DNA of 56,141 nucleotides from an uncultured Phycisphaeraceae bacterium (GCA_964448185.1 CAYUVO010000004.1:1-56141), one strand, 5' to 3'. Positions 1 through 56,141 are shown, numbered from the stretch's first letter. Notes: generated by a model from the sequence alone, not told the origin. Made by a program: numbers and translations.

Positions 1-273
1 CCTGGACCGAGCACTTGGAACCCGTGTACGACCGAGTACTACTATTGAGTTGCGCAGTGTGAAGGAATGCACCACACGCCGTTCGGGAAATACTCTCGGG
101 CAATCGTGGTTGAACGAGATTGAAATCTTTGCAGGGCGCGTCCGAGAACGGGCGCGTCCTGTTGTTATTGCGGGGATCACCCGCCGCAGACGAATGCTTG
201 AACGGATCTCGTAGAAAAGTCGCACAGCAATCTGCCCGATGAACGGTTCTGAAACCTCATCAGGGAGAACAGC

Positions 274-1158
274 ATGACCGCGACAGTTGAACAACGTGAC
301 CGAGTCGTGGCATCGGCGATCCGTGAGATCAGCCATATCGCCACACTGCCCGAAGTCACCGTCAAAATCATCGAACTCGTCGAGAACCCGGAGAGCTCTG
401 CACAAGAGCTCCACGAGGTCATCAGCCAAGACCCCGCGCTGTGCAGCCGGATCCTTAAGGTCGTCAACAGCTCGTTCTATGGGCTCCCCGGACAGATCGG
501 CTCGATCAACCGCGCCATCGTCCTCCTCGGACTCAACGCGGTCAAAAACATCGCCATCGCGGCCTCGCTCGCCAAGCTCTATCGCGGCGGTGAGCTGTGC
601 CCAGGGTTCTCCGCACGCGATGTGTGGCAACACTCAGGCGCAGTTGCGATCGCGACCAAACTCATCACCGATACGCTCAAGATCGGCATGCCCGACGAGG
701 CGTTTCTTGCCGGTCTGATGCACGATATCGGCCTCATGGTCGAGCTCCAGTTCGATCGTGCCAAGCTCATCGACGTCATCCAGCAGGTCGGGCTCGACCG
801 CGACGGCACGCCGGGCAACAGCATGCTCGACCTCGAGCTGAACGTGTTCGGCGCCACGCATCAAGAGTTCGGCGCAGGCCTCTGCGAGAAGTGGAAGTTC
901 CCCGCATCGTTCGCGATGGTGTGCCGATTCCACCACGACCCGCTCAACGCGCCGCCAGAATCGCGGGTGCTGCCTTGCATCATCTACGTCGCCGATCGGC
1001 TCGTGGGCACCGGCGAGAACGGCTACCGAGCCGACCTGATGGGTCTCGAAATGGATCCCGAAGTGCTCAAGGCCATCGGGATGACCAGCGAACATCTCGC
1101 CTCGATCGATGCACGACTCGCAGACGAGCTCGCCGAAGGGGCCCAAATCCTCGGCTAG
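274..1158 (+). CDS. HDOD-domain signalling protein
   Basis: 294-aa ORF. N-terminal IATLPEVTVKIIELV..SSAQELHEVISQDPALCSRILKVVNSSFYG..AIVLLGLNAVKN is the HDOD signature, followed by HD-like LMHDIG. GGGAGA lies 7 nt upstream of the ATG. Confidence 0.85.
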   Translation: MTATVEQRDRVVASAIREISHIATLPEVTVKIIELVENPESSAQELHEVISQDPALCSRILKVVNSSFYGLPGQIGSINRAIVLLGLNAVKNIAIAASLAKLYRGGELCPGFSARDVWQHSGAVAIATKLITDTLKIGMPDEAFLAGLMHDIGLMVELQFDRAKLIDVIQQVGLDRDGTPGNSMLDLELNVFGATHQEFGAGLCEKWKFPASFAMVCRFHHDPLNAPPESRVLPCIIYVADRLVGTGENGYRADLMGLEMDPEVLKAIGMTSEHLASIDARLADELAEGAQILG

Positions 1159-1238
1159 TCCTCGGCGAACCGGAACTCTTCCGACCTTCACCACTCTCGT
1201 TCGATGTGAGTGGAACCCGTCTCTCTCTTTCTCCCTCC

Positions 1239-1275
1239 GGGCGGCAGCGTGGAAACACGCCGCCGCCTTTGTTGT
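1239..1275 (+). terminator. Rho-independent terminator candidate after the HDOD gene
   Basis: GGCGGCAGCGTG-gaaa-CACGCCGCCGCC (12-bp stem, 1 mismatch) followed by TTTGTTG. Confidence 0.5.
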
Positions 1276-1454
1276 GCGCACGCGGCGTGTCGATCTCCCC
1301 GTCACATCCAACGCAGAGCGCACACACGGACCGCCCCACTCGCCAAACAACCACCCCCACTGGCCTGCGCGCCATGTGATTGGCACATCAAAGCATCGGG
1401 CGACGAAACCAGTCTCGAAAGCTGGTTCGCGGCCCATGCAAGGAGCCGATTGAT

Positions 1455-1892
1455 ATGCCAACACTGATCGAACACACACTCGCCCCGCTGTCATCTCTCA
1501 TCCAACGCGAGAACCGTCACGGCGGGATCGCGGTCCTCCACGTCCAGGCCGGGGTGCCCGCTGAACGAAGGGCCTCGCTGCTCGTCGAAGCGCTCGAATC
1601 CATGCCCGACGATGGCGTCGGCAAAGTCCTGCTCGCGTTCTCCCCGGGCACCGAGCTGTGCTGCACCTCGCTGTGGGCGATGTCGCACCTCTCGGACCGC
1701 TGCACCGAAGCCGGCGGCTCGCTCGTAGTCAGCGGGCTCGGGGACTCCACGCTCGAGGCGGCGCGCCAGACCGGGCTGTGCAAACGATTCGCAGTGGTTG
1801 ATGACGTCGAAGAAGGCGTCGCTCGGCTGCTCTCGAAGGCCAACTCCACCGGCAGGCCCGGACTGCGCCGCCTGTTCGGACGAGCCGCCTAA
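1455..1892 (+). CDS. STAS-domain protein (anti-sigma-factor-antagonist-like)
   Basis: ATG at 1455 is preceded by AGGAG (1441-1445). The layout LHVQAG...VLLAFSPGTELCCTSLWAMSHL...GGSLVVSGLGDSTLEAARQTGLCKRF resembles SpoIIAA/STAS folds. The call rests on pattern only. Confidence 0.5.
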   Translation: MPTLIEHTLAPLSSLIQRENRHGGIAVLHVQAGVPAERRASLLVEALESMPDDGVGKVLLAFSPGTELCCTSLWAMSHLSDRCTEAGGSLVVSGLGDSTLEAARQTGLCKRFAVVDDVEEGVARLLSKANSTGRPGLRRLFGRAA

Positions 1893-1932
1893 GCACTCGC
1901 CCGAGAGTTCTCTTTGGTGTTTGATACTCAAT

Positions 1933-1974
1933 GAACCAACGAGCCCCTCGCGCGTGCGAGGTGGTTCTTTTTTT
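1933..1974 (+). terminator. Rho-independent terminator
   Basis: GAACCA..CTCGC-gcgt-GCGAG..TGGTTC nested stem followed by T7 (1968-1974). It sits between the convergent STAS and rho genes. Confidence 0.7.
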
Positions 1975-2007
1975 GCGGAGCAGGATGCTCACCAGACAGA
2001 GCCGAAC

Positions 2008-3315
2008 CTAGCCGCCGCCCCCTGCTGCGGAACCGACGAGCTGCGCGTTGGTCGGGAACCGTTGGAGGGCTGCGAGCAACTGCTCGATCTGCACATGTGG
2101 CGGCATGTTGAGCAGTCGCCGCCGAAGCGCGGTGATCGTCGCGAGTTCTTGCTCGCCCATGAGCAGGTGTTCTTTGCGGGTGCCGCTGGCGGCGAGGTGC
2201 ATCGCCGGGAACAGCCGCCGCTCTGAGACCTTGCGATCGAGCACGAGTTCCATGTTCCCGGTGCCCTTGAACTCCTCGAAGATCACCTGATCGCCCTGGC
2301 TTCCGGTATCGACCAGGCACGTTGCAAGGATCGTCAGGCTCCCGCCGTGCTCCGCGTTGCGAGCTGCACCGAACAATTGCTTGGGCACCTCGAGCGCCTT
2401 CGAGTCGATCCCGCCCGAGAGCGTCCGGCCGCTGTTCGAGTGGCGATTGGATCGGTTGAACGCGCGACCGAGCCGCGTGAGTGAATCGAGCACCACAACC
2501 ACATGCTTGCCCGCTTCGACCATCCGCTTGCATCGGTCGATGGCCATCTCGCTGACCGCGACGTGCCGAGCAGTATCGTGGTCATTGCTCGAAGCGATGA
2601 TCCACACCCGCTCGGCCCAAGGCGTCAGCTCGCGGTCCTTGAGATCCGTGTTGAGCGGCTCGGGCCCCTCGGAGGATTCGCCCCGTGGCAGAGCCTTGCC
2701 GTAGAACGTGCGCTTGAAGTCGGTGACTTCTTCGGGCCGTTCATCGACAAGGAGCATCACCACAAAGATGTCTTCGTAGTTGGTGAGAATTGAGGTCGCG
2801 ATGTCTTTGAGCAGCGTGGTCTTGCCTGCTTTGGGCGGGCTGACGATCAGGCCGCGCTGGCCGCGACCGATCGGGCAAAAGAGGTCGATCAATCGGCACG
2901 AGGGCGGACAGCCCGGATATTCGAGCGTGAGCCTGGGCTCGGGGTCGATGCTCACAAGTTCCTCGAACGGCGGGAGCACTCGAAACTCGTCGGGGGTCAA
3001 TCCTTCGATGCTGATAAATGATTCCACCGTGGGTCGCGCGTCGCGGTTGCCCGAACGCCTACGACGCCGGGGCTTCTTCATCGAAACCTCAACGGTGACC
3101 TCGAGGTTGTTGCGCAGCGGCAACTCCTCGCCCCAATGAGCGGGTACAAACGGATCGCCCTCGTGCTCCACCAAAGACATGCCGCCCAATCGGCGAACAC
3201 GTCCATCGGAGCGCTTGGGCCACTCAAGAATGCCCGTCAGCGTCGCCATGTAGCGAAGTTCCCATCGTCGTCTGAATCGTGCGGTATCGAAACCCTGCAG
3301 CGTGCTCCATAGCAC
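2008..3315 (-). CDS. rho: Transcription termination factor Rho
   Basis: Walker A GQRGLIVSPPKAGKT, LLVDERPEEV, VVVLDSLTRLGRAFN and LVDTGSQGDQVIFEEFKGTGNMELVLDR are Rho-specific blocks. The start is ambiguous: ORF start 3315 or ATG 3249 (MATLTG). Confidence 0.9.
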   Translation of the reverse strand: MLWSTLQGFDTARFRRRWELRYMATLTGILEWPKRSDGRVRRLGGMSLVEHEGDPFVPAHWGEELPLRNNLEVTVEVSMKKPRRRRRSGNRDARPTVESFISIEGLTPDEFRVLPPFEELVSIDPEPRLTLEYPGCPPSCRLIDLFCPIGRGQRGLIVSPPKAGKTTLLKDIATSILTNYEDIFVVMLLVDERPEEVTDFKRTFYGKALPRGESSEGPEPLNTDLKDRELTPWAERVWIIASSNDHDTARHVAVSEMAIDRCKRMVEAGKHVVVVLDSLTRLGRAFNRSNRHSNSGRTLSGGIDSKALEVPKQLFGAARNAEHGGSLTILATCLVDTGSQGDQVIFEEFKGTGNMELVLDRKVSERRLFPAMHLAASGTRKEHLLMGEQELATITALRRRLLNMPPHVQIEQLLAALQRFPTNAQLVGSAAGGGG

Positions 3316-3408
3316 CCGCCCGAGCTCCGGCCCCCGCTTGACAAATGAACACCACTATCAGAGCCCCTCAGAGCCCCGGTGTCAACTCGAAGAACTCAAC
3401 AACCCGTT

Positions 3409-3438
3409 CTGACCCCAAACAACTCGGATTGCTATAAT
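3409..3438 (+). promoter_or_regulatory. Candidate sigma70-type promoter for ptsI
   Basis: Perfect TATAAT at 3433-3438 with TG two bases upstream. A weak -35-like CTGACC sits 18 nt upstream. The site is about 90 nt before the ptsI ATG. Confidence 0.3.
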
Positions 3439-3524
3439 GGTGCCAGCTTCGTTTCCGAAGTGCCACAGGGTTTCCCCCGCCCCTCCCGATCTCTCCTCCC
3501 TCTCCCTTCTAGCTCTCCTCCACC

Positions 3525-5291
3525 ATGATCACACTCGTCGGCATCCCGGTCTCTCCAGGCATCGCCGTCGGCCGCGTCGTGCTCATGGACGATCATCGCA
3601 GGCGTGCCAGACGCCGAGCGATCGGGAGCGAGCAGGTCACTTCCGAGATCAAAAAGCTCGAAGAAGCGCTCAACGCTTCGCTCGAAGATCTTCAGCGGGT
3701 CCACGCAGAAGCGACCAAAGAGATGGGCAAAGAGACCGCCAAGGTCTTTTTGTTCCACATCGGGATGCTCAACGACCGGTCGCTGATCGACCCCATCGAG
3801 AGCATGATCAGCGATCAGCTTGTCAACGTCGAGTTCGCGGTCCAGTCCGTGCTCGACGATCTAGCTGCGGTCTTTGGAGCCAAATCAGACACCGCCTTCT
3901 CGACCAAAACCGACGACATCCACGATCTCGCCGATCGGCTCCAAGCCCAGCTTAGAGGGGAAGAGGGCTCGCCCATCGAGCACCTCACCGGGCCCACCAT
4001 CATCGTCGCTCAAGACCTCACGCCGAGCCAGACCGCCGGGTTTGACCGCGACAAAGTCATCGGATTCGTCACCGAACTGGGAGGCCGAACGAGCCATACC
4101 GCGATCGTGGCCAATGCTTTAGGACTGCCCGCGGTGGTGGGCGTGCCCAACGCCATCGAGCGGGTGATGCACGATCAGCTCGTGGTCCTCGATGGCGACC
4201 GGGGCCGGATGATCCTCGACCCCGATGCTGAAATCCTCGAAAAATACCACGGCCTCGTCGAACAACGCCGGGTCCACCAGCTCTCCGAAGAAGAACTCGC
4301 TCAAGAACCCTCGGTGACCCGCAACGGCGTCGCCATCGGGCTCGTGGGCAACATCGAGTTTCCAGACGAAATCAAACGCCTCAAACGACTCGGGGGCGAA
4401 GGCGTCGGCCTCTACCGAACCGAGTTCCTCTACCTTACCTCCAACACCGAACCCACCGAAGAAGACCACTACAACGCCTACGCCGAGTGTGTGCGAAGGC
4501 TCGATGGCCAGCCCCTGACGCTGCGAACCGTTGACCTCGGAGCGGACAAATACACCCAGTCGCTCGCCATGATTCCCGAACGAAACCCGTTTCTTGGCCA
4601 GCGTTCGATCCGGTATTGCCTGGCGAATCCAGCGATGTTCAAGCGACAACTCCGGGCGGTGCTCCGGGCGAGTGTGCTCGGCCCCATGCGGGTGATGTTC
4701 CCGCTGGTAACGACCCTCGCCGAGCTCAAGCATGCCAAGATGCTCTTGCGGGACGTGATGGAGGATCTCGACGAAGAAGGGGTGGCCTATGACCGCTCGA
4801 TCCCCGTGGGGATGATGGTTGAAGTGCCCTCAGCGGCTCTGATGGCCGAATCGTTCGCCCGCGAGGTGGATTTCTTCTCGATCGGGACCAACGACCTCGT
4901 GCAGTACACGCTGGCGGTCGATAGAACCAACGAGCGGGTGGCTTCGTTGTATCAGCCTTGCCACCCTGCGGTGCTCAAGCTGATCCGTCAGGTGATCCGA
5001 GCGGGGCGAAATGCTCAGATCTCGGTCTCCTGTTGCGGCGAATCGGCCGGGGAGGTCGAATATGCTCTGTTGTTGATCGGGCTCGGAGTGCGTACCCTGT
5101 CAGTCACGAGCGGCTCGATCCCCCGGATCAAACGACTCGTCCGCTCGGTGAGTATCGAGCAGTGCGAACGTGTAGCGCAAAAAGTGCTCACTTTCGATTC
5201 CGATGCCGAGGTCGCAGCCTTTCTCCGCGACAGAGCTCGAAAGATTGTGCCCGAGGCGTATGAGGGACGTGCCCTTGAAGCCGGAGGCTAA
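3525..5291 (+). CDS. ptsI: Phosphoenolpyruvate-protein phosphotransferase (PTS enzyme I)
   Basis: 588 aa. Phospho-His motif GGRTSHTAIVANALGLPAVVG. PEP-utilising barrel motifs GLYRTEFLY and FFSIGTNDLVQYTLAVDR. No N-terminal GAF domain, so ptsI rather than ptsP. Confidence 0.9.
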   Translation: MITLVGIPVSPGIAVGRVVLMDDHRRRARRRAIGSEQVTSEIKKLEEALNASLEDLQRVHAEATKEMGKETAKVFLFHIGMLNDRSLIDPIESMISDQLVNVEFAVQSVLDDLAAVFGAKSDTAFSTKTDDIHDLADRLQAQLRGEEGSPIEHLTGPTIIVAQDLTPSQTAGFDRDKVIGFVTELGGRTSHTAIVANALGLPAVVGVPNAIERVMHDQLVVLDGDRGRMILDPDAEILEKYHGLVEQRRVHQLSEEELAQEPSVTRNGVAIGLVGNIEFPDEIKRLKRLGGEGVGLYRTEFLYLTSNTEPTEEDHYNAYAECVRRLDGQPLTLRTVDLGADKYTQSLAMIPERNPFLGQRSIRYCLANPAMFKRQLRAVLRASVLGPMRVMFPLVTTLAELKHAKMLLRDVMEDLDEEGVAYDRSIPVGMMVEVPSAALMAESFAREVDFFSIGTNDLVQYTLAVDRTNERVASLYQPCHPAVLKLIRQVIRAGRNAQISVSCCGESAGEVEYALLLIGLGVRTLSVTSGSIPRIKRLVRSVSIEQCERVAQKVLTFDSDAEVAAFLRDRARKIVPEAYEGRALEAGG

Positions 5292-5660
5292 CCAACGCAA
5301 CGGCAGGCACTTTCGCCTCCGCTGACGACGACTCATCAGGATCTGCCCAGCGCCCTCCCCCGCCCCCTGCTCCCGAGATGGCTGACCTTTATGGTCAACC
5401 ACCAACGGAACACCCGGCGACCGGCGAGCCAGATCCTTGCCCTTGGTGCAGCCGATTCGATCAATCTCGATCGAGGCACGCTGCGACCCGACGAGCCCCG
5501 CCCGATCGCAAAGCGGTCATCGGCGCAGGCGCGGTCCGGGGAGATGCTGGGGCACGCGGTGTTTCTTTGGTGCGGGATTTCCGCATCGAGGCGCAGCGCA
5601 TGAGCACCGTCTGAACGCACCCGCGAAGACCCTGCCGCCAGCTCTACAAAAGGAGCGGGC

Positions 5661-8600
5661 ATGAGCTTCCAGCCAGACCCCTCAGACCACACCGACAACC
5701 ACACCGACAACCACACCGACAACCAGACCGACAACCACGACGACATTATCAACGAGTCCGACGACCAAGCCAGAGGTTCATCCGCTGGTTCGGGCGAGGA
5801 TGCGATCGAACACGCCGAGCAGGTTGCAGAACGGGCCGCCGAGGATGATTCATCCCAGCCCGACGCCGACGATGTGTACGTCGCAGACGAACCCGACCGC
5901 GACGCACTGAGCATCTCCGACGACGCAGACGAACCCGAGTCGTTGCTCGCGGAGGTGGGTTTGCTCGACGCAGATGATGTAGAACCTGAGCCCGAATCCG
6001 AGTTGGCCGAGAAGCCCAAAACCAAGAAGAAGGCGACTCGCAAGAAGGCTGCCAAGAAGACAACGAAGAAGACGGCCAAGAAAGCGGCGAGCAAGAAGCG
6101 TTCGTCGCGAAAGAAAAAAACCGACGACGAGACTGACGACCAAGCCGACAAGAATGCCGAGGGCGTACCAGCAGTCGTCGACGAGGCCGAGCTCGTTGAA
6201 ACAGGAGCTGATGAGCCCGAGTTCGTTGAGCCCGAAGCTGAAGAGTCGCAAGTGGCGCAGTCAGATCGGCGCGAACCCCAAAGGCCCGAGGCGGCATCAA
6301 GGACCAAAAAAACACATCCCACACGGATGGTCATCAACTACGCCCCGAGCGAGGAGTGCCGGATCGCGCTCGTCGAGAACAACCAGCTCGAGGAGTACCA
6401 CTCCGAGCGGATGGACGCGATCAGCCGGGTAAACAACATCTATGTAGGCCGGGTGGCCAACATCGAGAGCGGGATTCAGGCGGCGTTCGTTGATTTCGGC
6501 ATCGGCGAGTCTGGGTTCCTCCATGTCACCGACCTGCACCCGCGTTATTTCCCGGGCGCTGAGCAGGACGACTCCGAGCGGGTGGGTCGCAAGACGCCCC
6601 GGCGCGAGCGGCCCCCGATTCAGCAAGCGCTCAAGCGTGGCCAGGAAATCATCGTCCAGGTGCTCAAGGAAGGCGTGGGGACCAAGGGTCCGACGCTGAC
6701 GAGTTATCTCTCGATTCCGGGTCGGTATTTGGTGATGATGCCGCAGATGGATCAGGTCGGCGTGAGCCGAAAGGTCGAGGACGAGCAGGTCCGCCGCGAC
6801 ATGCGCAAGACGCTCGACGGGCTCGATCTGCCCTCGAACTTCGGGTTCATCCTTCGCACCGCAGGAATCGGCAAGACCAAGGCCGAACTCAAGCGTGACC
6901 TCGCATACCTTCAACGGCTCTGGAAAGACCTCGACAAACGCCGACGCACCGGACGCGCCCCAAGACTCCTGTATTCAGAGTCCGATCTGTTGCTCCGGGC
7001 GCTGCGTGATTTCCTAACGCCCGAGATCGACGAGATCGTGCTTGATAACGAGCACGCGCTGCGTCGCGCCAGCCAGTTCCTCAAGATCGCAGCCCCGCGG
7101 TCATCGGTCAGGCTCCGCAGGTATACAGGTCCGGCCCCGGTGTTCGAGGCGTTCGGGATCGAAGAACAACTCGAGCTGATGCAATCGCGAGAAGTCCCGC
7201 TGCCCAGCGGCGGACGGCTCGTGATCGACCAGACCGAAGCGGTCGTGGCAATCGACGTCAACAGCGGCAAGATGCGCAGCGCCAAAGACAGCGAGACCAA
7301 CGCGCTGCGGACCAACCTTGAAGCCGTCGACGAGATCTGCCGCCAGCTTCGGCTCCGTGACATGGGCGGGATCGTTATCAACGACCTGATCGATATGCGG
7401 GCGTCTAAGAATCGCAAGATGATCGAGAACCGCTTCAAAGACAGGCTCAAACGCGATCGAGCGCGTTCGAGCGTGGCGAGCATCAGCCCGTTCGGCATCC
7501 TCGAGATGACCCGCCAACGGATGCGCGGCAGCTTGCTCTCACAGATCTTTACCGATTGCCCGACGTGTCACGGCAGAGGTGCGGTCAAACGGCCCTCATC
7601 GGTCGCGTCCGAATCTATCCGCACACTCGCGTCGCTGCTCAGCCGCGACAAGGTGCATCGGGTCGAGTTGGTGGTCGGTGCCCGCGTCGCGGGCGAGCTG
7701 CTCAGCAAGAAACGCCGAGCGCTCGCAAGGCTCGAACAGGTTACGGGCAAGCAAGTGCTCGTGCGTGTGATGGACATGAGCGAGCCCGATCGCACCGTGC
7801 TCTATGCGTACGGCGCCAACGGACTGGACATTGATATTGCGAGATTGCCCAAGCCGCCCAAGCCCGAGCAATGGCTCGAAGTGTGGACCGATCCCAACGC
7901 CGCGGCGTCCGACGCGGACTGGGTCGATTCGATCGACGAGTCCGAGGAAGTTGAGATCGTCGAGGAGGTCGTTGATCCGCTCGCAGAACAGGACGAAGCG
8001 GCTCGGAACGCTGCTGCTGATGAGCAGCCGACCGGCGGCAAGAAGAAGCGTCGTCGTCGTCGCGGGCGCGGTGGTAGCAGCGGGGACGAATCTGGTAACG
8101 AAGCTAGCGGCGAAGCACAGACAGAACGCCGCGAGAATCAGCCCGAGCCGAGCGCTACCGAGCAAGATCAGTCGAACAATGAGTCGGGCGCGTCTTCGGA
8201 CGAGTCAACATCCAGTGGCGATCAGCCTAAGAAGAAGCGTCGTCGGCGCAGGCGTGGCAGAGGCGGCGGTGGAGAAGGCAACTCAGAAGGCGGCCCCTCT
8301 GAAGACCGAACAGAAACACAAGCAGACGGCGGCGAGAGCCGCGATGCTGCCCACGTTGCCGACACCGGTTCGGGTGAACCTTCGGGCGAAGCAGAACCCA
8401 ATAGCGAGGGCTCGGGCGAAGGCGGTCAGCCCAAGAAGAAGCGTCGTCGTCGTCGCAGAGGCAGAGGCGGCGGAGGCGAAAACAACAGCGATGGCGGCGC
8501 GTCGGGCGAGTCCGGTTCGGGCTCCGGTTCAGGTTCGGGTGGCGGGGGTTCTTCGACTCCTGCGAAGAGCGAATCGTCCGCTCCCGAAGGCCAGAGCCAG

Positions 8601-8696
8601 GCCGAGGTCAAGCCCAAGCGTCGCACATTGTACGGCTCATCGCGCCGAAAGCTGACCACCGCCGAGATGGCCAAAGTCGCCAAACGCAAGGACTAA
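5661..8696 (+). CDS. rne: Ribonuclease E/G family endoribonuclease with long acidic N-terminal and Arg/Gly-rich C-terminal extensions
   Basis: S1 domain NNIYVGRVANIESGIQAAFVDFG, catalytic core VAIDVNSGK, Zn-link CPTCHGRG. AAGGAG RBS at 5650-5655. A 369-nt leader precedes the gene. Confidence 0.85.
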   Translation: MSFQPDPSDHTDNHTDNHTDNQTDNHDDIINESDDQARGSSAGSGEDAIEHAEQVAERAAEDDSSQPDADDVYVADEPDRDALSISDDADEPESLLAEVGLLDADDVEPEPESELAEKPKTKKKATRKKAAKKTTKKTAKKAASKKRSSRKKKTDDETDDQADKNAEGVPAVVDEAELVETGADEPEFVEPEAEESQVAQSDRREPQRPEAASRTKKTHPTRMVINYAPSEECRIALVENNQLEEYHSERMDAISRVNNIYVGRVANIESGIQAAFVDFGIGESGFLHVTDLHPRYFPGAEQDDSERVGRKTPRRERPPIQQALKRGQEIIVQVLKEGVGTKGPTLTSYLSIPGRYLVMMPQMDQVGVSRKVEDEQVRRDMRKTLDGLDLPSNFGFILRTAGIGKTKAELKRDLAYLQRLWKDLDKRRRTGRAPRLLYSESDLLLRALRDFLTPEIDEIVLDNEHALRRASQFLKIAAPRSSVRLRRYTGPAPVFEAFGIEEQLELMQSREVPLPSGGRLVIDQTEAVVAIDVNSGKMRSAKDSETNALRTNLEAVDEICRQLRLRDMGGIVINDLIDMRASKNRKMIENRFKDRLKRDRARSSVASISPFGILEMTRQRMRGSLLSQIFTDCPTCHGRGAVKRPSSVASESIRTLASLLSRDKVHRVELVVGARVAGELLSKKRRALARLEQVTGKQVLVRVMDMSEPDRTVLYAYGANGLDIDIARLPKPPKPEQWLEVWTDPNAAASDADWVDSIDESEEVEIVEEVVDPLAEQDEAARNAAADEQPTGGKKKRRRRRGRGGSSGDESGNEASGEAQTERRENQPEPSATEQDQSNNESGASSDESTSSGDQPKKKRRRRRRGRGGGGEGNSEGGPSEDRTETQADGGESRDAAHVADTGSGEPSGEAEPNSEGSGEGGQPKKKRRRRRRGRGGGGENNSDGGASGESGSGSGSGSGGGGSSTPAKSESSAPEGQSQAEVKPKRRTLYGSSRRKLTTAEMAKVAKRKD
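5688..5735 (+). repeat. In-frame 12-nt tandem repeat x4 (CACACCGACAAC; encodes HTDN)
   Basis: Three perfect units (5688, 5700, 5712) plus one unit with one substitution (5724), read directly in the sequence. Confidence 0.9.
8040..8490 (+). repeat. Three dispersed copies of an AAGAAGAAGCGTCGTCG..GGCGG module (KKKRRRRR(R)GRGG) in the rne 3' region
   Basis: Copies start at 8040, 8229 and 8433. Copies 2 and 3 extend to GQPKKKRRRRRRGRGGGGE-N. Confidence 0.7.
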
Positions 8697-8699
8697 ACG

Positions 8700-9887
8700 G
8701 TGGCCGACGCCAAGCGGCTGATCATCCTCGGTTCGACCGGCTCCATCGGGCGTCAAACGCTCGAAGTCGTCGAACATCTCAACGCCCATAGTGAAATGCG
8801 CTTCGACGTCGTCGGTCTCGCAGCCGGCACATCATCAGCTGCGTTGTGCGCGCAGGCCGAACGGTTTGGTGTTCGCGAGCTCGCCCTCGCAGACGAGCAG
8901 ATGCCGTGCGCACAGCCAGCGCGCCGTGGAAGCGATGCCGCCGAGCGGTTGGTGCGAGAGGTCGATGCGGACCTGGTCGTCGCAGCAGTGGTCGGGATCG
9001 CGGGGCTCGGCGCCACGCTCGCAACGATTAATCGCGGCATTCCCGTGGCACTCGCCAACAAAGAAACGCTGGTGGCTGCGGGTTCGCTCGTGATTCCCGC
9101 TGCGCGCGCACGAGGCGTTGCCATATTGCCGATCGACAGCGAGCACTCGGGAGTGTGGCAGTGCTTGGGCGGCCTGCTCGACGCGCCTCCGCCGGTGAAA
9201 CTTTCGCAGCAGGTTTGTCGTGTGGTGCTGACCGCTTCGGGCGGGCCGTTGCGAGATGCGACGCGCGAACAGGTCGCAAAGGCAACTCCCGAGCAAGTGC
9301 TCGCGCACCCGAACTGGTCGATGGGTGACAAGGTCACGGTGGACAGCGCGTCGCTCATGAACAAGGCGCTCGAACTGATCGAGGCGCACTGGCTCTTTGG
9401 GATCGGGCCCGATCGGCTCGGTGCGGTCATTCATCCGCAGTCGATCGTTCACGCGATGATCGAACTCGCTGACGGCTCGGTCATCGCACAACTCGGCGAC
9501 CCCGACATGCGCACGCCGATTCAGGTCGCGCTGACGCATCCGCATCGCGTGCCCGGTCCGGCTCGGCGATTGAGCCTGCTCGACGCGATGGAGTTGAGCT
9601 TTGAGCCACCCGATCTTGATCGGTTCCCGGCACTGCGTCTGGCTGATCGTGTTATGCGCACAGGCGGCACGTCGGGTGCCATCCTCAACGCGGCCAACGA
9701 ACGAGCGGTGGCGCTGTTCCTCGACCACAAAATCGCGTTCGGGCGCATCCCCGAACTCGTCGAGGCAGCACTCGATGCACTGGGATCATCGCCGGTCGAG
9801 ACGCTTGACGATGTCATGGCCGCCGATCGCCTCGCAAGGGCGTGGGTGGACGACGCTTGCGAGCTTGATTCGTCGGCTCGGGAATAG
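8700..9887 (+). CDS. dxr: 1-deoxy-D-xylulose 5-phosphate reductoisomerase
   Basis: GTG start 3 nt after the rne stop. Motifs ILGSTGSIGRQTL, LANKETLV, PIDSEHS, MNKALELIEAHWLF. Confidence 0.9.
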   Translation: MADAKRLIILGSTGSIGRQTLEVVEHLNAHSEMRFDVVGLAAGTSSAALCAQAERFGVRELALADEQMPCAQPARRGSDAAERLVREVDADLVVAAVVGIAGLGATLATINRGIPVALANKETLVAAGSLVIPAARARGVAILPIDSEHSGVWQCLGGLLDAPPPVKLSQQVCRVVLTASGGPLRDATREQVAKATPEQVLAHPNWSMGDKVTVDSASLMNKALELIEAHWLFGIGPDRLGAVIHPQSIVHAMIELADGSVIAQLGDPDMRTPIQVALTHPHRVPGPARRLSLLDAMELSFEPPDLDRFPALRLADRVMRTGGTSGAILNAANERAVALFLDHKIAFGRIPELVEAALDALGSSPVETLDDVMAADRLARAWVDDACELDSSARE

Positions 9888-9915
9888 CTGGTCAATCAAT
9901 TGTGCGCATGAAAGA

Positions 9916-9942
9916 GGCCGCCCTCCTGCGTGGAGAGCGGCC
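9916..9942. terminator. Hairpin between convergent dxr and protease genes (possible bidirectional terminator)
   Basis: GGCCGCCCTCC-tgcgt-GGAGAGCGGCC. The minus-strand reading is followed by CTCTTTCAT. No clean U-tract on the plus strand. Confidence 0.4.
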
Positions 9943-9971
9943 CCGAATGTGTTCACATCAGTGCGAGCAGC

Positions 9972-12900
9972 TTACTTGCCGCCGCGATCGGACTCGTCAT
10001 CCTGGAAGAAGAACCCGAAGGGGAACCCTCCGCCGCCGATGTCATCGGTGTTGTAGATGTACTGCGCGTCGAGCGCCTTGGCGATGAGTGACTCGGCCTC
10101 GGAGAGGTGAGCCCTCGAGTACGCGTCGAGCTTGCGGGCCTTGTTGCCTTTGAGCACGCCGCCGATACGTTCGTGGAGATCACGAAGCTGCATCGTTGCG
10201 AGGTTGCCGATCGGCTTGTGCGCGGCGCTGAATCCGCCGGGCATGGTCAGGTCGATCAGACGTTCGAGATGCTCACGCTGCAGGTTGCGACGTAGACTCG
10301 AAATCATCGGCTCGCGGTTGGTATATGAACTCCGCGGCTCGGACTGGATCTCGGTCCAGATCGAACCCGACACCGTGTCGAGCACCTCGGCGAGTGTGAT
10401 CGCATCGTCTTCTGCAGGCACGCGGAACTCGTTGTCGTAGACGCGTTGGAGCGTCTGCGGGTTGAGCACCATGGTCAGCGCCGCCGCTTGCACGCCCAGG
10501 ATTCTGTCGTGGACGGGCCACGTGGCATCGGACATCACGTCGCCGCCCGCGTCCCACCACTTGTCCACGGTCATGTGGGAGAGCAGCTCGGGCGTCAGCT
10601 CGTAGGCCTCGTCGCGGAAGGTGTTGTGGATGACGAAGTTGAGCGCTTCACGCTGGCGATCGGCATCGACGACCTCGATCGGTGCGCGATCGTTGTCGCC
10701 CTTGAGATCGCGGTAGACGTACGCGCCGCCGAGCCAGTTCGCCATCATGCTGTTGGCACGAACTTGCAGCCCGAGCGTGATGGCATACCCGCGACGGGCG
10801 CGTGCCCAGCTCTCGCCCTCCTTGACAAACTTGTCGAGGATCTGCTCACGGAGCTTGCCCGCCAGGGCGATCTGCTCGTTGGCATATTCGAGGGGGTTCG
10901 AGGACATGTCGTACCGACGCGCACGCGGGTCGGGTCCCCAGGTGTCTTCGTCGGTCGCGTAGACGAACTCGGGTTCGCCGACGTGCTCGAAGACTTCCTG
11001 CGATTCCTTGTCGTTGGCGCCGTAGCCGAACTGGATCGCCCAGAGGTCATAGGGGCCGATGTCGATCACGGAGTAATCGCCCTGTTCTTCACCCGAGTTG
11101 ATGCGGATGTTCGTGCCGTTGTAATCCATCACGGACACCGACCACGAGGTCTTGCCCTTGAGTTCATCAGAGTTGATCTCGTCGAGCGTATAGATGGTTG
11201 AACCCGCGAAGTTATGACGCAGGCCCAAGGTGTGGCCGGCCTCGTGCGCGACGAGTTCGCGGAGCCCGGGCCCGATGAACCACGCGGGGATGCCGTCGAG
11301 GAGTTGGTCCTCGGGAGATTCGGGTTCTTCGGGCGTGTCGCCCTCGTCACCGTCATCGCCTTCGTCCTCATCGTCGTCGGCATCTTCGTCTTCGTCCTCG
11401 GGATCGGCAACGCCCGCAGCTTCGATCCGCGCGAGCATCTCAGGCGGGATCATGCCCTCGGGGATCTCGCCCGAAGCAAGTTTCTCCCTGAGCGCTTCGA
11501 TCATCTCCTCGGGGATCTCGGGGTCATCGGACCCCGAATCGGAGAGATCGGCGGTCATCGCCGCTTCAATGAGCATGCGCATGATGGACATGTCGAACGC
11601 CTTGCCCGCTGCCGCGGTACACATGCCGTTGGTCTGGCTGACGCGGCCCGAGAGGCCGTCGTACAGGTCATCGCCGATGAACTGCGGGTCGGCGTTGAAC
11701 GCCGCGTGGCCGCCGCCAGCCTGGCGCGAAGTCATCGCGATCTCGCGCGCCACACGGGCACGATCAGACGGTGCCGCCATGCGAACGCGCGGGTCCCACT
11801 TGGGATTGCGTCCGAGCCATTCGAGTTGATCGGGGCTCATGCCTTCGACCGCAAGCTCGGGGATCAGCTCGTTGTAGCGGTACCAGAACGCCCGGATCCA
11901 GCCGTCGGTCAGCACGATGTCAGCGTCAAGAATCTGTCCCGTTCGCGGGTCAACGCGGCTCGGGCCGATCGCGGTGCCGATGTCATTCGACAACCACCGC
12001 ACAAAGTTGAACCGGCGATCCTCGGGATCCTTCTCCATGTGCGCACCGGTGGTCGCGTCCTGCTGACGCACCTCGATCGCGCCGGTGATGCCGACCTTCT
12101 CATAGGCACGGTTCCAGCTTTCAAGCCCCTCGCGGACAAATCGGCGGTACCGCACCGGAGTCGTGTGCTCGATATAGAACACGATCGGCTCTTTGGGCGG
12201 GCTCATCTTCAGGCTCGGATCGGCCTTCTCGATCTTCCAGCGGTTGATGTACCGAACCCATTTCTTGCCGATCTCGAACTCGCCCAGATCGCGATAGGTC
12301 GTCGTGAAATACCCGATGCGCGGATCGGCCTTGCGCGGCTGGTACCCGGTGTTCTCGGGGATCACGCTGATCGAATAGTGGAACGTGCGGAGCTGACCGC
12401 CCGCGACGGGCATTTCCAGCGCGACCTCGATGTTCTCCGGGAAGGCTTTGGCGGTCGCGATCTTCATCAGCGACGTGTTGGCGCCGCGCGCCTGGTACCC
12501 AAAGAATGTTGAAGCTTGGCCGCCCAACAGAGCGTCGAGGTCGATCACCGGCTGGCCGCCAGGCCCGATCGCAACAATCGGAACACTCGTAATCACACGG
12601 TCAGTGAACAGCCTTTCGACGCTGTCCTTCGACTGCTGATCGCCGGTCGAACGGGTGGCGATCTCGGGAGCGATCAGGGCCATTTTGTCGTCGTAGCGAC
12701 GCCAGTAGACATAGCTATCGCCGCTCTGGAGACCCGCGAACAGGTCGCCGCTGGCGACGGTCGTTGCAATGAAGTGCTTCTGCCTCGCATACCCGGCGGG
12801 GAGTTCGGCGAGCATCTGCCCGTCCTTGTTGCGCCTCCACAGCGTGTACAGGCTCGACGAGCCGTCAGCCGTCGACACGACCTTGGTGTAGCCCTCGGAG

Positions 12901-13148
12901 ACATCTTTGAAGTCGGGGAAGTCCTTCTTGGCATCCCCACCTCCGCCGCCGCCCTTGCCCGCCATCATGCTTCGGATGGCGGAAAAATCGAGCTGAACGG
13001 TTCCGTCGGGCATCAGCGTACCGGTGACGGTCTGCGGGTCGGACGTGGTCGGGTCATTGGGCATGGTGCCCGCGGCTGTGGCAACGGCCAGCACGGCCCC
13101 GCCCGCGGCGAACGCCGCAACACTTCTCAAAAGCTGTCGGGTTGTCAT
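9972..13148 (-). CDS. Secreted zinc-dependent metalloprotease (zincin; DUF5117/DUF4953-like)
   Basis: HEAGHTLGLRHNF motif. ATG 13148 has AGGAG 6 nt upstream and a signal-like MTTRQLLRSVAAFAAGGAVLAVATAAG. An acidic insert DPEDEDEDADDDEDEGDDGDEGD lies just before the HExxH motif. Confidence 0.8.
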   Translation of the reverse strand: MTTRQLLRSVAAFAAGGAVLAVATAAGTMPNDPTTSDPQTVTGTLMPDGTVQLDFSAIRSMMAGKGGGGGGDAKKDFPDFKDVSEGYTKVVSTADGSSSLYTLWRRNKDGQMLAELPAGYARQKHFIATTVASGDLFAGLQSGDSYVYWRRYDDKMALIAPEIATRSTGDQQSKDSVERLFTDRVITSVPIVAIGPGGQPVIDLDALLGGQASTFFGYQARGANTSLMKIATAKAFPENIEVALEMPVAGGQLRTFHYSISVIPENTGYQPRKADPRIGYFTTTYRDLGEFEIGKKWVRYINRWKIEKADPSLKMSPPKEPIVFYIEHTTPVRYRRFVREGLESWNRAYEKVGITGAIEVRQQDATTGAHMEKDPEDRRFNFVRWLSNDIGTAIGPSRVDPRTGQILDADIVLTDGWIRAFWYRYNELIPELAVEGMSPDQLEWLGRNPKWDPRVRMAAPSDRARVAREIAMTSRQAGGGHAAFNADPQFIGDDLYDGLSGRVSQTNGMCTAAAGKAFDMSIMRMLIEAAMTADLSDSGSDDPEIPEEMIEALREKLASGEIPEGMIPPEMLARIEAAGVADPEDEDEDADDDEDEGDDGDEGDTPEEPESPEDQLLDGIPAWFIGPGLRELVAHEAGHTLGLRHNFAGSTIYTLDEINSDELKGKTSWSVSVMDYNGTNIRINSGEEQGDYSVIDIGPYDLWAIQFGYGANDKESQEVFEHVGEPEFVYATDEDTWGPDPRARRYDMSSNPLEYANEQIALAGKLREQILDKFVKEGESWARARRGYAITLGLQVRANSMMANWLGGAYVYRDLKGDNDRAPIEVVDADRQREALNFVIHNTFRDEAYELTPELLSHMTVDKWWDAGGDVMSDATWPVHDRILGVQAAALTMVLNPQTLQRVYDNEFRVPAEDDAITLAEVLDTVSGSIWTEIQSEPRSSYTNREPMISSLRRNLQREHLERLIDLTMPGGFSAAHKPIGNLATMQLRDLHERIGGVLKGNKARKLDAYSRAHLSEAESLIAKALDAQYIYNTDDIGGGGFPFGFFFQDDESDRGGK

Positions 13149-13338
13149 CGGTACTCCTTTTCGGCGTTCCACGCCGGGCTCTAAGACCAAGAGGGTCTTC
13201 ATCTGTGGTCTTCATTTCAAGGGACACCGCGCACGCTGTCCCAGCTTGACAGAATAGCAAGAACAGCCAACCCAATGCACGATTTCATCGATCTGGCATC
13301 GATCTGACCGCCACCCATCGTCGAGAGCCAACCCGCAC

Positions 13339-14403
13339 TCAGACGCCGGGATCGGCGCCGCCGAGGCGGAAGGCCGCGACCAGTCCCAGCGTCAACAGCA
13401 CAAACGTGGCTGCCGAGACCTGGAACGGGCGGTCATGGAACGCCAGTTCGGTGGGATCGTCGTAGGTTCCCTGTTCCAGCAAGACGATACAGCGGAGCAG
13501 GCCGTATGTTGCCGGAATGATGGTCAGCCAGAGCAAGTTGAGCCCCGGGATTTCCCTTTGGATATTCTGGTCAAACAAGTCAGTAAAAGCTATAAAGTCT
13601 TGCTGGGATTGAATATACGACGCATAGGTAAGCAGCGTCGCCACCCCGGTGACCACCACCGTCATGCGAAGAAGTTCGAGGGTGTACTTGCGTTGGACGA
13701 GGCGAATCTGTCCCGCGTCGTCGCCCATTGCTCGACGCTCACCCAGTCGTTTCCCAAACGACAAGAACATCGCAAGGAACAACGTCACATTGAGCAGCCA
13801 CGCACTCGGCCAGATGCCCACCGCTACGCATCCACCAAACACACGAAGAACAAATCCAATACTCAACCCGAGTACGTCCGCGATCCGAATCCGCTTGAGC
13901 CATACTGAATAGAGAGTTACGTTGAGCGCATAGGCGATCACCGCACCCGCGACCCACCACACGCCGGGCTGACCGACCGCAACGAGCAGCCCCAACCCGA
14001 TCACCCCCACTACCGCTGCGAACATCCATGCCTGAGCCGGGCTGACGACCCCGCAGGCGACAGGCCGAAACTTCTTTCGAGGGTGATGACGGTCCCGTGG
14101 AGCATCGAGGATGTCGTTCATCGCATAGCAAGCGCTCGACACCAGCGCAAACGAGGCGGCTGCCGCGAGGGCGGCGATCACGGCTCGCATGGGCGAGAGG
14201 GCGATATCCGCCATGCCGTACATCGGGCCGAGGAGCACAAAGCCGCTCTTGGTCCACTGATGGGGGCGTGCGAGCTTGAGAAAGCCGTGCGCGAGCGACC
14301 TCGGGGGCCGCTTGGTGGTCGGCGTAACTTCAGGTGGGGTTGGCGGCTTCGGCTCTGAGCTCACGTCATCATCTCCAAAGAGCGTCGTCTCATGGACCAC
14401 CAT
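13339..14403 (-). CDS. UbiA-family prenyltransferase, decaprenyl-phosphate phosphoribosyltransferase-like
   Basis: LARPHQWTKSGFVLLGP start block and NDILDAPRDRHHPRKKFRPVACG (NDxxDxxxD) as in Rv3806c-type enzymes. Polytopic membrane protein. Confidence 0.75.
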   Translation of the reverse strand: MVVHETTLFGDDDVSSEPKPPTPPEVTPTTKRPPRSLAHGFLKLARPHQWTKSGFVLLGPMYGMADIALSPMRAVIAALAAAASFALVSSACYAMNDILDAPRDRHHPRKKFRPVACGVVSPAQAWMFAAVVGVIGLGLLVAVGQPGVWWVAGAVIAYALNVTLYSVWLKRIRIADVLGLSIGFVLRVFGGCVAVGIWPSAWLLNVTLFLAMFLSFGKRLGERRAMGDDAGQIRLVQRKYTLELLRMTVVVTGVATLLTYASYIQSQQDFIAFTDLFDQNIQREIPGLNLLWLTIIPATYGLLRCIVLLEQGTYDDPTELAFHDRPFQVSAATFVLLTLGLVAAFRLGGADPGV

Positions 14404-14557
14404 CGGACGCTTGGCGTGTATTTGGGCATGGATAGAGGGATTTCTCTATGAGAAACGTGCCTGATCGAACGCTGGTTCGTGCGATGAGTACGAGATGGCG
14501 TAGATCGAGAGCGATTCGCAAGCCGCCAGCCTCTCGATCAGCCGATGAAGACCCCCA

Positions 14558-15988
14558 GTGCCATTGCCCGTGACCCCCAAGACCAGAGCTTCGTGGCCCA
14601 TCGCTCTGGTGATGATGGCGGTGGTGCTGGTTTCCTCAGCGTGGCCCATCGCAACCGATTGGCTCGTGGGCCGGGCCGCGTTCGACCATCTTCATTACCA
14701 CCTGCCCGCGATCGAGCGGTTCGTGGCCGAGCTGCCCGCAGCGGATCTCGTGGACTACGCCTCCGCGACCACGCCCGGGTATCACCTGCTGGTTGCTGCG
14801 GCTGGCCGGGCGTTACAAGCGAACCCGATAGGTCTTCGCTGGCTCGGGCTCGCCTTCACGCTTGCTCTGATTGGGTGGGTGTCGGGCTGGCTCGGGAAGA
14901 GGGTGGGCTGGGCAGCGGTGGCAATCACGCTCCCGATGGCGGGTTCGTTGTATGTCTATTCGTCGGGCGTGTGGCTGCTCCCCGACAACGCGGGCTGGCT
15001 CGGCGTGTGGGCGGTGCTGGTGATGTTGCTGAGTCCAGCGCGAGGCTCGGTGCTCCGCTGGATGGCAATCGCATTCGCTCTGACGCTGCTCGTGCTCGCG
15101 CGGCAGATACACCTGTGGGCACTCGGTCCGGTCATGGTCGCAGCCTGGCTCGACGCCTCAAAAATTACGAGCGATGCTCAACCCCTGAGCATTCGTGAGA
15201 GCGCCCGAGTCTTGAAGCCGACGTGGAGCCGAGTTCGAGCGTGCGCACGGGCGTTGCTCTTGGGCTTGCCGGCGATCGCGGTGCTCGGTGCATTCGTGAT
15301 GATGTGGGGCGGGCTCGTGCCTCCAAGGTTTGCTGAGTTTCATGCGAGCCGAGGAAGTCTCTCGGCAGGGGCGTTCTTCTTGTCGTTGTTCGCCGGATTC
15401 GGCGTGTTCTTTATCGCGTGGTGGTGGGAGGGATTCATCACGCTTGTGCGCACAAGGCGCGGACTTCTGATCGCGGCGTTGTCGATGGGCGTGCTCGCAG
15501 CGGTGCTGCCGCAGACCGATTACAGCGTCGAGCAAGGTCGCTACGGCGCGCTGTGGTCGGTGGCCGATCGAATGCCAACGGTGGCGCATCGTTCGCTGCT
15601 CATCGCGCTGATGGCGCCCGTCGGTGCGGTGATGCTTGCCTCGTGGTTGATCTTGTTGGACGTGCGATCGCGGTGGATCATGCTCGCAGCATGCGCCGGG
15701 TTTGTTGCAGCGAGCAGCACCAACTCCATCGCGGGCCAGCGGTACTACGAGCCGATGGTGCTGATGGTTTTGGCGATGCTCGCCGGTCAGCACTCGCTAC
15801 ACGCCGAGCCGCGCGCTCAACCCCGCCGAACCCGGATGCTCGCATGGGTTGGTCCTGCGTTGCTAGGCGTTATTCTTGCTGCGCTCACCGTGGTCACGCT
15901 GAGCCGAAGTGCCACACTGGTCTATCCCGATCAGCCCAAGGGCACCGCGCCGATGCAAGTCTCTGTTATCGCGTCGCCGCAGGGCTGA
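14558..15988 (+). CDS. Polytopic membrane protein, GT-C-fold glycosyltransferase-like
   Basis: 476 aa, at least 10 hydrophobic segments. The first loop carries FDHLHYHLP, resembling the GT-C acidic loop motif. GTG start. Assignment is by architecture only. Confidence 0.45.
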   Translation: MPLPVTPKTRASWPIALVMMAVVLVSSAWPIATDWLVGRAAFDHLHYHLPAIERFVAELPAADLVDYASATTPGYHLLVAAAGRALQANPIGLRWLGLAFTLALIGWVSGWLGKRVGWAAVAITLPMAGSLYVYSSGVWLLPDNAGWLGVWAVLVMLLSPARGSVLRWMAIAFALTLLVLARQIHLWALGPVMVAAWLDASKITSDAQPLSIRESARVLKPTWSRVRACARALLLGLPAIAVLGAFVMMWGGLVPPRFAEFHASRGSLSAGAFFLSLFAGFGVFFIAWWWEGFITLVRTRRGLLIAALSMGVLAAVLPQTDYSVEQGRYGALWSVADRMPTVAHRSLLIALMAPVGAVMLASWLILLDVRSRWIMLAACAGFVAASSTNSIAGQRYYEPMVLMVLAMLAGQHSLHAEPRAQPRRTRMLAWVGPALLGVILAALTVVTLSRSATLVYPDQPKGTAPMQVSVIASPQG

Positions 15989-17060
15989 TGGTCATCGTCA
16001 CTGCGCGGTGGCGGAGTCCTTCGATCGCAATCGTCGAGTGCGAGATGGGTTGCCAGTCGTCGCTCACATAGAACAGATCTATGGGCCACAACGATCGGGG
16101 GGAGGGGAATGTTGCCGAGGGTCCGATGCCCACGCTCGATGAGACTTCGCGCAGGTGCAACTGGTCGGTCATCGGCGTAAGCGCTCGTGACCACCGCGGC
16201 GTGTTGAAATCTCCCAGCACCACATCGGGCAGCGGAAAGCGTGCGCCAGACATCGAGCTTCGCTGGTGGTTCTCGTCGATCGTGTAGGCGATGCCTCTCC
16301 ATGCGTCGATCGCTTCGAGCGTGCGTTTGACCGCGAGCGTGCGCGAAATCTGGATGGGCGAGGGCAGATCAACCACCCAGACTACGATCGGGTCTGCGTC
16401 AGGAGTTTGAGGCTCAAGCTCGAACCACGCAGCCCAGCCCGATTTGGGTTGCCCGTCTTTGGGCCACACGTCGTCGAAGTTTACCCAGGTCTGCGCATAG
16501 CGACGGATCGGCAGGCGGGACATCACGGCACAGCGCCCGATGATCGCTGCATCTCGCTCGTCGGATTCGCTGCGGACCCATGCCCACGCGGGTTCGAGGT
16601 CCGCGTTGAACACGCGGTTGGTAACGACGAGCACATCGACTTGTTTATCGAGCGTTGGCCAGTGGGTGACTTCTTGTGCCGAGAGATTGACCGAAGCGAA
16701 CCGCAGATCGTCCGCAGCGTGCGCACGTTGCGAAGTGAAAGCCCGGTGCAGGTTCCAGTCCATTGCGGTTTTGACGCCGAGTGCGAGCATGACGAGCGTT
16801 GCTAGCCAGAGGGTCTTGCGCGTTCTACGCCGCGAGGACTTGTATATCAGCCAGCCCATCCCCACGAGCACAAGAACAACAAGAAACACCCACTCGACGC
16901 CCACCCACGCGGCCCACTGGATCGCGGCCCATCGCTCGGCGTACATCCGAGCGAACAGCCACACGCAACTGAACACAATGGCAACCGCACACAGCACGCG
17001 CGCGAACGTCCGAGATCTGCGATTGCGGAGCCTGCGAGTTGTACCGGACCTACGCGACAT
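15966..17060 (-). CDS. Membrane-anchored endonuclease/exonuclease/phosphatase (EEP) family protein (VanJ-like architecture)
   Basis: Three N-terminal TM segments, then VLVVTN...VVLGDFNTPRWS...WPIDLFYVSDDW, typical of EEP folds. The 3' end overlaps the convergent GT-C gene by 23 nt. Confidence 0.7.
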   Translation of the reverse strand: MSRRSGTTRRLRNRRSRTFARVLCAVAIVFSCVWLFARMYAERWAAIQWAAWVGVEWVFLVVLVLVGMGWLIYKSSRRRTRKTLWLATLVMLALGVKTAMDWNLHRAFTSQRAHAADDLRFASVNLSAQEVTHWPTLDKQVDVLVVTNRVFNADLEPAWAWVRSESDERDAAIIGRCAVMSRLPIRRYAQTWVNFDDVWPKDGQPKSGWAAWFELEPQTPDADPIVVWVVDLPSPIQISRTLAVKRTLEAIDAWRGIAYTIDENHQRSSMSGARFPLPDVVLGDFNTPRWSRALTPMTDQLHLREVSSSVGIGPSATFPSPRSLWPIDLFYVSDDWQPISHSTIAIEGLRHRAVTMTISPAATR

Positions 17061-17082
17061 GGCTTTGAGAGCCTACCACGGG

Positions 17083-17110
17083 TGAAGATCGAAAAAATCA
17101 CCGCCGATGA
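17083..17110 (+). promoter_or_regulatory. Sigma28 (FliA)-like promoter candidate
   Basis: TGAAGATC-N12-GCCGATGA versus consensus TAAAGTTT-N11-GCCGATAA. It sits 38 nt upstream of the flagellin ATG. Confidence 0.35.
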
Positions 17111-17147
17111 TGAAGTCAGTCCAACACAGCGCCGACACCCCAGATAT

Positions 17148-17915
17148 ATGCAACTCCACTCACTCTCGGGTTCAAGTTTCGGTCTCTCGGCACTCAATCG
17201 CGCAAGCGAGGCCATTGATATTGCCCTCGAACAGCTCGCCACCGGCACGCGGATCAATCGCGCAAGCGATGATCCCAGCGGCATCGTCGCCCTCGCGGCG
17301 TTCAACGCAGAACTCGCTGGCATCGAGGGCTCGATCGACGGTTTGCTGCGCACCGACGCGAGGCTCAGCGCACAAGAAGGCGCGCTGAGCGAGGTGAGCG
17401 ATCTGACGATCAAACTCGAAGGCCTGATCGTCTCGGCAGCGGGCGGGTTCCGTTCGCCCGATGAGCTCGCTGCGATGCAGCTCGAGGCCGACAGCATCAT
17501 CAATGCCATCGATCAGCTCGGAGGCTCCTCGTCGTTCAACGGGCAACCGTTGCTTGAGGGCTATTCGTCGAGCGATCTGGGCTTGCGGCCTGAAGGTGGG
17601 TTCGATCTCATCAACGGCGATCTCGAAGCTCTCTCTACTGTCGCGGGCGATGCACGCCAGAGCGTCGCAACCTCGCGTGCACAGATCGGCAGCGAGCAGC
17701 GCGGCATCGAGACGGACATCTCACGCAAGCTCACGCAGTTCGAGGAGGTTTCAAAGGCCGCCTCGCTCCTCGGGGACACGGACTATGCCAAGACGTCGAG
17801 CGAGCTGATCCGAGCACAGGTGCTCCAGCAGGCCACGATCCAGACCATGCTGATCCATCGCCAGAGTGCCGAGGGCACCCTCAAGCTGCTCAGCGGGCTG
17901 ACCGAGAACCAATGA
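17148..17915 (+). CDS. Flagellin / flagellin-family (FliC or FlgL-like) protein, short form
   Basis: N-terminal LATGTRINRASDDPSG and C-terminal LGDTDYAKTSSELIRAQVLQQATIQTML match flagellin N and C signatures. The ATG at 17148 was chosen because the longer ORF start lies upstream of the promoter candidate. Confidence 0.8.
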   Translation: MQLHSLSGSSFGLSALNRASEAIDIALEQLATGTRINRASDDPSGIVALAAFNAELAGIEGSIDGLLRTDARLSAQEGALSEVSDLTIKLEGLIVSAAGGFRSPDELAAMQLEADSIINAIDQLGGSSSFNGQPLLEGYSSSDLGLRPEGGFDLINGDLEALSTVAGDARQSVATSRAQIGSEQRGIETDISRKLTQFEEVSKAASLLGDTDYAKTSSELIRAQVLQQATIQTMLIHRQSAEGTLKLLSGLTENQ

Positions 17916-17968
17916 GGGCAGCGCCAGCGGGCCTGACCGTACCGCTCGACCTGTAGGGAAAGTCTGAT

Positions 17969-19069
17969 TCACTCAACGGCTTCTGGGCTCGCAACGCATA
18001 CCCGCGACAGCACGCCCTCCCAGCGGTCCGCCCAAGCCTCTGCGCCGTAGGGGCCTGCCAGAGCCCGTGAACGCCTGCCCAGCTCGGGGGCGATCGCTCG
18101 GCGGTCGTGAATCCATCGCAACGCTTCGGCCAGCGCACCGGCATCGTCCGTGGGAGTGACCACGCCGTTGTAGTAGGTGCGCACCACATCGAGATGGGCG
18201 CTGCACGCCTCGGTACACACGATGGGCAAACCCGCAAACCCGGCTTCGGCGAGCACCGTTCCCCAAGGCTCATACCGGCTTGATATCACCATCGCACCGC
18301 TCTGGGCCATGATGCCCGGGAGCTCGTCGGGCTGGGTAAACCCGCGATCAGTGTGGCCTTCGAGTCCCTCGAATCGACGGGATTCCTCGCCCTTGCCACA
18401 GGTGGTCAGCGTCCAAGGGGTCTGTCCATCGCGTTGGCATCGGTCGCGGTACCGCTGGTAGGCATCGACGAGCACATCGAGTCCTTTGACCGCTGCGTAT
18501 CGGCCTACATAGAGAAAGTTTGCGGGCCACTGGTCGAGCGAAGCGCGCTGGGCGATGGCGGTCTCGAACGCGGCGCCGTCGACGCTGTAGACGCCACGGG
18601 TAAGGATTGATTCTGAGAAGCCGAGGGTTTGTGCGAGGCGGTGGGTGCGTTCACCCGCGACGACGCAGTGGTCGAAGCGTTTGAAGTAGGAGCGTTTGGC
18701 CACGCCTCCGAGCCGCTGGCGGATGGTGCCCGAGAAGGGCGTGTCCATGGTCATGATGAACTTGGCCGAGGCCAGCGCGGGGTCTTGGGCGACGGTCGGG
18801 TAGCTGGGCGAACCCCAGCCACAGAGCACGACGACGTCTGGTTTTTGGTCTCGGACGATCTTTGAGAGGCGTTCGGGGTCGTCCATCTGGGCTTGAGTGA
18901 GCAGTTCGCAGTCGATGCCGTCCATGATGCCGGTGGTGAACTCGACCGCCGAGCCGCTCTCGGGTCTGCGTGCGACCACGAAGACCTCGACCCCGTCGCG
19001 CTGGGAGAGGGCTCGCCAGCACGCAGCCATATATCCCGACATCATCTGCCAACAAAAAACAACACGCAT
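17969..19069 (-). CDS. Glycosyltransferase family 4 (GT-B)
   Basis: MRVVFCWQ start and C-terminal SRYEPWGTVLAEAGFAGLPIVCTEA (E-x7-E region). Confidence 0.8.
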   Translation of the reverse strand: MRVVFCWQMMSGYMAACWRALSQRDGVEVFVVARRPESGSAVEFTTGIMDGIDCELLTQAQMDDPERLSKIVRDQKPDVVVLCGWGSPSYPTVAQDPALASAKFIMTMDTPFSGTIRQRLGGVAKRSYFKRFDHCVVAGERTHRLAQTLGFSESILTRGVYSVDGAAFETAIAQRASLDQWPANFLYVGRYAAVKGLDVLVDAYQRYRDRCQRDGQTPWTLTTCGKGEESRRFEGLEGHTDRGFTQPDELPGIMAQSGAMVISSRYEPWGTVLAEAGFAGLPIVCTEACSAHLDVVRTYYNGVVTPTDDAGALAEALRWIHDRRAIAPELGRRSRALAGPYGAEAWADRWEGVLSRVCVASPEAVE

Positions 19070-19303
19070 AGGAGCGACGATAGGGGACTCTTCTGATGCG
19101 TGTCTTCATGGCCAACGAGCAACATGTGCGCTATCAGGGTGCCGACGGCGGATAAATAACCCCTGTGTACCGAGCTTGAAGGACAAAACCTTATAAAAAC
19201 CTCCGCTTTGGTGGTTATTGGTGTCCGATAGGTCACGCTGAAGATGCTGGGTGCTCTTGGAGTGCCATATTTGTGGGCGGACGAAATGAAGAGGGGATAT
19301 CTC

Positions 19304-19930
19304 ATGCGTCGAACTGCTGCTCTTACGTTACTGCTTGCGGGTGCTCTGCCCGCAGCTGCCGGGCCCACTGTCGTGCTCTTTGAGAGCTTCGAGAGCCTGT
19401 CCACCGACAATTTCTACACCGTCATGGGTGGCGGCCAGATCGTCACCGATGCAGCGACTTGGACCGTGGGTGAAACCTCGATCGATATCGTCGGAACGTA
19501 CGGAATTCAGGCTCCCAAGGTGATCGCAAGCGATGGCGACATCGTTCTCGACATCAACGGCTCGCCCGGACCAGGCTCGATCGAAACCCTCGTCACGCTC
19601 GATGAAGGCAGTCAGTACGAGCTGAGCTTCGAGTATGGCCATTTGCTGATCTCCGACTGGGCGACCATGCTCGTCGAGGTGTTCGGCGATGATGACAACG
19701 TGCTGTTGTCTTGGGAAGTCTTCCACCAGGGTGGCGAGACCTCGACCTTCAGCCAGACGTTTTTGGCCGACAGCACCGCTGCCACGCTCAAGTTCACCGG
19801 TCTTGATGCCACCAACATCAACGGCGGCGTGACGATCGATGCGATCCAGATCGTGGGCGTTATTCCGACCCCTGCAGCGGCCTCGTTGCTGGGTGTTGCT
19901 GGCCTCGCCGGTCTGCGTCGCCGCCGCTGA
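19304..19930 (+). CDS. Secreted protein with PEP-CTERM-like anchor
   Basis: Signal peptide MRRTAALTLLLAGALPAAAG. C-terminus VIPTPAAASLLGVAGLAGLRRRR (P-x-P, TM, Arg cluster). The beta-rich middle resembles DUF642-like sugar-binding folds (weak). Confidence 0.65.
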   Translation: MRRTAALTLLLAGALPAAAGPTVVLFESFESLSTDNFYTVMGGGQIVTDAATWTVGETSIDIVGTYGIQAPKVIASDGDIVLDINGSPGPGSIETLVTLDEGSQYELSFEYGHLLISDWATMLVEVFGDDDNVLLSWEVFHQGGETSTFSQTFLADSTAATLKFTGLDATNINGGVTIDAIQIVGVIPTPAAASLLGVAGLAGLRRRR

Positions 19931-20002
19931 TCGCATCTGATTCGCGGCTGGCCAGACGCCAAGAGACGCTGGTCGATGCAGATAAAAATGTAGAGATCTC
20001 TT

Positions 20003-20039
20003 GTGGCACGGGTTGATCGCCCGTGCCACTTGTTGTTTT
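20003..20039 (+). terminator. Rho-independent terminator
   Basis: Perfect 10-bp stem GTGGCACGGG-ttgatcg-CCCGTGCCAC followed by TTGTTGTTTT. Confidence 0.8.
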
Positions 20040-20221
20040 GGATGGCCGAAGTCAACCTCTTGAATGCGGCGGCGAGGGCGAAAAACGTTGTTCTCGGTCC
20101 AAGAAACAGCGTGGGTACAGATTCCCAACCGAACACATGTGCGCATTTCTTGGTACATACAGGTAGATGGGACACCACGGTGTTGTACCCAGAGGTTCTC
20201 CGCCGATAGGATTAGGTATAC

Positions 20222-20533
20222 ATGAGCACGTTTCGTCGTTCTTTTTTGAGCAGGATCGGATCGGTCGCAGATGTGTGGCTGGACGAGGATCCTGCGCATG
20301 AACGACTCGTGATGAACCTGAAATGGCTCATGAAGAATCGTCCCAGCGATACCGAACTCATCATGTCGGATCTGCGACGCGCCATGCTGCGGAGCGTTGA
20401 TACACTGCCGGACGATGTCCGAACCTCCATCAAACGACAGCTCGAATCCGTCTCCGAATCAGAATACGAACGACGGCTTGGCCTCTCCGAGCCCCTCGCC
20501 GCCCCCGACCAACTCCAGCTCTTCACAGACTGA
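20222..20533 (+). CDS. Hypothetical 103-aa protein (no recognisable domain)
   Basis: ORF in a lower-GC stretch. Its stop lies 22 nt before the DUF2335 gene start. Coding status is inferred from position only. Confidence 0.4.
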   Translation: MSTFRRSFLSRIGSVADVWLDEDPAHERLVMNLKWLMKNRPSDTELIMSDLRRAMLRSVDTLPDDVRTSIKRQLESVSESEYERRLGLSEPLAAPDQLQLFTD

Positions 20534-20555
20534 GCCGGGCGAAGATGCTGCAACT

Positions 20556-20990
20556 ATGAGCATGAGCACGTTTGCTTCCTTTTCAGGACCATTGCCACCT
20601 CCAACAATCCTGCAAGCGTTCGGCGAAATCAATCCGGCGTATCCCGACATCATCGTCGCGAGGTCAGAGCGAGAGCAGGCTCATCGGCATGCGATCGAAC
20701 ACAAGTTGATTGATAGCGAGATTGAGTCTCGCCGCTTGACGCACGAAGAACGTAAATGGACGGCCACTGTGGGGGGAATAATTTTTATAGCCGTCATTAT
20801 TGTGGGTGGTGTGGTTGCTCTTTGGGCCAATGCTGCCGCGGGAGCATCGATGGTGGGCGTTGCGGTGCTTGCGATTCCTGCGACCATTTGGTGGAATAAA
20901 CAGAATCGAAATCAGCCCGCTTCAAACACGAATCCGCCTGACTCGTCGGATGAAGATGAATCACAAAGCACAGATCAGCTCGCTCAATAA
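20556..20990 (+). CDS. DUF2335-family membrane protein
   Basis: GPLPPPTILQAFGEINPAYPDIIVARSEREQAHRHAIE followed by two TM helices, the typical DUF2335 layout. Confidence 0.65.
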   Translation: MSMSTFASFSGPLPPPTILQAFGEINPAYPDIIVARSEREQAHRHAIEHKLIDSEIESRRLTHEERKWTATVGGIIFIAVIIVGGVVALWANAAAGASMVGVAVLAIPATIWWNKQNRNQPASNTNPPDSSDEDESQSTDQLAQ

Positions 20991-21781
20991 TCGTGGCCGC
21001 GAACGCCCTTGGCGGTGTCGTGGAGTCGCAACGCTCGGCCGTTGGCGCGGACATTGGCGAAGGGATCAGTCGCCTCGGTCGGATTCTCCGCAGCAGCGTG
21101 TCCATCGGGGAACGCCATCGGCGTGTTCGCGTTCCAGTGCCCGCCCTTGAGATCGGGTCGGCTCCGCAGGTACGCGAGATGCGTGTCCCAGAACAGCACC
21201 TTCTGTGACGGGAAGACCACTTCGCTATCACGCACCGCGCGGAGGGGTTCATCGGTGGGCGGGTTGTCGCTCCAGAGATCCGGGTCTGCGATGAAGCTGT
21301 TGGAATAGCGCCACGAGATCATCTCGCCGGGCGAGAACTCGGGATCCTCGAAGTCGATATCGTCAACGGTGGGCAGCTCGGTGGGCAGTCCCGGCGAAAC
21401 CCACGTTGCGTAGGCCTCTTCCCAGGGAGTGATGCTTGTGAGCACCGCGGGCCACGCCCACTCCATCGCGAAGATATCGCTGGTGGCGATGAAGGTGTTC
21501 CCCGGGTACCACTTGACCGCGATGCCCCCGAAGCCGCCCGGGATGCCCGTCATGGAAACTGGCGCGATGTAGGGGTAGCGGTCGTCGTTGTCGCCGAGGT
21601 ACAGCGAGAAGCTCTGGGCGACCGATCGCGCGTTGCTCAGAGCAAGGATCTGCCTGCTTGATTCGCGCGCGCCGCCCAGAGCCGGGAGCAAGATCCCGAT
21701 GAGCAGCGCGATGATCGCAATGACGACGAGCAGTTCGATGAGCGTAAAGCCGCGCGTGAGAGAAATGCTTTGACGTTTCAT
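20984..21781 (-). CDS. Prepilin-type N-terminal cleavage/methylation domain protein (DUF1559-like pseudopilin)
   Basis: MKRQSISLTRGFTLIELLVVIAIIALLIGILLPAL. Confidence 0.85.
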   Translation of the reverse strand: MKRQSISLTRGFTLIELLVVIAIIALLIGILLPALGGARESSRQILALSNARSVAQSFSLYLGDNDDRYPYIAPVSMTGIPGGFGGIAVKWYPGNTFIATSDIFAMEWAWPAVLTSITPWEEAYATWVSPGLPTELPTVDDIDFEDPEFSPGEMISWRYSNSFIADPDLWSDNPPTDEPLRAVRDSEVVFPSQKVLFWDTHLAYLRSRPDLKGGHWNANTPMAFPDGHAAAENPTEATDPFANVRANGRALRLHDTAKGVRGHDY

Positions 21782-22800
21782 CCTTCACCCCCATCGTCTT
21801 CGTCGTTTTGAATGGTGCGTTGGCGGCGAGTGGCACGGGCCGCGCTCATCGCCTCGCTAAAGCGAGAGTTGGCTTTGTCGGACCGCAGCCCCATGCGCAG
21901 TCCGGCGGGGGTCCACTGGTTGTTCACCCGTGCCATGAACACACTCAAGCCAAGATCGGCTTTGTCTCCCTTTGAATCCTTGAGCCGTGACGGTGTCCAG
22001 ATTTCGAGGTATCGCGTGCGGTCGTTGGCCTCGCGGAGTGCTGGGAACAGGCCCGTGAGCGGCATGTTGACCGAATGCGTCTTCTTCTCGTTTCCTTGAT
22101 CGTCGTTGGTGACGTTCGTCATCGCCATCATCGGAACCGCGCCCTCGGGCAGCTTCATTCCGGGGATGTTGGGCAGCGCGGGCATATTGGGACCGCCATC
22201 GACGTTGGCCCGACGGATCTTGCTCGCCTCCCACGCCACCGCGGCTCCCATGAGGTATCCCGAAAGGTTGTTGTACACGCCGTCGGCACCATCCGAGACG
22301 CCGCCGAGATCACCCACCGCAGCTGCGAACGCTGTCGCATCGCCGTCGATGAGGGGTTGGACGAACGACCTCCAGGCCTTTGCGACCTCTGACCATTCGC
22401 CGGAGGTGAGCTTGGCCTCGATGGCTTTTTCCATCAGCATCACGTCGGCGACCGAGGTATCGAACAGCTCGAAGTCCATGGATTCGTCTGAAGGTGTGCC
22501 GCTGTTGAGCGTCATCTGGGCGTCGATCGCAGCCATATCTTCGGGCGTCATGTTGTCGCTGTTCCACGCGAACTCTTCGCCGTCACCAGCCCCGCCCGGG
22601 ACGCGCAGGCCCGTGCCCTCGCCCATGTTGGGCACGCCTCGGCGCGGGGGGCCGTGGTCGTCAGTCTTTGCGACTGCTGTGTTCGCCGAGACGACCGAGG
22701 AGCTGCCTCCGAACTGTTTGGTGACTTGCCAGGCGAGCACGCCCGCTGCAGCTAAGCACAAAACGCCTACCCCTACGACGGCTTTGGTTGGTTGGATCAT
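21778..22800 (-). CDS. Hypothetical membrane-anchored/secreted protein
   Basis: Start ATG 22800 gives MIQPTKAVVGVGVLCLAAAGVLAW. Its stop overlaps the pseudopilin start (ATGA). No recognisable domain. Confidence 0.5.
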   Translation of the reverse strand: MIQPTKAVVGVGVLCLAAAGVLAWQVTKQFGGSSSVVSANTAVAKTDDHGPPRRGVPNMGEGTGLRVPGGAGDGEEFAWNSDNMTPEDMAAIDAQMTLNSGTPSDESMDFELFDTSVADVMLMEKAIEAKLTSGEWSEVAKAWRSFVQPLIDGDATAFAAAVGDLGGVSDGADGVYNNLSGYLMGAAVAWEASKIRRANVDGGPNMPALPNIPGMKLPEGAVPMMAMTNVTNDDQGNEKKTHSVNMPLTGLFPALREANDRTRYLEIWTPSRLKDSKGDKADLGLSVFMARVNNQWTPAGLRMGLRSDKANSRFSEAMSAARATRRQRTIQNDEDDGGEG

Positions 22801-22995
22801 TGTTGCGTTCTCCCTGTTTGGACTCCACCAGAGCATCAGAGTTTCGATGAAGGTGCCGCGACGCACGGTCCCGATGGGCGGGTCAGAACACAGAGATGCT
22901 CGGGCTCAAGAGATCCGTCACGAAATCATGAGTTTCCTGTGGGGCACACACACAAGGGGCACAAGATCACGGAGGATCTCTGGCTATTGTCCACA

Positions 22996-24030
22996 ATGAA
23001 ATCGAGCCCAGATGTGTTGCCCGCCTCGTTTTTGCCTGTTGCGATTGCTGCGGTCAGGGCTGCCGCCATCGTCACGACCCGTGTGCAGGCCCGGCTCGAT
23101 GAAGTCCGTGCGATCACCAAGGACGACGCCTCGCCGGTGACCGTCGCCGATCTCGCGAGCCAAGCGGCCATCGCAACCATGCTGGCTGAGCAGGACCCGT
23201 CACTCGTGCTCGTGGGCGAGGAGGACAGCAGCTTTCTTCGCCAGCCAGTGCACGCAAGCCAGCTCGACGCCACGCTCGAAGCGGCCCGTTGGGTGCTTCC
23301 TGAGATCACACAAGCCCAGCTCCTCGACGCGATCGACCTAGGCAACGCCGAGCCGCGCGATGAAGGCTTCTGGACGCTCGACCCCATCGACGGCACCAAA
23401 GGCTTCTTGCGGGGTCAGCAGTACGCGATTGCGCTGGCGTACATCGTCCGCGGCCGACCGGTGGTCGCGGTGATGGGCTGTCCGAATCTCTCGCTCGACA
23501 CAGCACAACTCGAAGCCATCCCGCACGGCACCGGCTGCTTGTTTATCGCAAGCGAACACGAAGCGACACGCTGCGAACCCATTCGCGGCGAGCATGCGCC
23601 GAGCGTCTCGGCCCGAGTTCATTGCAACGAATCCGATCGCCCCTTGGTCACCACCGGCTCGGTCGAAGGGGCGTACTCCGAGACGGACTGGTCGGGGCGA
23701 TCGTTTCGAGCACTCGCCGAGCACGGCTTTGTTCTTGGCGAGCGCCTCAAGATGGACAGCCAAGCCAAGTATGCTGCGGTGGCTCGCGGCCAGGCCGATG
23801 CGTACCTGCGTCTGCCCAGCAGGCCCGGCTATGTCGAAGCGATCTGGGATCACGCGGCGGGCTCGTTGATCGCCCAGCAAGCCGGGGCAATCGTCACCGA
23901 CATCGACGGCCAAGAGCTCGATTTCTCGACCGGCGAACGCCTCACGCGCAACCGCGGCATCGTCTGTGCTGCCCCAGCGATCCACGCCCCGCTGGTCGAG
24001 GCGATCAGGGAGCAGGCCTGTTCGGTCTAG
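22996..24030 (+). CDS. cysQ: 3'(2'),5'-bisphosphate nucleotidase / inositol monophosphatase family
   Basis: LVGEEDS, WTLDPIDGTKGFLRG and IWDHAAG motifs. ATG 22996 was chosen within the longer ORF. Confidence 0.8.
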   Translation: MKSSPDVLPASFLPVAIAAVRAAAIVTTRVQARLDEVRAITKDDASPVTVADLASQAAIATMLAEQDPSLVLVGEEDSSFLRQPVHASQLDATLEAARWVLPEITQAQLLDAIDLGNAEPRDEGFWTLDPIDGTKGFLRGQQYAIALAYIVRGRPVVAVMGCPNLSLDTAQLEAIPHGTGCLFIASEHEATRCEPIRGEHAPSVSARVHCNESDRPLVTTGSVEGAYSETDWSGRSFRALAEHGFVLGERLKMDSQAKYAAVARGQADAYLRLPSRPGYVEAIWDHAAGSLIAQQAGAIVTDIDGQELDFSTGERLTRNRGIVCAAPAIHAPLVEAIREQACSV

Positions 24031-24103
24031 CTGATGCTCTTGCTCTCGCCGGCCGGTCAAAACGCGTTCGTCTGAGTGAATACACACAGCGAGTGAACAC
24101 GTC

Positions 24104-25315
24104 TCAGCGGTCCTTGCGTTGGCGCGTCAATGCGCCCGCGGGAGTGATCGCGTGTTTGCCGAAGCGGTCGATCACCGCGTCCTTGGCCGCGTCGAGCGGC
24201 GACGTCTGCTGTTCTTGCTCAAAGAGCCCGACGCTCTGCGTGCCCGCATCCGCCAAGCGGTCTACACCAAATCCCAGCAACCGCAATGGCTTCCAGCCCT
24301 CGCCCACCCAGCGCGCATACACCCTCTGTGCCACGCTCCAAAGCTCATCGGTGCGACTGCTCGCGGGATTGATGCTTGCCGAGCGAGTGACTGTTTCAAA
24401 GTCCCCGTACCGGAGCTTGAGTGAGATGCCCCCCGCGACCAAGCCCTTTGCTCGCAGCCGATGCGAGACGCTCTCGACATGCCACAACAACAACGCACGT
24501 CCCTGCTCGGGCGTTGCGAGATCTTCGGTCATCGTGCGTTCCTGGCTGATCGATTTGCGTTCGCGGTCCGTGCGCACGGGCCGATCATCAATGCCCATCG
24601 CCTTGCGGTGCGCACTCTCGGCGTGTTCGCCGAAGACCGATCGGAGCTGGTCGAGCGGTGCGATCGCGAGTTCGCCGACGGTGCGCAAGCCGATCGCGCT
24701 GAGCCGGCGCACGCTCGCGGGTCCGAGCCCGGGGATGACCGCAACAGACATCGGCGCAAGGAACGCGGCCTCGCTGCCCGGCTCGACCACCGTGAGCCCA
24801 TCAGGTTTGTCTGCGTCCGAAGCCACCTTGGCGACCATCTTGTTGGTCGCAACGCCGACCGAAACCGTCAGGCCAAGCTCGTGCTTGATGCGTGCGCGGA
24901 TCGCTCGTGCGATCGTCGGACCGTCGCCACACACCGCGTGCGAACCCGTGACGTCTACAAACGCTTCATCCACACTCAACGGCTCAATCACCGGTGAAAA
25001 ATCTCCCAGGATCCCGAACACACGCGACGAGATCTCGCTGTAGCGTGAGAATCGCCCGGGCAGAATGATTGCGTGCGGGCAGCGGCGCAGCGCGATCGCG
25101 GTGGGCATTGCGGACCTGCATCCAAACTTGCGCGCTTCGTAGCTCGCAGCCGCGATAACGCCTCGTTTGCCCGCGCCGCCTACGAGCACGGGCTTGCCAC
25201 GCAATGAAGGATCGTCGAGTTGCTCGACCGAGGCAAAGAACGCGTCCATGTCGGCGTGCAGAATGGTGCGATGCCGGGGGCGATGCGGCGAGAGTTGGAT
25301 CGGTGTGCTGCTCAT
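24104..25315 (-). CDS. dinB: DNA polymerase IV (Y-family)
   Basis: ILHADMDAFFASVEQLDDPSLRGKPVLVGG, SVDEAFVDVTG. The start is 2 nt after the stop of the upstream kinase gene. Confidence 0.9.
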   Translation of the reverse strand: MSSTPIQLSPHRPRHRTILHADMDAFFASVEQLDDPSLRGKPVLVGGAGKRGVIAAASYEARKFGCRSAMPTAIALRRCPHAIILPGRFSRYSEISSRVFGILGDFSPVIEPLSVDEAFVDVTGSHAVCGDGPTIARAIRARIKHELGLTVSVGVATNKMVAKVASDADKPDGLTVVEPGSEAAFLAPMSVAVIPGLGPASVRRLSAIGLRTVGELAIAPLDQLRSVFGEHAESAHRKAMGIDDRPVRTDRERKSISQERTMTEDLATPEQGRALLLWHVESVSHRLRAKGLVAGGISLKLRYGDFETVTRSASINPASSRTDELWSVAQRVYARWVGEGWKPLRLLGFGVDRLADAGTQSVGLFEQEQQTSPLDAAKDAVIDRFGKHAITPAGALTRQRKDR

Positions 25316-25317
25316 GG

Positions 25318-27069
25318 TCAGTGAGCCGAGAACGGGTCGTGGCGATCGGCGGGCGCGTTGGTCGTCGCCGACGGATCGGCAGCGGAATCCGCGGGCAGCG
25401 TGATCGTAAAGATCGTCCCCGTGTTCTCGCCAGAGCTCTCGACTTTGATTCGGCCACGGTGTTCCTCGACGATGCGTTTGGTGACCGCGAGTCCGAGCCC
25501 GGTGCCCCGCGTGCCCTTGGTCGAAAAGAACGGCTCAAAGATCCGCCGCTGAATCTCCGTCGGGATACCAGGTCCGTTATCAATCACCTGAATATCCGCA
25601 TACGTCGCACCTTCGCCCAAAAGAGGATCGGTTACGCGGAACATCGTGCGGATCGTCACGGCGCCGTGCTGATCGCCAGCCGCTTCGATCGCGTTGCCCA
25701 CAAGATTCATCATCGCCTGGTGCATCAAGCTCGCGTCGATCGGGATCGGGGGCATCTCGCTGTCGTAGTCAACAATCAACGCGACCTGCTTGCTGGTCGC
25801 CAGTCCTTCGAGCAGCGCCACGCAGTCATTGATCACGCTGTGAACAGGCTGCAACTCCAGCTCGATCGAACGCTCGCGGCTAAACGCCAGCATGTTGAGC
25901 GTCAGCCCCATGATCCGATCCAGATTCCGCTTGAGAATGGGCCAGCCGTTGGCTGCGACTTCGAGATCACGCTTGCGCAAGCCCATCTCGACGACATCCG
26001 CGCCGCCACGCAACCCTTGAAGAATGTTCTTGATCGAATGGCTCAGCGAAGCAACCGTCTGCCCGATCGTCACCAGGCGTTCGGTCTGCAACCGTTCGCC
26101 GTAGCGGTCCGCATTGGCGAGCGCAAGACCCGTGTGCTGACCGATCGCGTTCATGAGTGCGAGCTGTTGCTCGGTGAACGTGTAGTTTGCGAGGGATGAA
26201 TCGATCGAGATCGCGCCGAACACACGGTCGCGGAACCGGATGGGCGAGCAGATCGCGCTGCGGATGCCGTAGCCTTGTACGCTGTCGCCCTTGGCGAATC
26301 GTCGATCGCTCATCGCGTTCGTGCTCAGCACGCCCTCGGAGCGGTTGACCACATGCTGCAGGATGGTCTTGGAAACTCCGATCGAGGGGACTTCTTTTTC
26401 GCCCGCCTTGGTGCTCGTTGAGGTGAGCGTTGCGGGTTTGCTCCCGGGCATGACGAACGTCTGGCCCATCGAGCCGTCCGCGTTGAGCAGCACGATCACG
26501 CCCCGCTCGGGCTTGAACTCCTCGCGCACCAACAACAACGCCTCCTCCAACAACTGCTCGCGGTCGAGCAACTGCGTGGTCAGCGTCGTGAGCTGATAGA
26601 TCACCCGCAGGTGGTCCACCGCTGCCGCGGTCGGCTCGGGCTCGGAAAGCACCATCGAATCATCGTTCGACGGCATCGCTCGCTCGATATCAAAGTCTAC
26701 GAACTCCTCATCGAGCAGCCGAACCACCGACTCGCCCGAGGCGCTGTCTTCATCGCCGAACGCCAAGACCGAACCGCCCACGCGGATCTGATCGCCCGGG
26801 TGCAGCCGCCTGCGTCCGGTGATCTTGGTGCCGTTGAGATAGGTTCCGTTCTGGCTCGAAAGATCGCGGAGATACCACGCCCCGTCGTCGGGGGTCAACT
26901 CGGCATGACGCCTGCTCACGGTGTCGTCGTTGATGGGGAGCGACTCGCTCGACCGCCCGATGAGCTGCGGCTCGTTCGCCGGCAAGCGGAACGCCCGTCC
27001 CTTGTTAGGCCCCTGAATGATCGTGAGAATCAGCACAGTTACACAATACCCGAGAGAGGGGCGAGTCAT
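25318..27069 (-). CDS. FHA-GAF sensor histidine kinase
   Basis: N-terminal FHA (QLIGRSSESLPINDDTVSRRHAEL..LRDLSSQNGTYLNG), central GAF, H-box SLSHSIKNILQGL, N-box NLVGNAIEA, G-boxes DNGPGIP and GTGLGLAV. The ATG 27069 shares one base with the fic stop. An alternative GTG lies 33 nt downstream. Confidence 0.85.
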   Translation of the reverse strand: MTRPSLGYCVTVLILTIIQGPNKGRAFRLPANEPQLIGRSSESLPINDDTVSRRHAELTPDDGAWYLRDLSSQNGTYLNGTKITGRRRLHPGDQIRVGGSVLAFGDEDSASGESVVRLLDEEFVDFDIERAMPSNDDSMVLSEPEPTAAAVDHLRVIYQLTTLTTQLLDREQLLEEALLLVREEFKPERGVIVLLNADGSMGQTFVMPGSKPATLTSTSTKAGEKEVPSIGVSKTILQHVVNRSEGVLSTNAMSDRRFAKGDSVQGYGIRSAICSPIRFRDRVFGAISIDSSLANYTFTEQQLALMNAIGQHTGLALANADRYGERLQTERLVTIGQTVASLSHSIKNILQGLRGGADVVEMGLRKRDLEVAANGWPILKRNLDRIMGLTLNMLAFSRERSIELELQPVHSVINDCVALLEGLATSKQVALIVDYDSEMPPIPIDASLMHQAMMNLVGNAIEAAGDQHGAVTIRTMFRVTDPLLGEGATYADIQVIDNGPGIPTEIQRRIFEPFFSTKGTRGTGLGLAVTKRIVEEHRGRIKVESSGENTGTIFTITLPADSAADPSATTNAPADRHDPFSAH

Positions 27070-28400
27070 CAATGTTTTGGCGATGGATCACATGTAGTGA
27101 AGACATACTTATTCCCGACTTGCTGGCGACGAAGATATCCCATTGTCTCGAGATGGAGCAAGTCTGAACGAGCGGTTCCATACGCGATGCCGTAGATAGC
27201 CTGATAGATTTCAATCGTCCATTCGTGATCCGGGCGTTCCGTGGACTCAAGGAGAAAGACCCGTTGCCGGTCGTTCATGTTCTCTTGGGCGAACACGCGT
27301 CTTGCTTCGAGAGTGTCTTTCCGCTTTCGGGTGAGATACTCGGTGAGTTCACCACGGGCCATCGATATGAGCCTTGCGGAATAGACTAGAAAATAGGTCA
27401 GGTCAAACTCATCGGTTTCAACATACTCAAATGCGAGCTGGTACTTGGCCGGCCCGCGAAGGATGAGCCGAGACAGCGGCAGGTACTCGAACATCCAATA
27501 TCCAGAGCGGTGCATCAGCCAATAAAACAAAAGCCGTGCGGTTCGGCCGTTCCCGTCGCAGAATGGATGGTCGTATGCGAGTTGGAAGTGTAGTACGCAA
27601 GCACGCAGTACAGGGTGGATGAACGGCTCCGCATGTCGCGCATCTTCGTTGGCGAACGCACAGAGCTTCTCCAGCCTTGGTGAAAGAGTCGATGCGTGTG
27701 GCGGCTCATGAAGAACCTCTCCGTAGGGATCTTCTACAACAACCGGCTCGCTTACCAATCGGAACCGGCCGCATTCGTCTGGATTCTCCAGCGTTCCTTC
27801 GGTGAGCATCCGCTGCATTTCAATCAGCGTCAATGGAGTGAGCGGTTCGTGTTTGTGCTCGCGGATCCACTGGATAGCGCGATAGTTATTGAGGATCATC
27901 CGCTCGTCACGGTTCCTTGGATCCCGCCCTCGACGCAGCATGTCTTTGGCAACTCTGTGAACGGTCGATGCGCCTTCGAGCTGGCTCGAAGCGATTGCCT
28001 CTTCCATAAGAGAACTGACGATATATCGATCGCTCAAGTCTGCTGGAATTCTCTCTTCGCCATCAAGTGCAAGTCGCCCCGCGAGTTGCTGGTCAACAAG
28101 CATCAGTTCACGCTGTACGAGATCAGGCACCGTGTACTGGAGAGGTTCCCCTTGGTTGCTTGTGAACGGCAAGTGCTGATTGCGAAACGATCTTCCAAGC
28201 TTGATGGTGAGCCAGAGCAACTCGGGGTCCAGCCCACTGTCACGAGCAATAAACTGGATCTTGTGCCAATGGCGGTAGGCTTTGTTCGCCTCACGAGCGG
28301 CGCTTTGATACTCAGGGTTTTCGAGCGTTTGCCCGACAACTTCAGCGCCGCGCCGAGTCCAGATATCAAGCAAGTTAGGGGAGGAGTCGATTTTTGCCAA
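27069..28400 (-). CDS. Fic-family protein, class II (intramolecular inhibitory helix), with C-terminal winged-helix-like domain
   Basis: Canonical HPFCDGNGRTAR (27534-27569). Inhibitory (S/T)xxxE(G/N) = SSQLEG (27972-27989). C-terminal GIAYGTARSDLLHLETMGYLRRQQVGNKYVF is wHTH-like. TTG start. GC is about 47-50%. Confidence 0.85.
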   Translation of the reverse strand: MAKIDSSPNLLDIWTRRGAEVVGQTLENPEYQSAAREANKAYRHWHKIQFIARDSGLDPELLWLTIKLGRSFRNQHLPFTSNQGEPLQYTVPDLVQRELMLVDQQLAGRLALDGEERIPADLSDRYIVSSLMEEAIASSQLEGASTVHRVAKDMLRRGRDPRNRDERMILNNYRAIQWIREHKHEPLTPLTLIEMQRMLTEGTLENPDECGRFRLVSEPVVVEDPYGEVLHEPPHASTLSPRLEKLCAFANEDARHAEPFIHPVLRACVLHFQLAYDHPFCDGNGRTARLLFYWLMHRSGYWMFEYLPLSRLILRGPAKYQLAFEYVETDEFDLTYFLVYSARLISMARGELTEYLTRKRKDTLEARRVFAQENMNDRQRVFLLESTERPDHEWTIEIYQAIYGIAYGTARSDLLHLETMGYLRRQQVGNKYVFTTCDPSPKH

Positions 28401-28419
28401 AGGGTGCTCTCAATAAACG

Positions 28420-28488
28420 ACACTCAATGATAGTGTTTTGCGAGGGGCGTGTCTATCAATTTGATAGACATTGATAGTAAATTGATAG
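28420..28488. promoter_or_regulatory. Iteron/operator array upstream of fic
   Basis: Perfect 19-bp palindrome GTCTATCAA-T-TTGATAGAC (28451-28469). TTGATAG direct repeats start at 28461, 28471 and 28482 (10-11 bp phasing). A further inverted repeat ACACT-caatgat-AGTGT (28420-28436) contains a degenerate copy. Confidence 0.5.
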
Positions 28489-28551
28489 CACCTACAGAAC
28501 CGTACAAACCGCGACACCACAAGATCTTGTGCCCTGCTCCCCTCCTTCACT

Positions 28552-28624
28552 CCTTGCTCATCGCTCCGATTTCTCCACGCTGGTTGATGCGCTCTTGACA
28601 AGCCCCGAGTGTCAGCGAGGGGGA
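28552..28624 (+). repeat. Interspersed repeat copy A (18-bp CCTTGCTCATCGCTCCGA plus 58-bp core ending AGCCCCGAGTGTCAGCGAGGGGGA)
   Basis: The core 28567-28624 is 51/58 identical to 33235-33292. The 18-mer 28552-28569 is identical to 29326-29343. Confidence 0.85.
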
Positions 28625-28625
28625 G

Positions 28626-29324
28626 CTAAATCGAAAGCCTCTCATGCCAACACAGGGGAACCGGCAGGTCATCCGCCGAAAACTCCATGTGCAACACGCG
28701 CCGACGCGAACCGCCTTGAGACTTTGCCGACGCATGGAGAACGAGAGGTTTCATAAGGGCAACATCGCCTGCCCGAGCAACACAGGTAACCGCTTGGTGC
28801 TCATCCGGCTCAATGCTCAGGTCTTTATGTGATCGCGGCATCACTCGCAAAGGTCCGTTGTTTTCTGGGCAATCGTCCAGATGAAGCCGGGCCGTCACCA
28901 TCGAATCGAGCACTTCGTTTGGCGGACGTACTTGCACGACTCCGTCCTTGATTGACCACGGGCCGAATCCATCGACTTCGTGTCTTTGAGCAACTGCAAT
29001 CGTTGTGTCGCGGTGCCACTGGACAAGCCAGTTTGCTTGAGGCGTTTTGTCAAACAAGATCGCTCGAACAAGCGATGGCTTGCTATCGCATACAGAGAGC
29101 ATGAGCGGAGCAAGGCCGGTTGTTCGTAATACTTCAAGGAGATCAGGGATTACCTCAAATGGCGAACGCAAGCCACCCAGCCTTCGGCCGGTGGGTTGGT
29201 GTGCCTTGTCAGTGAGTTTTCCAAGCAGGTCTAATGTGGATTGGCTGCACACATTCTGCGGCGTAGCGAATCCGTTCAAAGAAAGCTCGGTTGCAAGCGC
29301 CGACACTCGCTCACTCCCCCTCAC
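28626..29324 (-). CDS. Phytanoyl-CoA dioxygenase (PhyH) family Fe(II)/2-oxoglutarate oxygenase
   Basis: WLVQWHRDTT (HxD), LRVMPRSHKD, distal LVLHASAKS. The GTG start overlaps the nuoF stop (GTGA). GC is about 50-53%. Confidence 0.75.
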   Translation of the reverse strand: MRGSERVSALATELSLNGFATPQNVCSQSTLDLLGKLTDKAHQPTGRRLGGLRSPFEVIPDLLEVLRTTGLAPLMLSVCDSKPSLVRAILFDKTPQANWLVQWHRDTTIAVAQRHEVDGFGPWSIKDGVVQVRPPNEVLDSMVTARLHLDDCPENNGPLRVMPRSHKDLSIEPDEHQAVTCVARAGDVALMKPLVLHASAKSQGGSRRRVLHMEFSADDLPVPLCWHERLSI

Positions 29325-30730
29325 CCCTTGCTCATCGCTCCGACGCTCACCGTCACCGGCACCATCGAACGACTCACACGAGCCTCGAACTCATCACGAT
29401 ACTTGTTCATGATCGTTCGCAGAGCCCAGTTGTTGCCGTCGGCGAGGCCGCAGATCGTCGTGCCGGGCATCGAGCCCATCGACGTCGCCACTTCCAGCGC
29501 CAGATCGAGATCCTTGGTCTTGCCGTGGCCCTCTTCGATCCGCGTCATGAGTTGGTAGAGCCACCCCGAGCCCTCGCGGCATGGCGTGCATTGCCCGCAG
29601 CTCTCGTGCTTGAAGAACCGGCTGATGTTCCGGGCCACCGCGACCATGTCCGTGTCCTCGTCGAACACCGTCGGGCAGGCGGTCCCCAAGCCCAGCACGT
29701 TGTACCGACGCCCGATATCAAAGTCGAGTTCGGCATCAAACTGGTCGGGGCCCAGAATCCCCATCGAGATGCCGCCCGCGATCGCGCCCTTGAAGGCTTT
29801 GCCGTTGCGCATCCCGCCGCACAGATCTTCGACGAGCGTTCGCAGCGGAATCCCGAGCTCGCACTCATACACCCCCGGCTTGTTGACGTGACCGCTCACG
29901 CCCATGAGCTTGGTGCCATACGACGGCGGCCCGCCGATCGCCGACTCAACGCCCTGACCCATAAACCACTCAGCGCCGTGCTCAATGATCGTCGGCAGGT
30001 GCATCAGCGTCTCGACGTTGTTGATGATCGTCGGCTTGCCGAACAACCCCTTGATCGCCGGGAACGGAGGCTTGATCCGTGGCCAGCCCCGCTTGCCCTC
30101 GATCGCCTCAAGCAATCCCGTTTCTTCGCCACAGATATAAGCGCCCGCTCCGCGATGCACATAGCAATCCACCTGGAACTGTTCGCCCGCCTCGGCAGAC
30201 AACTGCACACCCTTGGGGCCGAAGATGCCCTTGTCGTAGGCTTCTTTGAGTGCTTGTTCGAGGACGTGTGCCTGGTGGTGGTATTCGCCGCGGATGAAGA
30301 TGTACGCCTTGTTGAGTTTGCAGGCGTGGCAGCAGATCGCGATGCCCTCGAACAGGCCGTGCGGATCGAAATCCATCAGCAGCCGATCCTTGAACGTGCC
30401 CGGTTCGGATTCGTCAGCATTGATCGCAAGATACCGCTCGGCCCCCGGCTCGCCGGGTAACTTGCCATCGGGCACCGGCGGCAGGAACGTCCACTTGAGC
30501 CCCGTCGGAAAACCCGCTCCGCCACGGCCACGCAGCACCGACTTCTTGACCTCGGCCGTCACGTCTTCGGGCTTCATCGCCAGCGTCTTGCGGAGGCTTT
30601 CGTACCCGCCGGTCTTGACGTATTCGTCATACCACACGGTGTGCCGATCGGCGAACTCCCCAAAGGGAGGTGTCGGGACTCGCCGCAGGAGCCCGTGTTC
30701 AGGGGTGTCGGTGTAGCTGGCTTTGCCCAC
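29321..30730 (-). CDS. nuoF: NADH:quinone oxidoreductase subunit F-type flavoprotein
   Basis: GRGGAGFPTGLKW (FMN/NADH site) and ESCGQCTPCREG (4Fe-4S). No nuoE or nuoG neighbours. Confidence 0.85.
   Translation of the reverse strand: MGKASYTDTPEHGLLRRVPTPPFGEFADRHTVWYDEYVKTGGYESLRKTLAMKPEDVTAEVKKSVLRGRGGAGFPTGLKWTFLPPVPDGKLPGEPGAERYLAINADESEPGTFKDRLLMDFDPHGLFEGIAICCHACKLNKAYIFIRGEYHHQAHVLEQALKEAYDKGIFGPKGVQLSAEAGEQFQVDCYVHRGAGAYICGEETGLLEAIEGKRGWPRIKPPFPAIKGLFGKPTIINNVETLMHLPTIIEHGAEWFMGQGVESAIGGPPSYGTKLMGVSGHVNKPGVYECELGIPLRTLVEDLCGGMRNGKAFKGAIAGGISMGILGPDQFDAELDFDIGRRYNVLGLGTACPTVFDEDTDMVAVARNISRFFKHESCGQCTPCREGSGWLYQLMTRIEEGHGKTKDLDLALEVATSMGSMPGTTICGLADGNNWALRTIMNKYRDEFEARVSRSMVPVTVSVGAMSKG
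29326..29343 (+). repeat. 18-bp direct repeat partner (CCTTGCTCATCGCTCCGA)
   Basis: Identical to 28552-28569. It lies inside the last codons of nuoF. Confidence 0.85.
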
Positions 30731-30968
30731 AATGGCCTCCGATACTCAACTCGCGTTGCTCAAACAGCAGAACTCTAGAAAGCCCGTACAAATACAGATC
30801 GGCAGCAAGGCCGGCTCATAGCACGAGGTGATTCTAGCGGCTCACGGCCGCGGTGCCCGGCGGCCTCGAATCAGGAATCTCACGCAATGCGCCCGCAGAG
30901 TCCCAGATCCGTTGGCCTTGGCCCCAACCGCGTGGTAAATAAGAGGTAGAGGTGCGTTGATTCGGGCT

Positions 30969-30988
30969 CCCCGTCCCCCCCCGTCCCC
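30969..30988 (+). repeat. C4-GT-C8-GT-C4 element (copy 1)
   Basis: CCCCGTCCCCCCCCGTCCCC, 67 nt upstream of the peroxidase ATG. It is identical to the reverse complement of 52735-52754. Confidence 0.9.
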
Positions 30989-31055
30989 CGCACCCTGAAC
31001 AAGAGAGAGCCAGAGAGAACTCACAGAGAATCCAATACCCAAGGAGAGTGGTGGC

Positions 31056-32645
31056 ATGCTCAGCACAAGAGCGATGGTGGCAATCGTCGGTACCGCAATG
31101 GTCTGCACCGCAGCGAACGCACAGACCTGGAGAACCATCGACGGCTCTTCCAACAACCTCCTCAACCCCACCCTCGGTGCCAACGGCACGCTGACTATCC
31201 GTAACGCCGCCGCCCAATACGCCGACGGCCTCGGAAGCCCGATGATCCGCAGCTCGCCCAGAGCCGTCTCCAACTCGATGGGCACACAAACCGCCAGCGG
31301 CAGCACCCGTGGCCTCTCAAGCATGTTCGTCCAATGGGGACAGTTCATCGACCACGACTTCTCGCTGGCCCTCGAAGGCAACTCCGAAACCCTCACCATC
31401 GACGTGCCCATGGGCGACCCCTTCTTCGATCCGGGATCGACGGGCACCCAAACCATGACGATGAACCGCTCGCAGTTCTCTCAAGGCGTCACCGCGCCCC
31501 GCCAGTTCGCCAACTCCATCACCCACTTCCTCGACGGCTCGGGCGTCTACGGCTCAAACACCACCCGCGCCAACGCCCTCCGCAGCTTCAACGGTGGACG
31601 CATGGCCACGTCAGCGGGCAACCTCATGCCCCGCAACACCGGCGGGCTTGAAAACGCCGGCGGCCCAAGCCCAGACCTCTTCCTCGCAGGCGACATCAGA
31701 TCCAACGAACAATCAGGGCTCACCGCAACTCACACCATGTTCGTCCGTGAGCACAACCGCTGGGCCGATCGCATCAGCGCCGAGCAGCCCGCGTGGGACG
31801 ACGAGAGGGTCTACCAGACCGCACGCAAAATCGTCGGTGCCGAGATTCAGAAGATCACCTACGAAGAGTGGCTCCCGTCGCTGGGCATCAACCTCGACGA
31901 GTATCAGGGCTACGACGAGAACGTCGACCCGAGCATCTCCATCGAGTTCTCCACCACCGCCTTCCGTTTCGGGCACACCATGCTCAACGAAACCATGCCC
32001 ATGTTCAACGCCCAAGGCGAACGCACGGGTGAGCTGGGACTCCGCGACGCTTTCTTCAATCCGTCGGTCTTCGATAACCCGTCAGCGGTCGACGAAATTC
32101 TCGCAGGCATGACCCGCAATGAGGCCGAAACGCTCGATACACAGGTCATCGACGGCGTCCGTAACTTCCTCTTCGGCAACCCCGGTGAAGGCGGGCTCGA
32201 CCTCATGAGCCTCAACCTCATGCGAGGACGCGATCACGGCATCGGCGATTACAACGCCCTCCGCGTCGCCTATGGCCTCGATGAATCCAACCTCATCATG
32301 GACTTTCCGGGCATGGCAGACATGTACTCCTCCAACGACGTCGATGCATGGATCGGCATGATGGCCGAGCTCGAAATGCTCGACGCGATCGAGGGCTCGC
32401 TCTTTGAAGCGATCATGATCGACCAGTTTGCGCGCATGCGTGATGGCGATCGGTTCTTCTATCTCAACGACCCGGACCTGCTGCCGTGGCTCTCGGAGAT
32501 CCAAGGGCTCACGCTCGGCGACCTGATGCAGTTCAACCTCGATACCGGGCCGATGCAGTCGAACGTCTTCTTCGTGCCCGCACCGGGCGTCGGCATCGTC
32601 GCGTTCGCAGGCCTGGGCATGTTGGCACGTCGTCGCCGAGTTTGA
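31056..32645 (+). CDS. Animal-type haem peroxidase family protein with PEP-CTERM-like anchor
   Basis: Signal peptide. DGSSNNLLNPTLG, QWGQFIDHDFSL (distal His), TAFRFGHTML (proximal His). C-terminus VPAPGVGIVAFAGLGMLARRRRV. AAGGAG RBS. Confidence 0.8.
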   Translation: MLSTRAMVAIVGTAMVCTAANAQTWRTIDGSSNNLLNPTLGANGTLTIRNAAAQYADGLGSPMIRSSPRAVSNSMGTQTASGSTRGLSSMFVQWGQFIDHDFSLALEGNSETLTIDVPMGDPFFDPGSTGTQTMTMNRSQFSQGVTAPRQFANSITHFLDGSGVYGSNTTRANALRSFNGGRMATSAGNLMPRNTGGLENAGGPSPDLFLAGDIRSNEQSGLTATHTMFVREHNRWADRISAEQPAWDDERVYQTARKIVGAEIQKITYEEWLPSLGINLDEYQGYDENVDPSISIEFSTTAFRFGHTMLNETMPMFNAQGERTGELGLRDAFFNPSVFDNPSAVDEILAGMTRNEAETLDTQVIDGVRNFLFGNPGEGGLDLMSLNLMRGRDHGIGDYNALRVAYGLDESNLIMDFPGMADMYSSNDVDAWIGMMAELEMLDAIEGSLFEAIMIDQFARMRDGDRFFYLNDPDLLPWLSEIQGLTLGDLMQFNLDTGPMQSNVFFVPAPGVGIVAFAGLGMLARRRRV

Positions 32646-32656
32646 TGGACCACTAC

Positions 32657-32702
32657 AAGCCCTGAGTGTGAGCGCGGGGGCTTCTTCACAAGCCCTTCTT
32701 TG
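32657..32702 (+). terminator. Terminator candidate built on a partial copy (C) of the interspersed repeat
   Basis: AAGCCC..GGGCTT-cttcac-AAGCCC followed by TTCTTTG. ACAAGCCCTGAGTGTGAGCGCGGGGG resembles the repeat core. Confidence 0.45.
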
Positions 32703-32715
32703 AGATGCGCCGCGT

Positions 32716-33183
32716 TTGATGTATGCTCACAGCATGTACTTGGTGTATAGATACTCCGATGTGCTCCGCGCACAACTTGCAGTCGCCGAACTCAAAGCTC
32801 GCGGCGTCGTTGCATCCGTCGAGGGCGGGCTCCTCCAAACGCTGGGCCCGTACACCGGCGCGGGCGTCGGATCACCCCATGACGTGGTTATTGCGGACAA
32901 GGCGGACCTCCCGCTCGCTCGCGAGATTCTCACTCTGATGAACGCAGAGAGCGTCGATCCCGGCTGGGAATCTCAGGCGCAACCAGACCTTGCCCGCCTT
33001 GATTCAAACCTTCGCGTAGCGTGTCCCAAGTGCCGGTACGACTTGCTCGCTCTGGGCAATGAGGGGCGTTGCCCCGAGTGCGGCCAAAACTTCGACCTGC
33101 TCTCACTGATCCTCATTCAGCACGGACCCGAAGCACTCGCCGATTGCTACGACAACACGGATGATTCCGAGCCCGCTGAGTAA
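32716..33183 (+). CDS. Small protein: DUF2007-like N-terminus plus C-terminal zinc ribbon
   Basis: CPKCRYDLLALGNEGRCPECG. The start is uncertain (several Met within the first 7 codons). Confidence 0.4.
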   Translation: MMYAHSMYLVYRYSDVLRAQLAVAELKARGVVASVEGGLLQTLGPYTGAGVGSPHDVVIADKADLPLAREILTLMNAESVDPGWESQAQPDLARLDSNLRVACPKCRYDLLALGNEGRCPECGQNFDLLSLILIQHGPEALADCYDNTDDSEPAE

Positions 33184-33234
33184 CGCTGCCGCAGAATATC
33201 AACTCTGGGTGCCATGGAGACAACGCCCCCCTTT

Positions 33235-33292
33235 CGATTTCTCCACGATGCTTCTCGCGATCTTGACAAGCCCCGAGTGTGAGCGAGGGGGA
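33235..33292 (+). repeat. Interspersed repeat copy B (58-bp core)
   Basis: CGATTTCTCCACG..TCTTGACAAGCCCCGAGTGTGAGCGAGGGGGA. It ends 8 nt before the stop codon of the minus-strand M60 gene, as copy A does for phyH. Confidence 0.85.
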
Positions 33293-33300
33293 CGCTGTGT

Positions 33301-35556
33301 TTACCACCCCTCGGGCATCCACACCTGCAGGTCACTCAATGACGCGCGCACCGACTCGCTCGTCGGCACGCCCCACGCCTCAAAGAACTCGCCCAGATTC
33401 CGACCTGTGTATCGGCTGGTCCGCACAAGCCACTGGTCGCGTTTGTCCGCGTCGCTCCTTGGACGCTCGTTCTCGGGCAGCGCCCGATACTCGGCGAACA
33501 CATCCTCGTACAGCTCCCATCCGAACGCCTGCTGGAGCTGAACGTACATCGTCAGCGCCAAGAACGGCTTGCGCTTCCACACATCAAACGGCGAGCCTGC
33601 CTCGGCGTGCGCGCGCATATCACTCAGCATCTTCTCCGAAGTAAAGTTGCGAGCCTTTGAGGGAGCGATGCCGCAGACCTTGTCCAGCGCGTACAGCGTA
33701 AACAAGTTCACCGTCACCTCGCCCGTGCCGCCGAACGTCCACATCGAGTTCTGATGCCAGTGCCCGAGTTCGTGGAAGAAGCCCCACACGTTGCCGCCGT
33801 CTTGGTCGAGCAGCCCGTCGAGATTCACAAGGTCCGCAGCACTGCTCATCGGGATCGTCAGTGGGCGGTTCGCCGGGGCGTACATATACCCCCAGCTCAC
33901 GCTGATGTCCGGCACAAGCCTCGCCTGTCGATCACCCATGCCGTTCATTCGGCGAGGTTCGAGGCTGCCCTGCGCGCGCACGACCTTGTTCCAGAACTCC
34001 ATGAGTGCTGCCGGGTTGTCGAGCGAACGCACGACTGCGCTCGGCACAGTCAACGCAATCTCTCGGCTTTCTAACTCCGCCCAAGGACCCGGGGCGACGC
34101 GCAACGTCTCCCAATGCTCGGCGCTCGTCTGTCCCAACGTGAACAGAGGCGACTCGACCGCGCCCTCGATGCTCAACGCAACCGCATCGGCAGCGAAGCC
34201 TTTGGGTACGTCGAGATAGATCAAGCCGCCCACCGAGTTAGCGATGCGCACACTGGGCGCATCAACCACAAACCTGCGCACCACTCGCGGCAGCCGGTTG
34301 AGCGAGCCCCGAGACTCGGGATCAAGATGCGAACCGATCTGAATGACGAGGCCCGTCTCTGAGAAGTCATTGTCAAACGTCACCGTGACGACTTCGCCCG
34401 CGGGCGCATAGAACCCTGTGCCTCGCCAGCCGGGGATGGTGGTATCGACGTTGCCGGTGCGCACTGATCGCGGCGCATCGGTTGGCACGTTTCCCGGAAA
34501 TCCGTTTGCCGACGGATGCTTGGAGACCGCTTCGGGCGGCGCATCGAACGCTTCGATCATGAACTGTTCGATCCCGAGCCGCGCGAGCGTGTGGTCTTTC
34601 CACGTCAAGCCCCGCGCGTGCATGTCGCGGTACAGCTCATCGAACGAATCGCTGTCACGCGCCAGCAGTTCCTCCAGCCGACGGCGCAACGGGTTGCGAT
34701 CACGCCCCAGTGTGCGCATGGCAGCAGCTACCGACGCGCCCGCACTGGCCCGGTGAGCATCCGAGATCGTGCCGGTGTCCAACGCCTCGATCGCGCTGCC
34801 CGCATGGACCCAAGGCATCGGCTCGGGTTGAACTTTATAGAGATCGCCCGGATTCTCAGCGACCGTGCCGTCGGCGAACGCAAGCCCGGCGCGAGTGAGG
34901 ATCTTATTGCCCGGGTGGTCGGTGATGACCTTGCCCGGATTGAGCTGGAGCCAGCCCCACGCGAGCCCCGCGGTCATCCACCCGCCGCCATGATCGACCA
35001 CGAACGTGCGCACAGCCTCGCGGTCCGCTTCGGCTTCGAGCTTGTGTGTGTCGAGCACCAACAAGTCGAGGCCACCCAAGTGCTCGCGCCAGTTGCCCGT
35101 GACGATTTCAACGGGGATGTTGTGGGCTGCGAGTGCTTCGAGGATTGCAGCCGTCGCTCCCCAGACCCGCAGGGTGCCTTCTTGATTCGCACACCATCGG
35201 GCCGTGTTGGCGAGCAGTCGGGGCGTGTCGTGCCCGGTGGCGGCTAAAAACCCGCCGTGGCCAAAAACGACCACTCGGCCTTCTCCCCACCGAGCCGCTG
35301 CGACGACCGCTTGAGCGGGCTGGCTATCGGACTTGGTGCGGGGCGTGACGACCACGAATGCCTCGTCGCCGAAGACCGCGATCGGCCCGGGCAGCCCCGG
35401 AGCGTCGATCGTCTGGACCCCCTCAAGAAGCCGCTCGACCAAGGGGTTCTCCGGCTGGCCGATGGCTGGTGAGACCGCCAAGACACCCGCCAAGGCGAGC
35501 CAGAAGCTCAAGATCGTTGTCGGCATTCTGTGAGGGGTTCGGTGGTGATGGCTCAT
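33301..35556 (-). CDS. Secreted M60-like (enhancin/TCAF-like) zinc peptidase
   Basis: FFHELGHWHQN HExxH with a downstream Glu. Signal peptide LSFWLALAGVLAVSPAIGQ. ATG 35556 has AGGAG 8 nt upstream (alternative ATG at 35526). The N-terminal half resembles the amidotransferase-like domain of TCAF proteins. Confidence 0.8.
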   Translation of the reverse strand: MSHHHRTPHRMPTTILSFWLALAGVLAVSPAIGQPENPLVERLLEGVQTIDAPGLPGPIAVFGDEAFVVVTPRTKSDSQPAQAVVAAARWGEGRVVVFGHGGFLAATGHDTPRLLANTARWCANQEGTLRVWGATAAILEALAAHNIPVEIVTGNWREHLGGLDLLVLDTHKLEAEADREAVRTFVVDHGGGWMTAGLAWGWLQLNPGKVITDHPGNKILTRAGLAFADGTVAENPGDLYKVQPEPMPWVHAGSAIEALDTGTISDAHRASAGASVAAAMRTLGRDRNPLRRRLEELLARDSDSFDELYRDMHARGLTWKDHTLARLGIEQFMIEAFDAPPEAVSKHPSANGFPGNVPTDAPRSVRTGNVDTTIPGWRGTGFYAPAGEVVTVTFDNDFSETGLVIQIGSHLDPESRGSLNRLPRVVRRFVVDAPSVRIANSVGGLIYLDVPKGFAADAVALSIEGAVESPLFTLGQTSAEHWETLRVAPGPWAELESREIALTVPSAVVRSLDNPAALMEFWNKVVRAQGSLEPRRMNGMGDRQARLVPDISVSWGYMYAPANRPLTIPMSSAADLVNLDGLLDQDGGNVWGFFHELGHWHQNSMWTFGGTGEVTVNLFTLYALDKVCGIAPSKARNFTSEKMLSDMRAHAEAGSPFDVWKRKPFLALTMYVQLQQAFGWELYEDVFAEYRALPENERPRSDADKRDQWLVRTSRYTGRNLGEFFEAWGVPTSESVRASLSDLQVWMPEGW

Positions 35557-35686
35557 GTGGATCGCTCCTGGAACAGAATCGGCGTTGGCATGCTCTGGGT
35601 GTGGACGTTGCACCCCGGCCCTGCAACCATACAGGCGGGCGACTGCGCCCCTCAACCTACCCTCTTCTGCGGGAGAAGCCTGCGTT

Positions 35687-35944
35687 ATGACTCATATCAT
35701 CGCCGAGCCGTGCATCGCGACCAAGGACACGTCGTGTGTCGAGGTCTGCCCGGTGGACTGCATCCATCCGACCCAAGACAATCCCGACTTCGAGTCGGCA
35801 GACCAGCTCTTCATCGACCCGGACACCTGCATCGATTGCGGCTTGTGCGTCGACGAATGCCCCGTGCGGGCGATCTTCCCCGAAGAAGACCTGCCCGGCG
35901 AGTGGTCAAACTACATCCAGCTCAACTTGTCGTACTTCGAGTAA
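35687..35944 (+). CDS. fdxA: 7Fe-type ferredoxin (3Fe-4S + 4Fe-4S)
   Basis: MTHIIAEPCIATKDTSCVEVCPVDCIHP...DPDTCIDCGLCVDECPVRAIF. Confidence 0.85.
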   Translation: MTHIIAEPCIATKDTSCVEVCPVDCIHPTQDNPDFESADQLFIDPDTCIDCGLCVDECPVRAIFPEEDLPGEWSNYIQLNLSYFE

Positions 35945-35963
35945 GCAGGCGGACGCGGGCTCT

Positions 35964-36641
35964 TTATGGCTGGGTAAGCCCTTCGCGGAACGCAAACCGG
36001 GCCAGCCCCACGCGGTCGTGAATGTCGAGCTTGTTCATCAGGCTCGTCGCGTGGTTGTCCACGGTCTTGACGCTCAGCCCGAGATGCTCAGCGATCCGCT
36101 TTTTGGTGAGCCCCTCCGAAATCAGGCACAGCACCTCGTGCTCCCGGCGAGAAAGCCCGCTGACGCGATCCCAGATGCTGTCACTGGCAGCCTGTGCCAA
36201 GGGGTCGCTTTCTGATAGCGTTCCATTCTCGCCGCTCTCGATCATGGCCTCGACCGCGGGCGAGTGAGCCCTGCGCCCATCGGCGACCGCGTCCATCCCG
36301 GCACCGACGTGTTCGACCCGGTCGGATGCGAGGACGACCGAACCGATGCCGTTGGAGACGAGCTCGCGTGCCAAGCGATCGTGCATCACCGAGAGCAGCA
36401 CGAGCATTCTCGATGGTTCGACGATCTCGGCGAGCCCGCGCACACACCCGATGACGAGCCCCGAACGCTGGCTAACGTCCACGACGACCAGATCCGGGCG
36501 TGCGAGTTCGAGCCGGGGGCCTGCATCAGGTTCGAGCCCGTGCTGGAGCACGATCTCGAAGCCCGGTCGCTGAGCGACCATTCGTTCGAGGGACCAGCCG
36601 ATGAGGCTGTGATCGGTAAGAAGCACAACTCGACAAGCCAC
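35964..36641 (-). CDS. NarL/FixJ-type response regulator (LuxR HTH), receiver possibly atypical
   Basis: LSRREHEVLCLISEGLTKKRIAEHLGLSVKTVDNHATSLMNKL. Receiver VVLLTDH..DLVVVDV. A GTG with GGAG 6 nt upstream is preferred over the longer ORF running to 36737. Confidence 0.7.
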   Translation of the reverse strand: MACRVVLLTDHSLIGWSLERMVAQRPGFEIVLQHGLEPDAGPRLELARPDLVVVDVSQRSGLVIGCVRGLAEIVEPSRMLVLLSVMHDRLARELVSNGIGSVVLASDRVEHVGAGMDAVADGRRAHSPAVEAMIESGENGTLSESDPLAQAASDSIWDRVSGLSRREHEVLCLISEGLTKKRIAEHLGLSVKTVDNHATSLMNKLDIHDRVGLARFAFREGLTQP

Positions 36642-36830
36642 GGGGAACTCCAGAAGCAGGAGGATGTTGAGAGAGCGATAGCTCAGGATCGGCACAGGAA
36701 GGGGATGGTATCTCTGTATATGGGGCAAACTACTCAAGGATGCTGCGAGGTGCCAGCAATGTGCATGGTTGCTAGGCTGATGTTGTGAGGCTCTGATTCA
36801 TGCCTCCGAGCTTGTATATTTCGTACAAAG

Positions 36831-37379
36831 ATGTCCACAAAAGCCGATACATCGAACCCCGTTTCAACCCCGCTCGTTGGGCTCATCATGGGTTCGTCCT
36901 CGGATTGGGACACCATGGAGCACGCGGCGAGCACGCTCGATCGGCTCGGGGTCGCGCATGAGGTGCGGGTGGTCAGTGCGCACAGGACGCCCGACGTGCT
37001 CTTTGAATACGCCTCGTCGGCTCAAGCCAGAGGGCTTCGGGTGCTGATCGCCGGTGCGGGCGGGGCAGCTCACCTGCCCGGGATGTGCGCCGCCAAGACG
37101 TTGATCCCGGTGCTCGGCGTGCCGGTGGAATCGAGGGCGCTTTCGGGGATGGATTCGCTGCTCTCGATCGTGCAGATGCCCGCGGGGGTTCCGGTGGGGA
37201 CGCTGGCGATCGGCAGAGCAGGTGCGATCAACGCGGCGCTGTTTGCAGGCGCGATCTTGGCGCACGAGTTCCCCGAGATCGCCAACAAGCTCGAAGCGTT
37301 CCGATCAGAACAGACCCAGCGTGTGACGGACCATCCCGATCCTCGTGAGCCCGGGCTGGGGGAGGTAGGGAGGGCATGA
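36831..37379 (+). CDS. purE: N5-carboxyaminoimidazole ribonucleotide mutase
   Basis: [33 protein letters not shown]. Confidence 0.9.
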
Positions 37380-38539
37380 CCACGCTGGGCGTTCTTGGTG
37401 GCGGGCAGCTCGGGCAGATGCTCGCTCGCGCAGGACGCGCTCTGGATATCAAGGTCGCGTGCTTCGACCATAAGCCAAACGCCTGCGCGTCGCGCGAGGC
37501 ACCGCTGACCGTGGGTCGGTTCGATGACATTGATGCTGTGCGCATGTTTGCTGAGGGGTGTGACTTTATCACGATCGAGTTTGAGAGCGTGCCGGTGCGC
37601 ACGCTTGAAGTTCTTATCGAGTCTGGCGTGAGCGTGTTTCCGGGGATCGAATCGGTTCGGATCACGCAAGACCGGATCGCAGAGAAGCGTCTCTTCGAGT
37701 CGATCGGGCTCGCGGCCCCGAAATATGCAGCGGTCGATTCGCTCGAAGAACTCGAAGCTGCAGCGGGAACGGTCGGCTTACCCGCGGTGCTCAAGACTCG
37801 CCGTGACGGCTACGACGGCAAGGGCCAGCGCGTGATCCGTGATCGCTCCGCGATCGCCAGTGCGTGGCAGGACGTGGGCGAACACGCCAACGGCGGGTGC
37901 ATCCTCGAAGCATTCGTAAGGTTCAAACGAGAGCTCAGCGTAGTGACCGCACGCGACGCCTTCGGCAGGGTTCGTTCGTTTGCTCTTACCGAGAACGTGC
38001 ATCGCAATGGCATCCTGCACTGTTCGGTCGCCCCGGCTGGCGGGGCTGATGCCGTGTGTGCGCACGCTGAGCGATTGGCCGAACGACTCGTTGAGGCACT
38101 CGATCATGTAGGGGTGTTGACGCTCGAGTTGTTCGAGACAGCGGACGGCACGCTGATGGGCAACGAGTTCGCGCCGCGGGTACACAACTCGGGTCACTGG
38201 ACGCTCGACGCGGGCAGCACCGATCAGTTCAGCCAGCATTTGCGAGCGGTCACGGGGCTGGCGTTGGCCGATCCGGTGCTGGAGGGTGAGGCGTGTGGGG
38301 CTGCGATGGTGAACCTCATCGGGGAGCTGCCGCCGGCTCAGGCGTTTGATGAGCCCGGGCTCAAGGTGCATCTGTATGGCAAGGAGCCCAGGGCGGGTCG
38401 CAAGCTCGGGCATGTGAGCTGGGCGTGCGTCGATGCTCTCACGGCTCAGCATCGCGCCGAGGCGTGGGCGGACCGGTGGTTGCAGGGCTATCGCGACCAT
38501 GCCCAACCGCTGCCAGAGAATGCGGGCGACAGGACTTGA
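37376..38539 (+). CDS. purK: N5-carboxyaminoimidazole ribonucleotide synthase (ATP-grasp)
   Basis: ATGA overlap with pur[40 protein letters not shown]. Confidence 0.9.
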
Positions 38540-38604
38540 ACCTGCACGACCTTTCGGCCACGAGAACCTAAATCTCGCGCGTCTGCCAATTCCGCCACGC
38601 CCGC
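38521..38604 (-). tRNA. tRNA-Leu (anticodon TAG), class II with long variable arm
   Basis: Minus-strand read: GCGGGCG-TG-GCGGAATTGGCAGACGC-G-CGAGA-TTTAGGT-TCTCG-TGGCCGAAAGGTCGT-GCAGGTTCAAGTCCTGT-CGCCCGC-A, 84 nt. CCA is not encoded. Confidence 0.9.
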
Positions 38605-38817
38605 GTTGTCCCTGATCGTACTGCCCACAACCCGAAAGTCATCGGCCTGCGATCCGAATCAGGGAGAGAGGGACGGTGAGGGGGGGGAGGCCCGGCCATG
38701 CCAGGGGTTGTAGCATGAGGCTCGGGCGGGCCGATGAGGTCTTACAAGAAGGGAGAGCCGACGCATCTCCCAAGAGCGTTCTTGCCCCCATAAGGGCGAG
38801 AATGAAAGGATGGCACG

Positions 38818-39735
38818 ATGAGCTTGCGAGAGTCTTTGGCGGTTGGATGGGCACCGATCTTCTTGCGGCTGGCCCTGGGGGTCACGTTCATGTGGGCGGG
38901 GCTCGCCAAAGTGGTGTACAGAGCCGATTTTGCGGGTCAGGACGCGGCGACCCTCGCCAACTATGGCGTGATCGCAGCCCCCTCGGCGGCCGCTCCACCA
39001 ACCGCTGAGATCGACCCGATCGCGTTCATCCCTCGCGCTCAGCAATATGAAAAATACCAACAACACCACCCCCCCCCCCCCCACACCCCCCCTAACACCC
39101 GACCCGACAACCGTCAGCCCGACGGCTCGCCGCCGCCAGCGCTCGACGACGAACCGGGTTTACAAGATGCCCCTCCACCCCCTCCGCTTTCGCAAAACGT
39201 GACGGGCGGCCCGGGTTATACCGCCGACCAGTTCCCCGAGCCGGTCGAGGCTCGGTCGTTGCACGCGATCACGCTGTTGCTCGATCGCGCGATGCACCCG
39301 GGCGTTGATGCTCAGAGCGGCGAGCCGACCATCGCGCTGTGGTTCGATGTGGATGCCACCAAGGACTACGACCCGTGGCCGACATACTTCGCGTGGGCGG
39401 TCGCGGGGACCGAACTGATCGCGGGTGGGTTCTTGCTGTTGGGTTTGCTGACTCGGCTCAGCGCACTGGGTATCGCGGGGACGATGGCGGGTGCTCTTTG
39501 GCTGACCACGATCGGGCCTGCGATGCAGTCGGGCCAGACGACGCTCGGGTTTTTGCCGAATCACGAGTTGCTGAATCTGATGGCGTGGCAGACCCCGTTG
39601 TGGCAGTTCTCGCTGCTGATGACATCACTCGCGATGTTCTGTATGGGATCGGGAGCGTTGTCGATTGATCGGCTGCTCTTTGGCAACCCGTTCTTCTATC
39701 GCGCAGCGCCGAAGAAAAACTCATCGGACGACTGA
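38818..39735 (+). CDS. DoxX-family membrane protein with a large Pro-rich insertion
   Basis: N-terminal FLRLALGVTFMWAGLAKV and C-terminal ELIAGGFLLLGLLTRLSALGIAGTMAGALW. The roughly 110-aa Pro-rich loop includes the C14 tract. Confidence 0.7.
   Translation: MSLRESLAVGWAPIFLRLALGVTFMWAGLAKVVYRADFAGQDAATLANYGVIAAPSAAAPPTAEIDPIAFIPRAQQYEKYQQHHPPPPHTPPNTRPDNRQPDGSPPPALDDEPGLQDAPPPPPLSQNVTGGPGYTADQFPEPVEARSLHAITLLLDRAMHPGVDAQSGEPTIALWFDVDATKDYDPWPTYFAWAVAGTELIAGGFLLLGLLTRLSALGIAGTMAGALWLTTIGPAMQSGQTTLGFLPNHELLNLMAWQTPLWQFSLLMTSLAMFCMGSGALSIDRLLFGNPFFYRAAPKKNSSDD
39069..39082 (+). repeat. Homopolymeric C14 tract inside the DoxX CDS, followed by a C7 tract at 39086-39092
   Basis: Counted directly. 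The region encodes HHPPPPHTPP. Confidence 0.95.
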
Positions 39736-39780
39736 CCAGTCTCGGCGTTGGAATCTAAATCTTTGAACGAGCCGCGCCCA

Positions 39781-40215
39781 TCAGGGAGCGGTTTTTTCGT
39801 CAGCAGGCGGCGGGATTTCTATAGGAGTGGGTTCCGGCGGTGGATTTTTTAGCTTGAGCGTGAGGTCTTTTTGCCAGTATCGACGGGTTTGTTGGATCTC
39901 GTAGGTGCTGCCGCACTCGGGACAGATGCCTTCGGTGGGCAGGTCGGCGAGCGCGAACAGGCAGTTGCCGCAGATTTCGCCGTCGTGCTTGGCGATTCGA
40001 CGACGTACGGGGAAGAGCCAGATCAACTGCCCCAAGCCCAGCAAGCCCATAAATCCGAAGAACCCGTAATATTTATTCGGAATGATGCCGCGGAAGAGAA
40101 AGTAAAACATCCCTATCAGAGCCAACGGCACGACGACCGCAATCGCGGCGAGGATGTAGCACCGTCGGTTGTATCGTTTGGTCCAGGGGTGGTGCGAGGC
40201 CATGGCGGGCTCCAT
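39781..40215 (-). CDS. Small membrane protein with C-terminal zinc ribbon
   Basis: Two TM helices, then CGNCLFALADLPTEGICPECG. Confidence 0.45.
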   Translation of the reverse strand: MEPAMASHHPWTKRYNRRCYILAAIAVVVPLALIGMFYFLFRGIIPNKYYGFFGFMGLLGLGQLIWLFPVRRRIAKHDGEICGNCLFALADLPTEGICPECGSTYEIQQTRRYWQKDLTLKLKNPPPEPTPIEIPPPADEKTAP

Positions 40216-40284
40216 GCTACTTGATTGATCGGAGGTGCGCCCATCAGAGGCATTCTGTAGGGCGAACGGCCGCTCAGCAGGAGC

Positions 40285-42315
40285 CTAAGGCTCGACGATC
40301 TGCGCCTTGCCACGGATCATCGCGTGGGCAGCGTTCGGCGATGCATCAAACAGGTACGGCCCCTGTGCGCCGTCCATGTGCAACAAGAGCACGTCGGACT
40401 CGGTCGGCGCGAGCCTGCGCTGCGGCGTGAATTCTTTGGTGTAGAGCGCCGAGGCCGAGAGGCGCACTTCGTCGATCTGTCCATCGAACGTCGATACCGC
40501 GTTGCCGTCGCCGGTGACGTCCGCGCCGATGATAAGTGGTAGGGTGTTGGTTCTTCGCTGGCCGCTGGCGGAGGTAGATGCGGCGAGCTTGCCGTCGATA
40601 TAGAGCCGAAGCTCGCGACCATCGAAGACGCCCGCAAGGTGGTACCAGCGATCCGTTTCGAGCGTTGTGCCTTGGGGTTTGGCAACCGCGTACCGCCCGT
40701 CGAGATGGACACTCATGTCCGGTCTGCCTTTGCTGACGAACAGCGCGTACTCGGAGTTTTCGGTTTTGGCAATCAGCCCGACACGGTTGCTAAATGAGCG
40801 TGCACGCATCCAGCATTCGAGCGTGAACGGACCTTGTGGCAGCTTGATCTGCTCGGCATCGACCGTCGCAATCGCGCCTCGGCTGGTCGAGAGCACCCGC
40901 TCGGTTGCGGGCTTCGCCGGTGCAGCAAGCTCGACTTCGATCGGGACTGCGATGCGTCTTTCGGGCACCGAGTAGCGGAAACCGTGGGTGAGATAGTCAA
41001 GATTCGCGATGACTTCGGGACGCCGATAGGCGCGGTCGATGGTGCTCGGCGTCTCAATGGAAGAGCCGCTGCCCATGCGGTCGGCGTGGACGGTGACCAC
41101 TTTCTGGCCGCCCGCGGGGATGAGGGCGTGGGCATGATCGGGCGTGAACATCCACCTGCTGTCAACGCTTGTGGGCGTGACGTTGGCCTCGACGTCTTGC
41201 GTCGTGGGGTTGCGGATGGTGAGCGTAAACACGCCCGAGACGCGGCCACTCGATTCCATTTTGAGCGAGGAATCAAGCACGATCCCTTGTCGCGCGAGCC
41301 TGCCGACTTCATCGCTGAGCTCGCCCGTGATGTCGCGGACGTCCTGCAACTCGCCCACGGGGATCGAAGCAAGCGCGATCTGATCTTTGCGAACGGTCAC
41401 GGTATGAAACTGATGAAGATACCCGGCGTCGGGTGCGAGCCCGCTCTGACCACCTCCGACAGTGGCGAGGGTGACGTATTCGATGCCGTCGAAGGGTCCG
41501 TCGTAGCGCATGCGGTGGATGTGCCCGGCGAAGACGGCCGAGACGTTGCCCGCTTGGACGAGGCGTGTGTGGACGCGGTCCCAGTCGTCGCCGTAGCCGC
41601 CTTTGAGCCATCGCGGGTGGTGGAGGAAGATGAAGACGTGGTCGGCGTCTTTGGTTCGTTCGAGGGTGGTGTCGAGCCACGCGAACTGTTCGGGGCTCAT
41701 GCGCTGCGCTTCGGGTCGGCGGAAGTTTTTGTTGCCGGTTTGCGGGTTGCCCTCGTCGCTGTAGAGCACGATGAACCAGGAGTTCTTGTGCTCGAAGGCG
41801 TACCACAGCGGGCCGAAGTGCATCTCGTAGTTGGCGTCGTGTTCGTTGCGTGGGCGTTGGCCCTCGGGGCCTCGCCAGTAGACGTCGTGGTTGCCCGCGA
41901 CGGGGAACCACGGGCAGAGCAGCTCGTCCATGATGCCCTTGAACTCACGCATCTGGGCGGTCCAGCCGGGGGTCTGGTTGTAGCCGTCGATGAGGTCGCC
42001 GACGGTCATGACCAGATCGGGTTCGAGCAGGTTGGTGTCGTGGACCGCATCGGCGAGCACATTGACGCCCGAGGCGGGCCCGCCCGTGCGGTCGCCAAAG
42101 ACGACGAACGTGAAGGCGTCCTGATCGGTGGGCAGCGGCAGGACGACGGGCGAATCACGGTTGGTAGTAAATCGGTTCGGATCAACGACCTCGGGGTGGG
42201 GCTCGTTGTGCTTGTGAGTGTGGCGTTGGTGGACGAGGTTGTCGAGCTCTTGGGACTGGGCGGCGGCTGCGAGCGACAAGAGCAGGATCGAGGCGGTCAG
42301 CGTGCGGATGGTCAT
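40285..42315 (-). CDS. Secreted calcineurin-like metallophosphoesterase fused to a LamG/concanavalin-like domain
   Basis: Signal peptide MTIRTLTASILLLSLAAAAQS. VVFGDRTGG, TVGDLIDG, AGNHDVY, FLHHP, GHIH. C-terminal WYHLAGVFDGRELRLYIDG (LamG-like). Confidence 0.75.
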   Translation of the reverse strand: MTIRTLTASILLLSLAAAAQSQELDNLVHQRHTHKHNEPHPEVVDPNRFTTNRDSPVVLPLPTDQDAFTFVVFGDRTGGPASGVNVLADAVHDTNLLEPDLVMTVGDLIDGYNQTPGWTAQMREFKGIMDELLCPWFPVAGNHDVYWRGPEGQRPRNEHDANYEMHFGPLWYAFEHKNSWFIVLYSDEGNPQTGNKNFRRPEAQRMSPEQFAWLDTTLERTKDADHVFIFLHHPRWLKGGYGDDWDRVHTRLVQAGNVSAVFAGHIHRMRYDGPFDGIEYVTLATVGGGQSGLAPDAGYLHQFHTVTVRKDQIALASIPVGELQDVRDITGELSDEVGRLARQGIVLDSSLKMESSGRVSGVFTLTIRNPTTQDVEANVTPTSVDSRWMFTPDHAHALIPAGGQKVVTVHADRMGSGSSIETPSTIDRAYRRPEVIANLDYLTHGFRYSVPERRIAVPIEVELAAPAKPATERVLSTSRGAIATVDAEQIKLPQGPFTLECWMRARSFSNRVGLIAKTENSEYALFVSKGRPDMSVHLDGRYAVAKPQGTTLETDRWYHLAGVFDGRELRLYIDGKLAASTSASGQRRTNTLPLIIGADVTGDGNAVSTFDGQIDEVRLSASALYTKEFTPQRRLAPTESDVLLLHMDGAQGPYLFDASPNAAHAMIRGKAQIVEP

Positions 42316-42461
42316 GTGCGCACGGTACCGGATGGCGTCGCGTGGCAACAGGCCGTCGCCGGAGATTTCTTGCCAAGACTTACCAACTCTTGTCGAGGTT
42401 GGTCCCCACGCCCGAGCGGCGCTCCGTACACTCGGCCGTGCGCACAGACGACCCCAACTGG

Positions 42462-43142
42462 ATGCAAACACTCAGAGGCCGATTCCTGGTCTTCGACGGC
42501 CCCGACGGCAGCGGCAAATCCACCCAGCTCGACCGCTTCGCACAGGCCGCGACCGACGCAGGCGTGAGCATCTGCCGAGTCCGCGAACCCGGCGGGACCC
42601 CCATCGGCGAAGCCGTCCGCGATGTGCTGCTCGACCGTGAACACGGGGCGATGACTGCGACGACCGAGGTGCTGTTATATATGGCGAGCCGGGCGCAGCT
42701 GTGCGCACAGTGCATTGCTCCCGCTCTGGAACGCGGCGAACTGGTGCTCGCCGATCGGTTCATCTCGTCCACGCTCGCCTATCAGGGCACCGCGGGCGGC
42801 GTCGCGTTCGACGACATTCTCGCGGTGGGCAAGGTCGCTTTGCACAGCGTCGAGCCCGACCTGACGCTGGTGTTTGATGTGGACGAGCGCACACGCACCG
42901 CGAGGCTCACCGGAGCCCCGGTCCGCAGACGGGCACAGAGAGACACCGGGCCGAGCCTGTTCGCCGACCGCATCGAGGACAAGGACGCCCAGTTTCACGC
43001 GCGGGTTCGTGAGGGATATCTCCAGCAGGCCCAGCGCTGGCCCGAGCAGTACGCGGTGATCGACGCTCGGGGCGAGCCCGACGAGGTGTACGACGCAGCG
43101 ATCAAGGCGATCTGCGAGCGATTGGCGCAGGCAGCCCGCTGA
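42462..43142 (+). CDS. tmk: Thymidylate kinase
   Basis: FLVFDGPDGSGKSTQ, DRFISSTLAYQG. Confidence 0.9.
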   Translation: MQTLRGRFLVFDGPDGSGKSTQLDRFAQAATDAGVSICRVREPGGTPIGEAVRDVLLDREHGAMTATTEVLLYMASRAQLCAQCIAPALERGELVLADRFISSTLAYQGTAGGVAFDDILAVGKVALHSVEPDLTLVFDVDERTRTARLTGAPVRRRAQRDTGPSLFADRIEDKDAQFHARVREGYLQQAQRWPEQYAVIDARGEPDEVYDAAIKAICERLAQAAR

Positions 43143-43161
43143 ACGGACATATGCTCAACGC

Positions 43162-44481
43162 ATGGCGACCACGAGCTTTCGAGCCCCCAACGGCACCCAA
43201 GACAGTTACCCCCTCGACCTGCTGCGAAGGCGATGGCTCATCGAGCATTGGCGCCGCGTGAGCACCCGCCACGGCTTCGAGGAAATCGACGGGCCCACCT
43301 TCGAGCACCTCGACCTCTATACCGTCAAGAGCGGCGAAGGCATCGCAAGCGAGCTCTTTAGCTTCCGACGCACCGGCGGCAAGGACGACTACGCGCTGCG
43401 ACCCGAGTTCACGCCGACGCTCGCGCGGATGTACGCCGCCAAGGCGAACGCTCTGCCCAAGCCGACCAAGTGGTTTTGTACGGGCAATTTCTTTCGCGCC
43501 GAGCGGCCACAGCGCGGCAGGCGACGCGAGTTCTGGCAGTGGAACGCGGACGTGATCGGGCTTGAAGGAATCGACGACACTGCGGAGGCCAAGGCGCGTG
43601 CCGATGCCGAGGTGATCGCGTGTGTGGTCGAGCTGCTCAGTTCACTCGGACTGAGCAGCGATGATGCGAGAGTATGTGTCAGCGACCGCAACGCGGCAGC
43701 CGATCTCATACGCCGATCCTCGGGCGATTCGATCGACGTTGATGCTGTCTTTGTGTTGCTCGACAAGCGAAGCAAGCTCGACGCAGAGGCATTCACCGAG
43801 CGAGCCAAGCCCTTGGGGTTCGACATTATCAGTTTTGATCCGTTGGTTGCCGCACAGACTTCTGATGTGCTCTCGCCATTGCTCGGGGCGTTAGGGGCAC
43901 AAGGCGTGTCGGACTGGATCACACCCGACTTCAACATCGCGCGCGGCCTCGCGTACTACACAGGCACTGTGTTCGAGGTGATCGCTGAAGGCGAGCGGGC
44001 CATCGCGGGCGGCGGCCGATACGACCACCTCATCGAACTCTTCGGCGGCCCCCCCACCCCCGCGGTCGGCTTTGGGATGGGCGACGTCGTCCTCACGAAT
44101 CTGCTTGTTGATAAGGGCTTGATGCCGAGTGATGGGGAGCTGATGGAGTGGGCGGGCCAGTCGCCGACGGTGTTTGTGATCGCATCGGATGACGAATCAA
44201 TGTCGCAGCTGCGCCCAACGGTCGCGGCGTTGCGCAGCGCCGGGCTACACGCGCGGCACAGCTATAAGGCCACGCGCAACACGGGCAAGCTGCTCAAAGA
44301 AGCCAACACGCTCGGGGCACACGTTGCGTTGCTCATTGAAGACGGCGGGCAGGCTGCGAAGATCAAGCACCTCCGAGGCGATGGCGGTCAGAGCGAGCCG
44401 ATGCCGATGGAACAGGCGGTTGCGTTGTTGGCTGAGGAGTATCGTCCGAGCAACGAGCCGCCTGCGGTCAAGAGGAGCTAA
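43162..44481 (+). CDS. hisS: Histidine--tRNA ligase
   Basis: Motif 2 FRAERPQRGRRREFWQWNADVIG, motif 3 GGGRYDHL, and a C-terminal anticodon-binding domain. Confidence 0.9.
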   Translation: MATTSFRAPNGTQDSYPLDLLRRRWLIEHWRRVSTRHGFEEIDGPTFEHLDLYTVKSGEGIASELFSFRRTGGKDDYALRPEFTPTLARMYAAKANALPKPTKWFCTGNFFRAERPQRGRRREFWQWNADVIGLEGIDDTAEAKARADAEVIACVVELLSSLGLSSDDARVCVSDRNAAADLIRRSSGDSIDVDAVFVLLDKRSKLDAEAFTERAKPLGFDIISFDPLVAAQTSDVLSPLLGALGAQGVSDWITPDFNIARGLAYYTGTVFEVIAEGERAIAGGGRYDHLIELFGGPPTPAVGFGMGDVVLTNLLVDKGLMPSDGELMEWAGQSPTVFVIASDDESMSQLRPTVAALRSAGLHARHSYKATRNTGKLLKEANTLGAHVALLIEDGGQAAKIKHLRGDGGQSEPMPMEQAVALLAEEYRPSNEPPAVKRS

Positions 44482-44493
44482 GAACGGGGGGTG

Positions 44494-45426
44494 TTAGATC
44501 GGGCCAGCGCTGAGTGCTGGAGCGCCGACGGCTTCGCGGACCTGCTGGGCATCCGAGCGGTCGCAGACCAGCCAGAACAGCATGCCGTCGTTCTTCCAGA
44601 CGAACACGCATGGCTTGCCGAGATCGTTTCCCTTGGCGACGTGGTACGACTGGCCGTCCTCGATCTGTAAGCCGCCGTGATCTTCTTGAACGAACAAGCT
44701 GGCGGTACGCTGCTCGCCCTCATCAAGCGTGGACAATCGGATGTGGAGCGACTTGCCCGCGCCGGGCACGCCGCACCGGCCCGCGTCGATGAACTGGATC
44801 GAATCAGCGTGTGCGATGATGTCGTCGAGCGAAACCGTCCGTCCCATGACCGCTTGGAACGCGCGAGGAAGATCCTCGGGCAAGGTCGCGGTGAACTTAG
44901 AAGCGACATTGGGATCGCTGAGCAACTCGCACCTGAGGTGTTCGAGGCCCACGAACTCGGTGGCGCGGGCAGCGAGCAATACCTGAGAGCTGCCGCCATC
45001 AATCATCCCGGTGCGCTGACCGACCTGGAACGCGAGCGTCACCGCGAGCACGAGCACAGCAGCCATCGCGAGCCCGCGCGCTACAGCGCCGCCGTTCCAG
45101 AAGGATGGGCTGCGGGTTATCGGTGCGAGTCGTTCGGGCTCGTTGTGGTCGGCAGCGGACTGATGTGACCCGAGCATCTTCTCGATGGAACTGCGCAGCT
45201 CGTCGGGGCAGGTCTGTTCGCCCGCGAAGCAATCGCAGCACGCGGTACGGAGACGCTGCTCGAACTCGATGCGCTGTGTGCAGCCCGGGCTTTCATCCAG
45301 ATACGAACAGAGCTGGGCTTCTTGATCGGTGGTGAGCTCGCCATCGGCGGCGCAACGCAGCAGAGCGGCGACCGACAACTGGTCCGCGTTGGACAGGTCC
45401 TTGTTGAATGATTGATCCTGAGTCAT
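44494..45426 (-). CDS. Anti-sigma factor (zinc-finger type N-terminus, one TM, periplasmic domain)
   Basis: Lies downstream of the ECF sigma gene. Cys/His-rich N-terminus (LRCAADGELT..CSYLDESPGCTQR..CCDC). TM segment GLAMAAVLVLAVTLAF. Confidence 0.55.
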   Translation of the reverse strand: MTQDQSFNKDLSNADQLSVAALLRCAADGELTTDQEAQLCSYLDESPGCTQRIEFEQRLRTACCDCFAGEQTCPDELRSSIEKMLGSHQSAADHNEPERLAPITRSPSFWNGGAVARGLAMAAVLVLAVTLAFQVGQRTGMIDGGSSQVLLAARATEFVGLEHLRCELLSDPNVASKFTATLPEDLPRAFQAVMGRTVSLDDIIAHADSIQFIDAGRCGVPGAGKSLHIRLSTLDEGEQRTASLFVQEDHGGLQIEDGQSYHVAKGNDLGKPCVFVWKNDGMLFWLVCDRSDAQQVREAVGAPALSAGPI

Positions 45427-45531
45427 CGCAACACACTCCGCTACATCTGAGTCTTGGACATCAGGCTGCTACCCGACATGAACAGACACTTGCTTTACAT
45501 ACTTCTCCGCAGCTTGCTACTCGACAGCCCA

Positions 45532-46128
45532 CTACTCCGCAGACCGGATTCCTAACTCATCGGCGAGCCCGTCCTGGCTCATCAGTCCATCCGCCACCAG
45601 CTTGCGAGCCCGGTGGAGCCTGCTCATTACCGTCCCGATCGGGATCTCGAGGATCGTCGCGATCTCACGGTACTTGAGCCCATCGACGCCCCACATCAGC
45701 AGGATCTCCCGATAGTCTTCCTTGAGCGCGCCCACAGCGGCCTTGAGCCGACCATCGACCTGCTCCCAATCCATCTGCGAACGGTCCCAGACCGGGGGTG
45801 GTTCATCGGGCGGCCTCTCATCGGACGCCTCCCCAAAGAACTCGCCCACCGCCAGCGGAGCCTTCGCAGCCCGTTTGATCTGCGAATAAAACAAGTTGTG
45901 GCAAATCGTAAATAACCACGACCGCATCGCCGAATCCAGATCCCCGCTCTCGCCCGAAGCGCTCTTGGCCGGGTCGAACCCCTCGACCGCTCTCGGACGC
46001 AGCGCACGCGCAAACGTGTCCTGCACGAGATCCTCGGCCTTGTTCTGGTCGCGGGTGAGCCGCAACGCGAGGCGGAAAACCGCGTCGAGCTGGCCCATCG
46101 CCAACGGTTCGAACTGGGCACGTTCCAT
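45532..46128 (-). CDS. ECF-type RNA polymerase sigma factor
   Basis: Region 2 DLVQDTFARAL..WLFTICHNLFY. Region 4 YREILLMWGVDGLKYREIATILEIPIGTVMSRLHRARK. Confidence 0.85.
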   Translation of the reverse strand: MERAQFEPLAMGQLDAVFRLALRLTRDQNKAEDLVQDTFARALRPRAVEGFDPAKSASGESGDLDSAMRSWLFTICHNLFYSQIKRAAKAPLAVGEFFGEASDERPPDEPPPVWDRSQMDWEQVDGRLKAAVGALKEDYREILLMWGVDGLKYREIATILEIPIGTVMSRLHRARKLVADGLMSQDGLADELGIRSAE

Positions 46129-46351
46129 CGTGTGTCGAGAGTCCTGTCACAACAGAGCCAATGCCCAGCGAGCCCGGGCTATTCCAGCCGTTTCCCGACA
46201 AGTGAGAAACATGGCCGATCGCAGCGACCATAGGCCTATAAAACCTACGAAACAGGCTCAATCAAACGAATGATTGAACCAGTTAGGCCATCAAGAGACC
46301 GCAAGATCCCCATGAGGTCAATGGGGGGGCGGGTTCACAGCTTCTTAGTTT

Positions 46352-47110
46352 CTAAGGAGCCCGACGCAGCAGATCGAGCACCACAGGTTGGTCGAGCGGC
46401 GTGATCTCGTGGAGCGTGACGCCCCCGATGCTCCGGCTGAACATGTTCAAGCCCTCGGCACTGGGCGGCTCGGGTGCCCACGCAGAGGAATCCTGGAAGA
46501 TCACCACGATCTTGGTGTTGTCCGCTGCCTTGGCGAGCAGCAGCCGAGGGCCATGATCGGCGGATGACGCAGCGCCCGTGCTCGGGTCGTATCCCGCTAA
46601 CGGCGCGGTCCAGCCGACCAGATGAACCCCCGAACCCGCATCGGCAGCCAGACGGATGCCAAAGACCTTGTCCGTGTAGGCGGCAAACTTCTCGGGCGTT
46701 TCGCAGACCACCTCGGGTTCAAAGCTGATCGTGGCAGCCGCATACAACGAACCCGCATCGAGACGGTTGGCCCACGCCGAGTAGCGGCCGAGCCCGAACT
46801 GACCCGTCAGGCCCACCGCGATAAGAACAACCGCAGCGATCGCCAGACGCATCCAGCGCGTCGGTTTGGCCGTGACGACGACCTCGAGTTCGCTCTCGTC
46901 AGGGAACGCAAACGTGGCAGCGGGCAGGCTCGGGATCGGAAGAGCCAGACGGGCTCTCGTATCGACCGCTCGGAAGCGATCGACCTCGGCTTGCAGCGCT
47001 TTGTCGGTCTCGAGAGCCGTCTCGAAGGTGACGCATTCTTTGCCCGCGAGCTCGCCATCGACGTAGCGGAGCACCAGTTCTTGTTCGGCGGGGGTCAGTT
47101 CACGCATCAT
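46352..47110 (-). CDS. Anti-sigma factor-like protein
   Basis: MMRELTPAEQELVLRYVDGELAG N-terminus, one TM segment (AIAAVVLIAVGLTG). The start overlaps the upstream sigma gene stop. Confidence 0.5.
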   Translation of the reverse strand: MMRELTPAEQELVLRYVDGELAGKECVTFETALETDKALQAEVDRFRAVDTRARLALPIPSLPAATFAFPDESELEVVVTAKPTRWMRLAIAAVVLIAVGLTGQFGLGRYSAWANRLDAGSLYAAATISFEPEVVCETPEKFAAYTDKVFGIRLAADAGSGVHLVGWTAPLAGYDPSTGAASSADHGPRLLLAKAADNTKIVVIFQDSSAWAPEPPSAEGLNMFSRSIGGVTLHEITPLDQPVVLDLLRRAP

Positions 47111-47765
47111 CCACCGCCTTTGAGCCTTGCTGGGATTCCCCAAGGGCGTCGGCGAGTTGTTGTCGGGCACGAAAGACGTGCGTGCGAGCGGTCGCAGCGG
47201 GCAGATCCATCACCGTTGCGATCTGGTCGTAGGTCTTATCGAGCAGCACGCGGAGCAGGAAGCACTCCCGCTGGCGTTCGGAGAGTTGGTCGAGGGTGGT
47301 GTGGAGAGCGGGGTCGCTTTGACCATCTTGACCATTGCCTAAACCGTAGGAGTCCGCGTCATCGGGGGTTTGCCTAGTCGGCGAATGAGCGGGCTCGTGA
47401 GCGAGCTGCTGGTGGCGCGAGTCGCGGCGTTTTTCGCCCCGGCGATGGTTGCGGGCGACGCCCCGGACGATGGCTGCCAGCCACGCAGCGAAGTCTGTCC
47501 CGACCTCGAACTTTGCTCGGCGTTCCCAAGCGAGCAACGCGGCCTGCTGGACCACATCCTCTGCGTGCGCACGACCGGTCTGAGAAATGGCAACCACCAC
47601 CAGCGTCTGGAACGATGCCTCATAGAGCCGGGAGAACTCCTCCTGGGTCAGCGCGGCTGCTCGGGCTGTGGGTGATGATCTTGCCAAGTTCAATACCTGT
47701 GCCCACATACTCCAAGATGCGACGATTGGTGTCCCCATACGGGTATTGAGGTCCGCCCGGAGCAT
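47100..47765 (-). CDS. ECF-type RNA polymerase sigma factor
   Basis: AEDVVQQAALLAWER..FAAWLAAIVRGVARN. Region 4 LSERQRECFLLRVLLDKTYDQIATVMDLPAATARTHVFRARQQL. The start is uncertain. Confidence 0.8.
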   Translation of the reverse strand: MLRADLNTRMGTPIVASWSMWAQVLNLARSSPTARAAALTQEEFSRLYEASFQTLVVVAISQTGRAHAEDVVQQAALLAWERRAKFEVGTDFAAWLAAIVRGVARNHRRGEKRRDSRHQQLAHEPAHSPTRQTPDDADSYGLGNGQDGQSDPALHTTLDQLSERQRECFLLRVLLDKTYDQIATVMDLPAATARTHVFRARQQLADALGESQQGSKAVDDA

Positions 47766-47993
47766 GGTGTTGCAGCGAAGCGAGTTACCGGTTGCGGAAA
47801 TATCTTTCTTTATTTCTCGAATCTCTGAAACGTCCGGCTGAGTTGCGGACCTCGCATATTGATGGATCGCCCGATCCGTTGACCATAGCAGGGCATCGAG
47901 CGGTGTGGTTTGGCGAGTGTCTCTGACCCGCTGCTCATCCCAAATGGTCGAGCCTCACGCATTCGGTATGGACACCTGAGAAAGAGAGTTCCC

Positions 47994-49286
47994 ATGAAAG
48001 CTACGAAGATCGTTTGGCTGCTCGCCGGCACCCTTCTGGCAGCACCCGTGACAGCTGATGACTACACCGAATCCATTGACGGCGACTTGTCCGATGACCC
48101 CGCTGCCCCCACTGTGCTTGCGCTGAGCATCGGGTCAAACACGGTCACCGGTACTGTCCAAGAATCGGACAACATCGCGGGCGGGGACCGCGATTTCATC
48201 ACCTTCACTGTTCCTCACGGGCAAACCCTGACAGCCATCAATCTCGCCATATGGGATACGAACGACAACGGCTTCATCGCGATCAACGATGGTGCCACCG
48301 GGTTTATCCCCGGGGCGGGCACCATTGGGGACTTCCTTGCGGGGACTCACGTTGGCACGGGCGATCTCGGTGACGACCTGCTCGAAGCACTCCAGACCCG
48401 ATCACTTACAACCAACGCACTCTCAGTGCCTTCGCTCGGACCGGGCACCTACACCTTTGTTATCCAGCAAGTCTCGGCGGTGCTCCAGGGCTATTCGATG
48501 GACCTGGTCCTCACCGAATCCAACCGTCAGGTGCAGGTTCTCTCGGTTGACTTTGATACGAGCGTCATCGAGTTGTTCAACTTTGCAGAGGTGGATGTTG
48601 ATCTGACGGGGTGGCGTTTCTGCACGCACGACTTCAACGAAGTCCGCAGGTACACCTCGGCTGCGGGGCTCACCGGCGTGACGATCGAAGCGGGCACGTC
48701 CATCTTCATTCACCACGCTAACGACGCTCCGGCGGACCCCGACCGCATCAACCGTTCGACGCTCGCGGGCAACTTTGCTACGCCGCTCGATCAGGACGCC
48801 TTTGGGATGCAGTTTTTCTTCCCGAGCATGAAGGGGGGCGTTTCGTTCGGCAACAGCGCTCTGATCGCCGACCACATCCAGTGGAACATCAATGGTGCGA
48901 GTGTCGGTTCGGCACAGTTCCGTACCAAGCAGGCGGTCGGCCAAGGGCTGTGGTCGGCCACCGGCGACTTCATTGTGACCGCTGCCGAGACGCTCAGGAT
49001 TGATCTCACCGATCTTTCGGGAGATATCGCGGGCTCACCCGCTGAATACGACGTGACCAACCCGTGCCCGGGCGACATCGCGGACGACTTCGGCACCCTC
49101 GGCGGCGATGGCATGGTGAGCTTTGGCGACTTCCTTGCGCTGCTCGGGCTTGTCGGCCCCTGCCCGGGCGGTACGCCCGGCTGCACCGGCGACATCGCGG
49201 ACGACTTCGGCACGCTCGGTCCCGACGGCGTGGTGAGCTTCGGCGACTTCCTCGCCCTGCTCGGGCTCGTGGGCCCTTGCCCGTAA
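47994..49286 (+). CDS. Secreted protein: N-terminal beta-sandwich, lamin-tail-like (LTD) domain, two C-terminal dockerin-like repeats
   Basis: Signal peptide MKATKIVWLLAGTLLAAPVTA. LTD-like VIELFNFAEVDVDLTGWRF. GDIADDFGTLG.DG.VSFGDFLALLGLVGPCP occurs twice. Confidence 0.65.
   Translation: MKATKIVWLLAGTLLAAPVTADDYTESIDGDLSDDPAAPTVLALSIGSNTVTGTVQESDNIAGGDRDFITFTVPHGQTLTAINLAIWDTNDNGFIAINDGATGFIPGAGTIGDFLAGTHVGTGDLGDDLLEALQTRSLTTNALSVPSLGPGTYTFVIQQVSAVLQGYSMDLVLTESNRQVQVLSVDFDTSVIELFNFAEVDVDLTGWRFCTHDFNEVRRYTSAAGLTGVTIEAGTSIFIHHANDAPADPDRINRSTLAGNFATPLDQDAFGMQFFFPSMKGGVSFGNSALIADHIQWNINGASVGSAQFRTKQAVGQGLWSATGDFIVTAAETLRIDLTDLSGDIAGSPAEYDVTNPCPGDIADDFGTLGGDGMVSFGDFLALLGLVGPCPGGTPGCTGDIADDFGTLGPDGVVSFGDFLALLGLVGPCP
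49071..49283 (+). repeat. Two 96-nt near-identical units (49071-49166, 49188-49283)
   Basis: Aligned by eye at roughly 85% identity. The units are separated by 21 nt. Confidence 0.85.
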
Positions 49287-49328
49287 CGTGACTCTCAGTT
49301 CCTCACGCCTCTCCAGCGTTTGAGACTC

Positions 49329-49364
49329 GGAGCTGTCGAGCGTTGGCTCGGCAGCTCCCTTTTT
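49329..49364 (+). terminator. Rho-independent terminator
   Basis: GGAGCTGTCGAGC-gttg-GCTCGGCAGCTCC (13-bp stem, one G-T pair) followed by CTTTTT. Confidence 0.8.
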
Positions 49365-49432
49365 CGTGCGCACGCCACGGTCCGCAACGCATCAATCTGA
49401 TCTGTGAGCCCTCGTCTTGCTAATCTCGCAGC

Positions 49433-49846
49433 ATGGCTCTGCTCGATCACGCTGTGGCTGCTGCGTTCATTGCTCTCGGGGCGGCTGGGGGGGCGATCGG
49501 TCGCTACGCCGTCACAGGTCCGATCATGGGCAAGCTCGTCAAGGACGCCGCTCATCCGCGGTTCCCGTGGGGAGTGCTCGCGGTGAATCTCTCGGGCTGT
49601 TTCCTGATCGGGATCGTCGCAGCGGTGCTGATCGATCGGCCCGCAGAAGACAAGCTCCGGCTGCTGGTCATCACCGGGTTCCTCGGCTCGTTCACCACAT
49701 TTAGCGCCTTTGGGCTCGATACCTATGAGTTGCTCAAGGCCGATGCCCCGCGATTGGCTCTGGCGAACATCGCCGCGTCGGTCGTGCTCGGGACTGCTCT
49801 GGCTGCGGGCGGCTGGATGCTGGCCCAGCGGCTCATCGCCGCATAA
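49433..49846 (+). CDS. crcB: Fluoride ion channel CrcB/FluC
   Basis: GAIGRY, PWGVLAVNLSGCFLIG, TGFLGSFTTFSAF. Confidence 0.85.
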   Translation: MALLDHAVAAAFIALGAAGGAIGRYAVTGPIMGKLVKDAAHPRFPWGVLAVNLSGCFLIGIVAAVLIDRPAEDKLRLLVITGFLGSFTTFSAFGLDTYELLKADAPRLALANIAASVVLGTALAAGGWMLAQRLIAA

Positions 49847-49876
49847 CCCGGCGTGTTGGCTCCATACACTGCGGGC

Positions 49877-51700
49877 ATGGCCAACGAATCCGCGAACCCG
49901 AGCTCGACCTACATCACCACGCCGATCTACTACGTCAACGACCGCCCGCACATCGGGCACTGCTACACCACGCTTGTCGCCGACGTCGCAGCGCGGGCAG
50001 CTCGGCTTATCGGCGGGCCCAACGCGGACGTCTTCTTCCTGACCGGCACCGACGAGCACGCTGAGAAGGTGGTCGCCTCGGCTATCGAGAACAACATGTC
50101 GCCCATCGACTGGGCCGACCTCAACGCGCAGCGTTTCAAAGACGCCTTCGAGTTCATGGGCTTTACCAACGATGACTTCATCCGCACCACCGAAGATCGG
50201 CACACGACCAAAGCGGCCGCGCTGATCGCGGACCTGATGCAGCGCGGCGCGATCGAGCTGGGCGACTACGAGGGTTGGTACGACCCGTCGCAGGAGGAAT
50301 ATCTCACCGAGCGGGTCGCTAAGGAACACGACTACAAGAGCCCGGTGACCGGCAAGGCGCTCGAGAAACGGGTCGAACAGAACTACTTCTTTGATCTGCC
50401 CGCGCACGAGAGCTGGCTCAAGGAACAGATTGAATCGGACGCGATCCGCATCTTGCCCGAGGCCCGCAAGAACGAGGTGCTCGGCCGCATCAAGCAGGGG
50501 CTCAACAAAGTCCCGGTGTCGAGGCGGATCAAAGAGGGCGACGCGGACTGGGGCATCCCCATGCCAGCCGACCCGGCCAACCCCGAGCAACGCCACCGGG
50601 TCTATGTCTGGATCGAGGCGCTGTGCAACTACCTCACCGCGATTGATACCGATGAACGCCGGCACTACTGGCCTACTTCGCAACAAGGGCCCGGCGTCGC
50701 GCCGCTTCAGCCCGCAGGGGCTCAGCACAACCCTCTTGAGCCCGCAGGGGCTCAACACAACAGAGTCATTCAGTTCATGGCCAAGGACATCGTGTGGTTC
50801 CATGCCGTGATCTGGCCCGCGATGCTCCACGCACTCGGGCGTCAGCCCCCCACCACGATCTATGCGCACGCGTACTGGATCGCGGAGGGCAAGAAAATGT
50901 CCAAGAGCCTGGGCAACTTCATCGAGATCGATCAGCTCCGGGCGTATGCGGACAAGTATTCGCTCGATGCGGTGCGGTGGTATTTGATGACGCAGGGGCC
51001 GTTGGGTGCGACGGACGCGGACTTCGCGCACAGCAGGTTCATCGACGTGTACAACGCGGATCTTGCCAACGGCATCGGTAACTCGACGAGCCGCGTGAGC
51101 AACATGATTGACAAGTATTTCGGGGGAGAGTTACCTACCAGTCACTCACCGCATTACCTGAACGCCGATCTTCGCATCATTGACGACGACTATGCAATGG
51201 TCGGCGATGCGCAACAGCAGTCAGCAAAGAAAGACATTGAGGGCGATGTACCCATCTATGCGGTTTACTGGTCGGGTGAAGAAATGAACCTGTCATTGCC
51301 TCTTCACCTCGGCATCAAGCTCATAGAGTACGTCGATCAATATATCAGCAGTACGCGGCCATTCTCAATCGCAAAGAACCTAGACGGCGAACCGGTGTTT
51401 GAGAATCTTACGAATAGAGAGTCGCTCTCCACGATCCTCTATCAGTGTGCCGAAGCCCTCCGCATCGCCTCACTTTTCCTCTATCCCGCGATGCCCGAGA
51501 AAATGGCTGACCTCTGGCGGCGGTGGAACTGCGACCATCTCAACGACCCCGCCGACGCCAACAGCGGGTTCAAGGCACCGCTCGAAGAACTCGCACGCTT
51601 CGGCGATGGCGACTACTCACTCAAGCCGGGCCAACAGATCACCAAGGGCGATGCGCTCTTCATGCGTGCGGACCCCAAAGAAGACCCGCCGACAGCTTGA
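49877..51700 (+). CDS. metG: Methionine--tRNA ligase
   Basis: TTPIYYVNDRPHIGH (HIGH motif), KMSKSLGN, FMAKDIVWFHAVIWPAML. The gene carries two unusual inserts (see findings). Confidence 0.9.
   Translation: MANESANPSSTYITTPIYYVNDRPHIGHCYTTLVADVAARAARLIGGPNADVFFLTGTDEHAEKVVASAIENNMSPIDWADLNAQRFKDAFEFMGFTNDDFIRTTEDRHTTKAAALIADLMQRGAIELGDYEGWYDPSQEEYLTERVAKEHDYKSPVTGKALEKRVEQNYFFDLPAHESWLKEQIESDAIRILPEARKNEVLGRIKQGLNKVPVSRRIKEGDADWGIPMPADPANPEQRHRVYVWIEALCNYLTAIDTDERRHYWPTSQQGPGVAPLQPAGAQHNPLEPAGAQHNRVIQFMAKDIVWFHAVIWPAMLHALGRQPPTTIYAHAYWIAEGKKMSKSLGNFIEIDQLRAYADKYSLDAVRWYLMTQGPLGATDADFAHSRFIDVYNADLANGIGNSTSRVSNMIDKYFGGELPTSHSPHYLNADLRIIDDDYAMVGDAQQQSAKKDIEGDVPIYAVYWSGEEMNLSLPLHLGIKLIEYVDQYISSTRPFSIAKNLDGEPVFENLTNRESLSTILYQCAEALRIASLFLYPAMPEKMADLWRRWNCDHLNDPADANSGFKAPLEELARFGDGDYSLKPGQQITKGDALFMRADPKEDPPTA
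50707..50766 (+). repeat. Tandem 30-nt repeat x2 inside metG, each unit containing the hairpin (G)AGCCC-GCAG-GGGCT(C)
   Basis: Units 50707-50736 and 50737-50766 are 24/30 identical. They encode LQPAGAQHNP / LEPAGAQHNR. Confidence 0.9.
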
Positions 51701-51762
51701 GCCATTTGATCGAGCCACAGACGGAAGCCTGTGGAGAAGAATGGTGTCCCTCGATACAGAAA

Positions 51763-51786
51763 CACAGACCCTCGGACAGGTCTGTG
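51763..51786 (-). terminator. Hairpin, possible terminator of the minus-strand HTH-membrane gene
   Basis: CACAGACC-N8-GGTCTGTG. The minus-strand reading is followed by TTTCTGT. Confidence 0.4.
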
Positions 51787-51820
51787 GCACGGGGATCTGC
51801 TTGCGAACAATGAAGACGCT

Positions 51821-52687
51821 CTAGTCCTTGCGACCAAGGAACCAGCCCACCGCTGCTAGGAGCAGCGTGACGACCGCAAGCCCGCCCGCGACCGCGAAGT
51901 GGTTGCCGCCGAGTTGGGTCACGAGCCCGCCGGTAACGCCCGTCATGACCAGCAGCGCGACGCCGAGCGCGAGGATGGTGGTCACGCAGATGCCTAGAGC
52001 GAGTCCGCCGACGAGGCCCGAGCCCGAGCCGTCGTACGCGGTGGCCGCAGCTGCCGCGATCGGAGCCGCAGCACTCATCGCGCCCGCGGTTTCCATTTCG
52101 GAGCCGGTGGTTTCAAACAGTTCGCCGCCGCCGCCGAAGCCGCCTGAATCAGCGACGCCGGTTTGTCCGCCCACGGTGTCTTGGCCGTAGACGTCGTCGA
52201 GCAGATCGGCGCCGAGTGAGGTGTCGTCGGCTTCGCGGGTCAGGTCGAGCAGGCCCGAGCCGGAGCTGCCCGAGTCGGCAGCGAAGTCGTGCTCGAAAGC
52301 GGGCGCATCGGTGACCTGGGTTTGTTCTGCCGCGTCAGCGATCTCGGTTTCTTCGGGGTCGAAGATTGAGATGCCGGTGGATTCTTTTTCGTCTTGTTGG
52401 CCCGAATCGGGTTCGAGGGAGAACCCGGTGCCCGAGCCGGAGGATTCGAGCGAGAGCGGTTCGAGGGCGTCGGTGAGCCCGATGCCCGATTCATCCGCGA
52501 GTCCGAGCCCAGAGCCGCTGTTTCCGCCATCATCGGCGAGCACATCGACCTGGTCCTTTCGGACCACGATCTGATCGCCGTCCTTGAACTCGGTCAGGGC
52601 GCCCGACTCGACCATTTTCTGCACCTCGGCGGTAGATTTGCCGAGCACCTTGGCCGCTTCGTCGAGTGAGTAGAAGGTCTTTGCCAT
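51821..52687 (-). CDS. Membrane-tethered helix-turn-helix (excisionase/MerR-like HTH_17) protein
   Basis: MAKTFYSLDEAAKVLGKSTAEVQKMVESGAL, an acidic disordered middle, and 2-3 C-terminal TM helices. Confidence 0.6.
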   Translation of the reverse strand: MAKTFYSLDEAAKVLGKSTAEVQKMVESGALTEFKDGDQIVVRKDQVDVLADDGGNSGSGLGLADESGIGLTDALEPLSLESSGSGTGFSLEPDSGQQDEKESTGISIFDPEETEIADAAEQTQVTDAPAFEHDFAADSGSSGSGLLDLTREADDTSLGADLLDDVYGQDTVGGQTGVADSGGFGGGGELFETTGSEMETAGAMSAAAPIAAAAATAYDGSGSGLVGGLALGICVTTILALGVALLVMTGVTGGLVTQLGGNHFAVAGGLAVVTLLLAAVGWFLGRKD

Positions 52688-52734
52688 GAACGAGCTCCTG
52701 CAGGTAGGGCCAGAGGGTCAACCGAGGGGACTTA

Positions 52735-52754
52735 GGGGACGGGGGGGGACGGGG
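52735..52754 (-). repeat. C4-GT-C8-GT-C4 element (copy 2, sense strand is minus)
   Basis: The plus strand reads GGGGACGGGGGGGGACGGGG, followed by CAGGCGGGGG (four G-tracts). It lies 47 nt upstream of the start at 52687. Confidence 0.9.
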
Positions 52755-52927
52755 CAGGCGGGGGCGTGTGAACCGAATCCACAACCACACCCGCTCGCGG
52801 GCGGTGCCCGGTTGCCATGATAGCGGATCTACGCGGCCCGAGTCATCATCGAACTTGGCCCTCTCCCTCGTTTCTCTAAAAGTGAGATACCGAACAAAAA
52901 ACGATCGAATGAATCCAGCCGGACAAA

Positions 52928-53818
52928 CTACTCAATCTTCCGCATCACCGTCACCGCAGCGTACAGCCCCGCGACCCGCTCGCGCGGCAAGACCTGCGGC
53001 GGGTATGCCGGATTCAGCGGCTGGAGGCGGATCAACTCATCCCCGTCATGGGAGTGCTCAAAGAAGATCCGCTTGAAGGTGGATTCGTGGTCGGGTTCGA
53101 GCCGCGCAAAGCAATCCGCGCCGGACTTGATGACCTTGGCGGGGCTAAAGACCACGACGTCTCCTTGGTGATACGCGGGGAGCATGGAGTCCCCGATCAC
53201 GCGGGCTGCGAAGGCGTCAGGATCGGCGATGTCCGGGCATCGGACGTATTCATCAGCGACCCTTGCGGGGTACCCAAGATCGGTGAAGTCAGCGGGATAC
53301 CCGGCGGTCACGCTGTTGATGAGGGGCACTTCGCGGGGCAGCGCTACAAGCTCGGTGTCACCAAGGGGTTCACTTTCGGGCGCGAGCCTATCGATCAGGC
53401 GGCGCAGCTCGCCGGTGGCGTGCGCCTGATCGAGCGCGGTGCGGGATTGGTCAACGTGTGTGGTGGCGAGGTGCGCAGGACCCGAGAGCGCATCGATGAG
53501 CTCGGCGAGCCGCTGGGCGTCTTTGTGCCGCGCGCGCAGATGCGAAAGCTCCCGGCGTACCGACGGGTGCGTGTCCTTGAGCCGGATGAACGCGAGCAGT
53601 TCGCCCGGCATAAACCCGAGCGCCGATTCGAGACGAGTGAGCAGGTCATCGCTCGGGCGCAGATGCCGCCCGGTTTCGATGGCAGAGAGATATCCCTTTG
53701 AACATTCGACTTTCGAGGCGAGTCGTTCGACGGTGAACTGGGCGAGTCTTCGACGCGATCGGAGGAGTTCCCCGAGCGAGGGCGGAGCGGCCGCGTCGTG
53801 TGAGTGCTCGGCATTCAT
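52928..53818 (-). CDS. XRE-family HTH plus S24 (LexA/CI-like) autocleaving repressor
   Basis: HTH LGELLRSRRRLAQFTVERLASKVECSKGYLSAIETG. Cleavage-site-like VPLINSVTAGYP. Nucleophile VIGDSMLP. General base STFKRI. ATG 53818 was chosen; the longer ORF runs through the AT-rich promoter region. Confidence 0.8.
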   Translation of the reverse strand: MNAEHSHDAAAPPSLGELLRSRRRLAQFTVERLASKVECSKGYLSAIETGRHLRPSDDLLTRLESALGFMPGELLAFIRLKDTHPSVRRELSHLRARHKDAQRLAELIDALSGPAHLATTHVDQSRTALDQAHATGELRRLIDRLAPESEPLGDTELVALPREVPLINSVTAGYPADFTDLGYPARVADEYVRCPDIADPDAFAARVIGDSMLPAYHQGDVVVFSPAKVIKSGADCFARLEPDHESTFKRIFFEHSHDGDELIRLQPLNPAYPPQVLPRERVAGLYAAVTVMRKIE

Positions 53819-53942
53819 AAGAGGGGTGTGTCCTGTGCGAGAGGTACGAGTTGATGGCATCCACCTTCGGTGTGCGCTACTTTGATGTATATCCATACAA
53901 ACGCCTTGCACAAGGCCATTCAAGACGAGAACATGACTACGA

Positions 53943-53962
53943 TGTTTGATATGTATCAAACA
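53943..53962. promoter_or_regulatory. Operator candidate: perfect palindrome TGTTTGATA-TG-TATCAAACA
   Basis: It lies in the roughly 200-bp AT-rich divergent region. A second inverted repeat TGATTC-N5-GAATCA sits at 53966-53982. Confidence 0.5.
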
Positions 53963-54015
53963 CTCTGATTCGTGTTGAATCAAGTAAAAAACACAGATTT
54001 TTGTGGGAGAATGCC

Positions 54016-54534
54016 ATGCAACAGCGCCATTTCGACAACCGACCTCCAATCCGTCGCCTCGACCCACTCTCACAAACATTGAATAGTTCACAACCTGCGA
54101 CCGATTTGCGGCTCCGGAGGCGTCGAGAAGCCGCCGAAATCATCGTTCAACGGGCCGAGTTGCTCGCTGACGAGGACCGGGGTTTGCTCGAAGCCGTCTA
54201 TTCAAAGGGGCACACGGTTCAGGAAGTCGCTCGGCTGCTGGGCTTCTCGCACCCCTCGCAGGTGCGCAAGCTCCGCAAGCGTGTGCGCCGGTTGGTCACG
54301 CGCGTCAGCGAGCCCAGGTTCGTGTTCGTGATGACTTCGCGGGCGCACTGGCCCCGCAGCAGGCGTCGAGTAGGCGAGCAGTGCATGCTCCGTGGCGATT
54401 CGATGCGCGGAGCAGCTGAGCACCTGGGCTTGACGCTCCACTCGGTCAGGCAGCAGTGCCTTCGCATCGACGCGATGTTCGAGGCTGCGGTTGATCGCGC
54501 ACTTGCCGAGCGCCGTTCTGGGCCCGCAGCATGA
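54016..54534 (+). CDS. Protein with two sigma70-region-4-like HTH units
   Basis: EDRGLLEAVYSKGHTVQEVARLLGFSHPSQVRKLRKRVRRL and a second unit CMLRGDSMRGAAEHLGLTLHSVRQQCLRI. GGGAGA lies 5 nt upstream of the ATG. Confidence 0.55.
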   Translation: MQQRHFDNRPPIRRLDPLSQTLNSSQPATDLRLRRRREAAEIIVQRAELLADEDRGLLEAVYSKGHTVQEVARLLGFSHPSQVRKLRKRVRRLVTRVSEPRFVFVMTSRAHWPRSRRRVGEQCMLRGDSMRGAAEHLGLTLHSVRQQCLRIDAMFEAAVDRALAERRSGPAA

Positions 54535-55184
54535 GCCGAACTCTTGAACGACAACGCCGCGTGATGGTGGGCACCTCGCCGAGTAAACGGGTGCTCCATG
54601 TCTGCGCCGCGTACGGGCTTGTTCCGATCATGGAGGCGCCCGCCAAGCCGCGATCGCTTGTGGAGGGGCTCGCGGGCGAGGTGCTTGCAACGCTCAAGGT
54701 GGGCGAGATCGGATTGCTCTCCGGCCCCAGCGGGAGCGGCAAGTCGCTCGCGCTCCAAGGAGTACGCACCTCGCTCGGCGATCGCGCGATCGACACGCAC
54801 CGAGTGCTTGAAGTGTTGCTCGCCGAGACCCGCGCGGTGGTCGATGCGCTCGATACTTCGCTCGAGAGCACGCTCTCGGCGCTGAGCCTTGCGGGGCTCG
54901 CAGAACCCATGCTCTGGATCAGGCCGCCCGCGACACTCAGCGATGGCGAACGCGCGCGGCTTTCGATCGCGGCAAGCCTGATGCTCTCATCCCAGCGTCC
55001 GGGATCGTGGGTGCTTATCGACGAATGCTGTGCGCTGCTCGATGCGGTGACAGCTTCGAGCGTGGCGCACACGCTGCGTCGTTGGGTGTCTCGCGGCGGG
55101 CATACGCGGGTGCTGTGCGCCTCGTCGCGCGAAGAGCTCGCCGGCTGGCTCAAGCCTGACAGAGTGTGGAATCTCTCTTTGTAA
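54531..55184 (+). CDS. Compact ABC-type ATPase (no transmembrane partner)
   Basis: Walker A LLSGPSGSGKS, signature-like LSDGERARLSIAASL, Walker B WVLIDECCALLD. ATGA overlap with the upstream gene. Confidence 0.65.
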   Translation: MSRTLERQRRVMVGTSPSKRVLHVCAAYGLVPIMEAPAKPRSLVEGLAGEVLATLKVGEIGLLSGPSGSGKSLALQGVRTSLGDRAIDTHRVLEVLLAETRAVVDALDTSLESTLSALSLAGLAEPMLWIRPPATLSDGERARLSIAASLMLSSQRPGSWVLIDECCALLDAVTASSVAHTLRRWVSRGGHTRVLCASSREELAGWLKPDRVWNLSL

Positions 55185-55214
55185 TGACTGGATTTGTAAT
55201 GGCTGTCTTTGTAA
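55178..55214 (+). repeat. TTTGTAA x3 at exact 15-bp spacing (55178, 55193, 55208)
   Basis: Read directly. The first copy contains the ATPase stop codon TAA. Confidence 0.85.
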
Positions 55215-55228
55215 AGGCGGGCTATGGA

Positions 55229-55966
55229 ATGGAGCGTGCGGTGATCGAATATCAATGGACACAAGCCTCAGCGTACGACTCGCTCGCACGCTTCCACTAC
55301 CGCGCGGGCAAGCCCGCGACGATCGCCAAACGCCTCGATGGCGGGCCCGCGGTCATCGCAGCGATGGCCTGCGATGAAGTGATCGGGGTGCTGATCGCGA
55401 GCATGCCAACGCTCAATGGGTCGTGGCGGAACATGCCGTGGCCCGGGCGGTTTGATGCCAAGGACAAACGCGCAGCAGCCTGCAAGCTCAACAGCGAGGT
55501 GCGGTGCTTGTCGAGAGTGGTAGTTGATCCACGGTGGCGAGGTCGCGGGATTGCGGTGGGCATGGTGCGGTGGTATCTCGAACACTCATTGAGCGTGCGG
55601 ACCGAAGCGGTCGCGGCGATGGGTCGGTATTGCCCGTTCTTCGAGCGAGCGGGGATGACCGCGTACCCGATGGGGCCGAGGCTTCGCGATGCGCGATTGC
55701 TCGACGCGATCAATGCAGCGGGGCTCGGGGCGTTGGATCTGCTGATGCCCGATCGAGTGAACACGATGCTCGAACGCACGCCGTGGATTGCGGACGAGCT
55801 GACCCGATGGGCGAAGTCATGCAGGTCAACGCGCAGTCGCACGAAAGAGATGAACGCCCAACAGATCGCACTCATCGCGGGCGGCGTGGTCAGCGCACCG
55901 CTCACCGGGTATGCGCACACCAACATGGAAATGCACACAAGCACAAAGCAACAAGGAGCCGCATGA
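55229..55966 (+). CDS. GNAT-like acetyltransferase-fold protein with C-terminal extension
   Basis: LSRVVVDPRWRGRGIAVGMVRWYLE (motif A R-x-x-G-x-G/A) and CPFFERAGMTAY. An alternative GTG start at 55166 would add FVMTGFVMAVFVKAG. Confidence 0.5.
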   Translation: MERAVIEYQWTQASAYDSLARFHYRAGKPATIAKRLDGGPAVIAAMACDEVIGVLIASMPTLNGSWRNMPWPGRFDAKDKRAAACKLNSEVRCLSRVVVDPRWRGRGIAVGMVRWYLEHSLSVRTEAVAAMGRYCPFFERAGMTAYPMGPRLRDARLLDAINAAGLGALDLLMPDRVNTMLERTPWIADELTRWAKSCRSTRSRTKEMNAQQIALIAGGVVSAPLTGYAHTNMEMHTSTKQQGAA

Positions 55967-56141
55967 TGCCAAGGAAACACGAGGATACCCAGCAACACGA
56001 AGCGCCCGACGTGCGCGATCTCGGGCACGCGCTGACGATCTTTCTGAGCGGGCGCGAACGGCTCGCGGTCTTGCGCAGGTTGCGCAAGATCGACGGCGAT
56101 CGGCGGATGGCGTTGCTCACGCTGCTGGGCTTGGCGGATCA
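55963..56141 (+). CDS. Hypothetical protein, 5' fragment truncated by the window end
   Basis: ATG overlaps the GNAT gene stop (ATGA). AAGGAG lies 4 nt upstream. Translation: MMPRKHEDTQQHEAPDVRDLGHALTIFLSGRERLAVLRRLRKIDGDRRMALLTLLGLAD... Confidence 0.4.
   Translation, partial: MMPRKHEDTQQHEAPDVRDLGHALTIFLSGRERLAVLRRLRKIDGDRRMALLTLLGLAD

Follow-up and report, generated by a model that had tools for sequence, protein, structure and literature searches.

Organization of the nuoF 3' flank

The locus lies within the window, that is, the whole analysed stretch of 56,141 nucleotides from an uncultured Phycisphaeraceae bacterium, and it contains, between nuoF and a histidine kinase gene, one gene for a dioxygenase of the PhyH family and one for a Fic protein (table 1).

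Table 1. Genes and sequence elements of the nuoF 3' flank (positions in the window)
Feature	Position	Strand	Basis
FHA-GAF-HisKA-HATPase histidine kinase, downstream neighbour	25318..27072	-	Pfam
Possible extra operator-like copy, ATTGATGACTCGCCCCTC	27056..27073	-	spans Fic stop codon and kinase start
Fic class II AMP-transferase, 443 aa	27069..28400	-	PF02661, PADLOC SoFic, fold match
Putative Fic promoter and operator array	28427..28488	-	motif positions, sigma70-like site, orthologue comparison
Direct repeat copy 2, fossil nuoF 3' end	28544..28569	-	within the PhyH-Fic spacer
58-nt interspersed repeat	28567..28624	-	blastn; directly 3' of the PhyH stop codon
PhyH-family Fe(II)/2-oxoglutarate dioxygenase	28626..29324	-	PF05721, invariant triad, double-stranded beta-helix model
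Direct repeat copy 1	29318..29343	-	last 20 nt of nuoF, stop codon and 3 nt past it
nuoF, NADH dehydrogenase 51-kDa subunit	29321..30730	-	Complex1_51K (1.7e-41), NADH_4Fe-4S, SLBB

Both borders of this two-gene segment had been described as flush with the neighbouring genes. This holds when the longest open reading frames are taken, which gives a PhyH protein of 232 amino acids, but not for the public gene call (P0121), where PhyH has 226 amino acids, begins at GTG 29306 and starts 15 nt past the nuoF stop codon. On the kinase side, translation may begin at the ATG of the TGATG junction (27069) or at GTG 27036, where the protein would start with MLILTIIQGP, a typical FHA N-terminus. The absence of integrase and transposase genes was confirmed among the neighbouring ORFs tested. 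No tRNA gene is adjacent (the sole one is 9 kb off), and no defence or mobility genes were found near the locus. The neighbours are housekeeping genes, and the locus does not lie in a defence island.

The Fic protein

The Fic protein matches Pfam PF02661 (E value 1.7e-17, 64.5 bits, cut-off 24), and its TTG start lines up with the M-P-R-I starts of homologues. The active site HPFCDGNGRTAR at residues 278-289 fits the canonical pattern HxFx(D/E)GNGRxxR. The inhibitory helix, defined as (S/T)xxxE(G/N) in the same chain and N-terminal to the Fic core, is present as SSQLEG at residues 138-143, which corresponds to the class II autoinhibited type. Ser138, Ser139, Leu141, Glu142, Gly143 and all residues of the active-site motif are invariant in 32 homologues. 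In the confident AF2 model (pLDDT 89) the C-terminal part, approximately residues 377-436, is predicted to form a winged helix-turn-helix with helices at 377-387, 396-403 and 407-419 and a hairpin at 423-436. The whole chain gives Foldseek matches to SoFic (3EQX/3ZCN), 7CB8 and CbFic2 (8CIL), which, with the model, backs the winged-helix-like tail that had been proposed; the active site and the intramolecular inhibitory helix named earlier are present in the sequence. Residues 1-105 form a conserved extra N-terminal domain, helical with a hairpin in the model, for which no match was found in Pfam or among PDB sequences.

The PADLOC model of SoFic matches residues 124-432 with an E value of 6.6e-36, whereas the NCBIfam SoFic equivalog NF046030 gives 39.5 bits, far below its cut-off of 550. 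By its sequence the protein is a distant relative of SoFic and not an equivalog. With its motifs and its modelled fold, it belongs with SoFic, CccR and CbFic2 among the class II AMP-transferases that carry a C-terminal winged helix. The self-regulatory look that had been ascribed to it is supported, and its group is listed among anti-phage and toxin-like proteins; the match to the PADLOC defence model nevertheless stands among flanking genes of housekeeping character.

The PhyH protein

The preliminary description of PhyH as an oxygenase with an HxD...H triad was confirmed by the match to PF05721 (8e-16, 59.4 bits, cut-off 22) and by the residues His104-x-Asp106 and His197, which are invariant across 32 homologues, as is Arg208/Arg209 (His98, Asp100, His191 and Arg202/Arg203 in the numbering of the 226-residue P0121). 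The AF2 model has a pLDDT of 94, and the top Foldseek matches are the double-stranded beta-helix enzymes MysH, TlxI, SnoN/SnoK and FtmOx1. With these and with ectoine-hydroxylase-like members of PF05721 the protein shares the predicted fold, the HxD...H motif, the conserved Arg and the size (about 230-250 amino acids), although its identity to the solved enzymes is at most 19%. No PADLOC model was hit by PhyH, and NCBIfam matches of both PhyH and Fic remained below threshold. PhyH is predicted to be a generic Fe(II)/2-oxoglutarate dioxygenase with intact catalytic residues. What marks out its closest orthologues is their place behind nuoF. In one relative (locus L001) the gene belongs to a CdsA-acyltransferase-PhyH run, in which PhyH and the acyltransferase gene overlap by 4 nt, an operon context other than a natural-product cluster.

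Promoter, operator-like array and repeats

The spacer between PhyH and Fic is 225 bp long (28401-28625), and the repeat and palindrome array and the interspersed repeat noted there earlier are both present. The single sigma70-like site within 4.4 kb lies upstream of Fic, with the -35 element TAGACA and the -10 element TATCAT (28455..28427). Three CTATCAA repeats (28482-88, 28471-77 and 28461-67) follow each other with a phase of 10-11 bp; with an inverted TTGATAG (28453-59) they make up the 17-nt palindrome TCTATCAAATTGATAGA at 28452-28468. The -10 element itself falls on a further copy, CTATCAT (28427-33). Equivalent half-site architecture is found 5' of Fic in seven relatives (L164, L004, L165, L118, L167, L093 and L001). 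In the Fic family as a whole the upstream repeat arrays reach a median z of 4.0 (n = 39) compared with 0.7 in control genes (n = 156; p = 8e-11), and the operator-like arrays of Fic relatives are often doubled, with two sets. Terminator-like sites are no commoner than in shuffled sequences, with none in the spacer, and the Rfam scan of 26800-31200 gave no match. Fic has, as far as sequence motifs can tell, a promoter-like site of its own, separate from PhyH. A further candidate operator copy, ATTGATGACTCGCCCCTC, resembles ATTGATAGACACGCCCCTC upstream of Fic with a marginal score of 12.5 (shuffles 7.6 +/- 1.1, of which 0.4% reach it).

Two other repeats are present. A second copy of the 58-nt repeat lies at 33235-33292, directly 3' of the stop codon of an M60 peptidase gene; the copies are 88% identical over 58 nt (blastn E value 1e-11), and their 31-nt core occurs twice where no occurrence is expected. 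Neither a stable fold nor an Rfam match was found for this repeat. The second is a pair of direct repeats of 26 nt with 92% identity and a spacing of 774, which brackets PhyH alone. The copy in the spacer reads GAMSKE*, compared with GAMSKG* at the true end of nuoF, and it lies roughly 55 nt 5' of the operator array; in L164 and L004 the true nuoF end is placed likewise. This duplicate was detected in the window only among 12 loci (score 21 compared with at most 11.5 elsewhere).

We also considered whether the nuoF end might be the target of a site-specific element, or the segment an integron-like cassette. There is no recombinase, and the duplication was seen in the window only, so that such an element is conceivable at most.

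Base composition

The segment 27069-29324 has a GC content of 0.539 compared with 0.619 for the whole window, which is the minimum among windows of the same size (sd 0.019). The codons point in the same direction: among the 38 window genes of at least 150 amino acids, Fic and PhyH have the two lowest values of GC3 (0.588 and 0.554; mean 0.747, sd 0.053), with PhyH 3.6 sd below the mean, and the two lowest values of CAI (0.549 and 0.500 compared with 0.676). Hand counts made earlier were correct inside the segment (0.467, 0.533 and 0.50 on recomputation) and only approximate in the flanks, where 65-68% had been given and 0.733 and 0.633 were obtained. By its composition the segment does look foreign within its own genome.

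The relatives give a different impression. Their Fic and PhyH genes are mostly inside the local range of GC3 (z -1.2 to +0.5), so that low GC does not come with the two genes as such. The low GC3 suggests that the local alleles were acquired by recombination from a relative with lower GC. One could instead propose that no transfer took place: the two would be accessory genes of low expression, present here from the start, whose codons have been under little selection. In agreement with this proposal, GC3 of Fic is below that of nuoF in every relative (by 0.06-0.22), Fic of L164, the closest Fic allele, is likewise an outlier of -3 sd within its own locus, and both ORFs in the window are intact with all conserved residues kept. 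However, the local range in most relatives argues against it, the PhyH orthologues are unexceptional (z about 0 in L001 and L003 and -1.1 in L097), and the second copy of the nuoF end testifies to a rearrangement. We regard an explanation without transfer as rather unlikely. Among the usual signs of a genomic island, the locus shows atypical composition and a patchy presence among relatives, without a mobility gene or an adjacent tRNA gene; its direct repeats enclose PhyH but not Fic.

Distribution of Fic and PhyH among relatives

The nuoF gene of the window is 73-83% identical to that of 80 metagenome loci. Linked to nuoF, Fic is found without PhyH in eight loci (L004, L084, L118, L164, L165, L166, L168 and L093), and PhyH without Fic in three (L003, L097 and L169). 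Both genes are present only in the window and in one other genome (L001/L002), where PhyH is followed by Fic in the same order and orientation with about 54% identity for each protein. Single genes therefore outnumber pairs when co-localisation is checked, and the sample anchored on nuoF, which is unbiased, contains three Fic, one PhyH and no locus with both. Distant Fic loci (L005-L083) were collected by a profile search of genome contigs, mostly from distant phyla among the matches listed, and serve solely to check, as a negative control, whether PhyH accompanies Fic; among the matches listed, PhyH occurs within 10 kb of Fic in 0 of 79. Clustering of the neighbours of these distant Fic genes revealed no shared partner, except for synteny inside one actinobacterial group.

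The preliminary description had taken Fic and PhyH for a candidate novel two-gene module with the foreign, self-regulated look of a conflict/defence or toxin-like system. As a dedicated unit acquired horizontally, it would have its two proteins cooperate; the oxygenase could, for example, produce or degrade a signal by which Fic is freed from autoinhibition. The repeated order in the second genome, the GC3 and CAI values, which for these two genes are the lowest of all in the window, and the match to the PADLOC SoFic model favour this proposal, as do the Fic family members on about 35 viral or prophage contigs, some of them adjoining restriction or BREX-type genes. The comparative evidence weighs heavily on the other side. 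The same position after nuoF may hold either gene alone, the pair recurs once and is missing from the distant loci listed, and the nuoF-anchored sample does not contain it. In addition, Fic has a putative promoter and operator of its own, PhyH lacks a PADLOC hit and is coupled to lipid-synthesis genes in L001, the 26-nt fossil implies different arrival times for the two genes, and the neighbours are housekeeping genes. A module of this kind is highly improbable.

What does recur is the adjacency to nuoF. With the window included in both counts, seven of the eight closest Fic loci examined lie downstream of nuoF, and so do all five of the closest PhyH loci, those with at least 48% identity. In L003, L097 and the window, 0-53 nt separate the nuoF stop codon from the start of PhyH. 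The adjacencies nuoF-Fic and nuoF-PhyH persist although the remaining gene order is scrambled: in 42 of 75 loci the first gene 3' of nuoF is a singleton, and among those that recur Fic is the commonest. Both adjacencies are shared within a Phycisphaerae clade, and the idea that the nuoF border separates core from foreign DNA was accordingly rejected. The arrangement from nuoF through the kinase to dinB is absent from all relatives in the collections, in which no nuoF comes closer than 83% identity. Kinase orthologues were not found downstream of nuoF in the relatives, the only matches having 25-30% identity, and the kinase is not part of the Fic/PhyH unit in any of them.

Such persistence could mean that nuoF, PhyH and Fic are tied functionally and that selection keeps them together, PhyH and/or Fic modifying, or responding to, the redox state or the part of complex I that oxidises NADH. 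On the one hand, the adjacency counts and the short distances between nuoF and PhyH favour a tie, and almost nothing else is conserved around nuoF. On the other hand, 62 of the 73 nuoF relatives with enough flank carry neither gene, L167, a member of the clade, has its Fic away from nuoF, the Fic promoter is independent, no mechanistic precedent was found, and ancestry retained in a sub-clade explains the pattern on the tree equally well. The distance matrices of nuoF and Fic are nearly star-like (Mantel p = 0.06) and informative for one close pair only; vertical descent with loss and repeated gain at a hotspot are inseparable. We consider a functional tie quite unlikely. Still a little less credible is its more elaborate version, a trio of nuoF, PhyH and an autorepressed Fic maintained by selection in one Phycisphaerae clade, with hydroxylation and/or AMPylation coupled to the NADH-oxidising module or to redox; if true, it would explain how the adjacency survived while other local gene order was scrambled. 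The recurrent adjacency to nuoF could itself signal a functional tie, though our explanation treats it as ancestry.

Two probably separate genes and their proposed history

The explanation that we favour, and hold to be probable, is that the low-GC segment consists of two functionally separate genes in a variable stretch 3' of nuoF in a Phycisphaerae-type planctomycete. The orthologues of both would have been settled 3' of nuoF for a long time in this clade, with losses here and there. The copy of the nuoF end in the spacer suggests that PhyH was inserted, in this lineage, into an older nuoF-Fic junction, possibly by a Campbell-type event at short homology that duplicated the 26 nt. PhyH is probably transcribed by read-through from nuoF, and would most likely oxidise a small molecule or a lipid. 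Fic would be transcribed from its own promoter inside the spacer.

Against a full separation of the two genes stand the single recurrence of the pair, in L001 with identical order and orientation, and the low-GC signature that both share in the window, so that a functional link between them is conceivable.

Comparison with characterised Fic proteins

The closest counterparts with known biology are SoFic and CccR. EF-Tu is an AMPylation target of SoFic, which also binds the promoter of its own gene (bioRxiv 10.64898/2026.07.09.737422) and acts as a stand-alone defence protein (10.1101/2022.05.11.491447). CccR AMPylates FtsZ and represses its own expression by way of palindromes located at the -35 and -10 boxes of its promoter (PMC9755527). 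The predicted fold of the window protein matches SoFic of Shewanella oneidensis (SO_4266) over the whole chain (Foldseek E value 2e-11, TM 0.56-0.68), and, where SoFic binds its own promoter, an operator-like array overlaps the putative Fic promoter in the window. The two proteins differ in that their identity is about 20%, in that the window protein carries its extra domain of about 105 residues where SoFic has a short dimerisation helix, and in that the window gene has a conserved position after nuoF and not one in a defence island.

CccR, a class II Fic-HTH toxin and regulator of Yersinia pseudotuberculosis, shares the combination of Fic and DNA-binding domains, and the geometry of the putative operator is similar, as the palindrome stops within the -35 element and the -10 element falls on one copy of the repeat. 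The CccR operator is, however, one wide palindrome (10 nt-N26-10 nt), whereas in the window three phased direct repeats accompany a tight palindrome. CccR is moreover an effector secreted by a T6SS, and no sign of secretion was seen for the window Fic. The repeat arrays agree with the autorepression known from CccR and SoFic, both of them class II Fic-wHTH proteins.

A plausible scheme is that Fic, probably as a dimer, binds the CTATCAA repeats and the palindrome over the -35 and -10 elements and represses itself, while its catalytic site would also be held off by the intramolecular Glu142. Once released, it could AMPylate a central cellular protein, as SoFic does with EF-Tu and CccR with FtsZ, which would cause growth arrest. 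Such activity could serve stress control or abortive anti-phage defence. We extrapolate the operator binding, the target and the toxicity from these characterised relatives, with an identity to SoFic of about 20%.

Implications

A conflict system built of a Fic enzyme and an oxygenase would have been notable, and the comparative evidence speaks against it. That Fic and PhyH recur directly 3' of nuoF is a regularity without explanation so far. What is new is a well-conserved planctomycete branch of the class II Fic-wHTH enzymes, about 440 amino acids long and with an extra N-terminal domain, in a family whose biology is only now being worked out. Operators made of phased repeats and palindromes appear to be family-wide across many phyla, which extends the results obtained with CccR and SoFic.

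Distribution of Fic and PhyH

The two adjacent minus-strand genes of the low-GC segment, encoding a Fic protein and a PhyH-type dioxygenase, had been proposed to form a novel conflict or defence module, which their distribution in other genomes does not support. In Phycisphaerae-type contigs both orthologues are found downstream of nuoF, the gene for the NADH dehydrogenase 51-kDa subunit, mostly one at a time: among the metagenome and relative loci compared (designated L), Fic alone follows nuoF in L004, L084, L118, L164, L165, L166, L168 and L093 and PhyH alone in L003, L097 and L169, and just one other organism (L001/L002) has both genes there, as the window does. In L167, a member of the clade, Fic is located elsewhere, and more distant PhyH homologues (L171, L172) have neither nuoF nor Fic nearby. 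An unbiased nuoF-anchored sample of 80 loci contains Fic three times, PhyH once and both never. Among the matches listed, all 79 of the more distant Fic loci lack PhyH within 10 kb of Fic. They have no conserved neighbour in common, and Fic is flanked there by anything from housekeeping genes to, occasionally, integrase, restriction or BREX genes. The pairing is no commoner than the separate frequencies of the two genes would give, and the mostly single occurrence, together with the predicted promoter and operator that Fic has of its own, argues that they are independent genes.

In a group of Solirubrobacterales/Actinomycetes MAGs (L012, L013, L020, L024, L025 and L027) the Fic homologue has conserved genes before it and, after it, a conserved gene of ~330-338 aa that in most cases overlaps it by 4 nt; this downstream gene may be a lineage-specific operon partner of Fic in that group. 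In L001 an unrelated 392-aa gene lies 13 nt after Fic.

Features of the window discussed in the text
Feature	Position	Strand	Description
Milder low-GC patch	18800-20400		1-kb windows down to 0.54 GC
ORF in milder patch	19244-19930	+	no Pfam match
ORF in milder patch	19328-20299	-	no Pfam match
dinB	24104-25315	-	translesion polymerase type
Kinase	25318-27072	-	FHA-GAF-HisKA-HATPase
Possible half-site	27056-27073		ATTGATGACTCGCCCCTC
Low-GC segment	27069-29324		Fic and PhyH
Fic	27069-28400	-	443-aa ORF; Pfam Fic match
Fic residues 1-118	about 28047-28400	-	N-terminal domain
Spacer	28401-28625		225 bp
nuoF 3'-end copy	28544-28569		26 nt; 92% identity to nuoF end
58-nt repeat, copy 1	28567-28624		88% identity to copy 2
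PhyH	28626-29324	-	232-aa ORF; Pfam PhyH match
nuoF 3' end	29318-29343		original of the 26-nt copy
nuoF	29321-30730	-	NADH dehydrogenase 51-kDa subunit
Haem peroxidase	31056-32645	+	animal-type, full-length; PF03098, 1.4e-135
58-nt repeat, copy 2	33235-33292		88% identity to copy 1

The spacer between PhyH and Fic

The iteron/palindrome array and the interspersed repeat described previously are both present in the spacer, and a copy of the nuoF 3' end is a third feature. CTATCAA occurs three times, spaced 10-11 bp, with an inverted copy that makes up the rest of the palindrome TCTATCAAATTGATAGA, and CTATCAT comes next. The sole sigma-70-like promoter match in 4.4 kb has its -35 element at the palindrome end, and its -10 element coincides with CTATCAT. 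Arrays built in the same way, with CTATCAA or CTATTGA as half-site and often present as two sets, lie upstream of Fic in L164, L004, L165, L118, L167, L093 and L001. When the 200 nt upstream of 39 Fic family members from many phyla were compared with those of 156 other genes of the same loci, repeated 7-mers were enriched in the Fic family (median z 4.0 versus 0.7, p = 8e-11). The class II Fic-HTH protein CccR represses its own promoter via palindromes at -35/-10 (PMC9755527), which the array of the window likewise overlaps, and its location upstream of Fic matches the published binding of SoFic to the 100 bp that precede its gene (bioRxiv 10.64898/2026.07.09.737422). From the promoter overlap, the orthologue arrays, the enrichment and these two precedents, we therefore infer that the array is the Fic autoregulatory operator. 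The stretch across the Fic stop codon and the kinase start (ATTGATGACTCGCCCCTC) is similar to the end of the operator together with the -35 region upstream of Fic (ATTGATAGACACGCCCCTC), a similarity equalled by just 0.4% of shuffles; it may represent a stray half-site of the operator or a chance match.

The nuoF-end copy, present in the window only among 12 loci compared, is about 55 nt upstream of the array, and the real nuoF end is likewise placed in loci where Fic directly follows nuoF. It has the appearance of a remnant of an earlier nuoF-Fic junction that was split by the insertion of PhyH. One copy of the 58-nt repeat directly follows the stop codon of PhyH and the other that of the M60 peptidase gene, both on the minus strand; the copies differ at one base in a 31-nt core. 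No Rfam family matches the repeat, it does not fold stably, and it was not found in any of 252 other loci.

Fic and PhyH proteins

All motifs quoted in the preliminary description are present, namely HPFCDGNGRTAR (278-289) and SSQLEG (138-143) in Fic and the HxD...H triad in PhyH. The Fic family is large and well conserved: over 5,500 homologues are found, and members are also carried by about 35 contigs of viral or prophage origin; the closest homologues (50-63% identity, 440-450 aa) are mostly from Phycisphaerae or Planctomycetota and have invariant active-site and inhibitory-helix residues. [quoted passage not shown] Its best whole-chain structural matches are SoFic (3EQX/3ZCN), Mycobacterium marinum Fic (7CB8) and Coxiella Fic2 (8CIL). 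Residues 124-432 match the PADLOC model for SoFic (6.6e-36), and the score with the NCBIfam SoFic equivalog model is far below the cut-off of that model; the protein is therefore a distant relative of SoFic that shares its architecture, but carries an additional N-terminal domain. This domain, confidently modelled as five helices and a beta-hairpin, matches nothing among Pfam and PDB sequences, has conserved motifs (YRHW..K..A..GLDPE..W) and is found across the ~440-aa Fic family in bacteria and archaea. Fic thus adds to the known class II Fic-wHTH proteins: it is self-inhibited, probably represses its own synthesis and could be toxic or defensive.

PhyH is a small Fe(II)/2OG dioxygenase that is catalytically intact; its iron ligands and arginines are conserved, and its model has a pLDDT of 94. 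Its nearest structures, at no more than 19% identity, are the small-molecule tailoring enzymes MysH, TlxI, SnoN/K and FtmOx1. It is an ordinary dioxygenase. Its homologues number over 2,600 and are spread across many phyla, and PADLOC gives no match. In L001 (GCA_038748775.1, 7595-10741) nuoF is followed by an overlapping run of genes for a 227-aa protein, CdsA, an acyltransferase and, overlapping the last by 4 nt, PhyH; this gene order suggests that the function of this PhyH clade may be related to lipids.

Base composition and neighbouring genes

The low GC noted previously is borne out, the hand counts for the flanks being approximate only. GC of the segment is 0.539 versus 0.619 for the 56-kb window, the minimum over all windows of that size (sd 0.019). 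Over 38 likely genes of at least 150 aa, Fic and PhyH are the two lowest in third-position GC (0.588 and 0.554; mean 0.747, sd 0.053) and codon adaptation (0.549 and 0.500 versus 0.676). In most relatives their GC3 is inside the local range (z -1.2 to +0.5), therefore low GC is not a built-in property of these genes; the only outlier (-3 sd) is L164, the locus whose Fic allele is closest to that of the window. Most likely, local alleles were imported or replaced from a lower-GC relative, and at least one rearrangement is recorded by the nuoF-end duplication. Because close relatives are lacking (the best nuoF match is only 83% identical), neither a donor nor an empty site was found, and the kinase-dinB flank is shared by none of the nuoF relatives compared. 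The second, milder low-GC patch lies beside a GT4 glycosyltransferase gene.

The borders are flush with longest-ORF starts, as claimed, but not with the public gene call for PhyH, which starts at 29306, 15 nt past the nuoF stop codon; the kinase may start at the ATG of TGATG or 33 nt further on. The neighbours include genes for a glycosyltransferase, a pilin-like protein, an inositol-phosphatase-family protein, DinB, the FHA-GAF histidine kinase, a haem peroxidase, an M60 peptidase and a LuxR-type regulator. No defence genes are among them, nor, consistent with the earlier description, any integrase, transposase or other mobility gene, and the sole tRNA gene is 9 kb away. Kinase and dinB, separated by 2 nt, are paired downstream of nuoF in no relative examined. 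The peroxidase gene is divergent from nuoF, an arrangement common to the window, L086, L091, L102 and L105, and the hydrophobic, Arg-rich C-terminal tail of its product (…FAGLGMLARRRRV) resembles a PEP-CTERM-type sorting signal.

Linkage to nuoF

Around nuoF the genes are otherwise in scrambled order: in 42 of 75 loci the gene immediately downstream is a singleton, yet Fic is the commonest recurrent neighbour there. Among the loci examined, the window included, seven of the eight closest Fic genes and all five closest PhyH genes follow nuoF. In the nuoF tree the carriers are concentrated in the window's half and intermixed with non-carriers, which fits ancestry with frequent loss; because the comparison of nuoF with Fic distances was uninformative, a hotspot or a functional tie could also underlie the linkage. 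The interest of the locus rests on this linkage, on the family-wide operator arrays and on the uncharacterised N-terminal domain of Fic.
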